Below are positions 1 to 53,531 of a stretch of 53,531 bases of DNA, in pieces. The position numbers and the translations under genes were made by a program. The notes beneath the pieces were generated by a model that saw only the letters and a program-made list of their open reading frames with translations, made no database searches and had not been told where the DNA came from. How positions within the stretch are numbered: the first letter of the stretch is position 1; each line of letters opens with the position of its first letter. Where the stretch lies: NCBI GenBank assembly GCA_947452755.1, contig CANGDT010000006.1, positions 1 through 53,531 of the forward strand, given 5' to 3'. The stretch is from Actinomycetota bacterium (lineage in GTDB: Bacteria > Actinomycetota > Actinomycetes > S36-B12 > UBA5976).

Positions 1-347
1 CGGCCCGCGGCTTCAGCAAGTTCGGCGTAACTCCACACTGTTCCGCCACGAACTTTTCGCAACGACTTCCAACATTCCTGCATGAATTCGCCGCCAGGCT
101 GTCGAACTTTGAGTGAATCGAAGGCATTCACCTGTCCATCAAGCCAGTTGTTGACTACTGCAGTGACACCGGCAAGTTTGGCGTCCTTGGTAAAGGTCAC
201 AACTGGGATTTTGCCGTTTGCCTTTTTAATTAATGTGGGCAGGTCACTGAACGCCGCGCCTATGACAACTGGGCTATTGGTGACGTCCACAATTGTGGCC
301 ATTGGTCCCCATGGGGTCTTGATTTCGTATCCCAGGTATTCAGTCAT
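1..347 (-). CDS. ogt: Methylated-DNA--protein-cysteine methyltransferase, N-terminal part (runs off window start)
   Basis: Manual translation from ATG at 347: MTEYLGYEIKTPWGPM...FMQECWKSLRKVRGGTVWSYAELAEAAG, matching the Ogt DNA-binding helix region; TAACCT -10 box 7 nt upstream. Confidence 0.85.
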   Translation of the reverse strand, partial: MTEYLGYEIKTPWGPMATIVDVTNSPVVIGAAFSDLPTLIKKANGKIPVVTFTKDAKLAGVTAVVNNWLDGQVNAFDSLKVRQPGGEFMQECWKSLRKVRGGTVWSYAELAEAAG

Positions 348-405
348 GTTGCTCAGGTTATTGGTTACGAAGTGCGTATGCGAGTGGTTTGGGTAAGGTC
401 GATTT

Positions 406-651
406 ATGAGTTTGAGCGAGCGCATCACCGAGCTTGCTGATCGCCCATTATCGGTGCCGGCTGTGAGTCGTCTCGATCCAGACCGAGAAGACTTTGCTGC
501 AATTGTGTCGGCGCATCAAACTGCGATGAATGAAGGTCGCAATGGGTATTTAGATCCAAAAACTGGGGCGTGGGTTTTTACAGCAGCAGCGCACGCAGCG
601 CGCGGGTTTTGTTGTGAGAATGGTTGTCGGCACTGCCCATTCACGAAGTGA
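406..651 (+). CDS. Small Cys-rich protein (DUF5522-like)
   Basis: GYLDPKTGAWVFTAAAHAARGFCCENGCRHCPF motif; TAAGGT -10 box 6 nt upstream. Confidence 0.8.
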   Translation: MSLSERITELADRPLSVPAVSRLDPDREDFAAIVSAHQTAMNEGRNGYLDPKTGAWVFTAAAHAARGFCCENGCRHCPFTK

Positions 652-782
652 ATGGGCAGAATAAATATTGTCCGTGGGGTTCACGAAGTGAATGGGCAGG
701 ATAGATATTGTCCGTGGGGTTCACGAAGTGAATGGGCAGGATAGATATTGTCCGTGGGGTTCACGAAGTGAATGGGCAGGAT
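633..782. repeat. 40-bp tandem repeat (about 3.5 copies) seeded by a perfect 12-bp hairpin over the stop codon of 406..651
   Basis: Unit TCACGAAGTGAATGGGCAGGATAGATATTGTCCGTGGGGT at 641 (2 mismatches), 681, 721 and partial at 761; hairpin CTGCCCATTCAC-GAA-GTGAATGGGCAG at 633-659. Confidence 0.95.
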
Positions 783-806
783 TAGTGCACGTAATCCTCT
801 GCTTTG

Positions 807-1193
807 TTATCGCCGTTCGATGAAGTCCCAAAGGTTTCCGTATTTATCAGCGAATACGACTACTTTGCCAAAGTCTTCGTTGCGTGGTTGTTCGGTGAAT
901 TGCACGTTGTGTTCGGCCATGCGAGCGTAGTCGCGGTCGAAGTTATCGGTGTAGAGGAAGAATCCGACACGTCCGCCGGTTTGATTTCCGATTGCGGTTT
1001 GTTGCGTTGGTGTGGTCGCTTCGGCGATAAGGAGCGCTGCGCCTTGTGTTGGGTCTGGTGCGATGACTACCCAACGTTTTGTTTCTGACATTGTGGTGTC
1101 TTCGACAAGGGTGAAACCAAGCGCTGTGGTGTAGTACTCGATTGCTTCGTCGTAGTTGTCGACGACGACTGTGATCATGCCAAGGTTCGCCAT
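807..1193 (-). CDS. VOC/glyoxalase family protein
   Basis: VVDNYDEAIEYYTTALGF...KRWVVIAP...GNQTGGRVGFFL...VVVFADKYGNLWDFIE pattern. Confidence 0.9.
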   Translation of the reverse strand: MANLGMITVVVDNYDEAIEYYTTALGFTLVEDTTMSETKRWVVIAPDPTQGAALLIAEATTPTQQTAIGNQTGGRVGFFLYTDNFDRDYARMAEHNVQFTEQPRNEDFGKVVVFADKYGNLWDFIERR

Positions 1194-1208
1194 GTTGAAC
1201 TTTCTGTC

Positions 1209-2357
1209 TTAGTGTTCGAGGATTTCAGCCATGCGCTTGATGGCTTCTTTGATGTTGGCTTTGCTTGTTGCAAAGTTCAGCCGCACGTGACCTTCTCCGG
1301 TGGTTCCGAATTCTTCACCATGGCTGAGTGCTACTCGCGCTTTTTCGTGAAGTGCGTCGGCTGGTTTTTCAATTTCGTAGGCCCGTAAGTCAATCCAGGC
1401 TAGGTAGGTGCTGTGGGGAATTGAATATTTTGCCTTTGGCAAGTATTTTTTGATGACTTTGGCTAGGTATTCTCGGTTCTCATCTAAGTTGTCCATGACA
1501 GCGTCGAGCCATTTTGTTCCTTCGTTGTAGGCAACAACACTTGCCCAGCCACCGAACAATGATGCGCGCCAGGTGGTGCTGATTGGCAGACCCGCGAGCA
1601 GGTCGTTGATTGCAGCATCCTGCGAAATAATTTGTGCACATTTCAAGCCCGCTAAATTCCAAGATTTACTTGCGGACGTTATGCAAACACCGTGTGCTCG
1701 GGCTTCATCATTTACTGCAAGGTATGGAATGAATTGCGCCTCGGCAAATGTCAGCGGCGCGTGAATCTCATCACTGATAACAAGCACGTTGTACTTTGCA
1801 GCTAGGTGCGCGATTTTTTCTAATTCCTCGCGACTAAATACGTGTCCAACTGGATTATGCGGATGGCACAGGATGAATGCCTTTGCTCCATCGGCGAATG
1901 CCGTTTCAAGTGCTGTGGCATCCAAAGCCCATTCGCCGTTCGCTGGAATTAGCGGAACATCGACAGGCTCACATTTGACCTCTTTGATCCAGGTAAAGAA
2001 ATTCATGTACACAGGGGAGTTCAAAACTACTTTGTCACCGGGTTGCGTGACGAGGCGCAGAATTTCAACGCCAGCAACGCCGACGTCGGTTGCAAGATGG
2101 AATTGATCTACGTCAACATCCCAGTCCCATCGACGTTTTGCAAAGCCAGCAAACGCGGCAGGAAGCTCAGGAATGATTCCGCCGTAGCCTGTGTCTGAAC
2201 GCTTGATCATGTCAATCAATTCGTCTTGGATGGGCTTTGCGATGGGAAAGTCCATCTCGGCGACGGGCAATGGCAACACATCGGATTCAAATCCGCGCCA
2301 CTTTGCGCTTCGTCGTAGTCGTAAGTCTTTGAGTGAATCTGCTTTTACCTTGGCCAC
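1209..2357 (-). CDS. MalY/PatB-family PLP enzyme (cystathionine beta-lyase-like)
   Basis: SAKW, LPLPVAEMDF, HPHNPVG, SDEIH, SASKSWNLAGLK, RLNFAT motifs. Confidence 0.9.
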   Translation of the reverse strand: MAKVKADSLKDLRLRRSAKWRGFESDVLPLPVAEMDFPIAKPIQDELIDMIKRSDTGYGGIIPELPAAFAGFAKRRWDWDVDVDQFHLATDVGVAGVEILRLVTQPGDKVVLNSPVYMNFFTWIKEVKCEPVDVPLIPANGEWALDATALETAFADGAKAFILCHPHNPVGHVFSREELEKIAHLAAKYNVLVISDEIHAPLTFAEAQFIPYLAVNDEARAHGVCITSASKSWNLAGLKCAQIISQDAAINDLLAGLPISTTWRASLFGGWASVVAYNEGTKWLDAVMDNLDENREYLAKVIKKYLPKAKYSIPHSTYLAWIDLRAYEIEKPADALHEKARVALSHGEEFGTTGEGHVRLNFATSKANIKEAIKRMAEILEH

Positions 2358-2390
2358 GGGTTCAGGCTAGCAATGAACTGACGAAAAAAC

Positions 2391-3434
2391 CTAGGGCTTG
2401 ATGACAGTGATACCTGGCAACGGGTTTGTACCCATTTGCTCAAGTGCCGCAGGAACTTCTTCGAGAGTGATGAGTCGCTCTACCAAGGTTTCCGGGCGTA
2501 ATTTTCCGCTGCTGATGTCAGCAAGCATGTCAGGGTACGTTGCCGCTGACATTCCATGGCTTCCCATTACAGAGAGCTCGCGCCCGATAACGAGGTGCAT
2601 TGGAATGGTTGCTTGATCTTGCACTTGTGCAGGAGGCAACAAACCGACTTGTACGTGGCGACCGAGTCGGCGCAGAGTTTCAATTGCAAGTTTCGCTGTG
2701 GCAATGGAGCCCAGAGCGTCAACGGTGACGTCTGCACCTCGCGAATTCATCGCCTTAACAACTTTTGGTACATCGTCGTGGATTGAATCAAGAACAACTT
2801 CAGCACCTGCAAGCCGTGCTCGATCGCGAGCATGGTGTGAGGTGTCAACACCAACAACGGTTGCTCCACGAGATGCTGCAATCATGATTGCTGCCAGCCC
2901 CACACCGCCACAGCCGAACACTGCAACAAGTTCGCCGGGCTTCACCTGTGCGACTTGAACGATTGCTCGATATGACGTCGCAAAGCGACACCCAAGTGCT
3001 GCGGCTGTTTCAAATGAGACATCGTCAGGAAGTGCAACTACGTTGAAGTCAGCGTTGGGCACGCGCACGTATTCAGCAAAACTGCCAGGTCCGTTGAAGC
3101 CGGGCTGCCATTGGAAGAAGCACACTTGCGCGTTTCCTTCGAGGCAATCTACGCATTCTCCGCAACCGCTGACGAATGGAACGGTGACCCTGTCGCCCAC
3201 TTTCCATTTGGTTACGTCGCTGCCAACGTCGCTAATGGTGCCTGCAAATTCGTGACCGGGGATGTGCGGGAACTCTTTAATGTCATCGTCGTGACCTTGC
3301 CATCCGTGCCAGTCACTTCGGCACAAGCCAGTTGCTTCGACTTTGATGATGACCCCGTGTGGCCGAGGCGTGGGAATTGGTCGCTCATCTATATAGAGAG
3401 GTGATCCAAATGAGTCGAATTGGGCTACGCGCAC
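2391..3434 (-). CDS. Zinc-dependent alcohol dehydrogenase
   Basis: GLCRSDWH, GHEFAG, CGECVDC...C structural Zn site, GCGGVG Rossmann motif. Confidence 0.92.
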   Translation of the reverse strand: MRVAQFDSFGSPLYIDERPIPTPRPHGVIIKVEATGLCRSDWHGWQGHDDDIKEFPHIPGHEFAGTISDVGSDVTKWKVGDRVTVPFVSGCGECVDCLEGNAQVCFFQWQPGFNGPGSFAEYVRVPNADFNVVALPDDVSFETAAALGCRFATSYRAIVQVAQVKPGELVAVFGCGGVGLAAIMIAASRGATVVGVDTSHHARDRARLAGAEVVLDSIHDDVPKVVKAMNSRGADVTVDALGSIATAKLAIETLRRLGRHVQVGLLPPAQVQDQATIPMHLVIGRELSVMGSHGMSAATYPDMLADISSGKLRPETLVERLITLEEVPAALEQMGTNPLPGITVIKP

Positions 3435-3553
3435 CTGCCAAGAGTATTGGTAAAGGTTGGTCTGTCAGAAACTGGGTGAGGCATGAAAAATGCCCGATTT
3501 TGACCACGCCAGCCCGGGAATAAAGCAAAAACCCTTTAGGTTGTACATTTTGC

Positions 3554-3574
3554 CTTGAGCGAACCCGACTCAAC
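3554..3574. promoter_or_regulatory. HAIR operator 1 (HspR binding site)
   Basis: CTTGAGC-N7-ACTCAAC versus consensus CTTGAGT-N7-ACTCAAG, upstream of dnaK operon containing hspR. Confidence 0.85.
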
Positions 3575-3578
3575 TGAT

Positions 3579-3609
3579 TTGACACGATAGGTTTCAGGTC
3601 ACTTAATAT
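3579..3609 (+). promoter_or_regulatory. Putative housekeeping-sigma promoter of dnaK operon
   Basis: TTGACA at 3579-3584 and TAATAT at 3604-3609 (19-nt spacer), between the two HAIR sites. Confidence 0.5.
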
Positions 3610-3616
3610 GGGAACA

Positions 3617-3637
3617 CTTGAGTCATACCAACTCTTA
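3617..3637. promoter_or_regulatory. HAIR operator 2
   Basis: CTTGAGT-N7-ACTCTTA. Confidence 0.7.
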
Positions 3638-3650
3638 TAAGGAGCAACAC

Positions 3651-5474
3651 ATGTCCCGTGCCGTAGGCATTGACCTGGGAACCACCAACTCGGTGGTTGC
3701 AGTTCTTGAAGGTGGCGAACCCACCGTCATCGCAAACGCAGAAGGCGCACGCACCACACCCAGTGTCGTCGCATTCGCAAAGAATGGTGAAGTTCTGGTC
3801 GGCGAAGTCGCCAAGCGCCAGGCAGTCACTAACGTCGATCGCACAATTCGTTCGGTGAAGCGCCACATTGGCGAGACATCGTGGAATGTTGCCATCGATG
3901 ACAAGAAATACAACGCACAAGAAATTTCTGCCCGCGTTCTTCAGAAGTTGAAGCGCGACGCTGAAGCGTACTTGGGCGAAACTGTCACCGATGCGGTCAT
4001 CACAGTTCCTGCATACTTCAATGACGCTCAGCGTCAGGCTACGAAAGACGCTGGCCAAATCGCTGGTCTGAACGTCCTGCGTATCGTCAACGAGCCAACC
4101 GCTGCAGCTCTTGCATATGGTTTGGACAAGGGCGATACCGAACAAACAATTCTTGTATTCGACCTTGGTGGCGGAACGTTCGACGTTTCACTGCTCGAAA
4201 TTGGTGAAGGCATCGTAGAAGTGAAAGCCACAAGTGGCGATAACAACCTCGGTGGCGATGACTGGGATCAGCGCGTAGTGGATCACTTGGTCAGTGCATT
4301 CAAGATGTCTAACGGCATTGACCTTGCAACTGACAAGGTCGCACTTCAGCGACTTCGTGAAGCTGCTGAAAAAGCAAAGATTGAATTGTCGTCATCACAG
4401 TCGACAAACGTCAACCTTCCATACATCACAGCTTCGGATGCCGGTCCACTTCACATGGATGTGACAATTACTCGTGCAGAATTCCAAAAGATGACTGCAG
4501 ATCTACTTGATCGCACAAAGTCACCGTTCAACAACGTCATCAAGGATGCTGGCATCAAAGTCGGCGACATTGATCACGTAGTTCTTGTTGGTGGTTCTAC
4601 TCGTATGCCGGCCGTCACCGAATTGGTGAAGGAACTTACCGGTGGCAAGGAACCAAACAAGAGCGTTAATCCTGATGAAGTAGTTGCCATCGGTGCTGCA
4701 CTTCAGGCTGGTGTTCTTAAAGGTGAAGTGAAAGACGTACTTCTTCTTGATGTCACACCACTGTCACTTGGTATCGAAACCAAGGGTGGCTTGATGACCA
4801 AGATGATTGAGCGCAACACCACCATCCCAACGAAGCGTTCGGAAATCTTCACAACTGCTGAAGACAACCAGCCATCCGTACTCATTCAGGTTTTCCAGGG
4901 TGAACGCGAAATGGCCGCTTACAACAAGAAGCTCGGAACTTTCGAACTCACAGGTCTGCCACCTGCTCCACGCAACGTGCCACAGATTGAAGTGACCTTC
5001 GATATCGATGCCAACGGTATTGTTCACGTTTCTGCCAAAGACTTAGGTACTGGCAAGGAACAGTCGATGACCATCACTGGCGGCGGCGGCTTGTCGAAGG
5101 AAGAAATCGACCGCATGATGAAGGATGCTGAAGCACACGCAGACGAAGACCGCACGCGTCGTGAAGAAGCGGAAGTTCGCAACCAGGCTGAGTCGCTTGT
5201 TTTCCAGACTGAAAAGTTCCTTGCTGAAAGCGGTGACAAGGTTCCAGCAGATGCCAAGGCAAACGTTGATGAGCCATTGGCTGCGCTGAAGAAGGCACTT
5301 GAAGGTGACGACTTTGAAGCAATCAAGTCAGGCGTTGAAGCTGTAGCCACCGCAAGTCAGGCATTGGGTGCTGCGTTGTACGCAAACACACAAGCCGAAG
5401 GTGAAGCAGATGCACCCGCCGGCGACGATGACGTTGTAGATGCTGAAATCGTTGAAGAGGCCGATCAGAAATGA
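3651..5474 (+). CDS. dnaK: Chaperone DnaK (Hsp70)
   Basis: [25 protein letters not shown] motifs; AAGGAG RBS before ATG 3651. Confidence 0.99.
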
Positions 5475-6028
5475 CCGACCACGACCACGGCGATGAACAG
5501 GCCGATGGCGTAAGGATCACTGACAATCACAAGATTGATCCTGAGACGGGAGCTCCTCGTTCACCGGAAGGTGGCGAGGAGCAATCCGCTCCGGCTGAAG
5601 CCGATCCCATCGCGGAATTGACTGCTGACTTACAGCGCCTTCAAGCAGAATTTTCGAATTATCGTAAACGCGTTGAGCGTGATCGTGAAGCTGCTCGTGA
5701 ATTAATCGTCGCAAATACGTTGGCAGAACTTCTGCCTGTGCTTGATGACATTGGACGGGCGCGTTCGCATGGCGAACTTGAGGGCGGATTCAAATCTGTC
5801 GGCGAGGCACTTGAAGGAACAGTCAATCGACTTGGACTCAAGGCCTTTGGCGAACCAGGCGACGCCTTTGATCCAATGAGACATGAAGCAATTGCGCATG
5901 AATTCAGCGCAGAAGTCACCACGTCAACGTGTGCTTCCGTATTTCAACCGGGTTATGAATTTGCCGGCCGAGTAATTCGTGCAGCAATTGTCAGTGTTGC
6001 TGATCCTGAAACAGCAGCCAGCGAATAA
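5471..6028 (+). CDS. grpE: Nucleotide exchange factor GrpE
   Basis: [26 protein letters not shown]...IRAAIV; ATGA overlap with dnaK. Confidence 0.97.
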
Positions 6029-6058
6029 TTAATAACACAACATCTGAAAGGAGGCGCC

Positions 6059-7030
6059 ATGAGTGCGAAGGATCTGTACGAAAAGGATTACTACAAAATT
6101 CTTGGCGTCTCCAAAGATGCTGACGCTGCCGCAATCAAAAAGGCATATCGTCAATTAGCAAAAAATCTTCACCCGGATACAAACCAGGGCGACAAGGCAA
6201 TTGAAGAAAAATTTAAAGAAGTTTCTGAAGCATATGACGTGCTCTCGGATTCGAAGTCACGTGCTGAATATGACGATGCGCGACGCATGGGCGCCGCAGG
6301 TTTTGGTGCAGGGCGCCGCGGACCTGCAGGTGGACGACCAGGCGGACCGAATGTCGAAGATATGTTCGGCGGCGGTGGTCAAGGCTTTGGCGATCTGTCA
6401 GACATTTTTGGCGGGCTATTTGGTGGCGGTGGAGGTCGACGTGGACCACGGCGCGGTAGCGACTTAGAAACCTCAATCAAAATTAGTTTTGATGATTCTA
6501 TTTTTGGGGCAACAAAATCGTTGACATTATCAACGGGAAATGTTTCCACGCGCATCCCCGCCGGTGTGAAGAACGGGCAGCAGATTCGTTTGCGAGGCAA
6601 GGGTCAGCCAGGGGAACCCGGCGCGCCTGCTGGCGACTTGTTGATCAACATTGCAGTAGTTCCGCACCCTGTTTTTGGTCGCGATGGCGACAACCTCACG
6701 GTCACTGTGCCAGTCCGGTTTGATGAAGCGGTCAATGGCGCAGACATCAAAGTGCCCGTTCTGTCTGGTCAGCCAGTAACCATTCGTATTCCCGCGGGGA
6801 CGAAGACGGGCGCAAAGTTCCGCGCACGTGGCAAAGGCGTAGCTGCGGCCCATAAGACTGGCGATTTGATTGTGACGGTCGATATTGCAGTACCGAAGGA
6901 TCTCTCGAGTGCTGCCCTGAAGGCGCTTGCGGAATTCGCTGCCGAAACATCAGATTTCGATCCTCGCGAAGAATTGATGCGCAAGACTGGCAACACAACT
7001 GACTCACGAAAGAGCTCAACTGATGAATGA
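6059..7030 (+). CDS. dnaJ: DnaJ co-chaperone lacking the zinc-finger (class B architecture)
   Basis: J domain with HPD, G/F-rich linker, C-terminal domain; no Cys residues. Confidence 0.93.
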   Translation: MSAKDLYEKDYYKILGVSKDADAAAIKKAYRQLAKNLHPDTNQGDKAIEEKFKEVSEAYDVLSDSKSRAEYDDARRMGAAGFGAGRRGPAGGRPGGPNVEDMFGGGGQGFGDLSDIFGGLFGGGGGRRGPRRGSDLETSIKISFDDSIFGATKSLTLSTGNVSTRIPAGVKNGQQIRLRGKGQPGEPGAPAGDLLINIAVVPHPVFGRDGDNLTVTVPVRFDEAVNGADIKVPVLSGQPVTIRIPAGTKTGAKFRARGKGVAAAHKTGDLIVTVDIAVPKDLSSAALKALAEFAAETSDFDPREELMRKTGNTTDSRKSSTDE

Positions 7031-7364
7031 GTTTGAACACGATGATGAAGTGCCGGTTTATGTTATTTCAGTTGCCGCACAGCTAGCTGGGCTGCACCCA
7101 CAAACATTACGACAGTACGACCGCCTTGGTCTTGTTTCTCCTGGACGTTCAATCGGCCGCAACCGTTTGTACTCATTACGTGACATCAATCGCCTGCGCG
7201 AAGTGACGAAACTTTCTAATGAAGGAATCACGCTTGCTGGAATTATGCGCATTCTGATTCTTGAAGAGCAACTCGAACGTGCGCTCAAGGAAAATATTCG
7301 TCTTCGCGAGTCAATTGGACCATCAACAGCAGTAGTTGTGTGGCGCCCCAACCGCCGCGCATAA
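7023..7364 (+). CDS. hspR: Heat-shock repressor HspR (MerR family)
   Basis: VYVISVAAQLAGLHPQTLRQYDRLGLVSP; last gene of dnaK operon. Confidence 0.96.
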   Translation: MNEFEHDDEVPVYVISVAAQLAGLHPQTLRQYDRLGLVSPGRSIGRNRLYSLRDINRLREVTKLSNEGITLAGIMRILILEEQLERALKENIRLRESIGPSTAVVVWRPNRRA

Positions 7365-7418
7365 TTCTGCCTACGAAACTGGCCGGTATTCGGTAGCGTG
7401 AACCCAAGAGGAGACGCT

Positions 7419-8456
7419 ATGTATGTTTTGAACACCTGGTATGTCACAGCGTGGAGTCATGAAGTGACAACTACGCCAGTGAAGCGAATGGTTTGTGAAA
7501 TCCCATTGGTGCTGTACCGAAATGTGTCTGGACAAGTACGAATTCTCGAAGATCGCTGCCCTCACCGTGGCTACCCACTGTCGGCGGGTGTGACACACGA
7601 CGACACAATCGAGTGCGGATATCACGGGTTCACTTTTGATGGCGCAGGAACCTGCACACGTGTTCCTGCGCAGTCAACAATCCCGGAACGCGCAGTAGTT
7701 CGCAGTTTTCCGGTTGTTGAGAAAGATGGCTGGATTTGGGTATGGACTGGCGATAAGAGTCTTGCCGATGAATCGCAAATTCCTGATACCCATTACATGA
7801 ATGATCCAGCGTGGGCTGCCAACACCCACAGCTATCTTTTTGAATGCCGGGCAGATTTGATTCATGACAACCTGTTGGACCTGACTCACGAGTCGTTTAT
7901 TCACACCAGCACGGTAGGCGATGACTATATCTATAAGCACGGCATCACCGTTGAAGTAGAGGGCACGGTTGTCTCTGCCGATCGTTTGATGCCAAATGTG
8001 GCTCCGCCACCCTTGTATGCGAAAACAATGGGTCTTGATGGACTTTTCGATCGCTTCCACTGCACAGAATTTCATGTACCGAATTACCACATCTTGCATT
8101 CTGGAATCACTGGCGCTGGTCGTCCCCGTGAAGAGGGCTACCTCATCAAAGTTCTCAATGGCATCACACCGATCACTGCGAATACAAGTTGGTATTACTA
8201 CTGCTTTGCACGCAATTTTGCTATTGATGATGTGCAAGCAACTGCAGATTTACAAGAAGGACTGGCGACAGTTCTTGATGAAGATGCGGACGCATTACGT
8301 CTTCAAGAAATTGGTTTATCAACTCGACCAAGCAATGTTCACGATGTGTTGATTGCTCAAGATGCGGGAGTTGCGAAAGCACGACGCATTATGAAGCAGT
8401 TACTCGATGCTGAAGCACAATTTCGTGACGCGGCCGTAACTGCGACGTCGCACTAA
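7419..8456 (+). CDS. Rieske non-heme iron oxygenase alpha subunit (VanA-like O/N-demethylase or monooxygenase)
   Basis: CPHR...CGYHG Rieske site, DNLLDLTHESFIH iron site, EDA; GAGGAG RBS. Confidence 0.9.
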   Translation: MYVLNTWYVTAWSHEVTTTPVKRMVCEIPLVLYRNVSGQVRILEDRCPHRGYPLSAGVTHDDTIECGYHGFTFDGAGTCTRVPAQSTIPERAVVRSFPVVEKDGWIWVWTGDKSLADESQIPDTHYMNDPAWAANTHSYLFECRADLIHDNLLDLTHESFIHTSTVGDDYIYKHGITVEVEGTVVSADRLMPNVAPPPLYAKTMGLDGLFDRFHCTEFHVPNYHILHSGITGAGRPREEGYLIKVLNGITPITANTSWYYYCFARNFAIDDVQATADLQEGLATVLDEDADALRLQEIGLSTRPSNVHDVLIAQDAGVAKARRIMKQLLDAEAQFRDAAVTATSH

Positions 8457-8458
8457 TT

Positions 8459-8968
8459 ATGTGGATGCTTGAACGCGGGACGAGCTTCTCGGGACAAGTG
8501 GAGACGCACCAGTTGGCGGCCTGCCCCGATACACACGGCCGAGGCGACCGCTGGAAGTGGTCGGTAGCTGCAGTTGTTGGTGATGTGCAGTCATGGTTTC
8601 CTCTGGGCGCTGATCGCAGTTCGTATACCTGTGAAGTGTTGGACATCGATGTTGCCCAACGTTGTTCGCTAGCAGTTGCTTTTGATCCGGCATTTGTGTC
8701 CATCGAAGTGCGCATCGCGGAAAAGAATGAACAACTCGAGGTACTGCGTATAGGCGGCAGTGAAGTTGTAGTCATTCCATTGTTTGGGGAAGCTCTCGTA
8801 GTCGCACCCAATGGCGTGTGGAAACGTTGGCTGACATCTGGTGACACATTTGTCATTGAAGGCGAAGACGATGAGACACTCTTTGTCACACCATCACCCG
8901 AACTCACCCGAGTGATTGTGATTCAAATCAGTCCAATGACGGAACAAGCCCTCAGGTGGGTGCCGTGA
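8459..8968 (+). CDS. Hypothetical protein, possibly divergent HutD/Ves-like cupin
   Basis: Tightly coupled between oxygenase and ferredoxin; THQLAACP...WKWSVAAV...FPLGADRS resembles the HutD N-terminus. Confidence 0.55.
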   Translation: MWMLERGTSFSGQVETHQLAACPDTHGRGDRWKWSVAAVVGDVQSWFPLGADRSSYTCEVLDIDVAQRCSLAVAFDPAFVSIEVRIAEKNEQLEVLRIGGSEVVVIPLFGEALVVAPNGVWKRWLTSGDTFVIEGEDDETLFVTPSPELTRVIVIQISPMTEQALRWVP

Positions 8969-9252
8969 GTGAGTTGAACCCGCCAAAATCTTTCATCGTC
9001 AAGATTGCTTCGACTGGACAAGAAGTTGTTGTTGAAGAAAGTCGCACAATCCTTGATTCGCTTGAGCGCGCTGACATTTATCCAGACAACTCATGTCGAG
9101 ATGGCATCTGCGGCACATGTGAGACGCGAGTAATTGCTGGAACGCCGGATCATCGTGACATGTTACTTAGCGACGAAGAGCAAGCAGCCGGTAAAACCAT
9201 TTTGCTCTGTGTGTCACGATCGCACAGTCCTGTGCTCGAACTTGATTTGTAG
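8965..9252 (+). CDS. Stand-alone 2Fe-2S ferredoxin (like the C-terminal domain of VanB/PDR reductases)
   Basis: SCRDGICGTCET...PDHRD...LLCVSRS...LELDL; GTGA overlap with upstream gene. Confidence 0.88.
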   Translation: MSELNPPKSFIVKIASTGQEVVVEESRTILDSLERADIYPDNSCRDGICGTCETRVIAGTPDHRDMLLSDEEQAAGKTILLCVSRSHSPVLELDL

Positions 9253-9261
9253 GATCGTCAG

Positions 9262-10017
9262 ATGCCCACCGCTTTAGTAACTGGCGCAACCGCCGGAATT
9301 GGTCTCGCATACGCTCATGCACTCGCGAACCGTGGTTTTGATTTAGTTGTCGTTGCGCGCAACGAATCTCGTCTTCAAGACATTGCCAAGGAGTGCATCT
9401 CGAAGTTTGGGATCAACGTCGAAGTCTTGGGCGCAGATCTTTCTGACCGTGCTGCGGTTGATCGTGTTGCCAAGCGTGCAGCTCAAGACGACATCGAACT
9501 TGTCGTGAACAACGCTGGCTTTGGATTGAATGAAGCATTTACGTCAAGCACTGTTGAAGACGAGCAGGTAATGCTCGACGTACTTGTGACTGCGGTTATG
9601 CGAATTACTCATGCAACACTTCCGGGAATGTTGGAACGAAACCATGGTGGCGTTATAAATGTCAGTTCGGTAGCGAGTTGGTTATCGAGCGGAACTTACA
9701 GTGCTGCTAAATCGTGGGTAACTACTTTTAGTGAATCGCTTGCCACTCAACATAAAGATTCGAAAGTGCACGTCATTGCTGTGTGCCCAGGGTTTACACG
9801 TACGGAATTTCATGAGCGCGCCAACATGGAAACGGAAACCATTCCGCGCTGGATGTGGTTAGACGTAAATCATGTTGTCGAAAAATCACTACGCGATTTT
9901 GCAAAACGCAGGCCAGTGAGCGTTGCAGGTACTCAGTACAAAGTGCTTGCTTTAGTTGCTCAGTATTTGCCTCGCCCATTTGTGCGAGTAATTTCGAATG
10001 TTGAACGCAAACGCTAA
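9262..10017 (+). CDS. Short-chain dehydrogenase/reductase
   Basis: TGATAGIG, NNAG, YSAAK, CPGFTRTEF. Confidence 0.92.
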   Translation: MPTALVTGATAGIGLAYAHALANRGFDLVVVARNESRLQDIAKECISKFGINVEVLGADLSDRAAVDRVAKRAAQDDIELVVNNAGFGLNEAFTSSTVEDEQVMLDVLVTAVMRITHATLPGMLERNHGGVINVSSVASWLSSGTYSAAKSWVTTFSESLATQHKDSKVHVIAVCPGFTRTEFHERANMETETIPRWMWLDVNHVVEKSLRDFAKRRPVSVAGTQYKVLALVAQYLPRPFVRVISNVERKR

Positions 10018-10442
10018 AAAGTATTCAACACACTTTGAACTGAATCGTTGGTGATCTTCCAGCCGCGCAAACGTGCCTGCAAGTTGGTCTCTCGGGCACG
10101 GTCGGTATCCGGTTGCGTAATGATGACAGTCACGGGTGCATCAGGCCAGTCACCATATTCACCACCAACTGTTGGCAACACAGGGTCAATCAGTACATAA
10201 CCGATAGCTGGACGACGAAGCGACTTGCGGCTAAACCCAACAGCAGGGGAATGGACGCTTGATTCGCCGTCAAAAATAAGTACGAGCGGCTCGGCCGTTT
10301 TAGCGAGTTCACCGCAAACATGGGTGACCCAGCGCACGCCTTGTTGAGGTGCCGAGATAACAAAAGGTGTTGCTGCGAGCCGGACCTGCGCCACCCAAGG
10401 ATTTTGGGAATCGATTGTGGGCAGAAACGCGAGCGCAGGCAT
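10014..10442 (-). CDS. Hypothetical protein, reduced alpha/beta-hydrolase-like fold
   Basis: GYVLIDPVLP...DWPDAPV...ARLRGW motif recalled from actinobacterial hydrolase-like proteins; fills the gap convergent with SDR. Confidence 0.6.
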   Translation of the reverse strand: MPALAFLPTIDSQNPWVAQVRLAATPFVISAPQQGVRWVTHVCGELAKTAEPLVLIFDGESSVHSPAVGFSRKSLRRPAIGYVLIDPVLPTVGGEYGDWPDAPVTVIITQPDTDRARETNLQARLRGWKITNDSVQSVLNTF

Positions 10443-10576
10443 ACGCCTACCTTGCCATGTTTATCGGCACAGCGAGTGAATCCTGTGCCATGTTTAACTG
10501 CACGTAAAGTGCACCACATGCTCCGAATTGGCACTTGCGTGTTCGAGTGGTGAACGGTCTGAAATAGGCTAGGCAC

Positions 10577-11110
10577 ATGTCAGATCGCGAAGCACTCCGT
10601 CAGCAAATCATCGACAAAGCCGTTGTTCACGGCAAGGTCACCCTTTCAAGTGGCAAGGAAGCTGACTATTACGTCGACTTACGTCGCGTCACTTTAGATT
10701 CGCAGGCAGCACCAATCATTGGCCGCGTCATGCTTGATGTGACAAAGGACCTGGATTTTGATGCTGTTGGTGGACTAACTCTGGGTGCAGATCCAGTTGC
10801 GACTGCCATGTTGCACGCCGCTGCGGCACAGGGACGAAAGCTTGATGCATTTGTCGTACGTAAAGCGGAAAAGGCTCATGGGCTTCAGCGTCGTATTGAA
10901 GGACCAGATGTTAAAGGTCGCCGAGTGCTTGCGGTTGAAGACACCAGCACAACAGGCGGTTCTGTACTGACTGCAGTTGAAGCACTCCGTGAAGCTGGTG
11001 CCGAAGTTGTTGGTGTTGCTGTCATTGTTGAACGCGCTGCGGCACCTGCCGTTGAAGCAACTGGTCTTCAGTACCTATACGCCTACAACTTGCCAGACCT
11101 TGGATTGTAA
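10577..11110 (+). CDS. pyrE: Orotate phosphoribosyltransferase
   Basis: TLSSGKEADYYVD, VRKAEKAHG, VEDTSTTGGS PRPP motif. Confidence 0.96.
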   Translation: MSDREALRQQIIDKAVVHGKVTLSSGKEADYYVDLRRVTLDSQAAPIIGRVMLDVTKDLDFDAVGGLTLGADPVATAMLHAAAAQGRKLDAFVVRKAEKAHGLQRRIEGPDVKGRRVLAVEDTSTTGGSVLTAVEALREAGAEVVGVAVIVERAAAPAVEATGLQYLYAYNLPDLGL

Positions 11111-11113
11111 AAA

Positions 11114-11764
11114 CTATTTCTTAGCTTGCTTGCGCACTTCGAAGTAAATCGGAATTGTGCTGAGCACAACAAGTCCGATAGTCACAAGATCAATGTGGTT
11201 CTTAATGACGTTTATTCCACCGAGGAAGTATCCAGCTAGCGTCAAAATCAATACCCACGCGATGCCACCGATAGTGCTGTAAGTGGCAAACCGCTTGTAG
11301 TCCATGCGGGCGATGCCAGCGACAGCGGTAATGAGTGAACGAACAATCGGCACAAAGCGCGCCAGGACGATTGCGCGATTGCCGTGTTTTTCAAAAAATG
11401 CATTTGTTTGCGCAACATATTCTTGCTTAAAGAATCGCGAATCTGGGCGCTTGAAAAGTGCGGGACCAACTTTGACGCCAGTCCAGTAGCCCAATAGGTT
11501 TCCGGCAACTGCAGAAATAGATAGCGCAAAGAGTGCCAGTGCTAACGGCGTTGAAATAAATCCATTTGCTAAGAGCAGACCGACAATGAACAACAAAGAA
11601 TCGCCTGGCAAAACCAAGCCAACGAGAAGGCCGCATTCCACGAGCAAAATCACACACGCACCCAAGAGAGCCCAGGGACCGAGATCCTTCATTAAACCTT
11701 CGGGACTCAGTAGTCCGGTATGGATTACAGCGACTGAATGGGCAACTAATGCAGGTGTCATCAC
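11114..11764 (-). CDS. DedA/VTT family membrane protein
   Basis: ECGLLVGLVLPGDSLLF, LARFVPIVRS motifs. Confidence 0.92.
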   Translation of the reverse strand: MMTPALVAHSVAVIHTGLLSPEGLMKDLGPWALLGACVILLVECGLLVGLVLPGDSLLFIVGLLLANGFISTPLALALFALSISAVAGNLLGYWTGVKVGPALFKRPDSRFFKQEYVAQTNAFFEKHGNRAIVLARFVPIVRSLITAVAGIARMDYKRFATYSTIGGIAWVLILTLAGYFLGGINVIKNHIDLVTIGLVVLSTIPIYFEVRKQAKK

Positions 11765-11853
11765 CTTTCGACTCTATCCATGACAGAATAGGGACACGGG
11801 CAACGGCGCCCTCTAGCCCGCAAAAACCACCTTTTCTAGGAGTTAGAACAAAT

Positions 11854-12879
11854 ATGCCTATTGCATCCAACGAGGTCTACAACGAGATGCTCGACCGCGC
11901 AAAGGCCGGTGCCTTCGCCTACCCTGCAATTAACTGCACATCATCACAGAGCATTGTTGCTGCGATTCGTGGCTTTGCAGAAGCCGAATCTGACGGCATC
12001 GTTCAAGTTTCATGGGGCGGCGCCGAATTCGCTTCAGGTCAACTTGTAAAGGACATGGTTGCTGGTGCAGCTGCTCTTGCAGAGTTCACGCATTCGATTG
12101 CGAAGCACTACAACGTCAACATTGCACTTCACACGGACCATTGCCCTGCCGAAAAGCTTGATGGCTTTATGCGCCCGTTGGTAGCGATTTCCGCAGAGCG
12201 TGTGAAGAACGGTCAAGAACCGTTGTTCCAGTCGCACATGTGGGATGGTTCCGCCGTGTCACTTGGTGAGAACCTCGACATCGCTGACGAAATGCTCGAC
12301 AAGTGTGCAGCAGCTCGCACAATCCTTGAAATCGAAATCGGCGTCGTCGGTGGCGAAGAAGACGGCATTGAAGCAAAGCATGATGCAAAGCTTTTCTCAA
12401 CACCAGAAGACGCACTTGCCATGGTGGACAAGCTTGGTCTTGGCGATCGCGGTCGTTACCTTGTTGCAGCAACATTCGGAAACGTGCACGGCGTGTACAA
12501 GCCAGGCAATGTTGTGTTGACTCCATCGATCTTGAAGGAACTTCAGGATGCAGTGCAGGCAAAGCACAACACGAAGGAAAAGCCACTTGACCTTGTATTC
12601 CATGGTGGATCGGGTTCATTGCTTTCTGAAATTCGCGAATCACTTGATTACGGTGTCATCAAGATGAACATCGACACGGATACCCAGTACGCGTTTACTC
12701 GTCCAATCGTTGACCACATCTTCAAGAACTACGATGGCGTACTCAAAATCGATGGCGAAGTTGGCAACAAGAAGGCCTACGATCCACGCGCATACGGAAA
12801 GCTTGCCGAAGCTGGCATGGCTGCTCGTGTGACTGCGGCATGCGAAGACCTTCGTTCAACCGGAACGCGCATCAAGTAA
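11854..12879 (+). CDS. fbaA: Class II fructose-bisphosphate aldolase
   Basis: HTDHC, SHMWDGS, GGEEDG, FGNVHGVYKPG, VFHGGSG, KMNIDTD; AGGAG RBS. Confidence 0.97.
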   Translation: MPIASNEVYNEMLDRAKAGAFAYPAINCTSSQSIVAAIRGFAEAESDGIVQVSWGGAEFASGQLVKDMVAGAAALAEFTHSIAKHYNVNIALHTDHCPAEKLDGFMRPLVAISAERVKNGQEPLFQSHMWDGSAVSLGENLDIADEMLDKCAAARTILEIEIGVVGGEEDGIEAKHDAKLFSTPEDALAMVDKLGLGDRGRYLVAATFGNVHGVYKPGNVVLTPSILKELQDAVQAKHNTKEKPLDLVFHGGSGSLLSEIRESLDYGVIKMNIDTDTQYAFTRPIVDHIFKNYDGVLKIDGEVGNKKAYDPRAYGKLAEAGMAARVTAACEDLRSTGTRIK

Positions 12880-13295
12880 TGACAATTGGTGAAAGTCTTT
12901 TGGACGGTCCGCCGCCAACATTTCTGCCTGCAGATACATCTGCGGTAGACGCTCTGGCGGCGGGTCGAACACCTGAAGATGTTGCCGCTCAATTCCCGAC
13001 CAGCAGTTTGGCGTGGGCAGTTCTTGCAGATCAAGCGTGGGGCGAAAAGCGCACCATTGAGTCCTACGCATTTGCCCGTGTTGGATACCACCGCGGCCTT
13101 GATGCTTTACGTCGAAATGGTTGGAAAGGTCACGGCCCAGTTCCTTGGAGTCACGAGCCGAACCAGGGTTTCCTGCGTTGTCTGGCGGCCCTTGCCCGTG
13201 CCGCGCAAGCCATCAACGAGACTGAAGAAGCCACTCGTTGCTCACAATTCTTGACTGATTGTGACCCAGCAGCCACGGCTGCACTGGTTCACTGA
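12879..13295 (+). CDS. DUF3151 family protein
   Basis: YAFARVGYHRGLDALRRNGWKGHGPVPWSHEPNQGFLR; usual position after fbaA. Confidence 0.9.
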   Translation: MTIGESLLDGPPPTFLPADTSAVDALAAGRTPEDVAAQFPTSSLAWAVLADQAWGEKRTIESYAFARVGYHRGLDALRRNGWKGHGPVPWSHEPNQGFLRCLAALARAAQAINETEEATRCSQFLTDCDPAATAALVH

Positions 13296-13303
13296 GGTCC
13301 TGA

Positions 13304-14659
<1,356 letters not shown>

Positions 14660-14714
14660 TAATTTCTCTGGCGTGGGCTTAGTGCCCAATCAGTTCATCC
14701 GATACGTTTAAACC

Positions 14715-15479
14715 ATGCGTATTAGTTCTGTGCCTAACGAATTTGGCGATCCAATCGGCGTGCCTTTGCCAGCCGATATCCAGCGTCCTGCACTTCCGGA
14801 TGAATCGGTTGTATTGACGGGCCGTTACTGTCACCTTGAAGCGCTTGATGCCGACAAGCATGCAGCCGACTTGTGGAACGTATTCGCGCTAGATACCGAC
14901 GGGCGTTTGTGGACATATATGCCACAAGGCCCCTTTGCGAATGCCGATGAATATCGCACTTGGGTCGAAGGTGCACACCACAAGGCTGATCCATTTTTTT
15001 ACGCAATCATCGATAGTTCATCGGGCAAGGCCGTAGGTGTCGCATCGTATTTGCGCGTCGATCCGAATAACAGCTCAATTGAAGTTGGTTGGATTACGTT
15101 CTCACCTGTCATTCAGCAAAAACCCATCGCGACCGAGGCGATGTATTTGATGATGAAGCACGCATTCGACATGGGTTACCGCCGTTACGAATGGAAATGC
15201 AATTCACTGAACCAACCGTCAATAAATGCTGCAATGCGTTTGGGTATGTCTTTCGAAGGCCTCTTCCGACAGATGTCGATGGTCAAGGGCCACAATCGCG
15301 ACACCGCGTGGTTTGCGATTCTGGATCGCGATTGGGCAACAGTTCAGCCAGCATTCGAAGCGTGGCTTGACCCAGCAAACTTCAATGCTGATGGGTTACA
15401 AAAGTCCAAACTTTCGGATGGAACCGCGGTGGTCCTTGAATCACGCTGGCCAAACCTGAACCTGGATGTACAGCGCTAG
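14715..15479 (+). CDS. GNAT acetyltransferase, RimJ/RimL-like
   Basis: IEVGWI, GYRRYEWKCNSLNQPS, RLGMSFEGLFRQ, NRDTAWF. Confidence 0.9.
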   Translation: MRISSVPNEFGDPIGVPLPADIQRPALPDESVVLTGRYCHLEALDADKHAADLWNVFALDTDGRLWTYMPQGPFANADEYRTWVEGAHHKADPFFYAIIDSSSGKAVGVASYLRVDPNNSSIEVGWITFSPVIQQKPIATEAMYLMMKHAFDMGYRRYEWKCNSLNQPSINAAMRLGMSFEGLFRQMSMVKGHNRDTAWFAILDRDWATVQPAFEAWLDPANFNADGLQKSKLSDGTAVVLESRWPNLNLDVQR

Positions 15480-15592
15480 TTTCGACCCCATTTGTGACGC
15501 TCATTTCATACCAAGGCATTGATTGGTAGGGCAGCACCAACTCCTCGGGGATAGGCGTAGCATTGTGCCGAACCGATTCTCAAGGAGTGGCA

Positions 15593-16942
15593 ATGTCCTT
15601 CACCGCAGATCCAGCACGTGGCGCCGAAGTTCTTAAGAACGACCGCGAACACGTATTCCATTCATGGAGCGCACAAGGTGCACTTAACCCCATGCTTATC
15701 GCCTCCGGCGAAGGTTCATACATGTGGGACTTTGATGGCAAACGCTACCTCGACTTTTCAAGCCAATTGGTGAATACCAACATTGGCCATCAGCATCCCA
15801 AGGTTGTAGCGGCAATTCAGGAACAGGCAGCAATACTTGCCACTGTTGCGCCACAGCATGCCAACGAAGCACGCGGCGAAGCTGCAAAGCGCATTGCTGA
15901 TTTGGCACCTGACGGTTTCAACAAAGTGTTCTTCACCAACGGTGGCGCAGACGGTATTGAAAACGCAATCCGCATGGCGCGCATTCACACCGGCAAGCAC
16001 AAGATCATGTCGTTCTATCGTTCGTACCACGGCAACACGACCAGTGCGATTACTGCAACAGGTGACCCACGTCGTTGGCCAAACGAGTACGCCTCTGGCC
16101 ACGTACATTTCTTTGGCCCGCATCTTTACCGCAGTTCATTCTGGGCAACAACACCAGAAGAAGAATCAGCACGCGCGCTCGCGCACCTTGCAGAAGTAAT
16201 CAAGTACGAAGGTGCATCAACTATCGGCGCAATCCTGATGGAAACTGTTGTTGGTACCGCAGGCGTACTTGCACCACCACCCGGTTACCTTGAGGGTGTT
16301 CGCAAGCTATGTGATGACAATGGCATCGTGATGATTCTTGATGAAGTCATGTGTGGCTTTGGTCGCACAGGTGAATGGTTCGCACTCGACAACTATGGTG
16401 TTAAGCCAGACCTGATTGTTTTCGCTAAGGGTTCAAACAGTGGTTACATCCCAGTTGGTGGCGTAGTCATCAGTGATCCGATTGCTGCCACATTCGACGA
16501 ACGCGTATTCCCAGGTGGACTTACTTACTCAGGACATCCGATTGCTGCTGCATCAATCGTGGCAACAATCGATGCCATGAAGGAAGAAAAGATTGTCGAA
16601 AACGCAAAGCACATTGGCGAAAACGTCATTGGTCCAGCGCTTCGTGACATGGCTGAACGTCACCGTGTTATTGGTGAAGTTCGCGGTCTAGGAACTTTCT
16701 GGGCAGTTGATTTCGTTTCCGATCGCGCGACTAAGGAAATGATTGCTCCTTACGGCGGCACATCCCCGGCAATGACGTACCTCGTCAGTGAGGCTAAGAA
16801 GGCTGGCCTATTGCCGTTCGCAAACTACAACCGTTTGCATGTTGTTCCACCATGCAACGTTTCTGAAACCGAAGCCAAGGAAGGCCTGGCCATCCTCGAC
16901 GAGGTCATCGCAGGTATGGACCAGTTCTACACCGGCGCTTAA
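15593..16942 (+). CDS. Class III PLP aminotransferase (omega-amine/taurine:2-oxoacid type)
   Basis: YLDFSSQ, SYHG, DEVMCGFGRTG, FAKG, GLTYSGHP; AAGGAG RBS. Confidence 0.9.
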   Translation: MSFTADPARGAEVLKNDREHVFHSWSAQGALNPMLIASGEGSYMWDFDGKRYLDFSSQLVNTNIGHQHPKVVAAIQEQAAILATVAPQHANEARGEAAKRIADLAPDGFNKVFFTNGGADGIENAIRMARIHTGKHKIMSFYRSYHGNTTSAITATGDPRRWPNEYASGHVHFFGPHLYRSSFWATTPEEESARALAHLAEVIKYEGASTIGAILMETVVGTAGVLAPPPGYLEGVRKLCDDNGIVMILDEVMCGFGRTGEWFALDNYGVKPDLIVFAKGSNSGYIPVGGVVISDPIAATFDERVFPGGLTYSGHPIAAASIVATIDAMKEEKIVENAKHIGENVIGPALRDMAERHRVIGEVRGLGTFWAVDFVSDRATKEMIAPYGGTSPAMTYLVSEAKKAGLLPFANYNRLHVVPPCNVSETEAKEGLAILDEVIAGMDQFYTGA

Positions 16943-16946
16943 TTTC

Positions 16947-16995
16947 AAGAAGTCAGCCGACTGCACTCCATGAGGGTGTGGTCGGCTTTCTTTTT
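16947..16995 (+). terminator. Intrinsic terminator
   Basis: AGCCGACTGCACTC-catga-GGGTGTGGTCGGCT stem followed by TTCTTTTT. Confidence 0.8.
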
Positions 16996-17065
16996 GCCCA
17001 TTTTGCGGGAGTTGGCGCATCTTGCTGGGCGTTTAGTCATGCGCTAATTCCACTAAAATAGGACA

Positions 17066-18340
17066 GTGAGAATCCTTGTAGTTGGCTCCGGCGCTCGTGA
17101 ACACGCGCTAGCTCGCACGCTACTCAAGGACCAGGGCGTTGAAGTTTTGTGTGCGCCTGGAAATCCCGGAATTGCTTTGGATTGTGACATCGCACCTGTT
17201 GTTCCCACGGACGGCGAAGCCGTAACGGCCCTGGCTACGGATTTTTCCGCGGACTTAGTCGTTATCGGACCCGAAGCACCACTCGTTGCTGGTGTCGCTG
17301 ATGTTCTTCGTTCAGCGGGGTTTGCAGTCTTCGGCCCCTCTGCGTCCGCTGCTCAACTTGAGGGAAGTAAAGCGTTTGCAAAGGACGTCATGCAATCTGC
17401 AGGCGTTCCTACCGCCGCTGCACATTTGTGCACGGATGTAACTCAAATCGATGGCGCACTTGATGCGTTTGGCGCTCCATATGTTGTGAAGGATGACGGA
17501 CTTGCCGCGGGTAAAGGTGTAGTCGTCACGTTAGATCGCGATGAAGCTATCGCGCATGCACGAGCGTGTATTCAAGGCCGACCAGGTGGCGCGGTCGTTA
17601 TCGAAGAATTTCTCGATGGACCAGAAGTAAGTTTGTTTGGCATCAGCGATGGCTCAACAATTGTTCCGCTATCACCTGCGCAAGATTTCAAACGCGTCCA
17701 CAATGATGATCGTGGTCCCAACACAGGGGGAATGGGTGCGTATACGCCGCTCCCGTGGGCGCCTGCGAATTTGGTGTCAGAAGTGACTCGCACGGTTCTG
17801 CAGCCGATGATTGATGAAATGGCTCGCCGCGGTACACCGTTCAGTGGATTGCTGTACGCCGGGCTTGCCCTCACAACTCGAGGTACTCGAGTTATTGAAT
17901 TCAACGCTCGCTTTGGTGATCCAGAAACACAAGTTGTACTAGCGCGTTTAGCTTCACCGCTGTCGTCCGCGTTGATGGCATGTGCAACAGGCACACTTGA
18001 ATCGCTACCAGCTTTGGAATGGCGGGATGAGTCTGCCGTCACGGTTGTAATGGCCAGCGAAGGCTACCCAGAGTCGCCAGTATCAGGTGCTGTTATCAGC
18101 GGTCCAGTCGAATCTGCAACGGATGCAGTTGATGTGTATCACGCAGGAACATCTCGAAGTGCGAATGGTGAATTGGTTGTCAGCGGTGGTCGAGTTCTGT
18201 CAGTGACAGCAACCGGCGCGGATTTGGCCCTAGCGCGTGTACATGCATACGACATTGTTGAGACAATTGAATTCGCGGGGGAGCATCATCGTTCTGACAT
18301 CGCGTTAAAGGCAGCTAAAGGGGAGATTCACGTTCCATGA
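17066..18340 (+). CDS. purD: Phosphoribosylamine--glycine ligase
   Basis: GSGAREHA, GPEAPL, LEGSKAFAK, LAAGKGV, GPNTGGMG, EFNARFGDPE. Confidence 0.97.
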   Translation: MRILVVGSGAREHALARTLLKDQGVEVLCAPGNPGIALDCDIAPVVPTDGEAVTALATDFSADLVVIGPEAPLVAGVADVLRSAGFAVFGPSASAAQLEGSKAFAKDVMQSAGVPTAAAHLCTDVTQIDGALDAFGAPYVVKDDGLAAGKGVVVTLDRDEAIAHARACIQGRPGGAVVIEEFLDGPEVSLFGISDGSTIVPLSPAQDFKRVHNDDRGPNTGGMGAYTPLPWAPANLVSEVTRTVLQPMIDEMARRGTPFSGLLYAGLALTTRGTRVIEFNARFGDPETQVVLARLASPLSSALMACATGTLESLPALEWRDESAVTVVMASEGYPESPVSGAVISGPVESATDAVDVYHAGTSRSANGELVVSGGRVLSVTATGADLALARVHAYDIVETIEFAGEHHRSDIALKAAKGEIHVP

Positions 18341-19770
18341 GCAAACCAGTTACACCTAATGTTCTCGCTGCACGATACGCGTCTACCTCAATGGCCGAAA
18401 TCTGGTCACCTGCTAACAAAATTGTTCTTGAGCGTCAATTGTGGATTGCAGTTCTAAAAGCCCAAAAAGATTTGGGCATTGCAGTTCCGGACGGTGTCAT
18501 TGAAGCCTATGAAGCCGTCATCACAAATGTTGATTTGGCGAGCATTGCTGAGCGTGAAAAAATTTCGCGCCACGATGTGAAAGCACGTATCGAAGAGTTC
18601 TGTGCGCTTGCTGGCCACGAACATATCCACAAAGGTATGACAAGTCGCGATCTGACTGAAAATGTCGAGCAGCTGCAAGTTCTCGCTTCGTTGAAACTCG
18701 CTCATGTGAAGGCCGTCGCTACCGCATCAGTGCTAACCGAACTGGCTGTGCGATACACAGACGTCGCACTGACTGGTCGTAGCCACAACGTTGCGGCGCA
18801 AACGACCACGCTTGGAAAGCGTTTCGCAAGTGCGGCTGACGAAATGCTAGTCGCCATCGCTCGCATCGAAGATTTGATTGCCCGCTATCCGCTTCGCGGA
18901 ATTAAGGGACCAGTCGGTACAGCCCAAGACATGCTCGATTTACTTGATGGAGATGCCAACAAGTTGGCTGATCTCGAACAGCGAATTGCTCAGCATCTCG
19001 GATTCACAAATGTCTTCACAAGCGTTGGTCAGGTCTACCCGCGTTCGGTGGACTACGACACCGTGACCTCTCTTGTTCAACTTGCCGCAGGCCCTAGTAG
19101 TTTCGCCACCACGATTCGCTTGATGGCTGGACACGAACTTGTCACTGAAGGTTTCAAAGAAGGCCAAGTGGGTTCAAGTGCGATGCCACACAAGATGAAC
19201 ACTCGTTCTTGTGAGCGCGTCAATGGTTTCGCCGTAATTTTGCGTGGCTACGCGAGTATGGCTGGTGAACTATCGGGCAACCAATGGAACGAAGGCGATG
19301 TATTTTGTTCCGTTGTTCGTCGTGTTGCCCTTCCGGACTCGTTTTATGCAATTGACGGACTCTTCGAAACATTCCTCACGGTCCTCGAAGAGTTTGGTGC
19401 ATTCCCTGCAGTTATTGAGCGCGAACTACAGCGATACCTGCCGTTCCTGTCGACTACGAAGGTACTGATGGCTGCAGTACGTGCAGGTGTCGGGCGCGAA
19501 GTTGCCCACGAAGTAATCAAGGAACATGCGGTGGCAGTTGCTTTAGAAATGCGTGGGCCACAAGGCGCTGACGGTTCTGTACTTATTGAGCGCCTTGCTG
19601 CAGATGCGCGCCTTGGTCTGTCACGTGGAGACCTTGAAGCATTAATTGCCGAACCGCTTGAATTCACTGGCGCTGCACGGCAGCAAGTTGCCGACGTTGC
19701 TTCTCAAGTTGCACAACTTGTCGCTCGCACACCAGGTGCCGACACTTACCGACCGGAGCCAATCCTGTGA
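18337..19770 (+). CDS. purB: Adenylosuccinate lyase
   Basis: RHDVKA, HKGMTSRD, GSSAMPHKMN. Confidence 0.97.
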   Translation: MSKPVTPNVLAARYASTSMAEIWSPANKIVLERQLWIAVLKAQKDLGIAVPDGVIEAYEAVITNVDLASIAEREKISRHDVKARIEEFCALAGHEHIHKGMTSRDLTENVEQLQVLASLKLAHVKAVATASVLTELAVRYTDVALTGRSHNVAAQTTTLGKRFASAADEMLVAIARIEDLIARYPLRGIKGPVGTAQDMLDLLDGDANKLADLEQRIAQHLGFTNVFTSVGQVYPRSVDYDTVTSLVQLAAGPSSFATTIRLMAGHELVTEGFKEGQVGSSAMPHKMNTRSCERVNGFAVILRGYASMAGELSGNQWNEGDVFCSVVRRVALPDSFYAIDGLFETFLTVLEEFGAFPAVIERELQRYLPFLSTTKVLMAAVRAGVGREVAHEVIKEHAVAVALEMRGPQGADGSVLIERLAADARLGLSRGDLEALIAEPLEFTGAARQQVADVASQVAQLVARTPGADTYRPEPIL

Positions 19771-20651
19771 CCGACTACAACCTAGGTTCTGAGTACACAC
19801 ATGTGTACTCAGGTAAAGTGCGCGACCTGTATGAATCAACAGATGGTCGGTTGCTCTTTGTTGCTAGCGATCGCATCTCGGCATTCGACTACATTTTGCC
19901 TACAGAGATTCCGGACAAGGGCCGCATCCTGACCGCAATGTCTTTGTGGTGGTTTTATCAGCTTGAGGACATTGTTCCCAATCACATCGTCTCGGCAAAT
20001 GTTCCAAACGAAGTTAAAGGCCGTGCAACATTTTGCGAACGCCTTGAGATGTTTCCGGTGGAATGTGTTGCGCGCGGGTATCTGACTGGGTCAGGTCTCA
20101 GTGATTACAAAGCATCAGGTTCGATTTGTGGTGTCGGTTTGCCACCTGGTTTGCAGGATGGTTCGCAATTACCCAAGACGATTTTTACGCCGGCTACTAA
20201 AGCCGCTATAGGCGATCACGATGAAAATGTCACGTTCGATGAAGTGATGGCGAATATTGGCATGGAAGAAGCCCAGCAGCTTCGTCGCATTACATTGAAG
20301 GTTTATGAAACTGCACTCGAGATTGCTCGTCGCCGTGGAATCATTTTGGCTGACACAAAATTTGAATTCGGACTGGGACTTCGTGGCGCGCACAAGGGTG
20401 AGATTGTGTTGGCCGACGAAGTGCTGACACCGGACTCGTCACGTTTCTGGCCTGCTGAGTTGTGGAAGCCGGGACAGGCCCAGCCATCGTTTGATAAGCA
20501 GTACGTTCGTGATTGGCTTTTGTCACCTGCATCTGGCTGGGACAAGAATTCAGGCGAAGCACCACCCGCGCTACCTGATGAGGTCGTTGAAAAGACGCGT
20601 GCGCGATACGTCGAAGCCTACGAAAAGCTCACAGGCAACAAGTTCGACTAG
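19767..20651 (+). CDS. purC: SAICAR synthase
   Basis: SGKVRDLY, SDRISAFD, ADTKFEFG, DEVLTPDSSRFW, DKQYVRDW. Confidence 0.97.
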   Translation: MTDYNLGSEYTHVYSGKVRDLYESTDGRLLFVASDRISAFDYILPTEIPDKGRILTAMSLWWFYQLEDIVPNHIVSANVPNEVKGRATFCERLEMFPVECVARGYLTGSGLSDYKASGSICGVGLPPGLQDGSQLPKTIFTPATKAAIGDHDENVTFDEVMANIGMEEAQQLRRITLKVYETALEIARRRGIILADTKFEFGLGLRGAHKGEIVLADEVLTPDSSRFWPAELWKPGQAQPSFDKQYVRDWLLSPASGWDKNSGEAPPALPDEVVEKTRARYVEAYEKLTGNKFD

Positions 20652-20653
20652 GT

Positions 20654-22282
20654 CTACTCAGTCCAGCGCGGACTAGTGCTCTTTGGTGGGTAAAGCTTTT
20701 CGCGAATCAAAATGATTCCTGGCTGCTTCAAGCTGAGTGCATCACCGAGGTCTTCAACAGTTGTCTCAGTGAACGACAAACCAAACGCTTGAGCAAGAAC
20801 AGCCCAATCAGGTGACACAAGGTCAACGCCACGTTCCGGATGACCCATCACGATCTGGTCGAAGCGAAGCATTCCGTAACCGCCATCATCAACAATCAGC
20901 AATGTGTACGGAAGATTTTCCTGAACGATCGTGGCAAGTTCGCCAAGTGCAAATGCCACGCCGCCGTCTCCGCAAACAGCCAATGTTGGTGAACCATTGG
21001 CGGCTGGCCCGATAGCTGCTGGCAATCCGAATCCCAATGTTCCCCAACCAACGGGATAAACGATACGTCGTGGTCGTGGCTGAACCGCATAAACGCCAGT
21101 CCAATACCCACACACCGACATGTCGCACACGATCGTGCCGTCAGCCGGCCAATGCTGTTCAATCGCTTCAACAAGCGCAATTCCACGCTTGGATTTCTCA
21201 CCCACACGAAGTCGAGCACGCACCGTGGTATTCAACTGCGACACATCAGCCCACGAAGTGCGCGCCGGGGTTTGCGCTACTAATCCGTTTGCTACTTGTC
21301 CAATGTTGTTATGCACAACAACCGCAGTGGGATCTACATTGCGCATTGTCATTGTTGGGTCTGCGTCAACGATAACGATTTTTGCTGGCCACTTGATTGT
21401 CCAGTTTTTTGTGTTCATGCCGTCAAGTTGGCTACCCAATACAACAAGTACATCTGCCTGACCGAAAAGTTCTTCAACTTCTGGCTCATGAATTGGAGCT
21501 GTCACAATCAGGTCTGAATCTGCAGAGACTCCTTTGGCAGCAAATGACGTAATGATTGGTGCGTTCCAATGTGCTGACAATGTTGTGATTGCCTCGGATT
21601 GATCAACGGAACCGCCGCCAGCCCAAATGACAATTTTTTCCGAGCCTTCTAGTGCCGCCTTGGCAGCGCGCAGGTCAAGTGAAATAAATTCTTGTCCACG
21701 TTCAAGTGTTGGGCGAGTTCCAGTGAATGGTTGACCCAATACGTCTGCAGGAATTCCGAGGTAACCAGCGCCGGCGGGAGCACGCAACAAGTCGCGAATC
21801 ATTTCAGCGGCGACATCAACTGCAGTAACACCATCGGTCACGCTCACAGCCATGGAAACTCCATTGAGTTTCTTGGCCAGTGGAGCAAAAAGTGCGGCTT
21901 GGTCATCCATTTCGTGAAGCAGTCCTCGGGAACCGTCGGTTCCACGCTTACCGATTGGAGCTTCGGATGAAATAACAAAAATTGGGGAACCGCTGATAGC
22001 CGCTTCGCCAAATGCACCGAGGGTATTTGCTGCACCGGGGCCGGTTGTCGTGAGTGCGACTGCAATGTTTCCTGTTGTACGTGCAAGGCCATCAGCTGCA
22101 TAGGCGGTGGCTTGTTCATGCCGCACTCCAAGGATTGTTGGGCGCTGGGGTCCGAGTGCATCCCAAAATGCCAAGTTATGCACACCGGGTATCCCGAATG
22201 TGACGCGAACGTCAGCTTCCCACAGCAAGTCGAGGATGACCCCTGCAACAGTCGGGTGGCTTGGCGTGGCATTGTTAGACAT
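20654..22282 (-). CDS. Thiamine-pyrophosphate-dependent enzyme (2-oxoacid decarboxylase/acetolactate synthase-like)
   Basis: FGIPGVHNL, RHEQ, TTGPG, GTLGFGLPAAIG, GDGG...DDGGYG. Confidence 0.9.
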   Translation of the reverse strand: MSNNATPSHPTVAGVILDLLWEADVRVTFGIPGVHNLAFWDALGPQRPTILGVRHEQATAYAADGLARTTGNIAVALTTTGPGAANTLGAFGEAAISGSPIFVISSEAPIGKRGTDGSRGLLHEMDDQAALFAPLAKKLNGVSMAVSVTDGVTAVDVAAEMIRDLLRAPAGAGYLGIPADVLGQPFTGTRPTLERGQEFISLDLRAAKAALEGSEKIVIWAGGGSVDQSEAITTLSAHWNAPIITSFAAKGVSADSDLIVTAPIHEPEVEELFGQADVLVVLGSQLDGMNTKNWTIKWPAKIVIVDADPTMTMRNVDPTAVVVHNNIGQVANGLVAQTPARTSWADVSQLNTTVRARLRVGEKSKRGIALVEAIEQHWPADGTIVCDMSVCGYWTGVYAVQPRPRRIVYPVGWGTLGFGLPAAIGPAANGSPTLAVCGDGGVAFALGELATIVQENLPYTLLIVDDGGYGMLRFDQIVMGHPERGVDLVSPDWAVLAQAFGLSFTETTVEDLGDALSLKQPGIILIREKLYPPKSTSPRWTE

Positions 22283-22395
22283 AAGAGAACTTTACCGTTT
22301 ACGAATGTGGCCGATGATGTCCGCCGTTGGGTCCAATGATCCAAGGTGTGCGTACTTGGTCACACAAGATTCAGGCACCAGACGAAGGAATCACC

Positions 22396-23562
22396 ATGGC
22401 TGAGCTACCAGAAGTTGTTGACGTTGTTATTGCAGGCGGTGGCGTCATGGGTGCCTCTGCGGCATTCCATCTTGCCGAAGCAGGCGTGAGCGTCCTGCTT
22501 GTTGAAAAGAGTGAGCTTGCAAGTGGCTCAACATCTAAAGCTGCGGGTGGTGTTCGTGCGAATTTCTCTGACGAATTGAACATCGCAATGGGCGCACGTT
22601 CGTTGGACCTTTTGGCTGACTTCAATAATCGTCCAGGTCAAGAAATTGATTTACATCGTCCGGGTTACTTGTTTGCTCTGACAACACCTGAAGATGTGGC
22701 CACTTTTGAACGCTCAACAGAGTTGCATCATAAATTCGGTGTTGAATCGCGCATGCTGACTCCTCAAGAAGCACTTGAGTTGAGCCCGCTTCTCAACATT
22801 GATGATGTACTTGCCGCTTCATTCACTCCAAACGATGGCCATTGCACGCCTGAATCCGTTGTGATGGGTTATGCATCTGGCGCTCGTCGTCATGGCGCAA
22901 CTGTTCTGACAAATACTGAACTCACAGGGATCACGTTGAGTGGTAACGAAATCACTGGTGTCACAACAAGTGCAGGAAATGTGCGAACGAGTGCTGTCAT
23001 TAACTGCGCAGGTGCATGGTCGCCAACCGTTGGTGCGATGGTTGGCCTTGACTTACCTGTGGTGCCGTACCGCCGTGAACTTCTCATCACTGAACCACTG
23101 AGCGATGATTTCGCAGACTTGCCAGCAAACATGGCATTCACAATTGATTACTCAACATCGCTTTACTGGCACCGTGAAGGTAAGGGCCTGTTGATGGGAT
23201 TCTCTGATAAGACTGTCGCACCTGGTTTTGATTTCTCGCGTGATCCACAGTTCCCAGAAAAATTGGCCGAGCTTGCCTATGAACGTGCACCTCGTTTGCT
23301 TGATGTCGGTGTTGGTTCGGGTTGGTCAGGTTTGTACGAGGTCACACCAGATCACAACGCAATCCTTGGTGAATGGGGTAACGTTTCACGCTTCTTGTAT
23401 GCGACAGGTTTCAGCGGTCATGGTTTCTTGCAAGGACCAGCTATTGGTGAAATTCTGCGCGACCTGTACTTGGGCAAGCAGCCATTCGTTGACATCTCAC
23501 CGCTCAGTGCTGATCGTTTTTCTTCGGGTGGCGAACTTCGTCCCGAGAGCAACATCGTTTAA
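22396..23562 (+). CDS. FAD-dependent amine/amino-acid oxidoreductase (DAO / sarcosine oxidase beta-like)
   Basis: GGGVMG, GSTSKAAGG, TPDHNAILG, GFSGHGF; AAGGA RBS. Confidence 0.9.
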   Translation: MAELPEVVDVVIAGGGVMGASAAFHLAEAGVSVLLVEKSELASGSTSKAAGGVRANFSDELNIAMGARSLDLLADFNNRPGQEIDLHRPGYLFALTTPEDVATFERSTELHHKFGVESRMLTPQEALELSPLLNIDDVLAASFTPNDGHCTPESVVMGYASGARRHGATVLTNTELTGITLSGNEITGVTTSAGNVRTSAVINCAGAWSPTVGAMVGLDLPVVPYRRELLITEPLSDDFADLPANMAFTIDYSTSLYWHREGKGLLMGFSDKTVAPGFDFSRDPQFPEKLAELAYERAPRLLDVGVGSGWSGLYEVTPDHNAILGEWGNVSRFLYATGFSGHGFLQGPAIGEILRDLYLGKQPFVDISPLSADRFSSGGELRPESNIV

Positions 23563-23582
23563 CACCCTTGTAGTCTGACGTT

Positions 23583-24260
23583 ATGTTTTCATTAGGCGAG
23601 TGGTTACGACCCTCGCGCACAGTGCCTGTGACTCCATGGGCTGCTGGCGCTACAAACTGGAAACCGGCTCCTAAAACACTTGCTGCTTTGTTGTTTGGGT
23701 TATGGCTTTTCGGCTCAGGCGAAGCAGCACTCGTTGCTGCGAACTGCGGTGTTTCGCCCTGGGTTGTTTTCGCTCAGGGAATTTCGTTGAAGACTGGAAT
23801 GTCAATCGGCTGGTCAACATTTGTGATTTCTGTATGCGTTCTACTTTTATGGATTCCACTTCGCCGACGTCCAGGCCTCGGTACGGTACTGAACATCATT
23901 GTGATTGCCTTTGCTTTGCAGGTCATGATTCCTTTATTCCCAAGCCCCGACGCCAAATGGCTCCAAGTGGTGGAGGCATTCTTCGGCGTAGCCCTGGTCG
24001 GATTGGGTAGCGCCTTTTACATCACCAGCAACGTCGGTCCTGGTCCACGTGATGGATTGATGACCGGGCTGCATGACAAGACAGGTGTTCGTATCGGACG
24101 CGTGCGTCTAGCCATAGAAGCGATTGTGCTCGTCATCGGTTATGCGCTGGGTGGCACGGTGGGAATCGGCACTTTGATCTTTGCGCTATTTATTGGACAA
24201 AGTGTTGCCTTGTGGTTTGGCGTAGTTTCGCGACTCACTGAGCAGCCCCACACGCACTAG
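23583..24260 (+). CDS. YczE/YyaS family membrane protein
   Basis: GVSPWVVF, PGLGT, GPGPRDGLMTG, GGTVGIGT. Confidence 0.88.
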   Translation: MFSLGEWLRPSRTVPVTPWAAGATNWKPAPKTLAALLFGLWLFGSGEAALVAANCGVSPWVVFAQGISLKTGMSIGWSTFVISVCVLLLWIPLRRRPGLGTVLNIIVIAFALQVMIPLFPSPDAKWLQVVEAFFGVALVGLGSAFYITSNVGPGPRDGLMTGLHDKTGVRIGRVRLAIEAIVLVIGYALGGTVGIGTLIFALFIGQSVALWFGVVSRLTEQPHTH

Positions 24261-25210
24261 CTGTGTTCTGGTCGCGCTTTCTCTGCGACATACACACCTA
24301 CGAGCATGACAATGCCACCAATCATCTGAACGATGTCTAACGATTCGCCCAACACAACCCAAGCAATGATGAATGCAACGAGCGGCTCAAACATGCCAAT
24401 TAGACTCGCACCAGCTGCACCAAGATGACGAATTGCCATCACAACTAAAACAAAAGGTACAACGGTTCCTGCGATGACCATGTAGGCGATGAGAATCCAC
24501 ATCGGCACCTGCATCTCGGATGACGTAAATGGCGTCACCGTTCCATGAAGTGCTGACCAAGGGAACGAGGACCACGGAGCAATGATCGCCCAAAAAATTG
24601 TGGCAAATCCAAAGCCCCACATGATGAGCGAAACCGGATCGCGACGCTTAGATGCTTTTTCGCCAAGCAAGAAATAAAACACTAATGACGTAGTTGCCAA
24701 CATCGCAGCAATCATGCCGACAGCATCCAGTGTGAATCCATTCCACACTTGGGCTACAAGTGCTAGACCGCCGACGGCGAGACCAAGACCAAGCCACACG
24801 CTGGATCGCACATGTTGCTTACGACCGAACCGAATCCATAGCACCACAAAAATTGGGGCAGTAAATTCGATCAGCAAGGTGATGCCTACGGGCATTTTGC
24901 TGATTGCAACAAAATATGCCCACTGGGTGACCGTGATTCCAAACAAGCTGTAAACAAGCAGAACGGGGATTTCCGCCTTTTCGAGTTTGAAGGCCTTGCG
25001 GTTGGTCAGCGCAACGAAAACAAAAAGAATGATGAATGCGAAGGTGGTGCGAATTTGCGATACCCGAACTGCATCGCCAACTTGAAGCAGAATTACTTTG
25101 CTGACTGTTCCGTTGATTCCCCAAATTGTGGCGGCCGACAAATACAGCAGGTAACCCAGTTTTTCACTTCGGTGGAAGGCCGGAGCGGTGTCCGAAGTAT
25201 TCGTCGTCAT
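24257..25210 (-). CDS. EamA/DMT family transporter
   Basis: About 10 hydrophobic segments, IEFTAP, FEPLVA...LGE; ATGA overlap with glgA. Confidence 0.9.
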   Translation of the reverse strand: MTTNTSDTAPAFHRSEKLGYLLYLSAATIWGINGTVSKVILLQVGDAVRVSQIRTTFAFIILFVFVALTNRKAFKLEKAEIPVLLVYSLFGITVTQWAYFVAISKMPVGITLLIEFTAPIFVVLWIRFGRKQHVRSSVWLGLGLAVGGLALVAQVWNGFTLDAVGMIAAMLATTSLVFYFLLGEKASKRRDPVSLIMWGFGFATIFWAIIAPWSSFPWSALHGTVTPFTSSEMQVPMWILIAYMVIAGTVVPFVLVVMAIRHLGAAGASLIGMFEPLVAFIIAWVVLGESLDIVQMIGGIVMLVGVYVAEKARPEHS

Positions 25211-26373
25211 TGACTGAAGTGCTCCAAGGCCTCTTGGTAGACGGAGATCGTCTCTCGAGCGATTCTATCCCAGCCAAATTCTTTCACTGCGCGCTCGCGT
25301 CCTGCTGCACCCATTGCTCGTGCCCGATTCGTATCACCGAGGACGCTGCCGAGTGCATTGGCAAAGTCAGTTTCGAAAGCGGCCGTATCGTTTTCGTCGT
25401 AATGCACTAGCAGGCCGGTAGCTCCATCCACAACAACTTCTGGAATGCCGCCGACATCACTAGCTACGACAGCAACTTCACAGGCCATTGCTTCAAGGTT
25501 CACGATGCCGAGTGGTTCGTAAATAGAAGGACAAGCGAATACGGCGGCATGTGACAAAACTTGTACCAGTTCTGGTCGAGGCAACTGATCTTTGATCCAG
25601 TGCACACCGGTGCGTGTGGCCGCAAGTTTGGCAATTTGTTCAGATACTTCGTCGCCAAGTTCTGGAGTATCCGGTGACGAGGCACAGATAACCAATGCGA
25701 ATTCAGCCGGCAGCATTTCAGCAGCGCGCAGCAAATGCATAATGCCCTTTTGCCGAGTGATGCGACCTACGAACAACACGTATGGCCGTTCGGGGTCGAT
25801 GCCGTTTGACGTTAGCGCAGATGTGTCATTGACGCGTTGCACGGATTCAGTGTTGATGCCGTTATAAACAACTTTGACTTTTTCAGGATCAATATCGGGG
25901 TAGCACTCGAGAATGTCATTGCGCATTCCGTTGCTGACGGCGATGACTGCATCTGCAGCCAAATACGCTGTGACTTCAGCCCATGAGGACACCGCGTATC
26001 CACCACCAAGCTGTTCGGCTTTCCATGGACGCCGTGGTTCTAGTGAATGGGCAGTCAGAATGTGCGGACGACTATAAAGCAAACCACCAATGTGGCCGGC
26101 CATATTTGCGTACCAGGTGTGTGAATGAATGACATCCGCGTTTGCCAAGTCACCCATCATGGACAGGTTGGTGCCCAGCACTTGGATGGCGGCATTTGCG
26201 CTAGCGAGTTCGGACGGGGTTGCGTAAGTGAGTGCACCTTCTTTAGGCGCTCCAAAGGCATGAACATCAACAGTTTCAAGTTTGCGGAGCTCTTCAACGA
26301 GGTGCTCAACGTGAACGCCCGCACCACCATAGATATCGGGTGGCCATTCTTTGGTAACAATTGAAATACGCAC
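25207..26373 (-). CDS. glgA: Actinobacterial GlgA/GlgM glycosyltransferase (ADP-glucose-dependent maltose-1-phosphate synthase)
   Basis: EWPPDIYGGAGVHV, HSHTWY, HSLEPRRPWKAEQLGGGY, YEPLGIVNLEA; divergent from glgC. Confidence 0.94.
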   Translation of the reverse strand: MRISIVTKEWPPDIYGGAGVHVEHLVEELRKLETVDVHAFGAPKEGALTYATPSELASANAAIQVLGTNLSMMGDLANADVIHSHTWYANMAGHIGGLLYSRPHILTAHSLEPRRPWKAEQLGGGYAVSSWAEVTAYLAADAVIAVSNGMRNDILECYPDIDPEKVKVVYNGINTESVQRVNDTSALTSNGIDPERPYVLFVGRITRQKGIMHLLRAAEMLPAEFALVICASSPDTPELGDEVSEQIAKLAATRTGVHWIKDQLPRPELVQVLSHAAVFACPSIYEPLGIVNLEAMACEVAVVASDVGGIPEVVVDGATGLLVHYDENDTAAFETDFANALGSVLGDTNRARAMGAAGRERAVKEFGWDRIARETISVYQEALEHFSQ

Positions 26374-26407
26374 ACCCCAACCCTAGAGGTTTCACTAGGC
26401 TTAGCGT
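26374..26407. promoter_or_regulatory. Back-to-back leaderless promoters of glgA and glgC
   Basis: TAGGGT (minus strand, 26380-26385) and TAGGCT (plus strand, 26396-26401), each 6 nt from a GTG start. Confidence 0.7.
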
Positions 26408-27628
26408 GTGCGTAGTCGTCATAACGTCTTAAGCATCGTGCTTGCCGGTGGTGAAGGTAAGCGTCTGATGCCGTTGACGGCTGACCGAGCCAAACCAGCA
26501 GTCCCATTTGGCGGGTCGTATCGTCTTGTTGACTTTGTTTTGTCGAATCTTGTTAACGCTGGATATCTACGAATCTGTGTGTTGACCCAGTACAAATCGC
26601 ATTCCCTTGACCGTCACATCACAACAACGTGGCGTGTGGGCAGCATGCTCGGTGACTACGTCACACCGGTTCCGGCTCAGCAGCGGCTCGGCCCGCGTTG
26701 GTACACCGGATCTGCGGATGCGATTTATCAAAGTTTGAATTTGGTTTATGACGAGATGCCGGACTACGTCGTTGTGTTTGGTGCTGATCACGTGTACCGC
26801 ATGGATCCCGAGCAGATGGTCGAGGCGCACATTGCATCTGGCGCGAGTGTCACCGTCGCTGGAATTCGCGTAGCTAAATCTGAAGCAAGCAGTTTTGGAA
26901 TCATTAAGACCGATGCCAGCGGCACAAAGATTACTGAGTTCTTAGAAAAGCCTGCAGATCCACCAACTGTCCCAGGCTCTCCAGATGAATGCTTTGCATC
27001 GATGGGTAATTATGTGTTCAGCACGGATGCACTGATTGATGCATTGCGTACAGATGCACTTGATGAGACGTCTATCCATGACATGGGTAGCAACATCATT
27101 CCAATGCTGACCGAACGTGGCGAAGCAAACGTTTATGACTTCGCATTGAATGAAGTCCCGGGCACAACTGACCGTGACCGAGGTTATTGGCGGGATGTTG
27201 GAACATTAGACGCGTATCACGATGCGCACATGGACCTGGTATCTGTGCATCCAATTTTTAACTTGTACAACCGTGAGTGGCCAATCCTCACATCGTTGCC
27301 ACCTTTAGCGCCAGCAAAGTTTGTTCAGGGCGGAAATGCACATGAATCCATCGTGGGTGCAGGCTCAATCATTTCTGGTGCGCATGTGCGATCGTCAGTT
27401 GTATCGCATGAAGTGCGTGTGCAAGACGGTGCCTACGTCGATGGTGCAGTTCTAATGCCTGGTGTGCGCATTGGCCGCGGCGCTGTTATTCGCCGCGCGA
27501 TTTTGGATAAGAACGTAGTTGTCCCGGATGGTGCACAAATCGGCGTTGATCTCGATCGTGATCGCGAGCTCTACACCGTCAGCGACAGTGGCATTGTGAT
27601 CCTAGGCAAAGGCCAACGCGTACTTTAA
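26408..27628 (+). CDS. glgC: Glucose-1-phosphate adenylyltransferase
   Basis: [38 protein letters not shown]. Confidence 0.97.
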
Positions 27629-27640
27629 TTTGTGACGGTT

Positions 27641-28585
27641 CTACATTCCGTGGATGTGAACTTCAACGGCCAAAATTCTCTGCAAATCAAGGAAATCGCG
27701 ATGATAAACAACCATCGAACCAGGACTTAATGCCGGATCAAAAAGCTCAGAGTTCGCCGAAATATTGACCAGTGATTCATCAAGAATGAATTCTGCCTTC
27801 AGCGCTTTCATGACGGTCGGAAGTACAGGACGGTGTGTACAAATTACCGTGGGTTGATCCGCGTAGGCCAATTCTGCGATTCGAGTTTTTGCTGCCTCGG
27901 AGTCCTCTTTGTGGCGCTCTTCGCTGATTGTCGCTTCTAACCCAATCGGCAAACTTCGAGCGGTTGCGTAGGGTCCCACTGTGTCGCGGCAACGTGTTGA
28001 GTCGGAAGTGTGAATGTACGAAACGCCATAGGCGGCAAGTGCAGGTACGACACCAGCTGCTTGGATTCGGCCAACTGCTGTTAAAGGGCGGTCCGCATCG
28101 CGGTTCGAGCGATTCGATAATGACACGGTCCAGTCGGCACGCTTCATGGCTTGGGTATGACGCATGACAATCAGCGGTGAAGTAGCCCGACCATTTTTTG
28201 CAGCATCAATAACATCGGCATCGTGTTCGTATGTGAGAAGTGCGCGTGCCTGCTTAAATGGCAGCCAACGAATTTCATCAACTTCATTGTTAGGAACAAA
28301 GTCTCCAGCGAGAACTTCGGCATGCCAGTAGTTCACAATTTTTGGTTTGCCATTTGCTTTGTAACTCTGGGTAGGAAGCGGAAGTCCAAGCTGAATTGCG
28401 TAACCGGTTTCTTCGCGAACTTCGCGGATTGCTGCGCCTGCAATATCTTCGGCGGGATCCAGTTTCCCTTTCGGAAATGACCAATCATCGCGATAACTAC
28501 GATGCACCAATAAATATTCACGCGCATTGCCTTCGCCACGAGTAATTACCGCGCCGGCAGCACGTACGGTCTTATCGATCGCCAC
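27641..28585 (-). CDS. mutT1: MutT1-like Nudix hydrolase fused to histidine phosphatase domain
   Basis: [10 protein letters not shown]...REVREETG Nudix box; MRH...DRPLT...RCRDT...CTH phosphatase motifs; follows ppk1. Confidence 0.88.
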
Positions 28586-30746
28586 GAATACCCACCATGT
28601 TCAGAAGCGTATTGAACATTCGGGGTGTAGCAATTTCTGCCGGGGGCTTACTCACAGGATGACTCTTGATCAGTTGCTCTTGGTAGTCATCTAAAGGTTC
28701 GTCTTCAGTTCCCAGGTACACACGCGTCCAGGTGCCATCTGGATTGAGGTGCCATGAGGCGGTTGTGTCAGCCATTGCAAAATCCAAAGTTTCGGAAATT
28801 GAGTTTCCATCATTTGAGTTAAGCAAAACTACACATTCGACTCGACGATCAAGGTTGCGGTGCATCATGTCTGGTGAACCAATCCACGTTTCTTGCTCGC
28901 CAGCGTTTTCGAATTCGTAGACGCGACTGTGTTCCAAAAAGCGGCCCAAGATGCTGCGCACTCGAATGTTCTCCGAGAGTCCGGGTACACCGGGACGTAA
29001 TGCGCAAATACCGCGCACAACCACATCAACTTGTACGCCCGCGTTTGACGCACGATACAGGGCATCAAGAATCGCTTCGTCCACTAGAGAATTGCACTTG
29101 AAGCGGATGCGTGCTGTTTTGCCCTGTTGTGCGTGAGCGATTTCGCGTTCAATTTTTTCAACCAGCCCGGTTCGCAACTCGCGTGGTGCAACCATCAGAC
29201 GGTTGTAGTCACCCTGCACGCCGTATCCGGAAAGGTGATTGAACAAACTCGCGACGTCTTCGCCGACTTTGGGATCGCTAGTTAATAATCCGTAATCTTC
29301 ATAAACACGTGCGGTTTTGGGATTGTAGTTACCCGTACCGATGTGCACATAGCGATTTAGACGGCCGTGGTCGTTACGGACCACCATGCACAACTTGGCA
29401 TGAGTTTTCAGTCCGACAATCCCATACACAACATGTACGCCGGCTTCTTCAAGCTTGCGTGCCCAGTCGATGTTGTTTTGTTCGTCAAAACGGGCCTTGA
29501 TTTCGACAACAGCGAGTACTTGCTTGCCCGCTTCTGCTGCTGCAATTAACGCATCCACAATCGGGGAGTCACCCGATGTGCGATACAGCGTTTGCTTAAT
29601 CGCTAGAACGTTTGGATCAACAGATGCTTGCTCAAGAAACGCTTGCATGCTGGTTGAGAACGAGTCGTATGGGTGGTGAAGTAACACATCACGATGGCGC
29701 ATCACTTCGAGAATGTCAGGCGCTGACGATGATTCAACTTCGGAAAGTGCGCTACTTGTGCGGCCAACAAATGGTGGCAGCTTAAGATCATCGCGATTAA
29801 GTTTCTGCAATTCAAACAGCGCACGAAGATCTAACATGCCATTCAGTCGGTAGACCTCATTGTCATTGACACCAAGTTCACCAATCAGCATTTCCAAAAT
29901 CTTTGGGTCGATTGATTGTTCAACCTCAAGTCGAACTGGTGGACCGAAGCGGCGGCGCATCAATTCGCGTTCGAGTGCCTGCAACAAATTTTCGGCGTCA
30001 TCTTCTTCGACTTCAAGTTCTTCATTTCGAGTAACGCGAAATGTGTGATTCTGAATTACTTCCATGCCTGGGAACAACATGTGCACATGACCAGCGATGA
30101 CATCTTCAAGTGGAACGTAACGTTCAGTTCCTACTTCGATGAATCGTGGAAGTGATGGTGGAACTTTTACGCGCGCAAAAAGTTCGTAACCAGATTCGGG
30201 GTTGCGCACCACGACTGCCAGGTTCAACGACAAACCTGAAATGTAGGGGAAAGGATGTGATGGGTCGACAGCCAGCGGCGTCAGTACAGGAAAAACCTGA
30301 GTTTCAAAAAGAGTTGTGAGATCAGCACGCTCGGTGGGTGTGACATCTTCCCAACGCAAAATTTGAATGCCGCTCGCCAGCAAAGTCGGTAAGACAGATT
30401 CAGTAAAAGTTGCTGCATGCTCTTGCATCAGTTCATACGAGCGAGCAAGGACGTTGTCGTAAAGCTCCCGTGGCATAGAGCCGCTCGCCGACTTCACAGC
30501 CATTCCCGCGGCAATTCGACGCTTAAGACCGGCGATGCGCACCATGAAAAATTCGTCCAGGTTACTAGCGAAAATTGCTAAATACTTAGCCCGCTCCAGA
30601 ATTGCCATCTCTTCATCTTGGGCAAGTTCGAGAACGCGTTGGTTGAATGCAAGCCAAGAAAGTTCGCGATCCAAATAGCGATCGGCAGGCAAGCCAATGC
30701 TGGTCGCGGCTGTGATCTTGGTGATTTCCATCGTTTCGTCAGACAT
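28572..30746 (-). CDS. ppk1: Polyphosphate kinase 1 (start uncertain: 30746 or 30731)
   Basis: [53 protein letters not shown]. Confidence 0.96.
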
Positions 30747-30850
30747 AATGCCATAAGCGTTGCACACTTTGGTTAACAAGAAACCGCGAAAAATGGACTC
30801 AGAGCCATTCTCAAGGTGAACAAATCCATGAGTAATGCCATGATGAAAGA

Positions 30851-32008
30851 GTGACGAGACAGATTGTGATCATGGGTTCGGGCGAAACGAGCCCCACAAT
30901 GGTCACCCCGCATCAAAATTTGCTTGCCGACACCCCAAAAACCCCAAAATCAATGGTTTTTTTGGACACTCCATTTGGTTTCCAAGAAAATGCCGATGAC
31001 CTGACCAAACGCATCATTGAGTACTTCGCGCATTCCGTCGGACATGTACCAACCCCAGTGTCGTTACGCAATGCCCAGGTGTCTGGCAGCGAGCTCGGTC
31101 AAGCGGTCAACGCCATTCGCGAAGCATCCTGGCTATTTGCCGGTCCCGGAAGCCCGTCGTATGCCTTGAAAGTGTGGCAGGAACTAGGCGTCAATCCGCA
31201 CCTAGATGCTGTGCTGTCCCGCGGCACTCTCGTGTTCGCTTCGGCTGCAGCTCTGACTGTTGGATCGCACACCATGCCCGTATATGAAATGTACAAAGTT
31301 GGCGAAGAACCGCATTGGCTTGAGGGCCTGAATTTAATGGAACGTCATACCGGAATGCCCGCAGCTGTCATTCCGCACTACGACAACACCGAAGGTCAAA
31401 ACCATGACACTCGGTTCTGTTACATCGGTGAACGTCGACTTCGCATTTTGGAATCTTTGCTCCCTGAAGAGACTTTCATTATCGGTGTTGACGAACACAC
31501 TGGAATTAGTTTTGACCTCGACTTGCGCATTGCTCGTGTATTTGGTCGTGGACAAATGACTATTCGTCATCACGGTGAATCGTGGACGGTAAATTCGGGT
31601 GGCAGCGCGACGTTTGACGAAATCATTTCGCACACAGGCAGTCACATTGTTCTTGGCGAACCAGCACCGTTATTTAAAGTTGACCCAAGTCGCGTGGAAG
31701 AGATGCTCGAGTCCGGCGATGTGTCGTCCGCAGTGAATGCATTGTTGGACCTTGACGAAGTAGATCGCGATTTTGAAACCCGTGCTGCTGTTCATGCGCT
31801 TGTCACACGTTTGGGGCATTTGGCTGCAAGCCCGCGCGTGGATCTTCAGTCTGTAGTTGGTCCCTATATAGAGGCACTCTTACAAGCTCGGCAAGCCGCT
31901 CGTGCTGGTGGACGTTGGGATGAGGCGGATCAAATCCGTGATCAGTTGACCGAGATGAAAGTTGTTATCAAGGATTCAGCCGACGGTTCAACGTGGGAGA
32001 TTCACTAA
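30851..32008 (+). CDS. Peptidase S51/cyanophycinase-like (class I GATase fold) protein with C-terminal CysRS anticodon-binding-like domain
   Basis: MGSGE, FAGPGSP, FASAAA, IPHYD, GVDEHT; C-terminus [37 protein letters not shown]. Confidence 0.75.
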
Positions 32009-32009
32009 C

Positions 32010-32714
32010 GTGACTGCGGGACCGATAGCACTTGTTGGATCCGGCGAATATTTGCCAGTGATGCAGCGTATAGAAGCAGACCTTATTAAGGGACGAAATC
32101 CCAGGTATGTTCAGTTACCAACCGCAGCCGCACCTGAGGGTGACAAGTCGTTGCAGCGTTGGATTGACCTTGGGTTGCAACAGGCACAACGTCTCGGTGT
32201 CGAGCAAGTTCCGGTAATTGTTCGTGACGCCGACGAAGCAAACAACCCAGAGCTAGCCGCAATGATCAAAGATGCCGGCCTTATATATCTATCTGGTGGC
32301 AATCCACATTTTTTGGCGGACACGTTGCGCGGTTCACTCGTATGGAATGCGATTTATGAAGCGTGGCAGAACGGTGCGGCTCTTGCGGGTTGTTCGGCAG
32401 GTGCGATGGCGATCGCTGATCACATTCCAGCGCTGCGGGTTCATTCACCCCGCGAGACCCGCGGGCTCGGTGCGTTGCCACATATTCGAGTGCTGCCGCA
32501 CTTCGACAAAATGTTTGGCTGGGTGCCAGATCTGGCACTTCGTATGCTGAATGTTCCAAATGGTGTTCATGTTGTTGGTATTGATGAAGATACTGCCCTT
32601 GTCGGAGGACCATTTGAATGGAAAGTTCAAGGTCGCCAGTCTGTGTGGTTGATAAGTGACGGAAATAGGCAACAGTTTTCCGAAGGTGACGTAATTCATC
32701 TACCTGCTCAGTAG
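32010..32714 (+). CDS. Peptidase S51 family protein (PepE/cyanophycinase-like)
   Basis: LVGSGE, LPTAA, YLSGGNP, AGCSAGAM, LPHFD, GIDEDTA. Confidence 0.85.
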   Translation: MTAGPIALVGSGEYLPVMQRIEADLIKGRNPRYVQLPTAAAPEGDKSLQRWIDLGLQQAQRLGVEQVPVIVRDADEANNPELAAMIKDAGLIYLSGGNPHFLADTLRGSLVWNAIYEAWQNGAALAGCSAGAMAIADHIPALRVHSPRETRGLGALPHIRVLPHFDKMFGWVPDLALRMLNVPNGVHVVGIDEDTALVGGPFEWKVQGRQSVWLISDGNRQQFSEGDVIHLPAQ

Positions 32715-32717
32715 TTT

Positions 32718-32746
32718 TATGAGGGGGTATCCCCTCATATTTTTTG
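32718..32746 (+). terminator. Intrinsic terminator
   Basis: TATGAGGGG-gtat-CCCCTCATA followed by a T tract. Confidence 0.8.
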
Positions 32747-32857
32747 CAAATCCAATTTCACGGCCGTTCATGGTCAAAAGCACCGCAAAACCTAGGGTTT
32801 ACTAGATAAGTCTGACCAAAGTCAGGCTTCATTGGTTCCGCCAAAAAAGAAAGTGTT

Positions 32858-35119
32858 GTGACGAAGTTGTCCAATAATTTGTCCCGCGCCGCAAAGCGCG
32901 TTTTTGCTTTAATAAGTTCATTAGCGGTTGTTTTGACCGGCCTTGTCGCAGGTGTTTCTTCACCAGTACAAGCTGCTGCGGTCACTACACCGAGCTACCT
33001 AGCAATCACTCGTACTGCTAACCAAGATGGCACATTCACCATTCACACTGGTGAATCCATTCAGGTGACAGTACGCACGTATGCAAGCAACGTTACTTCG
33101 GATGGTGTTAAGACCATTTCTTCAGATGCAGCAGTTGTTACTGGAGTTGCTGGCCTCACTTATGGCGCAAAGACCTACATGTGGGATTTCTCAAGCTGTG
33201 CAGGCGGTGCGCCTATTACTACTGCGTCGCCGGTTCCATGCGCCCAGGCAACCGAATTTGGTTTGAGCGTTTACCAAACCATTACCAATTCATCAGGTTC
33301 AGATAAGTTCGTTGCTACAAATGCCGCAGCTGCAAAATTCACTTACGGTGGCAACGATCTGAGCGCAACCGATTCCTTCGCCTACGCCTACCGCAATACA
33401 ACTTCGTCATCAGGCATTGTCCTAACGGCAAACGATTCGAGTTTTTCAGGGCAAATTTCGCTATGCGTTACTTCGGGTGCAACTTCCGCGAATGACACAT
33501 TGACATGGGTTACTTCAACTCTCAATGGAACATCTCCTGTTGCCAACGAGACTAACAATTTGGATCCAGTGATCACCTTGAGGCGCTACACAATGGCGGG
33601 GCCAGTTAACGTCACAAACTCGAGCACTATGACTGTTGGATCAACTCCTGAATCGAGCTACAACCTCGACATTTACGGAAGCCACCTGACGGCTGGCACC
33701 TACCACATCTCAGTTGACTTGCAGAAGGACGGCGTATCGGTTCTTGGATCATGCAACAACGGCGGTGGCGGCGGTGGCGGTGGCCCAACAGCACTTTTGA
33801 CGGGTGCACTTGGCACAGCTGGTAAGGCTGTTGCTGATGCTGCATCTGCTGAAAAGGCTTTCGGCGCAAACATCACTACAGCAAGCGTCGGTCGCAGTGC
33901 ACCGGATGGTGCGGGCGGCCTGATAGTCGCTAGCCCAGGCACGAATCCTGGTGAATGGAAAATCGCAAACATCACTGCTGCTGGTCCAAACACGAAGTTT
34001 GGTGCAACAGGAAAAATTTCCTTGACCGCTGACCCAGACGCCATGGTTGGTTCCGCTGGCTGGTACGGCGCTGCTGCGGCAGGTTGGGCTGTTGACTTCT
34101 GGAACATGAGTGGCGGCACCGACATTTACTGGGGAACGAAGGCTGCTGCGGCAACAAAGCACCTTGCAGTGTCACAGGAAGCAATCACGACATTCTGTAC
34201 AGCAAATGCACCGACGGGCTACACAGGTGGCGGCTTCGGAGGAATGTCAGAATTCGATTTCTTAAATGCTCCGACGACTGATCCAATGATGATCTTCACC
34301 TGCTTCAATGATCAGACCATGGATGAAAAGACATTCATTGTGAAGGTCACAACCGGTGGCTTTACCAAGGTTGTCAGCATGAGCTCGGCGACTACTACTG
34401 TTGCAAAGCCATGTTCAGCAACAAGCACCTACGTGAACCCTGCAGCCACCAAGACATCGGTCGCAGCACTGTTGATCATTGCCAATACCGCTAAGTCGTC
34501 AATGGGTATGGGTCCAGAGTCATGCAATGGTGTGGGCGGTGCAGCTGGCGATCGTCGCATCACCACAATCACTGCTGCTGGTGTGGCGAAGGTATACACC
34601 ACCAACATCCCAGCTGCTGCTGTTCCGGCCAATACGGCTGGAATGTCAATTGCTCCTGGCAGCGCTGCAGGAACGTGGGTTGGCGTTGTTTACGCTGGTT
34701 CACCTGCCAAGCCAACGCAGACCATCAAGATCTCGGCTGCCGCTGTGGTAACCAAGATGAAGGCAATTACGTTGGATGCCGCTTCGGTATTCCCGCAGAC
34801 GGCCAGCTCAATGGTGCCAGTAAAGCAACTAGCAAATGGCTCAATTATCGTGCTACGTCGCGCTTCGGTTATGCCGACTCCGCCGGCTATGGGTCAGACC
34901 GTTAAGTACGCTGTTGGCGAGATCAGTGCTACCGGCAAGGTAACAACCGGCAAGGTATTTACCCTTACCGCATCAGGCTTGATGGACATGTACGCCTCCG
35001 CGAACATGTCACGTGCTAGCGTCACTTCAGCTGGTGTAGTTAATTACTACTACACCTCGAAGTACACCGCTGATGGCGGCAAGTACAAGGTTGTTACTTG
35101 GAAGAATCCAACTAAGTAA
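32858..35119 (+). CDS. Large secreted Ala/Thr/Gly-rich protein, probable cell-surface protein
   Basis: Sec-type signal peptide ending VQA-A, Gly8 linker at 33761-33784, beta-strand-rich composition, own terminator. Confidence 0.75.
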   Translation: MTKLSNNLSRAAKRVFALISSLAVVLTGLVAGVSSPVQAAAVTTPSYLAITRTANQDGTFTIHTGESIQVTVRTYASNVTSDGVKTISSDAAVVTGVAGLTYGAKTYMWDFSSCAGGAPITTASPVPCAQATEFGLSVYQTITNSSGSDKFVATNAAAAKFTYGGNDLSATDSFAYAYRNTTSSSGIVLTANDSSFSGQISLCVTSGATSANDTLTWVTSTLNGTSPVANETNNLDPVITLRRYTMAGPVNVTNSSTMTVGSTPESSYNLDIYGSHLTAGTYHISVDLQKDGVSVLGSCNNGGGGGGGGPTALLTGALGTAGKAVADAASAEKAFGANITTASVGRSAPDGAGGLIVASPGTNPGEWKIANITAAGPNTKFGATGKISLTADPDAMVGSAGWYGAAAAGWAVDFWNMSGGTDIYWGTKAAAATKHLAVSQEAITTFCTANAPTGYTGGGFGGMSEFDFLNAPTTDPMMIFTCFNDQTMDEKTFIVKVTTGGFTKVVSMSSATTTVAKPCSATSTYVNPAATKTSVAALLIIANTAKSSMGMGPESCNGVGGAAGDRRITTITAAGVAKVYTTNIPAAAVPANTAGMSIAPGSAAGTWVGVVYAGSPAKPTQTIKISAAAVVTKMKAITLDAASVFPQTASSMVPVKQLANGSIIVLRRASVMPTPPAMGQTVKYAVGEISATGKVTTGKVFTLTASGLMDMYASANMSRASVTSAGVVNYYYTSKYTADGGKYKVVTWKNPTK

Positions 35120-35131
35120 AACTAAGTTAGT

Positions 35132-35171
35132 AATAAGTGAGGGTCACCGAAAGGTGGCCCTCACTTATTTG
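35132..35171. terminator. Bidirectional terminator between secreted protein gene and mshD
   Basis: AATAAGTGAGGGTCACC-gaaa-GGTGGCCCTCACTTATT. Confidence 0.85.
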
Positions 35172-35204
35172 TTCTCAATCATTTTCTTGTTTTACGGTGC
35201 TTAA

Positions 35205-36137
35205 CTAGCTTCGGGTAAACATCACGTCGGAATCCCAGTGGGCAAATCCGAGAGATTCATACAAGTGTCGCGCGGATTCATTTTCAGCATCCACATACAA
35301 CATCGCGGCTGACAATCCTTCGCGGCGCAAGTAATCCAAACCAGCAAATGTCAGCGCGCGTCCTAACTGCGTGCCACGTTCGCTTGGCGCGATTCCAAGG
35401 ACATAAATTTCACCAATTTCAGGATGATCGTGCGCACCCTTACGAAGTCCACCGTGGATTTTTGTCCAATGAAATCCAACGAGCTTTTCGCCGCCGTCAG
35501 TTTCTTTCGCGGCAAGGAAAAATCCGCGTGGTTCAAACCATCCTTCAGACATGCGGACGTCGAGATCTTCGCGCGTCATACGTCCCTGTTCGGGGTGTTC
35601 AGCAAATACTTCGGAGTTCAGCCCTAACCACGCGTCCTCATCAACGCCTGGTTCGAAGGTGCGCAGGGTTACCCCGTTGGCAAGTTCAAATTTCGGTAAA
35701 GGCGCGAGGAGCGATCGGCGCATTTGCCACAATTCACGAGTCTTGGTGAAACCCATGTTGCTGGCTAACTGGTAGGCACTGGCGAGTTCTCCATGTGCCC
35801 AAAGTCGCAGTTTGGGGTTGTGTGCGCGTTCAACAGCGGTTTCTACCAGTCGGCGACCGAGACCTTGGCGACGAAAATCGGGGTGGACAACGACTTCGAC
35901 AACTGGTCCGGCAACAACATCCGTTTGATCGAGATGAAGGTAGCCAACAACCGTGCCATCAGCGGCACGCATAATGACATGCTCGTCAGCAGAATCGCCG
36001 CCGTGATGCAAGTGAATCAAAACATGTTCAGAGAGTGGCGCCATGTCGTCATAGGCCGTTGCCGCAGCCGTCAATTTCTTGATTGCTGCAACATCATCGG
36101 CAGTAACGGTGCTTGTTGATTCGATGGTGAACGTCAT
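35205..36137 (-). CDS. mshD: Mycothiol synthase
   Basis: Tandem GNAT; WAHG, FAEHPEQG, GFHWTKIH, GEIYVLG, LYVDAEN. Confidence 0.95.
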   Translation of the reverse strand: MTFTIESTSTVTADDVAAIKKLTAAATAYDDMAPLSEHVLIHLHHGGDSADEHVIMRAADGTVVGYLHLDQTDVVAGPVVEVVVHPDFRRQGLGRRLVETAVERAHNPKLRLWAHGELASAYQLASNMGFTKTRELWQMRRSLLAPLPKFELANGVTLRTFEPGVDEDAWLGLNSEVFAEHPEQGRMTREDLDVRMSEGWFEPRGFFLAAKETDGGEKLVGFHWTKIHGGLRKGAHDHPEIGEIYVLGIAPSERGTQLGRALTFAGLDYLRREGLSAAMLYVDAENESARHLYESLGFAHWDSDVMFTRS

Positions 36138-36152
36138 TGAAACGTCACCCCG

Positions 36153-36854
36153 CTAAACGTAAACGTCGGCAGTTTGATCAGCAACAGATGCGACAAAACG
36201 GTAGCCAACGTTGCGGACAGTGCCAATGAGTGCTTCATTTTCCGCACCGAGTTTGGCACGCAAGCGACGCACATGAACGTCGACAGTACGCGTGCCACCG
36301 AAGTAGTCGTAGCCCCATACCTCCTGCAACAAGTGAGCGCGTGAAAAAACACGTCCAGGATGTTGAGCGAGGAACTTTAAAAGTTCGAATTCTTTGAAGG
36401 TCAGGTCAAGTGTGCGCCCACGAAGTTTGGCGGTGTAACTCACTTCGTCGATGGCTAGTTCACCGTTGCGAATTTCACCGGATGCTTCAGATGCGTATTC
36501 AACATTTTGGCGACCGATCATCAAACGTAAACGTGCTTCAATTTCAGCAGGTCCCGCAGTTTCTAAAACTACGTCGGTAATGCCCCATTCGTGCGTGACT
36601 GCAGTCAGTCCGCCTTCAGTTGCAATTAACAAAACTGGTGTGGTCGTTCCCGTTGTTTCCAATAGTCGGCACAGGCTACGAACAGCAGGCAAATCTTGGC
36701 GCCCATCGATCAAGATGACATCAGCATCAGGTGCAGTGATTAAGGCAGTTGGTTCGGGTGAGAGAACACGAATCTGGTGGCTCAATAGTTCAAGGCCGGG
36801 GAGTACGGAACTGGACGGCGTCATTGCGCGGGTCAGGAGCAGTAGTTGCGCCAT
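36153..36854 (-). CDS. glnR: OmpR-family orphan response regulator GlnR
   Basis: [57 protein letters not shown]; adjacent to mshD as in other actinobacteria. Confidence 0.88.
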
Positions 36855-36924
36855 GAATCGTCACCGCCTCGCGTTCATTCGTATGTAGAGAGTCTACTGA
36901 ATGACCTCGGGACGGGAAACTCGG

Positions 36925-37338
36925 CTAAACCAACACTTCTGTCAGGGCTGCGGTCACTTCTGAACGCTTTGGCAATCCCACTGCTTTACCAACAATTGCG
37001 CCGGTGTGATCAAGCACCAATGTGGTGGGGGTGCGCATGATTCCTAGTTGTTTGACCAAGTCGAGGTGCTCTTCAGCATTCACCTCTATATGGGCAACCC
37101 CTGGTTCGTGAGCTACAACATCGCTGAGCAGAACTCGCGTTGCTTTGCATGGCTGGCAGAACGCTGAAGAGAACTGCAACAAAGTTGCGCGCGTCCCAAG
37201 CTGGTTGGCGATATCGAGGCACGCAACGTGTTCATGCTGGGGAGTTTCGTGAACCCGACCGTCAGTGAGCCGGCGATAGATTCCGAAGGCGCTGGACAGA
37301 CCAAGGACGGCGATCAGAATGATCAGACCTGTTGGCAT
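36925..37338 (-). CDS. Membrane-anchored thioredoxin-like protein (ThiX-like)
   Basis: N-terminal TM segment, QFSSAFCQPC, MRTPT. Confidence 0.88.
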   Translation of the reverse strand: MPTGLIILIAVLGLSSAFGIYRRLTDGRVHETPQHEHVACLDIANQLGTRATLLQFSSAFCQPCKATRVLLSDVVAHEPGVAHIEVNAEEHLDLVKQLGIMRTPTTLVLDHTGAIVGKAVGLPKRSEVTAALTEVLV

Positions 37339-37386
37339 GTGACACGACCTTCGTTGTTCGAACCTGTGTTACAACCGTAAGGCAAT

Positions 37387-37436
37387 AATGCGTATATGAA
37401 CAATGCATATATGAACAATGCGTAAATGAGTAATGC
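37387..37436. repeat. 15-bp AT-rich tandem repeat (about 3.3 copies)
   Basis: AATGCGTATATGAAC / AATGCATATATGAAC / AATGCGTAAATGAGT / AATGC. Confidence 0.85.
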
Positions 37437-37525
37437 CGATTTCATCGCAGGCCCCTTATTGCAAGGTCTTTGCAGTTAAGAAATCTTCCCTCACATGTAG
37501 CGCGTAGGTCGTTTACAGTTACAGC

Positions 37526-37609
37526 ATGTCCCAGAGCACTTCGCTGATTAAGCGCCGAGTTATTGACTTCGGTTTGCTTGGGTCATCTATGTGTTGTCGC
37601 GCTGTTTAA
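37526..37609 (+). CDS. Leaderless Cys-Cys leader peptide (putative cysteine-responsive attenuator)
   Basis: MSQSTSLIKRRVIDFGLLGSSMCCRAV*, TACAGT -10 box 6 nt upstream, directly ahead of DUF4395-cysA-sseC. Confidence 0.8.
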   Translation: MSQSTSLIKRRVIDFGLLGSSMCCRAV

Positions 37610-37669
37610 TGCGTAGCTCTGGTGCCGCGCATTCATGCCCACCAAACCAACCAACACAAGGAATACACA

Positions 37670-38098
37670 ATGAGTACAAAGCAAATTGATCCACGCGGAC
37701 CACGTTTCGGCGCTGCGGTCACTACGGTTGTGCTTGCGGTTATTGTTCTGTCTATTCCATCAACGATTGCAACGATTCTGTTGACACTTCAAGCCGTTGT
37801 TTTCGGGCTGGGTGCTTTTGTTGGTTTACATGCACAGCCATACGGAATTGTGTACCGAAAACTTGTTCAACCGCGACTGCCAAAGCCAATCGAACTCGAA
37901 GACACCGAACCACCACAGTTTGCCCAGTTCGTCGGATTCTTGTTTGCCGCAGTTGGCTTAATCGCATTGGGTACAGGCCATCCTTTTGTTGCACAAATTG
38001 CTGTTGGCTTCGCGTTAGGTGCGGCGTTTTTAAATGCTGCATTTAACTTTTGCCTCGGCTGCGAAATGTATCTACTCGGAAAGCGCATTGCGGCCTAA
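37670..38098 (+). CDS. DUF4395 membrane protein
   Basis: IDPRGPRF, PPQFAQFVG, AAFLNAAFNFCLGCEMY; AAGGA RBS. Confidence 0.9.
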   Translation: MSTKQIDPRGPRFGAAVTTVVLAVIVLSIPSTIATILLTLQAVVFGLGAFVGLHAQPYGIVYRKLVQPRLPKPIELEDTEPPQFAQFVGFLFAAVGLIALGTGHPFVAQIAVGFALGAAFLNAAFNFCLGCEMYLLGKRIAA

Positions 38099-38143
38099 TC
38101 ACAAATTTCATTCGTAAGAACTTTTCACTACCAAGGAGAAAAA

Positions 38144-38989
38144 ATGAGTAACGAAGTACTAGTAGATGCAGATTGGGCAGTTGCCCATCTTGCTGACCCC
38201 AAGGTTGTATTCGTCGAGGTTGACGAAGATACAGCTGCTTACGACACCAACCACATCGCCGGTGCAATCAAGTTCAACTGGCGCACTGACCTTCAGGACG
38301 GCACTCGCCGTGACTTCGTCAGCAAGGCTGGCTTTGAAGCGCTGTTGAGCAAGAACGGTATTGCCAACGATGACACTGTTGTTCTCTACGGCGGAAACAA
38401 CAACTGGTTTGCTGCATATGCTTTCTGGTACTTCAAGTTGTACGGTCACCAGGATGTTCGTCTGCTCGATGGTGGACGTAAGAAGTGGGAACTTGATGGT
38501 CGCGAACTCGTGGCTGAAGTTCCAGCACGAGCTGCAACAACATACGTTGCCACCGAACAGGATCGCACTCTGCGCGCATTCCGCGATGACGTGCTAAAGG
38601 CAATTGGTACCCAGAACCTTGTTGACGTTCGCTCACCAGACGAGTACGCAGGTCGCCTATTGGCACCAGCTCATTTGCCACAAGAAGCATCACAGGTTGG
38701 TGGTCATATCCCAACAGCCGCGAATATTCCTTGGAGCAAGGCTGCCAACGAAGATGGCACCTTCAAGAGCATCGACGAACTTAAGGCGCTGTACACCGGT
38801 GCTGGTGTTGATTTGGGCAAGGACACAATTGCTTATTGCCGTATCGGCGAGCGTTCAGCTCACACTTGGTTTGTCTTGCATGAGCTGCTTGGCGTGAAGA
38901 ACGTGAAGAACTACGACGGCTCTTGGACTGAGTACGGCTCACTTGTTGGTGTTCCGGTTGCTCTTGGCGACGAGCCAGGTAACGCATGA
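38144..38989 (+). CDS. cysA: Thiosulfate sulfurtransferase (tandem rhodanese, CysA2/CysA3-like)
   Basis: HIAGA, LLDGG, DVRSPDEY, YCRIGERS, YDGSWTEY. Confidence 0.93.
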   Translation: MSNEVLVDADWAVAHLADPKVVFVEVDEDTAAYDTNHIAGAIKFNWRTDLQDGTRRDFVSKAGFEALLSKNGIANDDTVVLYGGNNNWFAAYAFWYFKLYGHQDVRLLDGGRKKWELDGRELVAEVPARAATTYVATEQDRTLRAFRDDVLKAIGTQNLVDVRSPDEYAGRLLAPAHLPQEASQVGGHIPTAANIPWSKAANEDGTFKSIDELKALYTGAGVDLGKDTIAYCRIGERSAHTWFVLHELLGVKNVKNYDGSWTEYGSLVGVPVALGDEPGNA

Positions 38990-39288
38990 GTTCCTGTGGC
39001 GCAGTCGTCGGTGGCGTTTCGCTTGATCGCGTAGACGTTTCTACCCAGGCTGTCATCCAGGGCGTAGTTCAGAAGGACGGCGAACCAGTCAAGGTTGGTT
39101 ACGTTCGCCTTTTGGATTCCGGTAATGAATTCACAGCCGAAGTTCCAGTATCGACAGCGGGAGAATTCCGATTCTTCGCAGCTGCTGGCACCTGGACGGT
39201 TGTTGCCTTGGTTCCGGGTGGATCTGCTCGTGCTTCGGTGACTGCTGAACTGGGCAAGATTGCCGATATCGACGTGTTAGTCGCGTAA
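38986..39288 (+). CDS. sseC: SseC / DUF1416 protein
   Basis: GYVRLLDSGNEFTAEV...GEFRFFAAAGTW; ATGA overlap with sulfurtransferase. Confidence 0.9.
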   Translation: MSSCGAVVGGVSLDRVDVSTQAVIQGVVQKDGEPVKVGYVRLLDSGNEFTAEVPVSTAGEFRFFAAAGTWTVVALVPGGSARASVTAELGKIADIDVLVA

Positions 39289-39335
39289 GTAAAGTCGTGT
39301 TAGTCGCGTAAGTAAAGTCGTGTTGGTCGCGTAAG
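39273..39335. repeat. 23-bp tandem repeat (about 2.7 copies) of the sseC 3' end
   Basis: CGTGTTAGTCGCGTAAGTAAAGT at 39273 and 39296, partial copy at 39319 with one mismatch. Confidence 0.92.
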
Positions 39336-39353
39336 CGGCGTCTAGACATCAGT

Positions 39354-39394
39354 TGGAATGGGCGTATTCACTCAAGTTGAATGCGCCCATTCCA
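39354..39394 (+). terminator. Stem-loop after sseC (probable terminator without U tract)
   Basis: TGGAATGGGCGTATTCA-ctcaagt-TGAATGCGCCCATTCCA. Confidence 0.7.
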
Positions 39395-39413
39395 CACTCG
39401 CTAGACTGAACAC

Positions 39414-39515
39414 GTGGTTGAAAACTTTTATTTGGGACTTCTTGTTCTTTGCTCCGCAGCCATCACATGGTTTGCGGGTTATGCCGTATACAAACTATTT
39501 AAGGGTCAAGGCTGA
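39414..39515 (+). CDS. 33-aa single-pass membrane peptide (not in the ORF track)
   Basis: MVENFYLGLLVLCSAAITWFAGYAVYKLFKGQG*, TAGACT -10 box 6 nt before GTG; stop overlaps next gene. Confidence 0.7.
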   Translation: MVENFYLGLLVLCSAAITWFAGYAVYKLFKGQG

Positions 39516-40030
39516 GTACAAAACTGCATTCTGATCTCGCACATTTGTCATGGCTCGTTGGCAACTGGGTGGGTGTTGGTGTGGTCGGATTTCCAAGTAT
39601 GGAAAACGATATTCAGGTTGGCCAAGAACTCAGCATCACTCATGATGGTCGCCCGTTCCTGATTCATTGGTCACGCACCTGGGAATTGGATGCTAATGGC
39701 GAGCGAGTTCGTCCGCGCGCGATGGAAGCCGGTTTTTGGCGGCCCCGCCCTAATAATGAATTTGAATTTCTGTTGGCGCATCCAACAGGTTTCCTTGAAT
39801 CCTGGTTTGGCAAAGTAACAGTGACTGGCATTGAGAATGCTGTGATCACCGGTGCGCGTGCTGAACTTGAAACCGATGCAATTGTTCGAACTGAATCAGC
39901 GAAGGAAGTTACCGCAGGTAAGCGCTTGTATGGACTTGTTGAGGGAAACCTCGCGTGGGTCTATGACATGGCTGCCGAAGGTGTTCCGCTTGCCTCGCAC
40001 GCATCTTTCCATCTAACGAAAGCGGATTAA
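39512..40030 (+). CDS. FABP-like/nitrobindin (THAP4-like) protein; probable CTG start at 39512 (TTG 39545 alternative)
   Basis: LHSDLAHLSWLVGNWVG, HDGRPFL, EAGFWR, LAHPTG, RLYGLV, SHAS. Confidence 0.88.
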   Translation: MSTKLHSDLAHLSWLVGNWVGVGVVGFPSMENDIQVGQELSITHDGRPFLIHWSRTWELDANGERVRPRAMEAGFWRPRPNNEFEFLLAHPTGFLESWFGKVTVTGIENAVITGARAELETDAIVRTESAKEVTAGKRLYGLVEGNLAWVYDMAAEGVPLASHASFHLTKAD

Positions 40031-40031
40031 C

Positions 40032-40460
40032 ATGGCTCGCGATTGGGACGCCGTTTTACGTGATCACGGATTTCGTATCACGCCACAACGTCAACTAGTT
40101 CTAGAAGCTGTCAATGTTCTAGGTCACGCAACACCTGAAGAGTTGCTGAACGAGGTACAAAAGACTGCTGGCGCAGTTAACTTGTCAACGATTTACCGCA
40201 CGCTTGAAGTGCTTGAGCAAGTTGGACTCGTGACACATGCTCACATCGGCCATGGCGCACCGACTTATCATTCCGTTGAAGAAGAGGCGCACATCCATTT
40301 GGTGTGTGACACCTGCCAGGCTGTGCAGTCAATCCATGCTGAGTCTGCAGAACTTTTTGTTCAGATGCTCCGTGACAAGGTCGGTTTTGAAACTGATGTC
40401 GCACACGTATCAGTGCATGGACAATGTGCAAGCTGCGTTGGTCGACAAGCGCTTCTCTAA
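40032..40460 (+). CDS. nur: Fur-family regulator, Nur-like (nickel uptake regulator)
   Basis: RITPQRQLVLEAV, HATP, STIYRTLE, HAHIGHGAPTYH, HIHLVC closely match recalled Streptomyces Nur; FABP/ygfZ neighbourhood. Confidence 0.75.
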   Translation: MARDWDAVLRDHGFRITPQRQLVLEAVNVLGHATPEELLNEVQKTAGAVNLSTIYRTLEVLEQVGLVTHAHIGHGAPTYHSVEEEAHIHLVCDTCQAVQSIHAESAELFVQMLRDKVGFETDVAHVSVHGQCASCVGRQALL

Positions 40461-40494
40461 ATCTAAATTTTTTTCGAATTCGCTACGCGAATCT

Positions 40495-40992
40495 TTAAGG
40501 CAGCGCGCGCGTGAATTTCACGCGATCTTCACCGGGTCCGTCATAGTCAGGAATGTAGGCAACTCCGTCAGGATTATGCGCCGAACCGTGCGACTCGAAA
40601 CCTTGAGAGTGATGAAATTTAATTGACGTCGAATTTACTGGCGACGTCACGGCATGTACTTCTGTGCAGCCGAGAGCGGCCATCTGATCAAAGAATGTGC
40701 GGTAGAGAACTGCGCCAATGTTCATCTTGCGATGGTTCGGAGGCACACCTACGAAATGAATGTAGGCAACGTGAGGAAGGGTCGCTGAGCGAAAGCCTAC
40801 GAGAAACCCAGCCAGAGTGCCGTCGTCGGCAATTGCGGCGTGTGATGTGTTTCGGAAATGTGTGAAGAACAGGCGAGGAAGCATGTCAGCCATGTGGCGA
40901 CCGCCCCACCACTCATCGAGAACCGCAATGATGGGTTCGTAATCAGACTCGGTAAGTTCGCGAACAGTGAACTGAAAACCGTTATTACTCAT
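40495..40992 (-). CDS. GNAT family acetyltransferase
   Basis: WWGGR, YIHFVGV, VTSPVNSTSIKFH, DYDGPGEDRVKF. Confidence 0.88.
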   Translation of the reverse strand: MSNNGFQFTVRELTESDYEPIIAVLDEWWGGRHMADMLPRLFFTHFRNTSHAAIADDGTLAGFLVGFRSATLPHVAYIHFVGVPPNHRKMNIGAVLYRTFFDQMAALGCTEVHAVTSPVNSTSIKFHHSQGFESHGSAHNPDGVAYIPDYDGPGEDRVKFTRALP

Positions 40993-41054
40993 AGTTCTAG
41001 GCTAGCAATCGCGGTGCGGTATCCCGTAAGCAACTCATGGGCAAGAATAGAGCT

Positions 41055-42023
41055 GTGACCGCAATCCCAACAATGGATGACACCAGCATTGACTCGCCTG
41101 TGGCGTGGCACTTTGGTGATCCGTTACGCGAGCAACGCGAACTCGTTGCCGGCAATGGCCGTGTTGATTTGTCACATTATGGTGTTGTCACCGTGTCAGG
41201 TCCTGATCGTCACAGTTGGATGAATTCGCTAACCACACAGGATTTCTTGAGTCCATTTACGAGCCTTCAAGCACTGATTCTGTCACCGCATGGTCACGTG
41301 GAGCATGACCTACATGTTATTGACGATGGAAATGTCACGTGGTTAATTGTCGAACCGGGTACCTCGCAGGCATTAGCTGAGTACCTAGTGAAAATGCGTT
41401 TCATGTTGCAGGTAGAGATTGAAGATGTGTCGGCTGATTTTGCAGTTGTTGGTGCACCTGGTCACTTGGTGGGCGAACGTGTGTGGCACAGTCCTGATGC
41501 GTATCTTTCGACATTCGATTCTGATGTGTATGTGTCGAAGCGCCCCGAATCGTGGGTAGTGAGTGAACTTGTAGTGCCGCGCACAGAGTTACTTGCTACC
41601 TTGGCGCAGTCCAGTTCGGTCGGAACGTGGGCATGGGAAGCGCATCGCATCCGTGCGGGTGTTCCACGATTGAATTTCGAAACTGATCACAAAACCATTC
41701 CACACGAAGTGGGACTAATTTCTGCTGCCGTGCATTTAAACAAAGGTTGCTACCGCGGACAAGAAACAATTGCTCGCGTTTACAACTTGGGCAAACCGCC
41801 ACGTCGACTTGTGCGCCTAGAAATTGACGGTTCAACTAACGAATTGCCAGTAATCGGTATGCCCGTCATGTTGGATGAAAAAGAAATTGGTCGGTTGACC
41901 AGCATCACTCAGGATTATGAATCGGGTCCGCTCGGACTTGCAGTCATCAAGCGTTCAATCCCAGTCGACGCAGTGCTCACTGTTGGCGGAGTAGCGGCCG
42001 GACAAACACCAATCGTGCTTTAG
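41055..42023 (+). CDS. ygfZ: Folate-binding protein YgfZ/GcvT-like
   Basis: KGCYRGQE motif, VAWHFGDPLREQR, LSPHGHVEH. Confidence 0.9.
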   Translation: MTAIPTMDDTSIDSPVAWHFGDPLREQRELVAGNGRVDLSHYGVVTVSGPDRHSWMNSLTTQDFLSPFTSLQALILSPHGHVEHDLHVIDDGNVTWLIVEPGTSQALAEYLVKMRFMLQVEIEDVSADFAVVGAPGHLVGERVWHSPDAYLSTFDSDVYVSKRPESWVVSELVVPRTELLATLAQSSSVGTWAWEAHRIRAGVPRLNFETDHKTIPHEVGLISAAVHLNKGCYRGQETIARVYNLGKPPRRLVRLEIDGSTNELPVIGMPVMLDEKEIGRLTSITQDYESGPLGLAVIKRSIPVDAVLTVGGVAAGQTPIVL

Positions 42024-42490
42024 ACCTCGACAGTGACGGTCATTGGGCCGTCGCATACCTGAGTGATACGCATGTCAGCGCCAAACTTTCCAGTCTCAAC
42101 TACAGCCCCAAGGTCACGAAGTGCACGAGCAACACCATTCACTAACGGCTCTGCTTGAGGTCCTCGAGCAGCTTGCTGCCACGTAGGTCGGCGGCCTTTG
42201 GAAGTATCGGCAAACAGTGTGAACTGACTAATCAACAAAATTGGTAAGCGCGCATCAACGGCAGCCACTTCGACTGACTCTGAATTCACCTTGAGACCCC
42301 GTGCACGAAGTGCTTCTGCCTCAAAAATTCGAAGACGCCAAATTTTGTCAGCCAACGGTGCGCACTTTGACTCATCATCATCCACACTGACGCCGACAAG
42401 CACCATCAAACCTGGACCTTCGAAGCTGCCGATAACTTTCCCTTCGACCTCAACACTGGCCCCATCAACTCGCTGAATCACTGCACGCAT
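42020..42490 (-). CDS. dtd: D-aminoacyl-tRNA deacylase
   Basis: MRAVIQRV, SQFTL, KGRRP, FGADM, DGPMT. Confidence 0.93.
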   Translation of the reverse strand: MRAVIQRVDGASVEVEGKVIGSFEGPGLMVLVGVSVDDDESKCAPLADKIWRLRIFEAEALRARGLKVNSESVEVAAVDARLPILLISQFTLFADTSKGRRPTWQQAARGPQAEPLVNGVARALRDLGAVVETGKFGADMRITQVCDGPMTVTVEV

Positions 42491-42561
42491 GTTCCTATTG
42501 TTCATCATCCGTTAGGCAACGCGCATGTGACACCACGGTTCCACCGTGGGACGATAGTCCC

Positions 42562-43512
42562 ATGTCAGTTCCAGTCGCCAATGTTGTTCGCAGTGGTTTT
42601 GTTGAGGGTATTCACTACGGCAGCGCAGTGGTAACAGATGTCGATGGTTCCGTACTGTGGTCCATCGGTGATGTGGAATCTCAAATGTTTCCGCGATCAT
42701 CAAATAAATTGATGCAAGGTCTGGCCATGGTGCGAGCAGGTCTGCCATTGAAAGATGAGTTGCTGGCGCTTGCTTGTGCATCGCACAGTGGTGAATCGTT
42801 TCACTTGGAGGGTGTACGCGCAATCCTGAACGCCGCAAACATGGACGTTGACAGACTGCAATGTCCGATGGATTACCCACTTGATGATGTTGAGCGAGAC
42901 ACCGCATTGGCCGCCGGCATCGATAAACAGCGCATTTTTATGAACTGCAGCGGAAAGCATTCAGCGATGCTTTTTACGTGCGTTCTCAATGGGTGGGACA
43001 CCGCGACCTACCTCGACGAAAGCCATCCGCTTCAGGTTGCGATCAGAAATGTCATCGAAGAAACAACCGGTGAACAAGTTGAGCATGTGGGAACTGACGG
43101 CTGTGGTGCACCACTGATGTCGACTTCGTTGATTGGACTTGCTCGCGTGTTTGGCACATTCGCCGGCCCACATGCAGATGCTGAACAAAAAACCATTGCG
43201 GATGCCATCCGTTCAAACCCTGAATACTTAGGCGGCACCCGTCGCGATGTCACCTCATTAATGAAGGGCGTTTCCGGTTTGTTGGCGAAAGATGGTGCTG
43301 AAGGCGTTTACGGAATCGGCCTTAGCGATGGGCGAGCATTAGCGCTCAAAATTGATGACGGTGCGGATCGTGCGCGCATCGTGGTGGCCGCAGAAATCTT
43401 GAACAAAGTTTTGCGAATTGATGCGCCAGCAATTCATGAACTATTAGATGGACAAATTTTGCTCGGCGCTGGTCAACCTGTTGGAAAGATTGTGCCAGCG
43501 TTCGTTCGGTAA
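42562..43512 (+). CDS. L-asparaginase, Rhizobium etli AnsA type
   Basis: RSSNK, ASHSGE, NCSGKH, DGCGAP, AKDGAEG, KIDDG. Confidence 0.9.
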   Translation: MSVPVANVVRSGFVEGIHYGSAVVTDVDGSVLWSIGDVESQMFPRSSNKLMQGLAMVRAGLPLKDELLALACASHSGESFHLEGVRAILNAANMDVDRLQCPMDYPLDDVERDTALAAGIDKQRIFMNCSGKHSAMLFTCVLNGWDTATYLDESHPLQVAIRNVIEETTGEQVEHVGTDGCGAPLMSTSLIGLARVFGTFAGPHADAEQKTIADAIRSNPEYLGGTRRDVTSLMKGVSGLLAKDGAEGVYGIGLSDGRALALKIDDGADRARIVVAAEILNKVLRIDAPAIHELLDGQILLGAGQPVGKIVPAFVR

Positions 43513-43520
43513 CTGAAAAG

Positions 43521-44726
43521 TTACGCGTCACCCATTAGTTCTTTACGCAACTTCATCAACGTTGACGTTAAACCAATTCCCACAACACCAACGAGTTTGC
43601 CCCCGCGGTAGTAACCCATTACGAGTTCGCCGCCAATTGAACCCTCGATGATTGCAATTTCGTCAGCAAGGGCCGGCATGCCGAAACCTTGAATCTTGAG
43701 GTCGTACTGATCTGACCAGAACGACGGCATCGGCGTGAACGGCTGTGCAACCAGTTCGTCATAGCCTTCACCACTGAGGTAAGCATTGAGAACTGGCCCA
43801 ACTCGCTTGCCAGTTTCAGTAGGAATGTTCCAATGTTCAATTCGACGTGCAACGTCATCAAAAAGTGGATTGGCGAATCGAGCCAAGTCGCCAACAACAT
43901 GAACGCCATCAACAGAGTTACCGTCAACGGTGACCGCGCGCAAAGCCCGGTCTGCCAACACGCCATTACTCAAATCAAGGTTTGTGTTGTTCAGCCATTC
44001 GGTATTGCAATGTGAGCTGATTGCCTCAACTAATACGTCAGCTGGGAGCAGTTCGCCGTCATCAAGCAAAACGCCTGTGAGTGCGCCGTCACCTTCAAGG
44101 TCGGCAATGCCACGACGCAGGCGGAACTGCACGCCATGAGTTTCGTGCCGAGCCTGAAGATCGGCTGCAAAAGTAGGTCCCAGTGGCCGAACCATTGGAT
44201 ATTCATCAATGGCAACGGCCGTGACTTCGCAACCTAACCCGCGTGCAGTCGCCGCTACTTCGCATCCGATAAATCCAGCACCGGCAACGACAACTCGAGC
44301 ACCTGGAACAAGAGCTGCACGCAAGCCAATTGCATCATCCAAACTGCGCACGGTGTGCCGACCTGTGACGTTTCCGTTTGGCACATCCAGTCGACGCGGT
44401 CGTAAACCTGAAGCAATCACAAGTCCGTCGTAGCTAAACGTTTCACCATCATCAGTGGTTACTGTTTTGGCATCAAGATTGGCATCAACAACCGGTGAAC
44501 CAAACTTCCACACAACATCCGCAGTTTGTTGACGCTGTTTAAACGCCACGGCTTCGTGTGTCACTTCTTTCGCCAACACTTCTTTTGACAACGGAGGACG
44601 GTTATAAGGAGCGTGTGATTCATCGCCGATAACAGCGATGTTGTCGGTAAAGCCAGCATTGCGCAGGGCTTCAGCGGTACGCAGCCCACCCATGGATGCG
44701 CCGACAATGACTACTGACTTGGACAT
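43521..44726 (-). CDS. NAD(P)/FAD-dependent ferredoxin reductase
   Basis: GASMGG, YNRPPLSK, GAGFIGCE, RIEHW, FWSDQYD. Confidence 0.92.
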   Translation of the reverse strand: MSKSVVIVGASMGGLRTAEALRNAGFTDNIAVIGDESHAPYNRPPLSKEVLAKEVTHEAVAFKQRQQTADVVWKFGSPVVDANLDAKTVTTDDGETFSYDGLVIASGLRPRRLDVPNGNVTGRHTVRSLDDAIGLRAALVPGARVVVAGAGFIGCEVAATARGLGCEVTAVAIDEYPMVRPLGPTFAADLQARHETHGVQFRLRRGIADLEGDGALTGVLLDDGELLPADVLVEAISSHCNTEWLNNTNLDLSNGVLADRALRAVTVDGNSVDGVHVVGDLARFANPLFDDVARRIEHWNIPTETGKRVGPVLNAYLSGEGYDELVAQPFTPMPSFWSDQYDLKIQGFGMPALADEIAIIEGSIGGELVMGYYRGGKLVGVVGIGLTSTLMKLRKELMGDA

Positions 44727-44762
44727 GCGAACTCCCTAAACGACGGATGACTGCTGGGGAAA

Positions 44763-44954
44763 TTAATCTTGCAGGACGATAGCTTGCATTGGGCACACGT
44801 CAATTGCACTTTCGATATCAGTGCGACGGCTGTCATCGGCAGTGGCAACGTATTCCAACTTGTCGTCATCGTTGAGCTTGAAGATGTCTGGCGCTTCAAA
44901 AACACACTGACCGTAATGCTGGCACTTTTCCATATCGACGTAGATTTTGAGCAT
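44763..44954 (-). CDS. Small 3Fe-4S-type ferredoxin (P450 partner)
   Basis: CQHYGQC...APDIF...CPMQAI. Confidence 0.9.
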   Translation of the reverse strand: MLKIYVDMEKCQHYGQCVFEAPDIFKLNDDDKLEYVATADDSRRTDIESAIDVCPMQAIVLQD

Positions 44955-45832
44955 TAGTTCTTCTCCTCAACAGTTGATGGGTACAGGTCTTTCGATGGTG
45001 TGCGAATTCCGCGGAACTCCCAGTCGCCACCCATTGCGGTGGATACAACTTCTTCGCTTTCGGTCGGCTGTGCGCCAACGTCTGTGCGGATTGCCGTAGG
45101 TCCAGTGACGATTGTGTTTGTTAACTTGCCGAGTCCTTCGACTTCAACTTCAACAACGTCGCCTGGTTGAACTGGTCGTGAGTTTGCTGGTGTTCCACTG
45201 AACAAAATGTCGCCAGGAACCAATGTGATGGTGCGCGCAATATCGGCGACCAAGTAATTCATGTCCCACTCCATGTTGCTGGTGTTGTCGTCTTGTTTCA
45301 CTTCACCATTAACGAGTGTGCGAATTTGTTTGCCACGGAAATCCCAGTCTGTGATCAGGCCCGGGCCGACAGGTGCGAGTGTGTCGCTGCCTTTGACGCG
45401 CAACATTGATCCTGCATCGGTATCGCGGAAATCGTGTAGACCGTAATCATTTCCGATTGTGTAGCCCGCGATGTAGTCGCCAGCTTCATCTGGGCTGATG
45501 TTGCGACAGATGCGACCGATAACGATGACAATCTCACCTTCGTAGTTCAGCCACTTGCATCCCTGTGGGCGCACGATGTTTCCGTTGTGGCTGTTCAGTG
45601 CTGTGATTGGCTTGTGAAAGTACGTTGGCGCAGCAGGAAGTTTTGTCATGAACTCCTTGGTGCGGCTGTCGTAGTTCAAATGCACAGCAATGATTTTGGT
45701 TGGCTCTGAAGGAGGCAAGTGAATCGCATCTGCGATTGCAACTTCACGACCATCAGGAGCCACCAAGGTGTCACCGTGACGAATTGTCTGGACGGCATAA
45801 CCATCCAACAGAATGCGGCGATACTCAGCCAC
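44954..45832 (-). CDS. Fumarylacetoacetate hydrolase family protein (HpaG-like)
   Basis: KIIAVHLNY, NYEGE, GND, RVKGSDT, TLVPGDILFSGTP; GTG start with GGAGGT RBS. Confidence 0.9.
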   Translation of the reverse strand: MAEYRRILLDGYAVQTIRHGDTLVAPDGREVAIADAIHLPPSEPTKIIAVHLNYDSRTKEFMTKLPAAPTYFHKPITALNSHNGNIVRPQGCKWLNYEGEIVIVIGRICRNISPDEAGDYIAGYTIGNDYGLHDFRDTDAGSMLRVKGSDTLAPVGPGLITDWDFRGKQIRTLVNGEVKQDDNTSNMEWDMNYLVADIARTITLVPGDILFSGTPANSRPVQPGDVVEVEVEGLGKLTNTIVTGPTAIRTDVGAQPTESEEVVSTAMGGDWEFRGIRTPSKDLYPSTVEEKN

Positions 45833-46733
45833 GCGATACCTCCGGGTGTTTGACGGCTGGGAAGCCGCCTTCTGGGGCATCGAACCATAGGTGAACTTGG
45901 CCCGTGCCGATTGAGTTTTCGTAGTCGCCGTATTGACGACCCTTTGCAGTGTTGTCACCTTCGCCAGTTGCGCCGTGCATCATCATGGCGTGACCGTATC
46001 GAGCTTCTGGCTTGAACTTATGGAAAGCCGGCATGGTGTCCAAGACTTTGGCGTGATCACCGTTCTTGTACCACTCGATGCGCTCTTCGTCTGCTGCGCG
46101 AGCTTCAGGAGTAAAGATGCTCGTGAGGTCTGCGGATTCGTGTTTGCGCAATTCGCGAAGTGGCCAGAACGTGTGTGACAGCGCACCTGAGGCAATCAAC
46201 AGAACTTTGCGGTCCGAGTTTGCAACTGCTTCGCCAACAGCACGACCTAAACGTAAGTTGTCTTCGTCATCACCTGTTTGGCACATGCCAATGCTGATCC
46301 AGTTCTTGTCTAGGCCCTTGCCAAGGAATGACCATAAATTCAATGTTGCGTAGAACGTTGGCAAGTGTGGATTGTCGATTGGCGTGATCCAGGTGCCGTG
46401 CTTTTCCCCAAGGTCAGCAATTTGCTTAGCTAGTTCGGGATCACCTTTCCAGTCGTACGGCACCGACGACATGCCGCGAGGTAGTTCTTCACTGGTGTAG
46501 AAACCAGTGCGGTGATCGTGTGAGGTGACGACGTATTCAACAGTGGTTGCCCAATGTGAATCGAAGACGATGACTGTGTCGTAGTCAGCGGTTTCAAAAA
46601 CGTCTTTGCGCAACTGTGTGAGCGCAGGACCGAGTGTGAAATCTTTGCCGTTGTTTAATTCACGACGAATATCTTCCGGCAACATGATTGTCGGTACGTG
46701 AGCAAGGATTCCTGCTCCAACAATTTCTCCCAT
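45825..46733 (-). CDS. LigB-type extradiol dioxygenase (HpaD-like)
   Basis: AHVPT, FDSHW, GDPELA, ASGALSH, YENSIGTGQ. Confidence 0.85.
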   Translation of the reverse strand: MGEIVGAGILAHVPTIMLPEDIRRELNNGKDFTLGPALTQLRKDVFETADYDTVIVFDSHWATTVEYVVTSHDHRTGFYTSEELPRGMSSVPYDWKGDPELAKQIADLGEKHGTWITPIDNPHLPTFYATLNLWSFLGKGLDKNWISIGMCQTGDDEDNLRLGRAVGEAVANSDRKVLLIASGALSHTFWPLRELRKHESADLTSIFTPEARAADEERIEWYKNGDHAKVLDTMPAFHKFKPEARYGHAMMMHGATGEGDNTAKGRQYGDYENSIGTGQVHLWFDAPEGGFPAVKHPEVSRG

Positions 46734-46735
46734 GA

Positions 46736-48199
46736 TTATTCCTTCCATCCATTCGGCGCAAAGACGGTGTTCTTTACGTCGGCGTAAAAATCAAATGACC
46801 AGATGCCACCTTCGCGACCAATTCCGGATTTCTTCGAGCCACCAAATGGTGCACCGAGATCGCGGACGAAGAAGCAGTTCACCCAGACTGTGCCGGCAAC
46901 GAGATGTTCGGTGATTGCTTCGGCGCGAGCCTTGTCGCCGCAAATCAACACTGCAGCCAAGCCGAATTCGGTGTCGTTTGCCATCTGGATTGCTTGCTCG
47001 TCAGTATCGAATTGCTGCATAACCAAAACGGGTCCGAATACTTCCTGGGTCGCAATTTCGCTACCAGGCGTGGGGTTATCGATCAGCGTGGGCTTGAAGA
47101 AATTGCCACCAAGGTCAGCGTTGGGGCCGCCGCCCATCACAATGTTTTGCCCTTCACTAGCAGCGCGGTCAACGAATCCTTTGACGCGAGCGAAATGATC
47201 AGGATGCACCTGTGGCCCAATGTCAGTTTCTAGGTCGCGCGGATCACCTTGCTTGATCTGTTGTGCCTTTTCGATGAATGCAGCCTTGAAAGCATCGGCG
47301 ATTCCACGTTGTACAAGTATGCGCGTGCCCGACAAGCACACTTGGCCGGCATTGTCGTATTGCTCGACGGCAACTGTGACGGCGATGTCCAGGTCGGCAT
47401 CGTCGGTGATGATGAGCGGGCTTTTGCCACCAAGTTCAAATGAACATGGAACCAAGTTGTCAGCCGCAGCCCTAGCCACCAACTTTGCAGTCGGAACTGA
47501 GCCAGTAAATGAAATACGCGACAGGTCAGGATGTGACGTGAGTGCAGCACCTGCTTCTTCGCCGTAACCTTGCACAACGTTGAACACACCGGGTGGCATT
47601 CCAGCTTCGACTGTGATGTCGGCCAAGAGTGATGCAGTCAGCGGCGTCCACTCGGGTGGTTTTGCAACGACTGTGTCACCAGCTGCAAGGGCAGGGCCGA
47701 TTCGCCAAGTTGCCAACATCAATGGCGCATTCCACGGGGTGATGACACCGACCACACCGGTTGGATCCCACGTGACGTGATTGCGATGTCCGCGCGTATC
47801 AAAATCTGGATAGGACAGTTGATTCATCGCATAGTCGGCAAAGAAACGGAAGTTCATTGCAACACGCGGCATCACACCACGACGGTGTGATCGCAATAGT
47901 GAACCGTTGTCAGTTGTTTCCACAATGGAAAGTTCTTCGATGCGCTCTTCTACAAGGTCAGCAACGCGATGCAAAATTACGCCGCGTTCTTGTGGTGTCA
48001 TTTTGGACCAGATTGGGAACGCAGCTTTTGCCGCAGCCATGGCCATGTCGACTTCACGTTTGCCACCACGATGAATGTCGGCAAGGAATGCTCCGTCGAT
48101 TGGGGAGTGATCTGGGAAGGTTTCGGCGGATTCGACACGTTCTCCACCAATGAAATGGCGGGTGTCGACCTCAACGCCAGCAACAATTGCCTTGGTCAT
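46736..48199 (-). CDS. Aldehyde dehydrogenase (HpaE / 2-hydroxymuconate semialdehyde dehydrogenase-like)
   Basis: ITPWNAP, FTGS, ELGGKSP, GQVCL, EVFGP, WVNCFFVRDL, SGIGREGG. Confidence 0.9.
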   Translation of the reverse strand: MTKAIVAGVEVDTRHFIGGERVESAETFPDHSPIDGAFLADIHRGGKREVDMAMAAAKAAFPIWSKMTPQERGVILHRVADLVEERIEELSIVETTDNGSLLRSHRRGVMPRVAMNFRFFADYAMNQLSYPDFDTRGHRNHVTWDPTGVVGVITPWNAPLMLATWRIGPALAAGDTVVAKPPEWTPLTASLLADITVEAGMPPGVFNVVQGYGEEAGAALTSHPDLSRISFTGSVPTAKLVARAAADNLVPCSFELGGKSPLIITDDADLDIAVTVAVEQYDNAGQVCLSGTRILVQRGIADAFKAAFIEKAQQIKQGDPRDLETDIGPQVHPDHFARVKGFVDRAASEGQNIVMGGGPNADLGGNFFKPTLIDNPTPGSEIATQEVFGPVLVMQQFDTDEQAIQMANDTEFGLAAVLICGDKARAEAITEHLVAGTVWVNCFFVRDLGAPFGGSKKSGIGREGGIWSFDFYADVKNTVFAPNGWKE

Positions 48200-48213
48200 G
48201 TGTTCCCCTGAAT

Positions 48214-48233
48214 ATCGTTCGGATACTAACGAA
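48214..48233. promoter_or_regulatory. Putative MarR operator A
   Basis: ATCGTTCGGATACTAACGAA, imperfect palindrome 15 nt upstream of the aldehyde dehydrogenase start. Confidence 0.7.
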
Positions 48234-48297
48234 ATACGATACGTTACATACGGTAATTTGGGAACCAGATTTCCGATATTTCTTTAGGCAGGTATCC

Positions 48298-48978
48298 GTG
48301 ACTCAGCGCCCTCGAATCGCCCTTTTGGGTCGTTTTACCAACTCGGCCTCAGCCTTGCGCTACGCAGGCGTGGTCAGTTCCCGTGCGCTGCTTGAAGGTC
48401 TGTGGAATGCCGGAGCCGATCCGGTGACGTTGCTACCCGCTTTGGATAGCAACTGGGCGGAACGGCTTCTGGGTTTTGATGGAGTTTTATTGGCCGGAGG
48501 TGGGGACATCAATCCAGCTCGTTACGGTCAGGAACCTGACGAATCGGTTTATGACGTCGATGACCTCCAGGACCAGGCTGATTTCGAGTTGACGGAATAC
48601 GTTCTCGGACAAGGCATCCCGACGTTAGCGGTGTGCCGAGGTATGCACGTGGTCAATGTTGTGCGTGGAGGAACATTGATTCAAGATATGCCCGTCAACC
48701 ATCGCAACCATGTGCATCAGGTGAAAGTCACGAATCACGAGGCTTTCGGTTTCAGTGATGAAGTCATTACCGCGTCGTGTTATCACCACCAGGCAATTGA
48801 TCAATTGGGGTCAGGTCTGACGATCGAGGGTCGTGCGGAAGATGGCACGGTTGAAGCGATGTCGATTGCGGCCAATGGTTGGGCATATGGGGTTCAGTTT
48901 CATCCTGAAGACACGGCAGCTAGTGATGTAAACCAAAGTGGCCTGCTTGCGGAACTTGTGAAGCAAGCAAGTAAATAA
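48298..48978 (+). CDS. Gamma-glutamyl-amide hydrolase (PuuD / peptidase C26-like)
   Basis: LAGGGDINP, AVCRGM, GGTLIQD, HHQA, VQFHPE. Confidence 0.9.
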   Translation: MTQRPRIALLGRFTNSASALRYAGVVSSRALLEGLWNAGADPVTLLPALDSNWAERLLGFDGVLLAGGGDINPARYGQEPDESVYDVDDLQDQADFELTEYVLGQGIPTLAVCRGMHVVNVVRGGTLIQDMPVNHRNHVHQVKVTNHEAFGFSDEVITASCYHHQAIDQLGSGLTIEGRAEDGTVEAMSIAANGWAYGVQFHPEDTAASDVNQSGLLAELVKQASK

Positions 48979-49016
48979 CGGTTGCGGAACTTGTGAAGCA
49001 AGCAGGTAGTTAACGT
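48947..49016. repeat. 35-bp tandem duplication of the gene 3' end
   Basis: TTGCGGAACTTGTGAAGCAAGCAAGTAAATAACGG then TTGCGGAACTTGTGAAGCAAGCAGGTAGTTAACGT (31/35 identical). Confidence 0.92.
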
Positions 49017-49517
49017 TTAGCGGTCCGCTTCGACTGTTTTGGTCACAGCGCGCAGCATTTCTGCGAGCGGGCCAAGGTCTTTCCGGTCAAGGTCGGCGAT
49101 GGCGAGGCGTTCGCCTTTATTGAATTCGGGGAACAGGGTGTGCATCATTTTGCGTCCCTTTGCGGTGAGGCGAACCAGTACGAGTCGACCGTCTTCGGTG
49201 CTGCGCTTGCGGGTTACTAGACCGCGGCCTTCGAGTGTTTGTAGGACTCCGGTGAGTGTGGCTTTTGAGAATCCGCCTTCTTCGGCGATTGTGCGGGTTT
49301 CGACGGGTTCCCAGATCCAGACGACCCATAGCACTACAAAAGCGGTCCAGGACAAATCATTTTCGGCTAGAACTGTTCGTTCAAGGTAGTTGCGCACTGC
49401 GTTGGCGGCCCGGAACAGGTTTGAGGTGACTGCCATTGCTTCGAAGTCGATTTTGAGGTCACCGAGACGCTCCTGAACTTGGCGTTCAGTTTCATCGAGC
49501 GTGTGTTGACCAGCCAT
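49017..49517 (-). CDS. MarR family transcriptional regulator
   Basis: LSWTAFVVL, SKATLTGVLQTLEGRGLVTR...DGRLVLVRLTAKG. Confidence 0.92.
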   Translation of the reverse strand: MAGQHTLDETERQVQERLGDLKIDFEAMAVTSNLFRAANAVRNYLERTVLAENDLSWTAFVVLWVVWIWEPVETRTIAEEGGFSKATLTGVLQTLEGRGLVTRKRSTEDGRLVLVRLTAKGRKMMHTLFPEFNKGERLAIADLDRKDLGPLAEMLRAVTKTVEADR

Positions 49518-49604
49518 TTGAACCTCAATCTTCGGGTATTTCAAATAATCCTAGTCCGCTTGGCGAAAATGCCCCCAAGAAAATTGGAAATGAGGTAACT
49601 TCTT

Positions 49605-49624
49605 ATTGTTCGTATCCGAACGAT
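49605..49624. promoter_or_regulatory. Putative MarR operator B
   Basis: ATTGTTCGTATCCGAACGAT; reverse complement matches site A at 17/20. Confidence 0.7.
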
Positions 49625-49653
49625 TATTCGATCGTCACGTGTGAGGTAGGGCA

Positions 49654-50904
49654 ATGTCAACGACGACAAACATCAGCTTGGCTGACATGAGTATTTTTGA
49701 GCGCGAAATCCCCTGGGGAGTTTTCGATGAACTGCGCACCAATGCTCCCGTGCACTGGAGTGACGAACCGACTCCAAATAAGGGATTCTGGTCACTCACC
49801 GGATACAGCGATATCGTTTCGGTCCTTCGTGACACCGACACCTACTCGAGCGAACGCGGCGCAGTCACGTTGGAAGAGCTTGAGCCCGATGAACTCGAAG
49901 CACGTAAGTCCATGATCGACACTGACGGTTTGCGTCACCGCGCATTGCGCAAACTGATGCAAGACTCGTTCACGCCGCGCGCAGTTGCTGGGTATGAAAC
50001 ATTCCTTCGCGGGTTGACTGCATCAACGTTGGACACGGCCTTTGCATTAGGCAAGTTTGATTTCGTTAAGGAAGTTGCTGCCGACTTCCCAATTCGCGTG
50101 TTGGCAAAGTTGCTTGACGTTCCAGATTCTGACATCGGTCAATTGATCGAGTGGGGTAACCGCATGGTTGGCAACACTGATCCAGAACATGCCGACGTGT
50201 TGTTGGATTCACCAGAATCCGAGAAGTACCGCTTGCTTCCATTCCGTTCACCCGCAGCACTTGAGTTGTGGGCCTACGGCGACGAGCTTGCCCGTCAACG
50301 TAAGGGCGGAAGCGGCAAAGACATCGTGTCAACAATGATCAACCAGACACCGATTGATGGCGTCCCGTTGTCCGAACGTGATTTCCATGCCTACTTCCTG
50401 CTTCTAGTTGTGGCCGGAAACGAAACAACACGTCACACCATCAGCCACAGCATGAATTACTTGATCGACAATCCTGACCAGATGGCGTTGTTGCAAGAAA
50501 AGCCTGAATTGATTGATTGGGCTGTCGAAGAAATGCTGCGCATGGCTAGCCCGGTGTATCACTTCCGTCGTACTGCGATGAAGGACACTGAAATTCGCGG
50601 ACAGAAAATCAAGGAAGGCGACAAGGTCGTCACGTGGTTTGCTGCGGGAAATCGTGATCCTGAAATTTTCAAGGATCCTTACAAGATGGACGTCACCCGT
50701 AGCCCGAACGAACATATGACCTTTGGTCGCGGTGGACCGCATTTGTGCTTGGGCAACGCGCTTGCACGTTTGGAAATCAAGATCATGTTCCAAGAGCTCT
50801 TGCCACGCATTTCAGACATCAAACGCACTGGCGAAGTTGATCGCTTGCGTAGCAACATCATCAACGGCATTAAGCGTTTCCCAGTGGAAGTTACTCTGAA
50901 GTAA
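49654..50904 (+). CDS. Cytochrome P450
   Basis: AGNETT I-helix, EEMLR, FGRGGPHLCLG heme-binding motif. Confidence 0.96.
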   Translation: MSTTTNISLADMSIFEREIPWGVFDELRTNAPVHWSDEPTPNKGFWSLTGYSDIVSVLRDTDTYSSERGAVTLEELEPDELEARKSMIDTDGLRHRALRKLMQDSFTPRAVAGYETFLRGLTASTLDTAFALGKFDFVKEVAADFPIRVLAKLLDVPDSDIGQLIEWGNRMVGNTDPEHADVLLDSPESEKYRLLPFRSPAALELWAYGDELARQRKGGSGKDIVSTMINQTPIDGVPLSERDFHAYFLLLVVAGNETTRHTISHSMNYLIDNPDQMALLQEKPELIDWAVEEMLRMASPVYHFRRTAMKDTEIRGQKIKEGDKVVTWFAAGNRDPEIFKDPYKMDVTRSPNEHMTFGRGGPHLCLGNALARLEIKIMFQELLPRISDIKRTGEVDRLRSNIINGIKRFPVEVTLK

Positions 50905-50912
50905 TTGAGCGC

Positions 50913-50955
50913 ATAAAAAAGTGGCCCAGCGCAATGTGCTGTGCCACTTTTTTAT
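50913..50955. terminator. Bidirectional terminator
   Basis: ATAAAAAAGTGGCCCAGC...GCTGTGCCACTTTTTTAT between convergent genes. Confidence 0.85.
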
Positions 50956-50959
50956 TTCA

Positions 50960-51667
50960 CTAAATCAATTTTGCGACATCGCGTAGAAACGCATCGACAA
51001 GCTCGTTCACGCGGGTGAGTGCCTTGTCCTGTTCGGCACGGGTGTGAGCGACCAGCGCATCGGGATCTTGGCCGTCTTCTGCCACCAGGGCGCGACCCCC
51101 GTTGCCGTACCAACCGAGCAGCATGTCTTCGGTGAGCTCTGGGTGGAATTGCACACCGAGGCTACGTTCGTATGTGAATGCTTGGCTTGCTGAAGAATTG
51201 CGGGCAATTTCGGTTGCTACGGGCGGAAGTGTCCAGCGATCGTAGTGAAATTCAAACCATGGTCCGTCGCTGACAATGTCTGGTCGGTCTGAGTGAATGG
51301 CTGTCCAACCAATTTCAGGCTTAGGCGCCCGAGTTACCGAACCGCCCAGCACGCGGGCCAACAGCTGGCCACCAAAACAAATACCGAATACCGCAACATC
51401 GTTATCGAGGGCTTGCTGAATAAATTCCAGTTCGCCGCTGAGCCAGTTGCCAATGGAGGCATCATCCCAAGCACCCCAGGGTGCACCCATAGGGACGACC
51501 ACATCGAAGTCGGTCGGATCGGGGAATTCAAAATCAATATTTGGGGTATCGAATTTGTCGGCCGGTACAACCAGTGTGCGCACAACCTCAAAACCGTGGT
51601 GGGCAAATCGTTCTGCCACCGGTCCAGGCGGACTGACATGGTCGTGCTCGATTATCAGAACCCGCAT
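50960..51667 (-). CDS. Class I glutamine amidotransferase-like protein (probable gamma-glutamyl hydrolase)
   Basis: PMGAP, GICFGGQ, EIGW, VQFHPE (Cys-His-Glu triad). Confidence 0.88.
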   Translation of the reverse strand: MRVLIIEHDHVSPPGPVAERFAHHGFEVVRTLVVPADKFDTPNIDFEFPDPTDFDVVVPMGAPWGAWDDASIGNWLSGELEFIQQALDNDVAVFGICFGGQLLARVLGGSVTRAPKPEIGWTAIHSDRPDIVSDGPWFEFHYDRWTLPPVATEIARNSSASQAFTYERSLGVQFHPELTEDMLLGWYGNGGRALVAEDGQDPDALVAHTRAEQDKALTRVNELVDAFLRDVAKLI

Positions 51668-51747
51668 AAACCCGTCCTTGCAATAACGTAACCAAATTTT
51701 TCCCTATTTTGCCCTAGTTGGGGTCGGTTTGCGTCTAGTATCAGAAA

Positions 51748-51767
51748 ATCGTTCCGACCCTAACGAT
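51748..51767. promoter_or_regulatory. Putative MarR operator C
   Basis: ATCGTTCCGACCCTAACGAT, 16/20 match to site A, just upstream of the RBS of the GS-like gene. Confidence 0.7.
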
Positions 51768-51782
51768 TATCTCGGAGGACCA

Positions 51783-53129
51783 ATGGCGCTCGACCTGACT
51801 GCACTGCGCAAAGACCTGCAGAGCAAGAACATTGATGTGTTGCGTTTGATTTATGCAGACGTTCTCGGCATTACCCGATCGAAGGATTTGTTAGTTAGCC
51901 AGCTGGAAAATTCAGCCGCGCATGGCCCTGCGTTCTGTCAGGGCGTCTGGGTCACCACAACCCAAGGCGGAGTGCTCGATGGTCATGGAAGTATTTCCGA
52001 TGGCTTGTCGGACTTCGTGAGCCAGATTGTGCCAGCGAGTATTCATGAACTTCCATGGGAACCAGGTGTTGCCTATGGTGTTGCCAACGCATTCGAACCT
52101 GATGGCAGCGACAACCCAGTTGCTCCGCGTACCGCTTTACAGCGCGTACTGAATGAATACGCCGAATTGGGTTTGATCCCGGTCATTGGTACTGAACTCG
52201 AGTTCTACATTGCTGAACAAATCGAAGAACAGTGGAAGCCAATCCTTCATCGCAAGGGTCGCGTCTACACAACCGGTGCCATGGTGGATCGCGACGGATT
52301 GTTCTTGCATATGTTGCGCATGCTTGACCAAATGAATATTGGCATCTTTGCCGGTAACCACGAGTTCGCTCCGGGCCAATTTGAAATCAACATGTGGCAT
52401 GGCGAAGCAATGGAAACAACGGACCGCACATTGTTATTCAAAACTGCGCTGAAGGACATTGCAGCTCGTCGTGGATTGAACGCGACATTTCTGGGCAAGC
52501 CTTGGGCTGACTTAGAAGGTAGTGGTTTCCACTTGCACTTCTCGGTGACGGACATGAATGGCGAGAACAAAATGCATGACGGTGCTGAGTTGTCTGATAC
52601 CGCTAAGCACATGATTGCTGGCATCCTCCAGCACGCCAACGCATTGACCGCATTTGCTAACCCAACAGTCAACGCATTCAAGCGCCTTGGTCCAGACACG
52701 CTGGCACCAAGCCGGGCAAACTGGGGATATGACAACCGCGCAACAATGTTGCGTGTTCCACCAGAGCGTGGTGGCGGTACTCGCCTAGAAGTTCGCATCG
52801 GTGATGGTGCTGCAAATCCATACTTGGTTGTTGCATCTGTTCTGGCCGCTGGCCTTGATGGCATCAAGCGCAATTTGACGCCACCGGCTCATGCCGAAGG
52901 TTGGGCTTACGAAAATGAGGCAGACGCATTGTTGCCTGTGACATTTGCTGAAGCGCTGGATGCGTTGGATGCTGATCCGTTGTTCGCAGAAAAACTTGGT
53001 GCAACTGTTGTCCAGACTCACTTGACTTTGAAGCGCGATGAAATTGAGCGTTATGAAGCCGAAGTGTCTGACCCAGCTACCCGTGACATCACGGACTGGG
53101 AACTAAACGAATACATCTGGGATTTCTAA
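51783..53129 (+). CDS. Glutamine synthetase-like gamma-glutamyl-amine ligase (PuuA/IpuC/GlnA-like)
   Basis: GTELEFY, HEFAPGQFE, KP...GSGFHLHFS, NAFKRL, WGYDNR, RLEVR, ANPYL; GGAGGA RBS. Confidence 0.88.
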   Translation: MALDLTALRKDLQSKNIDVLRLIYADVLGITRSKDLLVSQLENSAAHGPAFCQGVWVTTTQGGVLDGHGSISDGLSDFVSQIVPASIHELPWEPGVAYGVANAFEPDGSDNPVAPRTALQRVLNEYAELGLIPVIGTELEFYIAEQIEEQWKPILHRKGRVYTTGAMVDRDGLFLHMLRMLDQMNIGIFAGNHEFAPGQFEINMWHGEAMETTDRTLLFKTALKDIAARRGLNATFLGKPWADLEGSGFHLHFSVTDMNGENKMHDGAELSDTAKHMIAGILQHANALTAFANPTVNAFKRLGPDTLAPSRANWGYDNRATMLRVPPERGGGTRLEVRIGDGAANPYLVVASVLAAGLDGIKRNLTPPAHAEGWAYENEADALLPVTFAEALDALDADPLFAEKLGATVVQTHLTLKRDEIERYEAEVSDPATRDITDWELNEYIWDF

Positions 53130-53139
53130 GTCTCAAAAT

Positions 53140-53176
53140 AAGTAAAGGCGACCCGATTGGGCCGCCTTTACTTTTT
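53140..53176. terminator. Bidirectional terminator
   Basis: AAGTAAAGGCGACCC-gatt-GGGCCGCCTTTACTTTTT. Confidence 0.8.
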
Positions 53177-53186
53177 AGTATTGAAA

Positions 53187-53531
53187 CTAGATTGGCTGGC
53201 TGCGATCGGCGATCAACGTCCCACCTGCGAATGTCACGCCTACTTCGCGGTAGTAGCCAGCGATGATTTCTTGGACGGGAAGGATTGAGGCAAGTTCGTC
53301 CCATTGCGAATCACCCAGAACTAATTCAGCATCGCCCTTCCAGGCTTGGCCAAGGTCAGCGTCAACTCCACCCATGGTGACGAGTTGATCCATGGTCATA
53401 CCTTTGCCACGTTCGATTGATGGCATCCAACGGTTGTGCAACATGGGGTGTCCATTAACGAAACCATTCTTTTCGACTGGTTCACGCAATGTGACGATGG
53501 CGCTTGCCAATCGGTGATCGTATGCCGACAA
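53187..53531 (-). CDS. C-terminal part of a probable acetoacetate-decarboxylase-family protein (runs off window end)
   Basis: Open frame to the window edge; HNRWMPSIE...AWKGDAELVL...ELASILPVQEIIAGYY...FAGG resembles ADC-family C-termini. Confidence 0.6.
   Translation of the reverse strand: MSAYDHRLASAIVTLREPVEKNGFVNGHPMLHNRWMPSIERGKGMTMDQLVTMGGVDADLGQAWKGDAELVLGDSQWDELASILPVQEIIAGYYREVGVTFAGGTLIADRSQPI

Follow-up and report, generated by a model that had tools for sequence, protein, structure and literature searches.

Organisation of the locus

The window, the whole stretch of 53,531 nucleotides that was analysed, comes from a freshwater actinobacterium and carries at 43521–53531 all of the genes listed for it in a preliminary description of the DNA, as judged by Pfam and NCBIfam searches and a small-ORF list. 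A ring-cleavage operon on the minus strand begins with a gene for an NAD(P)+ aldehyde dehydrogenase (ALDH; 46736–48199; Aldedh, E 4.3e-151) resembling HpaE of the homoprotocatechuate-type (Hpa) enzymes. It continues with a LigB-superfamily (class III) extradiol dioxygenase distantly related to HpaD (45825–46748; PF02900, E 3e-24), an HpaG-like FAH-family enzyme (44954–45958; FAA_hydrolase, E 1.7e-55), a 63-aa single-cluster ferredoxin of the 3Fe/4Fe-4S type from the small-ORF list (44763–44954; Fer4_15, E 1.4e-11; Fer4_13, E 1.7e-11) and, last, an FAD-containing ferredoxin–NAD(P)+ reductase (43521–44726; Pyr_redox_2, E 1.3e-52, and Reductase_C). The gene ends touch or overlap, base 44954 being common to the FAH stop and the ferredoxin start; as the preliminary description had it, the ferredoxin and reductase genes belong to the ALDH–LigB–FAH operon, of which they form the 3′ end. 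Because the FAH ORF, read from its listed GTG, shares 134 nt with LigB, the true start probably lies further downstream.

Divergent from this operon, on the plus strand, lies a gene for a Peptidase_C26 (PuuD-like) hydrolase of the amidotransferase (GATase) fold (E 6.1e-40), which ends at 48978; a start at GTG 48298 is more likely than the listed TTG 48187, because the latter overlaps the ALDH start and an operator. It is followed by a gene for a MarR-family repressor (HpaR/OhrR-like; 49017–49544, minus strand; MarR, E 7.1e-14), with a probable start at ATG 49520 behind a GAGG ribosome-binding site, and by a class I cytochrome P450 gene of the CYP125/124 clan (49654–50904, plus strand; p450, E 1.1e-24). 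A hairpin that resembles a two-way terminator (I3; 50913–50955; arms of 21 nt, 90% complementary), with A and T tracts at its flanks, separates the P450 gene from the convergent gene for a stand-alone class I GATase-fold hydrolase, IpuF-like by role (50960–51667, minus strand; GATase, E 2.8e-12). The glutamine synthetase (GS)-like ligase gene (plus strand; Gln-synt_C, E 1.4e-91) runs to 53129 and is best started at the ATG behind GGAGGA (51784), as the listed TTG 51729 would bury an operator. A second terminator-like hairpin (I15; 53137–53176; 18-nt arms, 89% complementary) lies between it and a convergent gene of the acetoacetate decarboxylase (ADC) superfamily, of which the 3′ part (114 codons; 53187–53531, minus strand; ADC, E 2.2e-16) is truncated where the contig stops.

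The final 149 bases of the window recur, without mismatch, as the first 149 of a second contig, C2, which holds the 5′ part of the ADC gene (C2:3–641, E 2.7e-42). The cluster thus runs past the window, as had been suspected, by only a little: the ADC 5′ part and a fourth operator copy lie on C2. A full-length orthologue in locus L056 has MppR (4jm3, E 2.8e-46) as its closest solved relative, and the MppR/Sbi00515-like protein is presumed to be a hydratase-aldolase. A gene for an APC-family (amino-acid-type) permease adjoins the ADC gene in relatives; the best match in the present genome is 14.7 kb into C2.

A shared operator

An 18-bp palindrome, TCGTTyG-N4-CrAACGA, is located at three divergent promoters of the window and at no other place in it. 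Copy 1 (TCGTTCGGATACTAACGA; 48215–48232) separates the ALDH operon from the C26 gene; copy 2 (TTGTTCGTATCCGAACGA; 49606–49623), itself palindromic, lies between marR and the P450 gene, and copy 3 (TCGTTCCGACCCTAACGA; 51749–51766) between the class I GATase and GS-like genes. Matches to ATCGTTCSGAYMCKAAC in the 53.5 kb occur only at 48214, 49605/49608 (palindrome, both strands) and 51748, with 0.04 expected by chance; none of 100 shuffles gave four. The claim that one operator motif spans the cluster is therefore borne out, and the fourth copy, at C2:643–660, lies upstream of the ADC-family gene.

The operator is conserved in relatives at the promoters of both pathway halves: it is found at the same position between the class I GATase and GS genes in 46 of 49 loci, between ALDH and the next gene in 37 of 47, between MarR and P450 in 35 of 61 (at most one core mismatch), and at the ADC/APC promoter in 18 of 21. 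No site was found in 12 of the 80 loci scanned, namely L003, L035, L060 and nine that gave no mapped MarR orthologue with tblastn (L061, L062, L070, L071, L073, L074, L077, L079 and L080). HpaR ties for the best NCBIfam MarR model for the repressor (54.5 bits against a cut-off of 121.2).

Predicted enzymes

The GS-like ligase, one of seven GS-family genes in the 1.73-Mb genome, scores under the NCBIfam cut-offs for type I GS (268 of 429 bits), type III GS (288 of 470) and gamma-glutamylputrescine synthetase (258 of 650), and is presumed to be a gamma-glutamyl-amine synthetase. Both GATase-fold hydrolases retain Cys–His–Glu. The C26 protein, with a Cys nucleophile (AVCRG) and an HPE motif, has gamma-glutamyl-GABA hydrolase (PuuD) as its best NCBIfam model (60.7 bits, cut-off 266) and is predicted to hydrolyse gamma-glutamyl amides. 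The class I protein (PRK07053, 91 bits, cut-off 250) has a GICFGG nucleophile elbow and HPE; orthologues are found in 37 of the 44 loci with enough downstream flank.

The P450 has an oxygen-activating AGNETT I-helix motif and the haem-thiolate Cys loop FGrGgPHlCLG. Its PDB matches are CYP125MRCA (E 6.3e-114), CYP125 (E 2.3e-76) and CYP124 (E 1.7e-68), whilst orthologues 73–98% identical make up the best 120 of 7911 matches, the closest named relatives being Microbacteriaceae and MAGs of Nanopelagicales, in keeping with a source in Actinomycetota. The solved relatives CYP125, CYP124 and CYP153 are described in one source as hydroxylating terminal alkyl carbons, not aromatic rings (PMC12100521), a preference that would count against the ring hydroxylation in the main reading below. 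The 63-aa ferredoxin is the presumed redox partner of the P450. For the reductase, the best NCBIfam models are ferredoxin reductases of oxygenase systems, all under cut-off, and an orthologue is present in 36 of the 45 loci with enough upstream flank.

The best solved relative of the LigB protein is a 3,4-dihydroxyphenylacetate 2,3-dioxygenase (HPCD; 8iq8, E 9.9e-18), the only others being beta subunits of 2-aminophenol 1,6-dioxygenase (AmnB; E 1.5e-8 to 3.7e-7); the HpaD_Fe model gives 136 bits (cut-off 316). His17, His65, His192 and Glu248, corresponding to the His/His/Glu set and the catalytic His, are kept in 46–47 of 47 orthologues. The ALDH matches HpaE best (514.7 bits, cut-off 638), with 449 bits for 2-hydroxymuconic semialdehyde dehydrogenase, and is predicted to be an HpaE-like dehydrogenase of the ring-fission semialdehyde. 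The FAH enzyme would act on the ring-fission product as a decarboxylase/isomerase. Among FAH models that belong to a named pathway, the HpaG C-terminal model is nearest (196.6 bits, cut-off 276.4); the generic PRK12764 FAH-family model scores higher (219.7 bits), and the protein is 72–90% identical in relatives. The dmpE model of the aminophenol/catechol meta pathway reaches 18.9 bits. By these matches the ring-cleavage back end is nearer to the Hpa enzymes than to the alternatives. The Hpa-, Puu- and Ipu-type models all score under their curated cut-offs, so the substrates may differ, which weighs against the main reading.

No HpaB-type hydroxylase was found in the genome (94% complete), and the catechol must therefore be made within the regulon. 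The genome does contain an AGAO-like copper amine oxidase that has a dedicated permease; this enzyme could process tyramine or phenethylamine directly and so also counts against the main reading. Genes of the front-end type (glutamylation and P450) are found on C2 as well, alone or with aliphatic-type partners.

Distribution

The two halves of the cluster, taken as one unit in the preliminary description, co-occur elsewhere: 45 P450-anchored loci have an upstream flank of 6.5 kb or more, and 38 of them carry LigB and FAH. Where flanks suffice, GS is found in 38 of 44 such loci and ADC in 35 of 44, and LigB, ALDH, FAH, GS and ADC are all together in 23 of the 32 loci with both flanks. Among 93 genomes of the window's own family, 19 have LigB and P450 orthologues, five only one of them (three LigB, two P450) and 69 neither; within the genus, presence is patchy (14 of 40 for each half). 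The 12-gene set is kept in many streamlined lake genomes, and its carriers include streamlined genomes of 1–2 Mb. It is also present on a Streptomyces canus linear plasmid, adjoining a transposase and integrases, and on a Novosphingobium plasmid (identities: P450 41%, GS 33%, LigB 53%, ALDH 50%, ADC 53%, FAH 73%). Carriers available in culture include Yonghaparkia sp. Root332, Blastococcus sp. CPCC 205250 and Streptomyces canus NBC_00633. Gene order is shuffled between loci across two phyla and the set still stays together; judged from these loci, it moves across phyla and via plasmids. A tblastn search of 19–25 kb around these two plasmid clusters found no GATase-fold hydrolase in either, and late enzymatic deglutamylation, part of the main reading, is therefore not universal or uses unlinked genes.

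Also against the main reading, P450 orthologues 55–66% identical exist without ring-cleavage genes. In locus L021 the upstream flank is long enough for the absence to be seen; in L020, L028 and L053 the ferredoxin gene adjoins marR where the ALDH operon would be; in Streptomycetaceae the P450 lies in an ADH/acyl-CoA-dehydrogenase context (annotated in L070, with the same gene order in L071, L073 and L074); and in two Acidimicrobiaceae loci it is alone. Minimal modules in small genomes comprise permease, GS, P450, ferredoxin, reductase and GATase only. The four genomes with such a module contain neither an ADC gene nor an orthologous LigB, and a hydroxylated ring would be a dead end in them. 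In some relatives a second ALDH, with PuuC as best model (533–581 bits) and also high scores on phenylacetaldehyde dehydrogenase models, adjoins an omega-aminotransferase. A homologous module in a Roseobacter (Ruegeria; P450 39% identical, GS, GATase) lies beside the paaABCD phenylacetate genes, hinting at arylethylamines.

Proposed pathway and alternatives

Given the gene identities, catalytic residues, operon layout, shared operator and co-inheritance described above, the locus can be read as a single catabolic regulon, controlled by MarR, whose substrate is a biogenic aromatic amine (tyramine, dopamine or phenethylamine class), a reading to which we assign a probability of about 0.5. The overall reading of the preliminary description, joining glutamylation, P450 oxidation and ring cleavage, is supported. 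The chemistry that follows, comprising each step, the substrate and its aromatic nature, the site of P450 attack and the timing of deglutamylation, is what we infer from the genes. The APC-family permease would import the amine, and the GS-like ligase would spend ATP to couple it with glutamate through the gamma-carboxyl. Supplied by the ferredoxin and reductase that the ring-cleavage operon encodes, the P450 would oxidise the gamma-glutamyl amide, on the favoured route by turning the phenol into a catechol through ring hydroxylation (gamma-glutamyl-dopamine from gamma-glutamyl-tyramine). The LigB-type dioxygenase would open the catechol, the HpaE-like dehydrogenase would oxidise the semialdehyde, the HpaG-like enzyme would decarboxylate, and the ADC-like enzyme, as hydratase-aldolase, would release pyruvate and an aldehyde bearing the side chain. 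MarR would repress all four divergent promoters through the palindrome until bound by a pathway intermediate.

We give at least even odds to the glutamyl tag being retained through ring cleavage; late removal is in our view no less likely than the order given in the preliminary description, deglutamylation and then ring cleavage. With the tag retained, there would be no free amine to cyclise onto the ring-fission carbonyls or onto the quinone. The product aldehyde would then be gamma-glutamyl-4-aminobutanal; by Puu-type logic, an aldehyde dehydrogenase together with the PuuD-like C26 hydrolase could convert it to GABA and glutamate, with the class I GATase as an IpuF-like or safety-valve hydrolase.

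The same regulon and substrate class would also accommodate a different P450 reaction, a possible but doubtful one in our view, in which the carbon adjoining the amide nitrogen is hydroxylated and the carbinolamide yields an arylacetaldehyde and free L-glutamine; this ATP-driven oxidative deamination would move the amine nitrogen into glutamine. An aldehyde dehydrogenase would give the arylacetate (from dopamine, homoprotocatechuate), LigB, ALDH, FAH and ADC would degrade homoprotocatechuate to pyruvate and succinic semialdehyde, and the GATases would serve as glutaminase or safety valve. Hydroxylation of an alkyl C–H suits the CYP125/124/153 clan, the back end is closest to enzymes acting on homoprotocatechuate itself, and the plasmid clusters are complete without any GATase-fold hydrolase; the stand-alone minimal modules, lacking ADC and orthologous LigB, fit nitrogen scavenging, and the position of the Ruegeria module and the phenylacetaldehyde dehydrogenase scores of the relatives' second ALDH are likewise in keeping. 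However, with one P450 and no HpaB, only dopamine, already a catechol, would reach the dioxygenase, and the route from tyramine or phenethylamine would go no further than the arylacetate. Oxidative deamination in this way would also consume ATP and NAD(P)H, a cost that the organism's copper amine oxidase avoids in the same step, and the literature searched gave no paper in which a P450 frees glutamine from a gamma-glutamyl amide.

An arylamine of the aniline or aminophenol type is an improbable substrate. The P450 would then replace a Rieske dioxygenase and ortho-hydroxylate the gamma-glutamylanilide, deglutamylation would give 2-aminophenol, and an AmnB-like LigB would open the ring ahead of the ALDH, deamination, an FAH-type decarboxylase and an ADC-like hydratase-aldolase. 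A single hydroxylation would suffice, AmnB subunits are the only other solved LigB relatives, and a GS-like ligase with a GATase is presented in one source as a hallmark of aniline and 1-naphthylamine clusters (PMC11335346). Nevertheless, LigB, ALDH and FAH fit Hpa models better than those of the aminophenol/catechol meta pathway, the cluster has neither a second LigB-like (AmnA-type) subunit nor a deaminase, and retention of the 12 genes in many streamlined lake genomes points to a natural, common substrate rather than anilines. We also think it unlikely, to a similar degree, that two separate pathways merely have a neighbourhood and a regulator in common: one, Ipu/Pip-like, would handle an aliphatic or alicyclic amine, the other would be an ordinary homoprotocatechuate-like route that degrades a phenolic acid, and the ferredoxin and reductase genes would be in the ring-cleavage operon by historical accident. 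The alkyl-hydroxylating clan of the P450 would suit this, as would front ends that stand alone or with Zn-ADH, acyl-CoA dehydrogenase and CoA-transferase genes in Streptomycetaceae, Mesorhizobium and C2. Against it are the same operator, conserved, at all four promoters, the translational linkage of the redox partners to the FAH gene, the joint gain and loss of the halves inside one genus, the cohesion of the whole set over two phyla and plasmids despite shuffled order, and the want of another catechol-making enzyme in the regulon or of HpaB in the genome. There is a very slim chance that the set is biosynthetic, for instance for a modified amino acid or pigment. The ADC-family MppR and LigB-type DOPA dioxygenases do operate in natural-product pathways, and MppR, to which the ADC-like protein is closest among solved structures, belongs to enduracididine biosynthesis; yet no NRPS, PKS or tailoring genes lie nearby, the permease, repressor, hydrolases and semialdehyde dehydrogenase are catabolic in type, and the set is found in 1–2 Mb streamlined genomes.

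Comparison with known systems

Full-text literature searches found no published pathway with this gene combination, in agreement with the preliminary description, which knew of no characterised one; the two kinds of module are known separately, and their combination was not found in the literature searched. The front end of the proposed aromatic-amine regulon is the same set as that listed in one source for the Ipu system of Arthrobacter aurescens TC1, that is permease, IpuC, P450, ferredoxin, reductase and amidotransferase (PMC6776027). The C26 hydrolase, together with the PuuC-like ALDH and omega-aminotransferase of relatives, resembles parts of the Puu pathway, and the LigB, ALDH, FAH and MarR proteins of the back end resemble HpaD, HpaE, HpaG and HpaR, respectively.

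Organisation of the cluster

The genome carrying the cluster comprises 1.73 Mb in 66 contigs (94% complete, approximately 51% G+C), the window being the whole of its contig C6. Pfam and NCBIfam searches located every gene named in the preliminary description between position 43521 and the contig end. An aldehyde dehydrogenase (ALDH; 46736–48199), a LigB-type dioxygenase (45825–46748), an FAH-family enzyme with a single FAH domain (44954–45958), a single-cluster ferredoxin of 63 residues (44763–44954) and an FAD ferredoxin reductase (43521–44726) form one closely packed operon on the minus strand; the gene layout thus agrees with the earlier assignment of the ferredoxin and reductase to the ring-cleavage operon. 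Beyond the ALDH operon the strands alternate, with a Peptidase_C26 (C26) hydrolase (plus), marR (minus), the P450 (plus), a class I GATase (minus), the GS-like ligase (plus) and the 3′ end of a gene of the acetoacetate decarboxylase (ADC) superfamily (minus), and a hairpin lies between each of the two convergent gene pairs. According to the Pfam assignments, ORF list and motif scan, the P450, ferredoxin and reductase are all encoded within 8 kb and have a common operator.

On the 5′ side of 43521 lie housekeeping genes (asparaginase II, D-aminoacyl-tRNA deacylase and YgfZ). A compositionally foreign island was ruled out by a GC content of 0.51–0.53 throughout. Between 48947 and 49016, a 35-nt direct tandem duplication (89% identical) runs from the end of the C26 hydrolase gene into the spacer ahead of marR, its second copy repeating the final codons and stop region of that gene. 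Lake/freshwater metagenome runs from two studies contain DNA near-identical to the 10-kb stretch, which may derive from one of these studies; no RNA runs were listed as matching it.

Active site motifs and enzyme assignments

Hpa models gave the best or joint-best pathway-specific matches for LigB, ALDH, FAH and MarR, all below equivalog cut-offs: HpaE for the ALDH (514.7 bits; cut-off 638), HpaD_Fe for LigB (136; cut-off 316) and the HpaG C-terminal model for the FAH enzyme (196.6; cut-off 276.4). Judged by sequence, the ALDH and FAH enzyme are relatives of HpaE and HpaG, not equivalogs. LigB residues His17, His65, Glu248 and His192 are kept in 46–47 of 47 orthologues and align with those residues of solved relatives which we take, from LigB-family structures, to be the iron ligands and catalytic histidine; the best solved relative is HPC 2,3-dioxygenase. 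Both GATase-fold proteins retain the nucleophile elbow and HPE motif, with the motifs of a Cys-His-Glu triad. The GS-like ligase matches Gln-synt_C (E = 1.4e-91) and scores 268 against a cut-off of 429 for type I GS and 288 against 470 for type III GS; when tested in this way it appears not to be a bona fide glutamine synthetase.

The ADC-like protein, taken at full length from the closest relative of the cluster (locus L056), matches MppR (E = 2.8e-46) and two entries named acetoacetate decarboxylase, presumably Sbi00515 and Swit_4259. Sbi00515 and Swit_4259 have pyruvate aldolase-dehydratase or hydratase activity, because of which the ADC-like protein is cast as the hydratase-aldolase otherwise absent from the cluster. 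A search for an HpaB-type hydroxylase (PF11794) gave no match in the 94%-complete genome, and the HpaI family (PF03328) gave a single weak match (27 bits) elsewhere in it.

Both the AGNETT motif and the Cys loop are present in the P450. Among solved enzymes it is closest to a reconstructed CYP125 ancestor (E = 6.3e-114), the high score of which probably reflects the consensus-like sequence of the ancestor, to CYP125 (E = 2.3e-76) and to CYP124 (E = 1.7e-68), and CYP153-type enzymes are also near; CYP125, CYP124 and CYP153-type enzymes are described as alkyl hydroxylases (PMC12100521). A sterol-oxidising role for the P450 was ruled out, its neighbours being amine and aromatic catabolic genes.

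A common operator

All three divergent promoter regions of the window contain an 18-bp palindrome, TCGTTyG-N4-CrAACGA, the putative site of the MarR protein. The 53.5 kb contain no matches to its 17-nt form other than those at 48214, 49605/49608 and 51748 (0.04 expected), and a fourth copy of the palindrome is located on contig C2, immediately upstream of the ADC start. Because a looser core pattern by itself does not reach significance over the window as a whole (5 matches, 2.5 expected), the operator argument rests on position and conservation. Scoring of 75 related loci revealed that the operator is kept between the GATase and GS genes in 46/49 loci, between the ALDH operon and its divergent neighbour in 37/47, between ADC and the permease in 18/21, and between marR and the P450 in 35/61 (at no more than one core mismatch). 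There is no operator site in 12 of the 80 loci scanned; nine of these are without a tblastn-mapped MarR orthologue (L061, L062, L070, L071, L073, L074, L077, L079 and L080), the other three being L003, L035 and L060.

The palindrome is repeated at the regulated promoters, that of marR included, as in a MarR-type repressor regulon. Given the operator positions and their conservation in relatives, a single MarR regulon appears to embrace the ligase, the P450, both hydrolases, the ring-cleavage operon with its redox partners, the ADC-like gene and the permease. The preliminary description had proposed one operator motif for the cluster, and this proposal stands for the three window promoters, extends to the C2 copy and holds in relatives.

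The cluster end and related loci in the same genome

Contig C2 begins with exactly the 149 bases that close the window, and the two contigs therefore abut. It had been anticipated that the cluster runs past the window; the 5′ part of the ADC gene is indeed found at C2:3–641, followed by genes for a GntR regulator, an acyl-CoA dehydrogenase, a TPR protein and an RHS-repeat protein with small ORFs. In L056, the P450 of which is 82% identical, an APC permease gene comes after ADC, and map-adk-secY and genes for ribosomal proteins come next, so that the regulon proper stops at ADC and the permease. The permease has the same place in L002, L005 and L025, and in L028 it is found after GS.

The RHS-repeat protein (634 residues) and the several small ORFs after it, which have no Pfam family, occupy C2:4336–9124 (L084); lying between the regulon and a second amine module, this stretch looks like a polymorphic-toxin/immunity-type insertion. 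The second module (C2:9146–16223; L081, L084), approximately 9–16 kb past the window end, is a paralogous gamma-glutamyl/P450 set consisting of a CoA-transferase III, a class I GATase and a GS-like ligase, divergent from a Zn-ADH, a P450 and an APC permease. Its proteins are 40% (P450), 30% (GS) and 34% (GATase) identical to those of the window, and its permease is 68% identical to the L056 cluster permease. It looks like an aliphatic-amine version, resembling modules of Streptomycetaceae and Mesorhizobium.

The genome has seven GS-family and five P450 genes in total, and two better GS-family matches (458 and 431 bits) are on contig C1. A third GS-family gene, with Gln-synt_N_2, is located at C30:17500–22950 (L082) beside a class II GATase-like gene, a family-less ORF, a proline-racemase-family gene and another P450. 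Contig C7 (47270–50960; L085) encodes an AGAO-like copper amine oxidase of 664 residues divergent from an APC permease; for primary arylalkylamines this gives the genome a separate route.

Co-inheritance of the two halves

The preliminary description had made its reading depend on the co-occurrence of the two halves in other genomes; they are here called the front end (permease, ligase, P450 system and GATase-fold hydrolases) and the back end (LigB, ALDH, FAH and ADC-like genes). In a P450-anchored scan with one genome per species (75 loci), LigB and FAH are both present in 38 of the 45 loci with at least 6.5 kb upstream, the exceptions being L021, two Acidimicrobiaceae loci and four Streptomycetaceae loci. 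Where at least 6 kb was available downstream (44 loci), the ligase was found in 38, the class I GATase in 37 and ADC in 35; in 23 of the 32 loci with both flanks, LigB, ALDH, FAH, GS and ADC occur all together. Among 93 genomes of the window's family, which are related and not independent samples, 22 have a LigB orthologue and 21 a P450 orthologue: 19 genomes have both halves and five are one-sided (three with LigB only, 61–85% complete; two with the P450 only, 57% and 92% complete), the remaining 69 having neither. Each half is present in 14 of 40 genomes of the window's genus, where the same relatedness applies. The co-occurrence is thus upheld, and a distribution this patchy and joint would be expected of a single functional unit.

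In a quick P450 tree with SH-aLRT support, in which L026 and L068 are represented by their second P450 and from which no order of events is drawn, loci without the ring-cleavage module are confined to a few subclades. Five loci with P450 identities of 62–66% (L009, L013, L033, L035 and L041) come from records titled Rubrivirga, Bifidobacterium breve, Acidobacteria and Pseudomonas synxantha; these MAG labels look wrong, because the loci carry the actinobacterial cluster and nest among Actinomycetota in the tree. Extra oxygenases are encoded in Nanopelagicales-type and Streptomyces versions of the cluster (L015, L026, L035 and L076), namely a second P450 (approximately 50% identical), a third (approximately 25%) and a luciferase-like monooxygenase, accompanied in L026 by a flavin-reductase/LysR gene. 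They suggest a wider or less oxidised substrate range, for example phenethylamine.

Plasmids and other phyla

On a linear plasmid of Streptomyces canus, GS and P450 genes adjoin genes for a ferredoxin, reductase, ADC, ALDH, LigB, FAH and TetR; the same region encodes a second P450, a ferredoxin, an F420-type oxidoreductase and an APC permease, with a transposase and integrases alongside. A Novosphingobium plasmid encodes MarR, LigB, P450 (41% identical), GS (33%), ALDH (50%), ADC (53%) and FAH (73%), together with a second ALDH and a 2Fe-2S ferredoxin. The LigB orthologues are 65% (S. canus) and 53% (Novosphingobium) identical to the window protein, and are annotated as '3,4-dihydroxyphenylacetate 2,3-dioxygenase' and 'catechol 1,2-dioxygenase', respectively (L076, L078). 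By tblastn, no GATase-fold hydrolase was found on the Streptomyces or Novosphingobium plasmid stretches examined. Three other settings contain more distant P450/GS/GATase modules (approximately 39% identical). In Ruegeria sp. TM1040 the module adjoins paaABCD, in Sagittula it is surrounded by aromatic CoA and Rieske genes, and in Mesorhizobium its neighbours are an ADH, a permease and a PuuD-like hydrolase.

Proposed pathway and alternatives

Since the regulon contains no other oxygenase, and the electron carriers are co-transcribed with the dioxygenase, the simplest reading is that the P450 forms or exposes the catechol cleaved by LigB, starting from the amine glutamylated by the ligase. As a whole, the back end is a divergent meta-cleavage set of the homoprotocatechuate type. 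The leaning of all four of its proteins to Hpa models suggests that the catechol has an alkyl side chain at position 4, and hence that the amine is of the tyramine, dopamine or phenethylamine class. In the favoured sequence of events, the GS-like ligase would glutamylate the amine, the P450 would hydroxylate the ring of the tagged amine, and LigB would cleave the still-tagged catecholamine, with gamma-glutamyl-4-aminobutanal as the predicted aldehyde product. Cleavage with the tag in place is favoured because, on general chemical grounds, a free amine would cyclise onto the quinone or ring-fission carbonyls, and because gamma-glutamyl-4-aminobutanal suits both the PuuD-like hydrolase of the cluster and the PuuC-like ALDH and omega-aminotransferase that adjoin the cluster in some relatives. 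We tentatively propose such a 'tag-through-cleavage' pathway, hitherto unrecognised, for abundant small-genome lake Actinobacteria and for some soil Actinobacteria and some Alphaproteobacteria, at a probability of roughly 0.3: a biogenic arylethylamine would be gamma-glutamylated, converted to a catechol by the P450 and ring-opened with its nitrogen masked, giving pyruvate and gamma-glutamyl-GABA, and the glutamyl group would serve as a protecting group against cyclisation of ring-cleaved catecholamines to dead-end heterocycles.

The main rival places hydroxylation at the carbon next to the nitrogen, which would free an arylacetaldehyde and glutamine. The hydrolase-free plasmid clusters, the stand-alone minimal modules (the GS/P450 set without ring-cleavage genes) and the paa neighbourhood in Ruegeria are better accommodated by this chemistry. 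With one P450 it would work for dopamine only. Ring-cleavage genes were also sought in four minimal-module genomes of unstated completeness: a protein query returned no orthologous LigB and no ADC family member (0/4), and a classical LigAB gene is present in three of the four. The only such locus inspected, in an Aurantimicrobium-like genome that carries the minimal GS/P450 module only (G003 C2:1–6400; L087), is a protocatechuate 4,5-cleavage cluster with two Amidohydro_2 genes, LigA, LigB and a LigC-like dehydrogenase. This search favours neither ring nor alpha-carbon hydroxylation. An arylamine substrate, two unrelated modules brought together, or a biosynthetic role for the cluster are less likely than either.

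Novelty and significance

Neither the protein families nor the two module types are new. The novelty lies in joining them in one regulon, in using a P450 where a Rieske or flavin oxygenase would otherwise stand, and in giving a meta-cleavage route an ADC-fold enzyme. The earlier view that no characterised pathway has this gene combination is matched by a full-text literature search, with subscription-only papers outside its reach, which found no paper on it, nor any on gamma-glutamyl-tyramine or gamma-glutamyl-dopamine as a bacterial catabolic intermediate. If correct, the proposed pathway would add a third oxygenase type, the P450, to the small set of gamma-glutamylation-dependent amine pathways, and would extend such pathways by a new back end that combines extradiol meta-cleavage and an ADC-fold hydratase-aldolase. 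It would account for the use of aromatic biogenic amines as carbon and nitrogen sources by very abundant, streamlined freshwater Actinobacteria, and would provide first physiological roles for a CYP125-clan P450 with thousands of environmental homologues, a divergent LigB clade, the family V ADC-like enzymes and a GS-like ligase clade. The pathway is directly testable, because the cluster has cultured carriers (Yonghaparkia sp. Root332, Blastococcus sp. CPCC 205250, Marisediminicola antarctica, Glaciihabitans sp. INWT7 and Streptomyces canus NBC_00633).

Comparison with known systems

Among known amine pathways, the Pip pathway of Pseudomonas is a piperidine route. The Ipu pathway of Pseudomonas sp. 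KIE171, with homologous clusters on Arthrobacter aurescens TC1 plasmids, converts isopropylamine to L-alaninol and comprises an amino-acid-type permease, the GS-like gamma-glutamylamide synthetase IpuC, and a multicomponent P450 with ferredoxin and reductase that acts on the glutamylated amine, after which the amidotransferase-fold hydrolase IpuF frees glutamate (PMC6776027, PMC1713258). The front end described here has the same parts list as that pathway has in A. aurescens TC1. Ipu, however, handles a small alkylamine and leads on via alcohol and aldehyde dehydrogenases to alanine, whereas here the redox partners lie inside an extradiol ring-cleavage operon and a single MarR operator is used throughout. 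Pfam identified no alcohol dehydrogenase among the regulon genes; a Zn-ADH is encoded in the paralogous C2 module.

In the aniline and 1-naphthylamine systems (Tdn/Atd and NpaA1–A5; PMC11335346), a GS-like enzyme first gamma-glutamylates the amine, a GATase-fold hydrolase is co-encoded, and a Rieske two-component dioxygenase acts on the glutamylated amine to produce catechol or dihydroxynaphthalene. The glutamylation ligase and GATase are common to both, but a class I P450 takes the place of the Rieske dioxygenase, and no Rieske/ring-hydroxylating dioxygenase domain was found in any cluster gene with Pfam or NCBIfam.

The E. coli Puu pathway (PuuA, B, C and D) has the logic of a gamma-glutamyl tag carried through oxidations and removed last by a Peptidase_C26 enzyme. 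PuuD is the best model for the C26 protein (60.7 against 266), the gamma-glutamylputrescine synthetase model scores 258 against 650, and PuuC is the best model for the extra ALDH found in relatives only (533–581 against 850); Pfam revealed no PuuB-type flavoprotein oxidase in the cluster. If the ring-cleavage genes are taken at face value, the substrate would not be a diamine, unlike that of Puu. CYP125 and CYP124, the closest solved P450s, are steroid and methyl-branched-lipid omega-hydroxylases, whereas the gene context here is unrelated to sterol catabolism.

The meta-cleavage route for homoprotocatechuate (4-hydroxyphenylacetate), encoded by hpa/hpc genes (HpaD, E, F, G, H, I, R and BC), resembles the cluster in its LigB-type extradiol dioxygenase, its semialdehyde dehydrogenase, its decarboxylase of the FAH family and its MarR regulator. 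The FAH enzyme has one FAH domain where HpaG has two, no HpaF isomerase gene was found within the cluster, and a conserved ADC-superfamily gene stands in place of the HpaH hydratase and HpaI aldolase. Upstream of ring cleavage, the HpaBC hydroxylase of that route has its counterpart here in a P450 and a glutamyl ligase.
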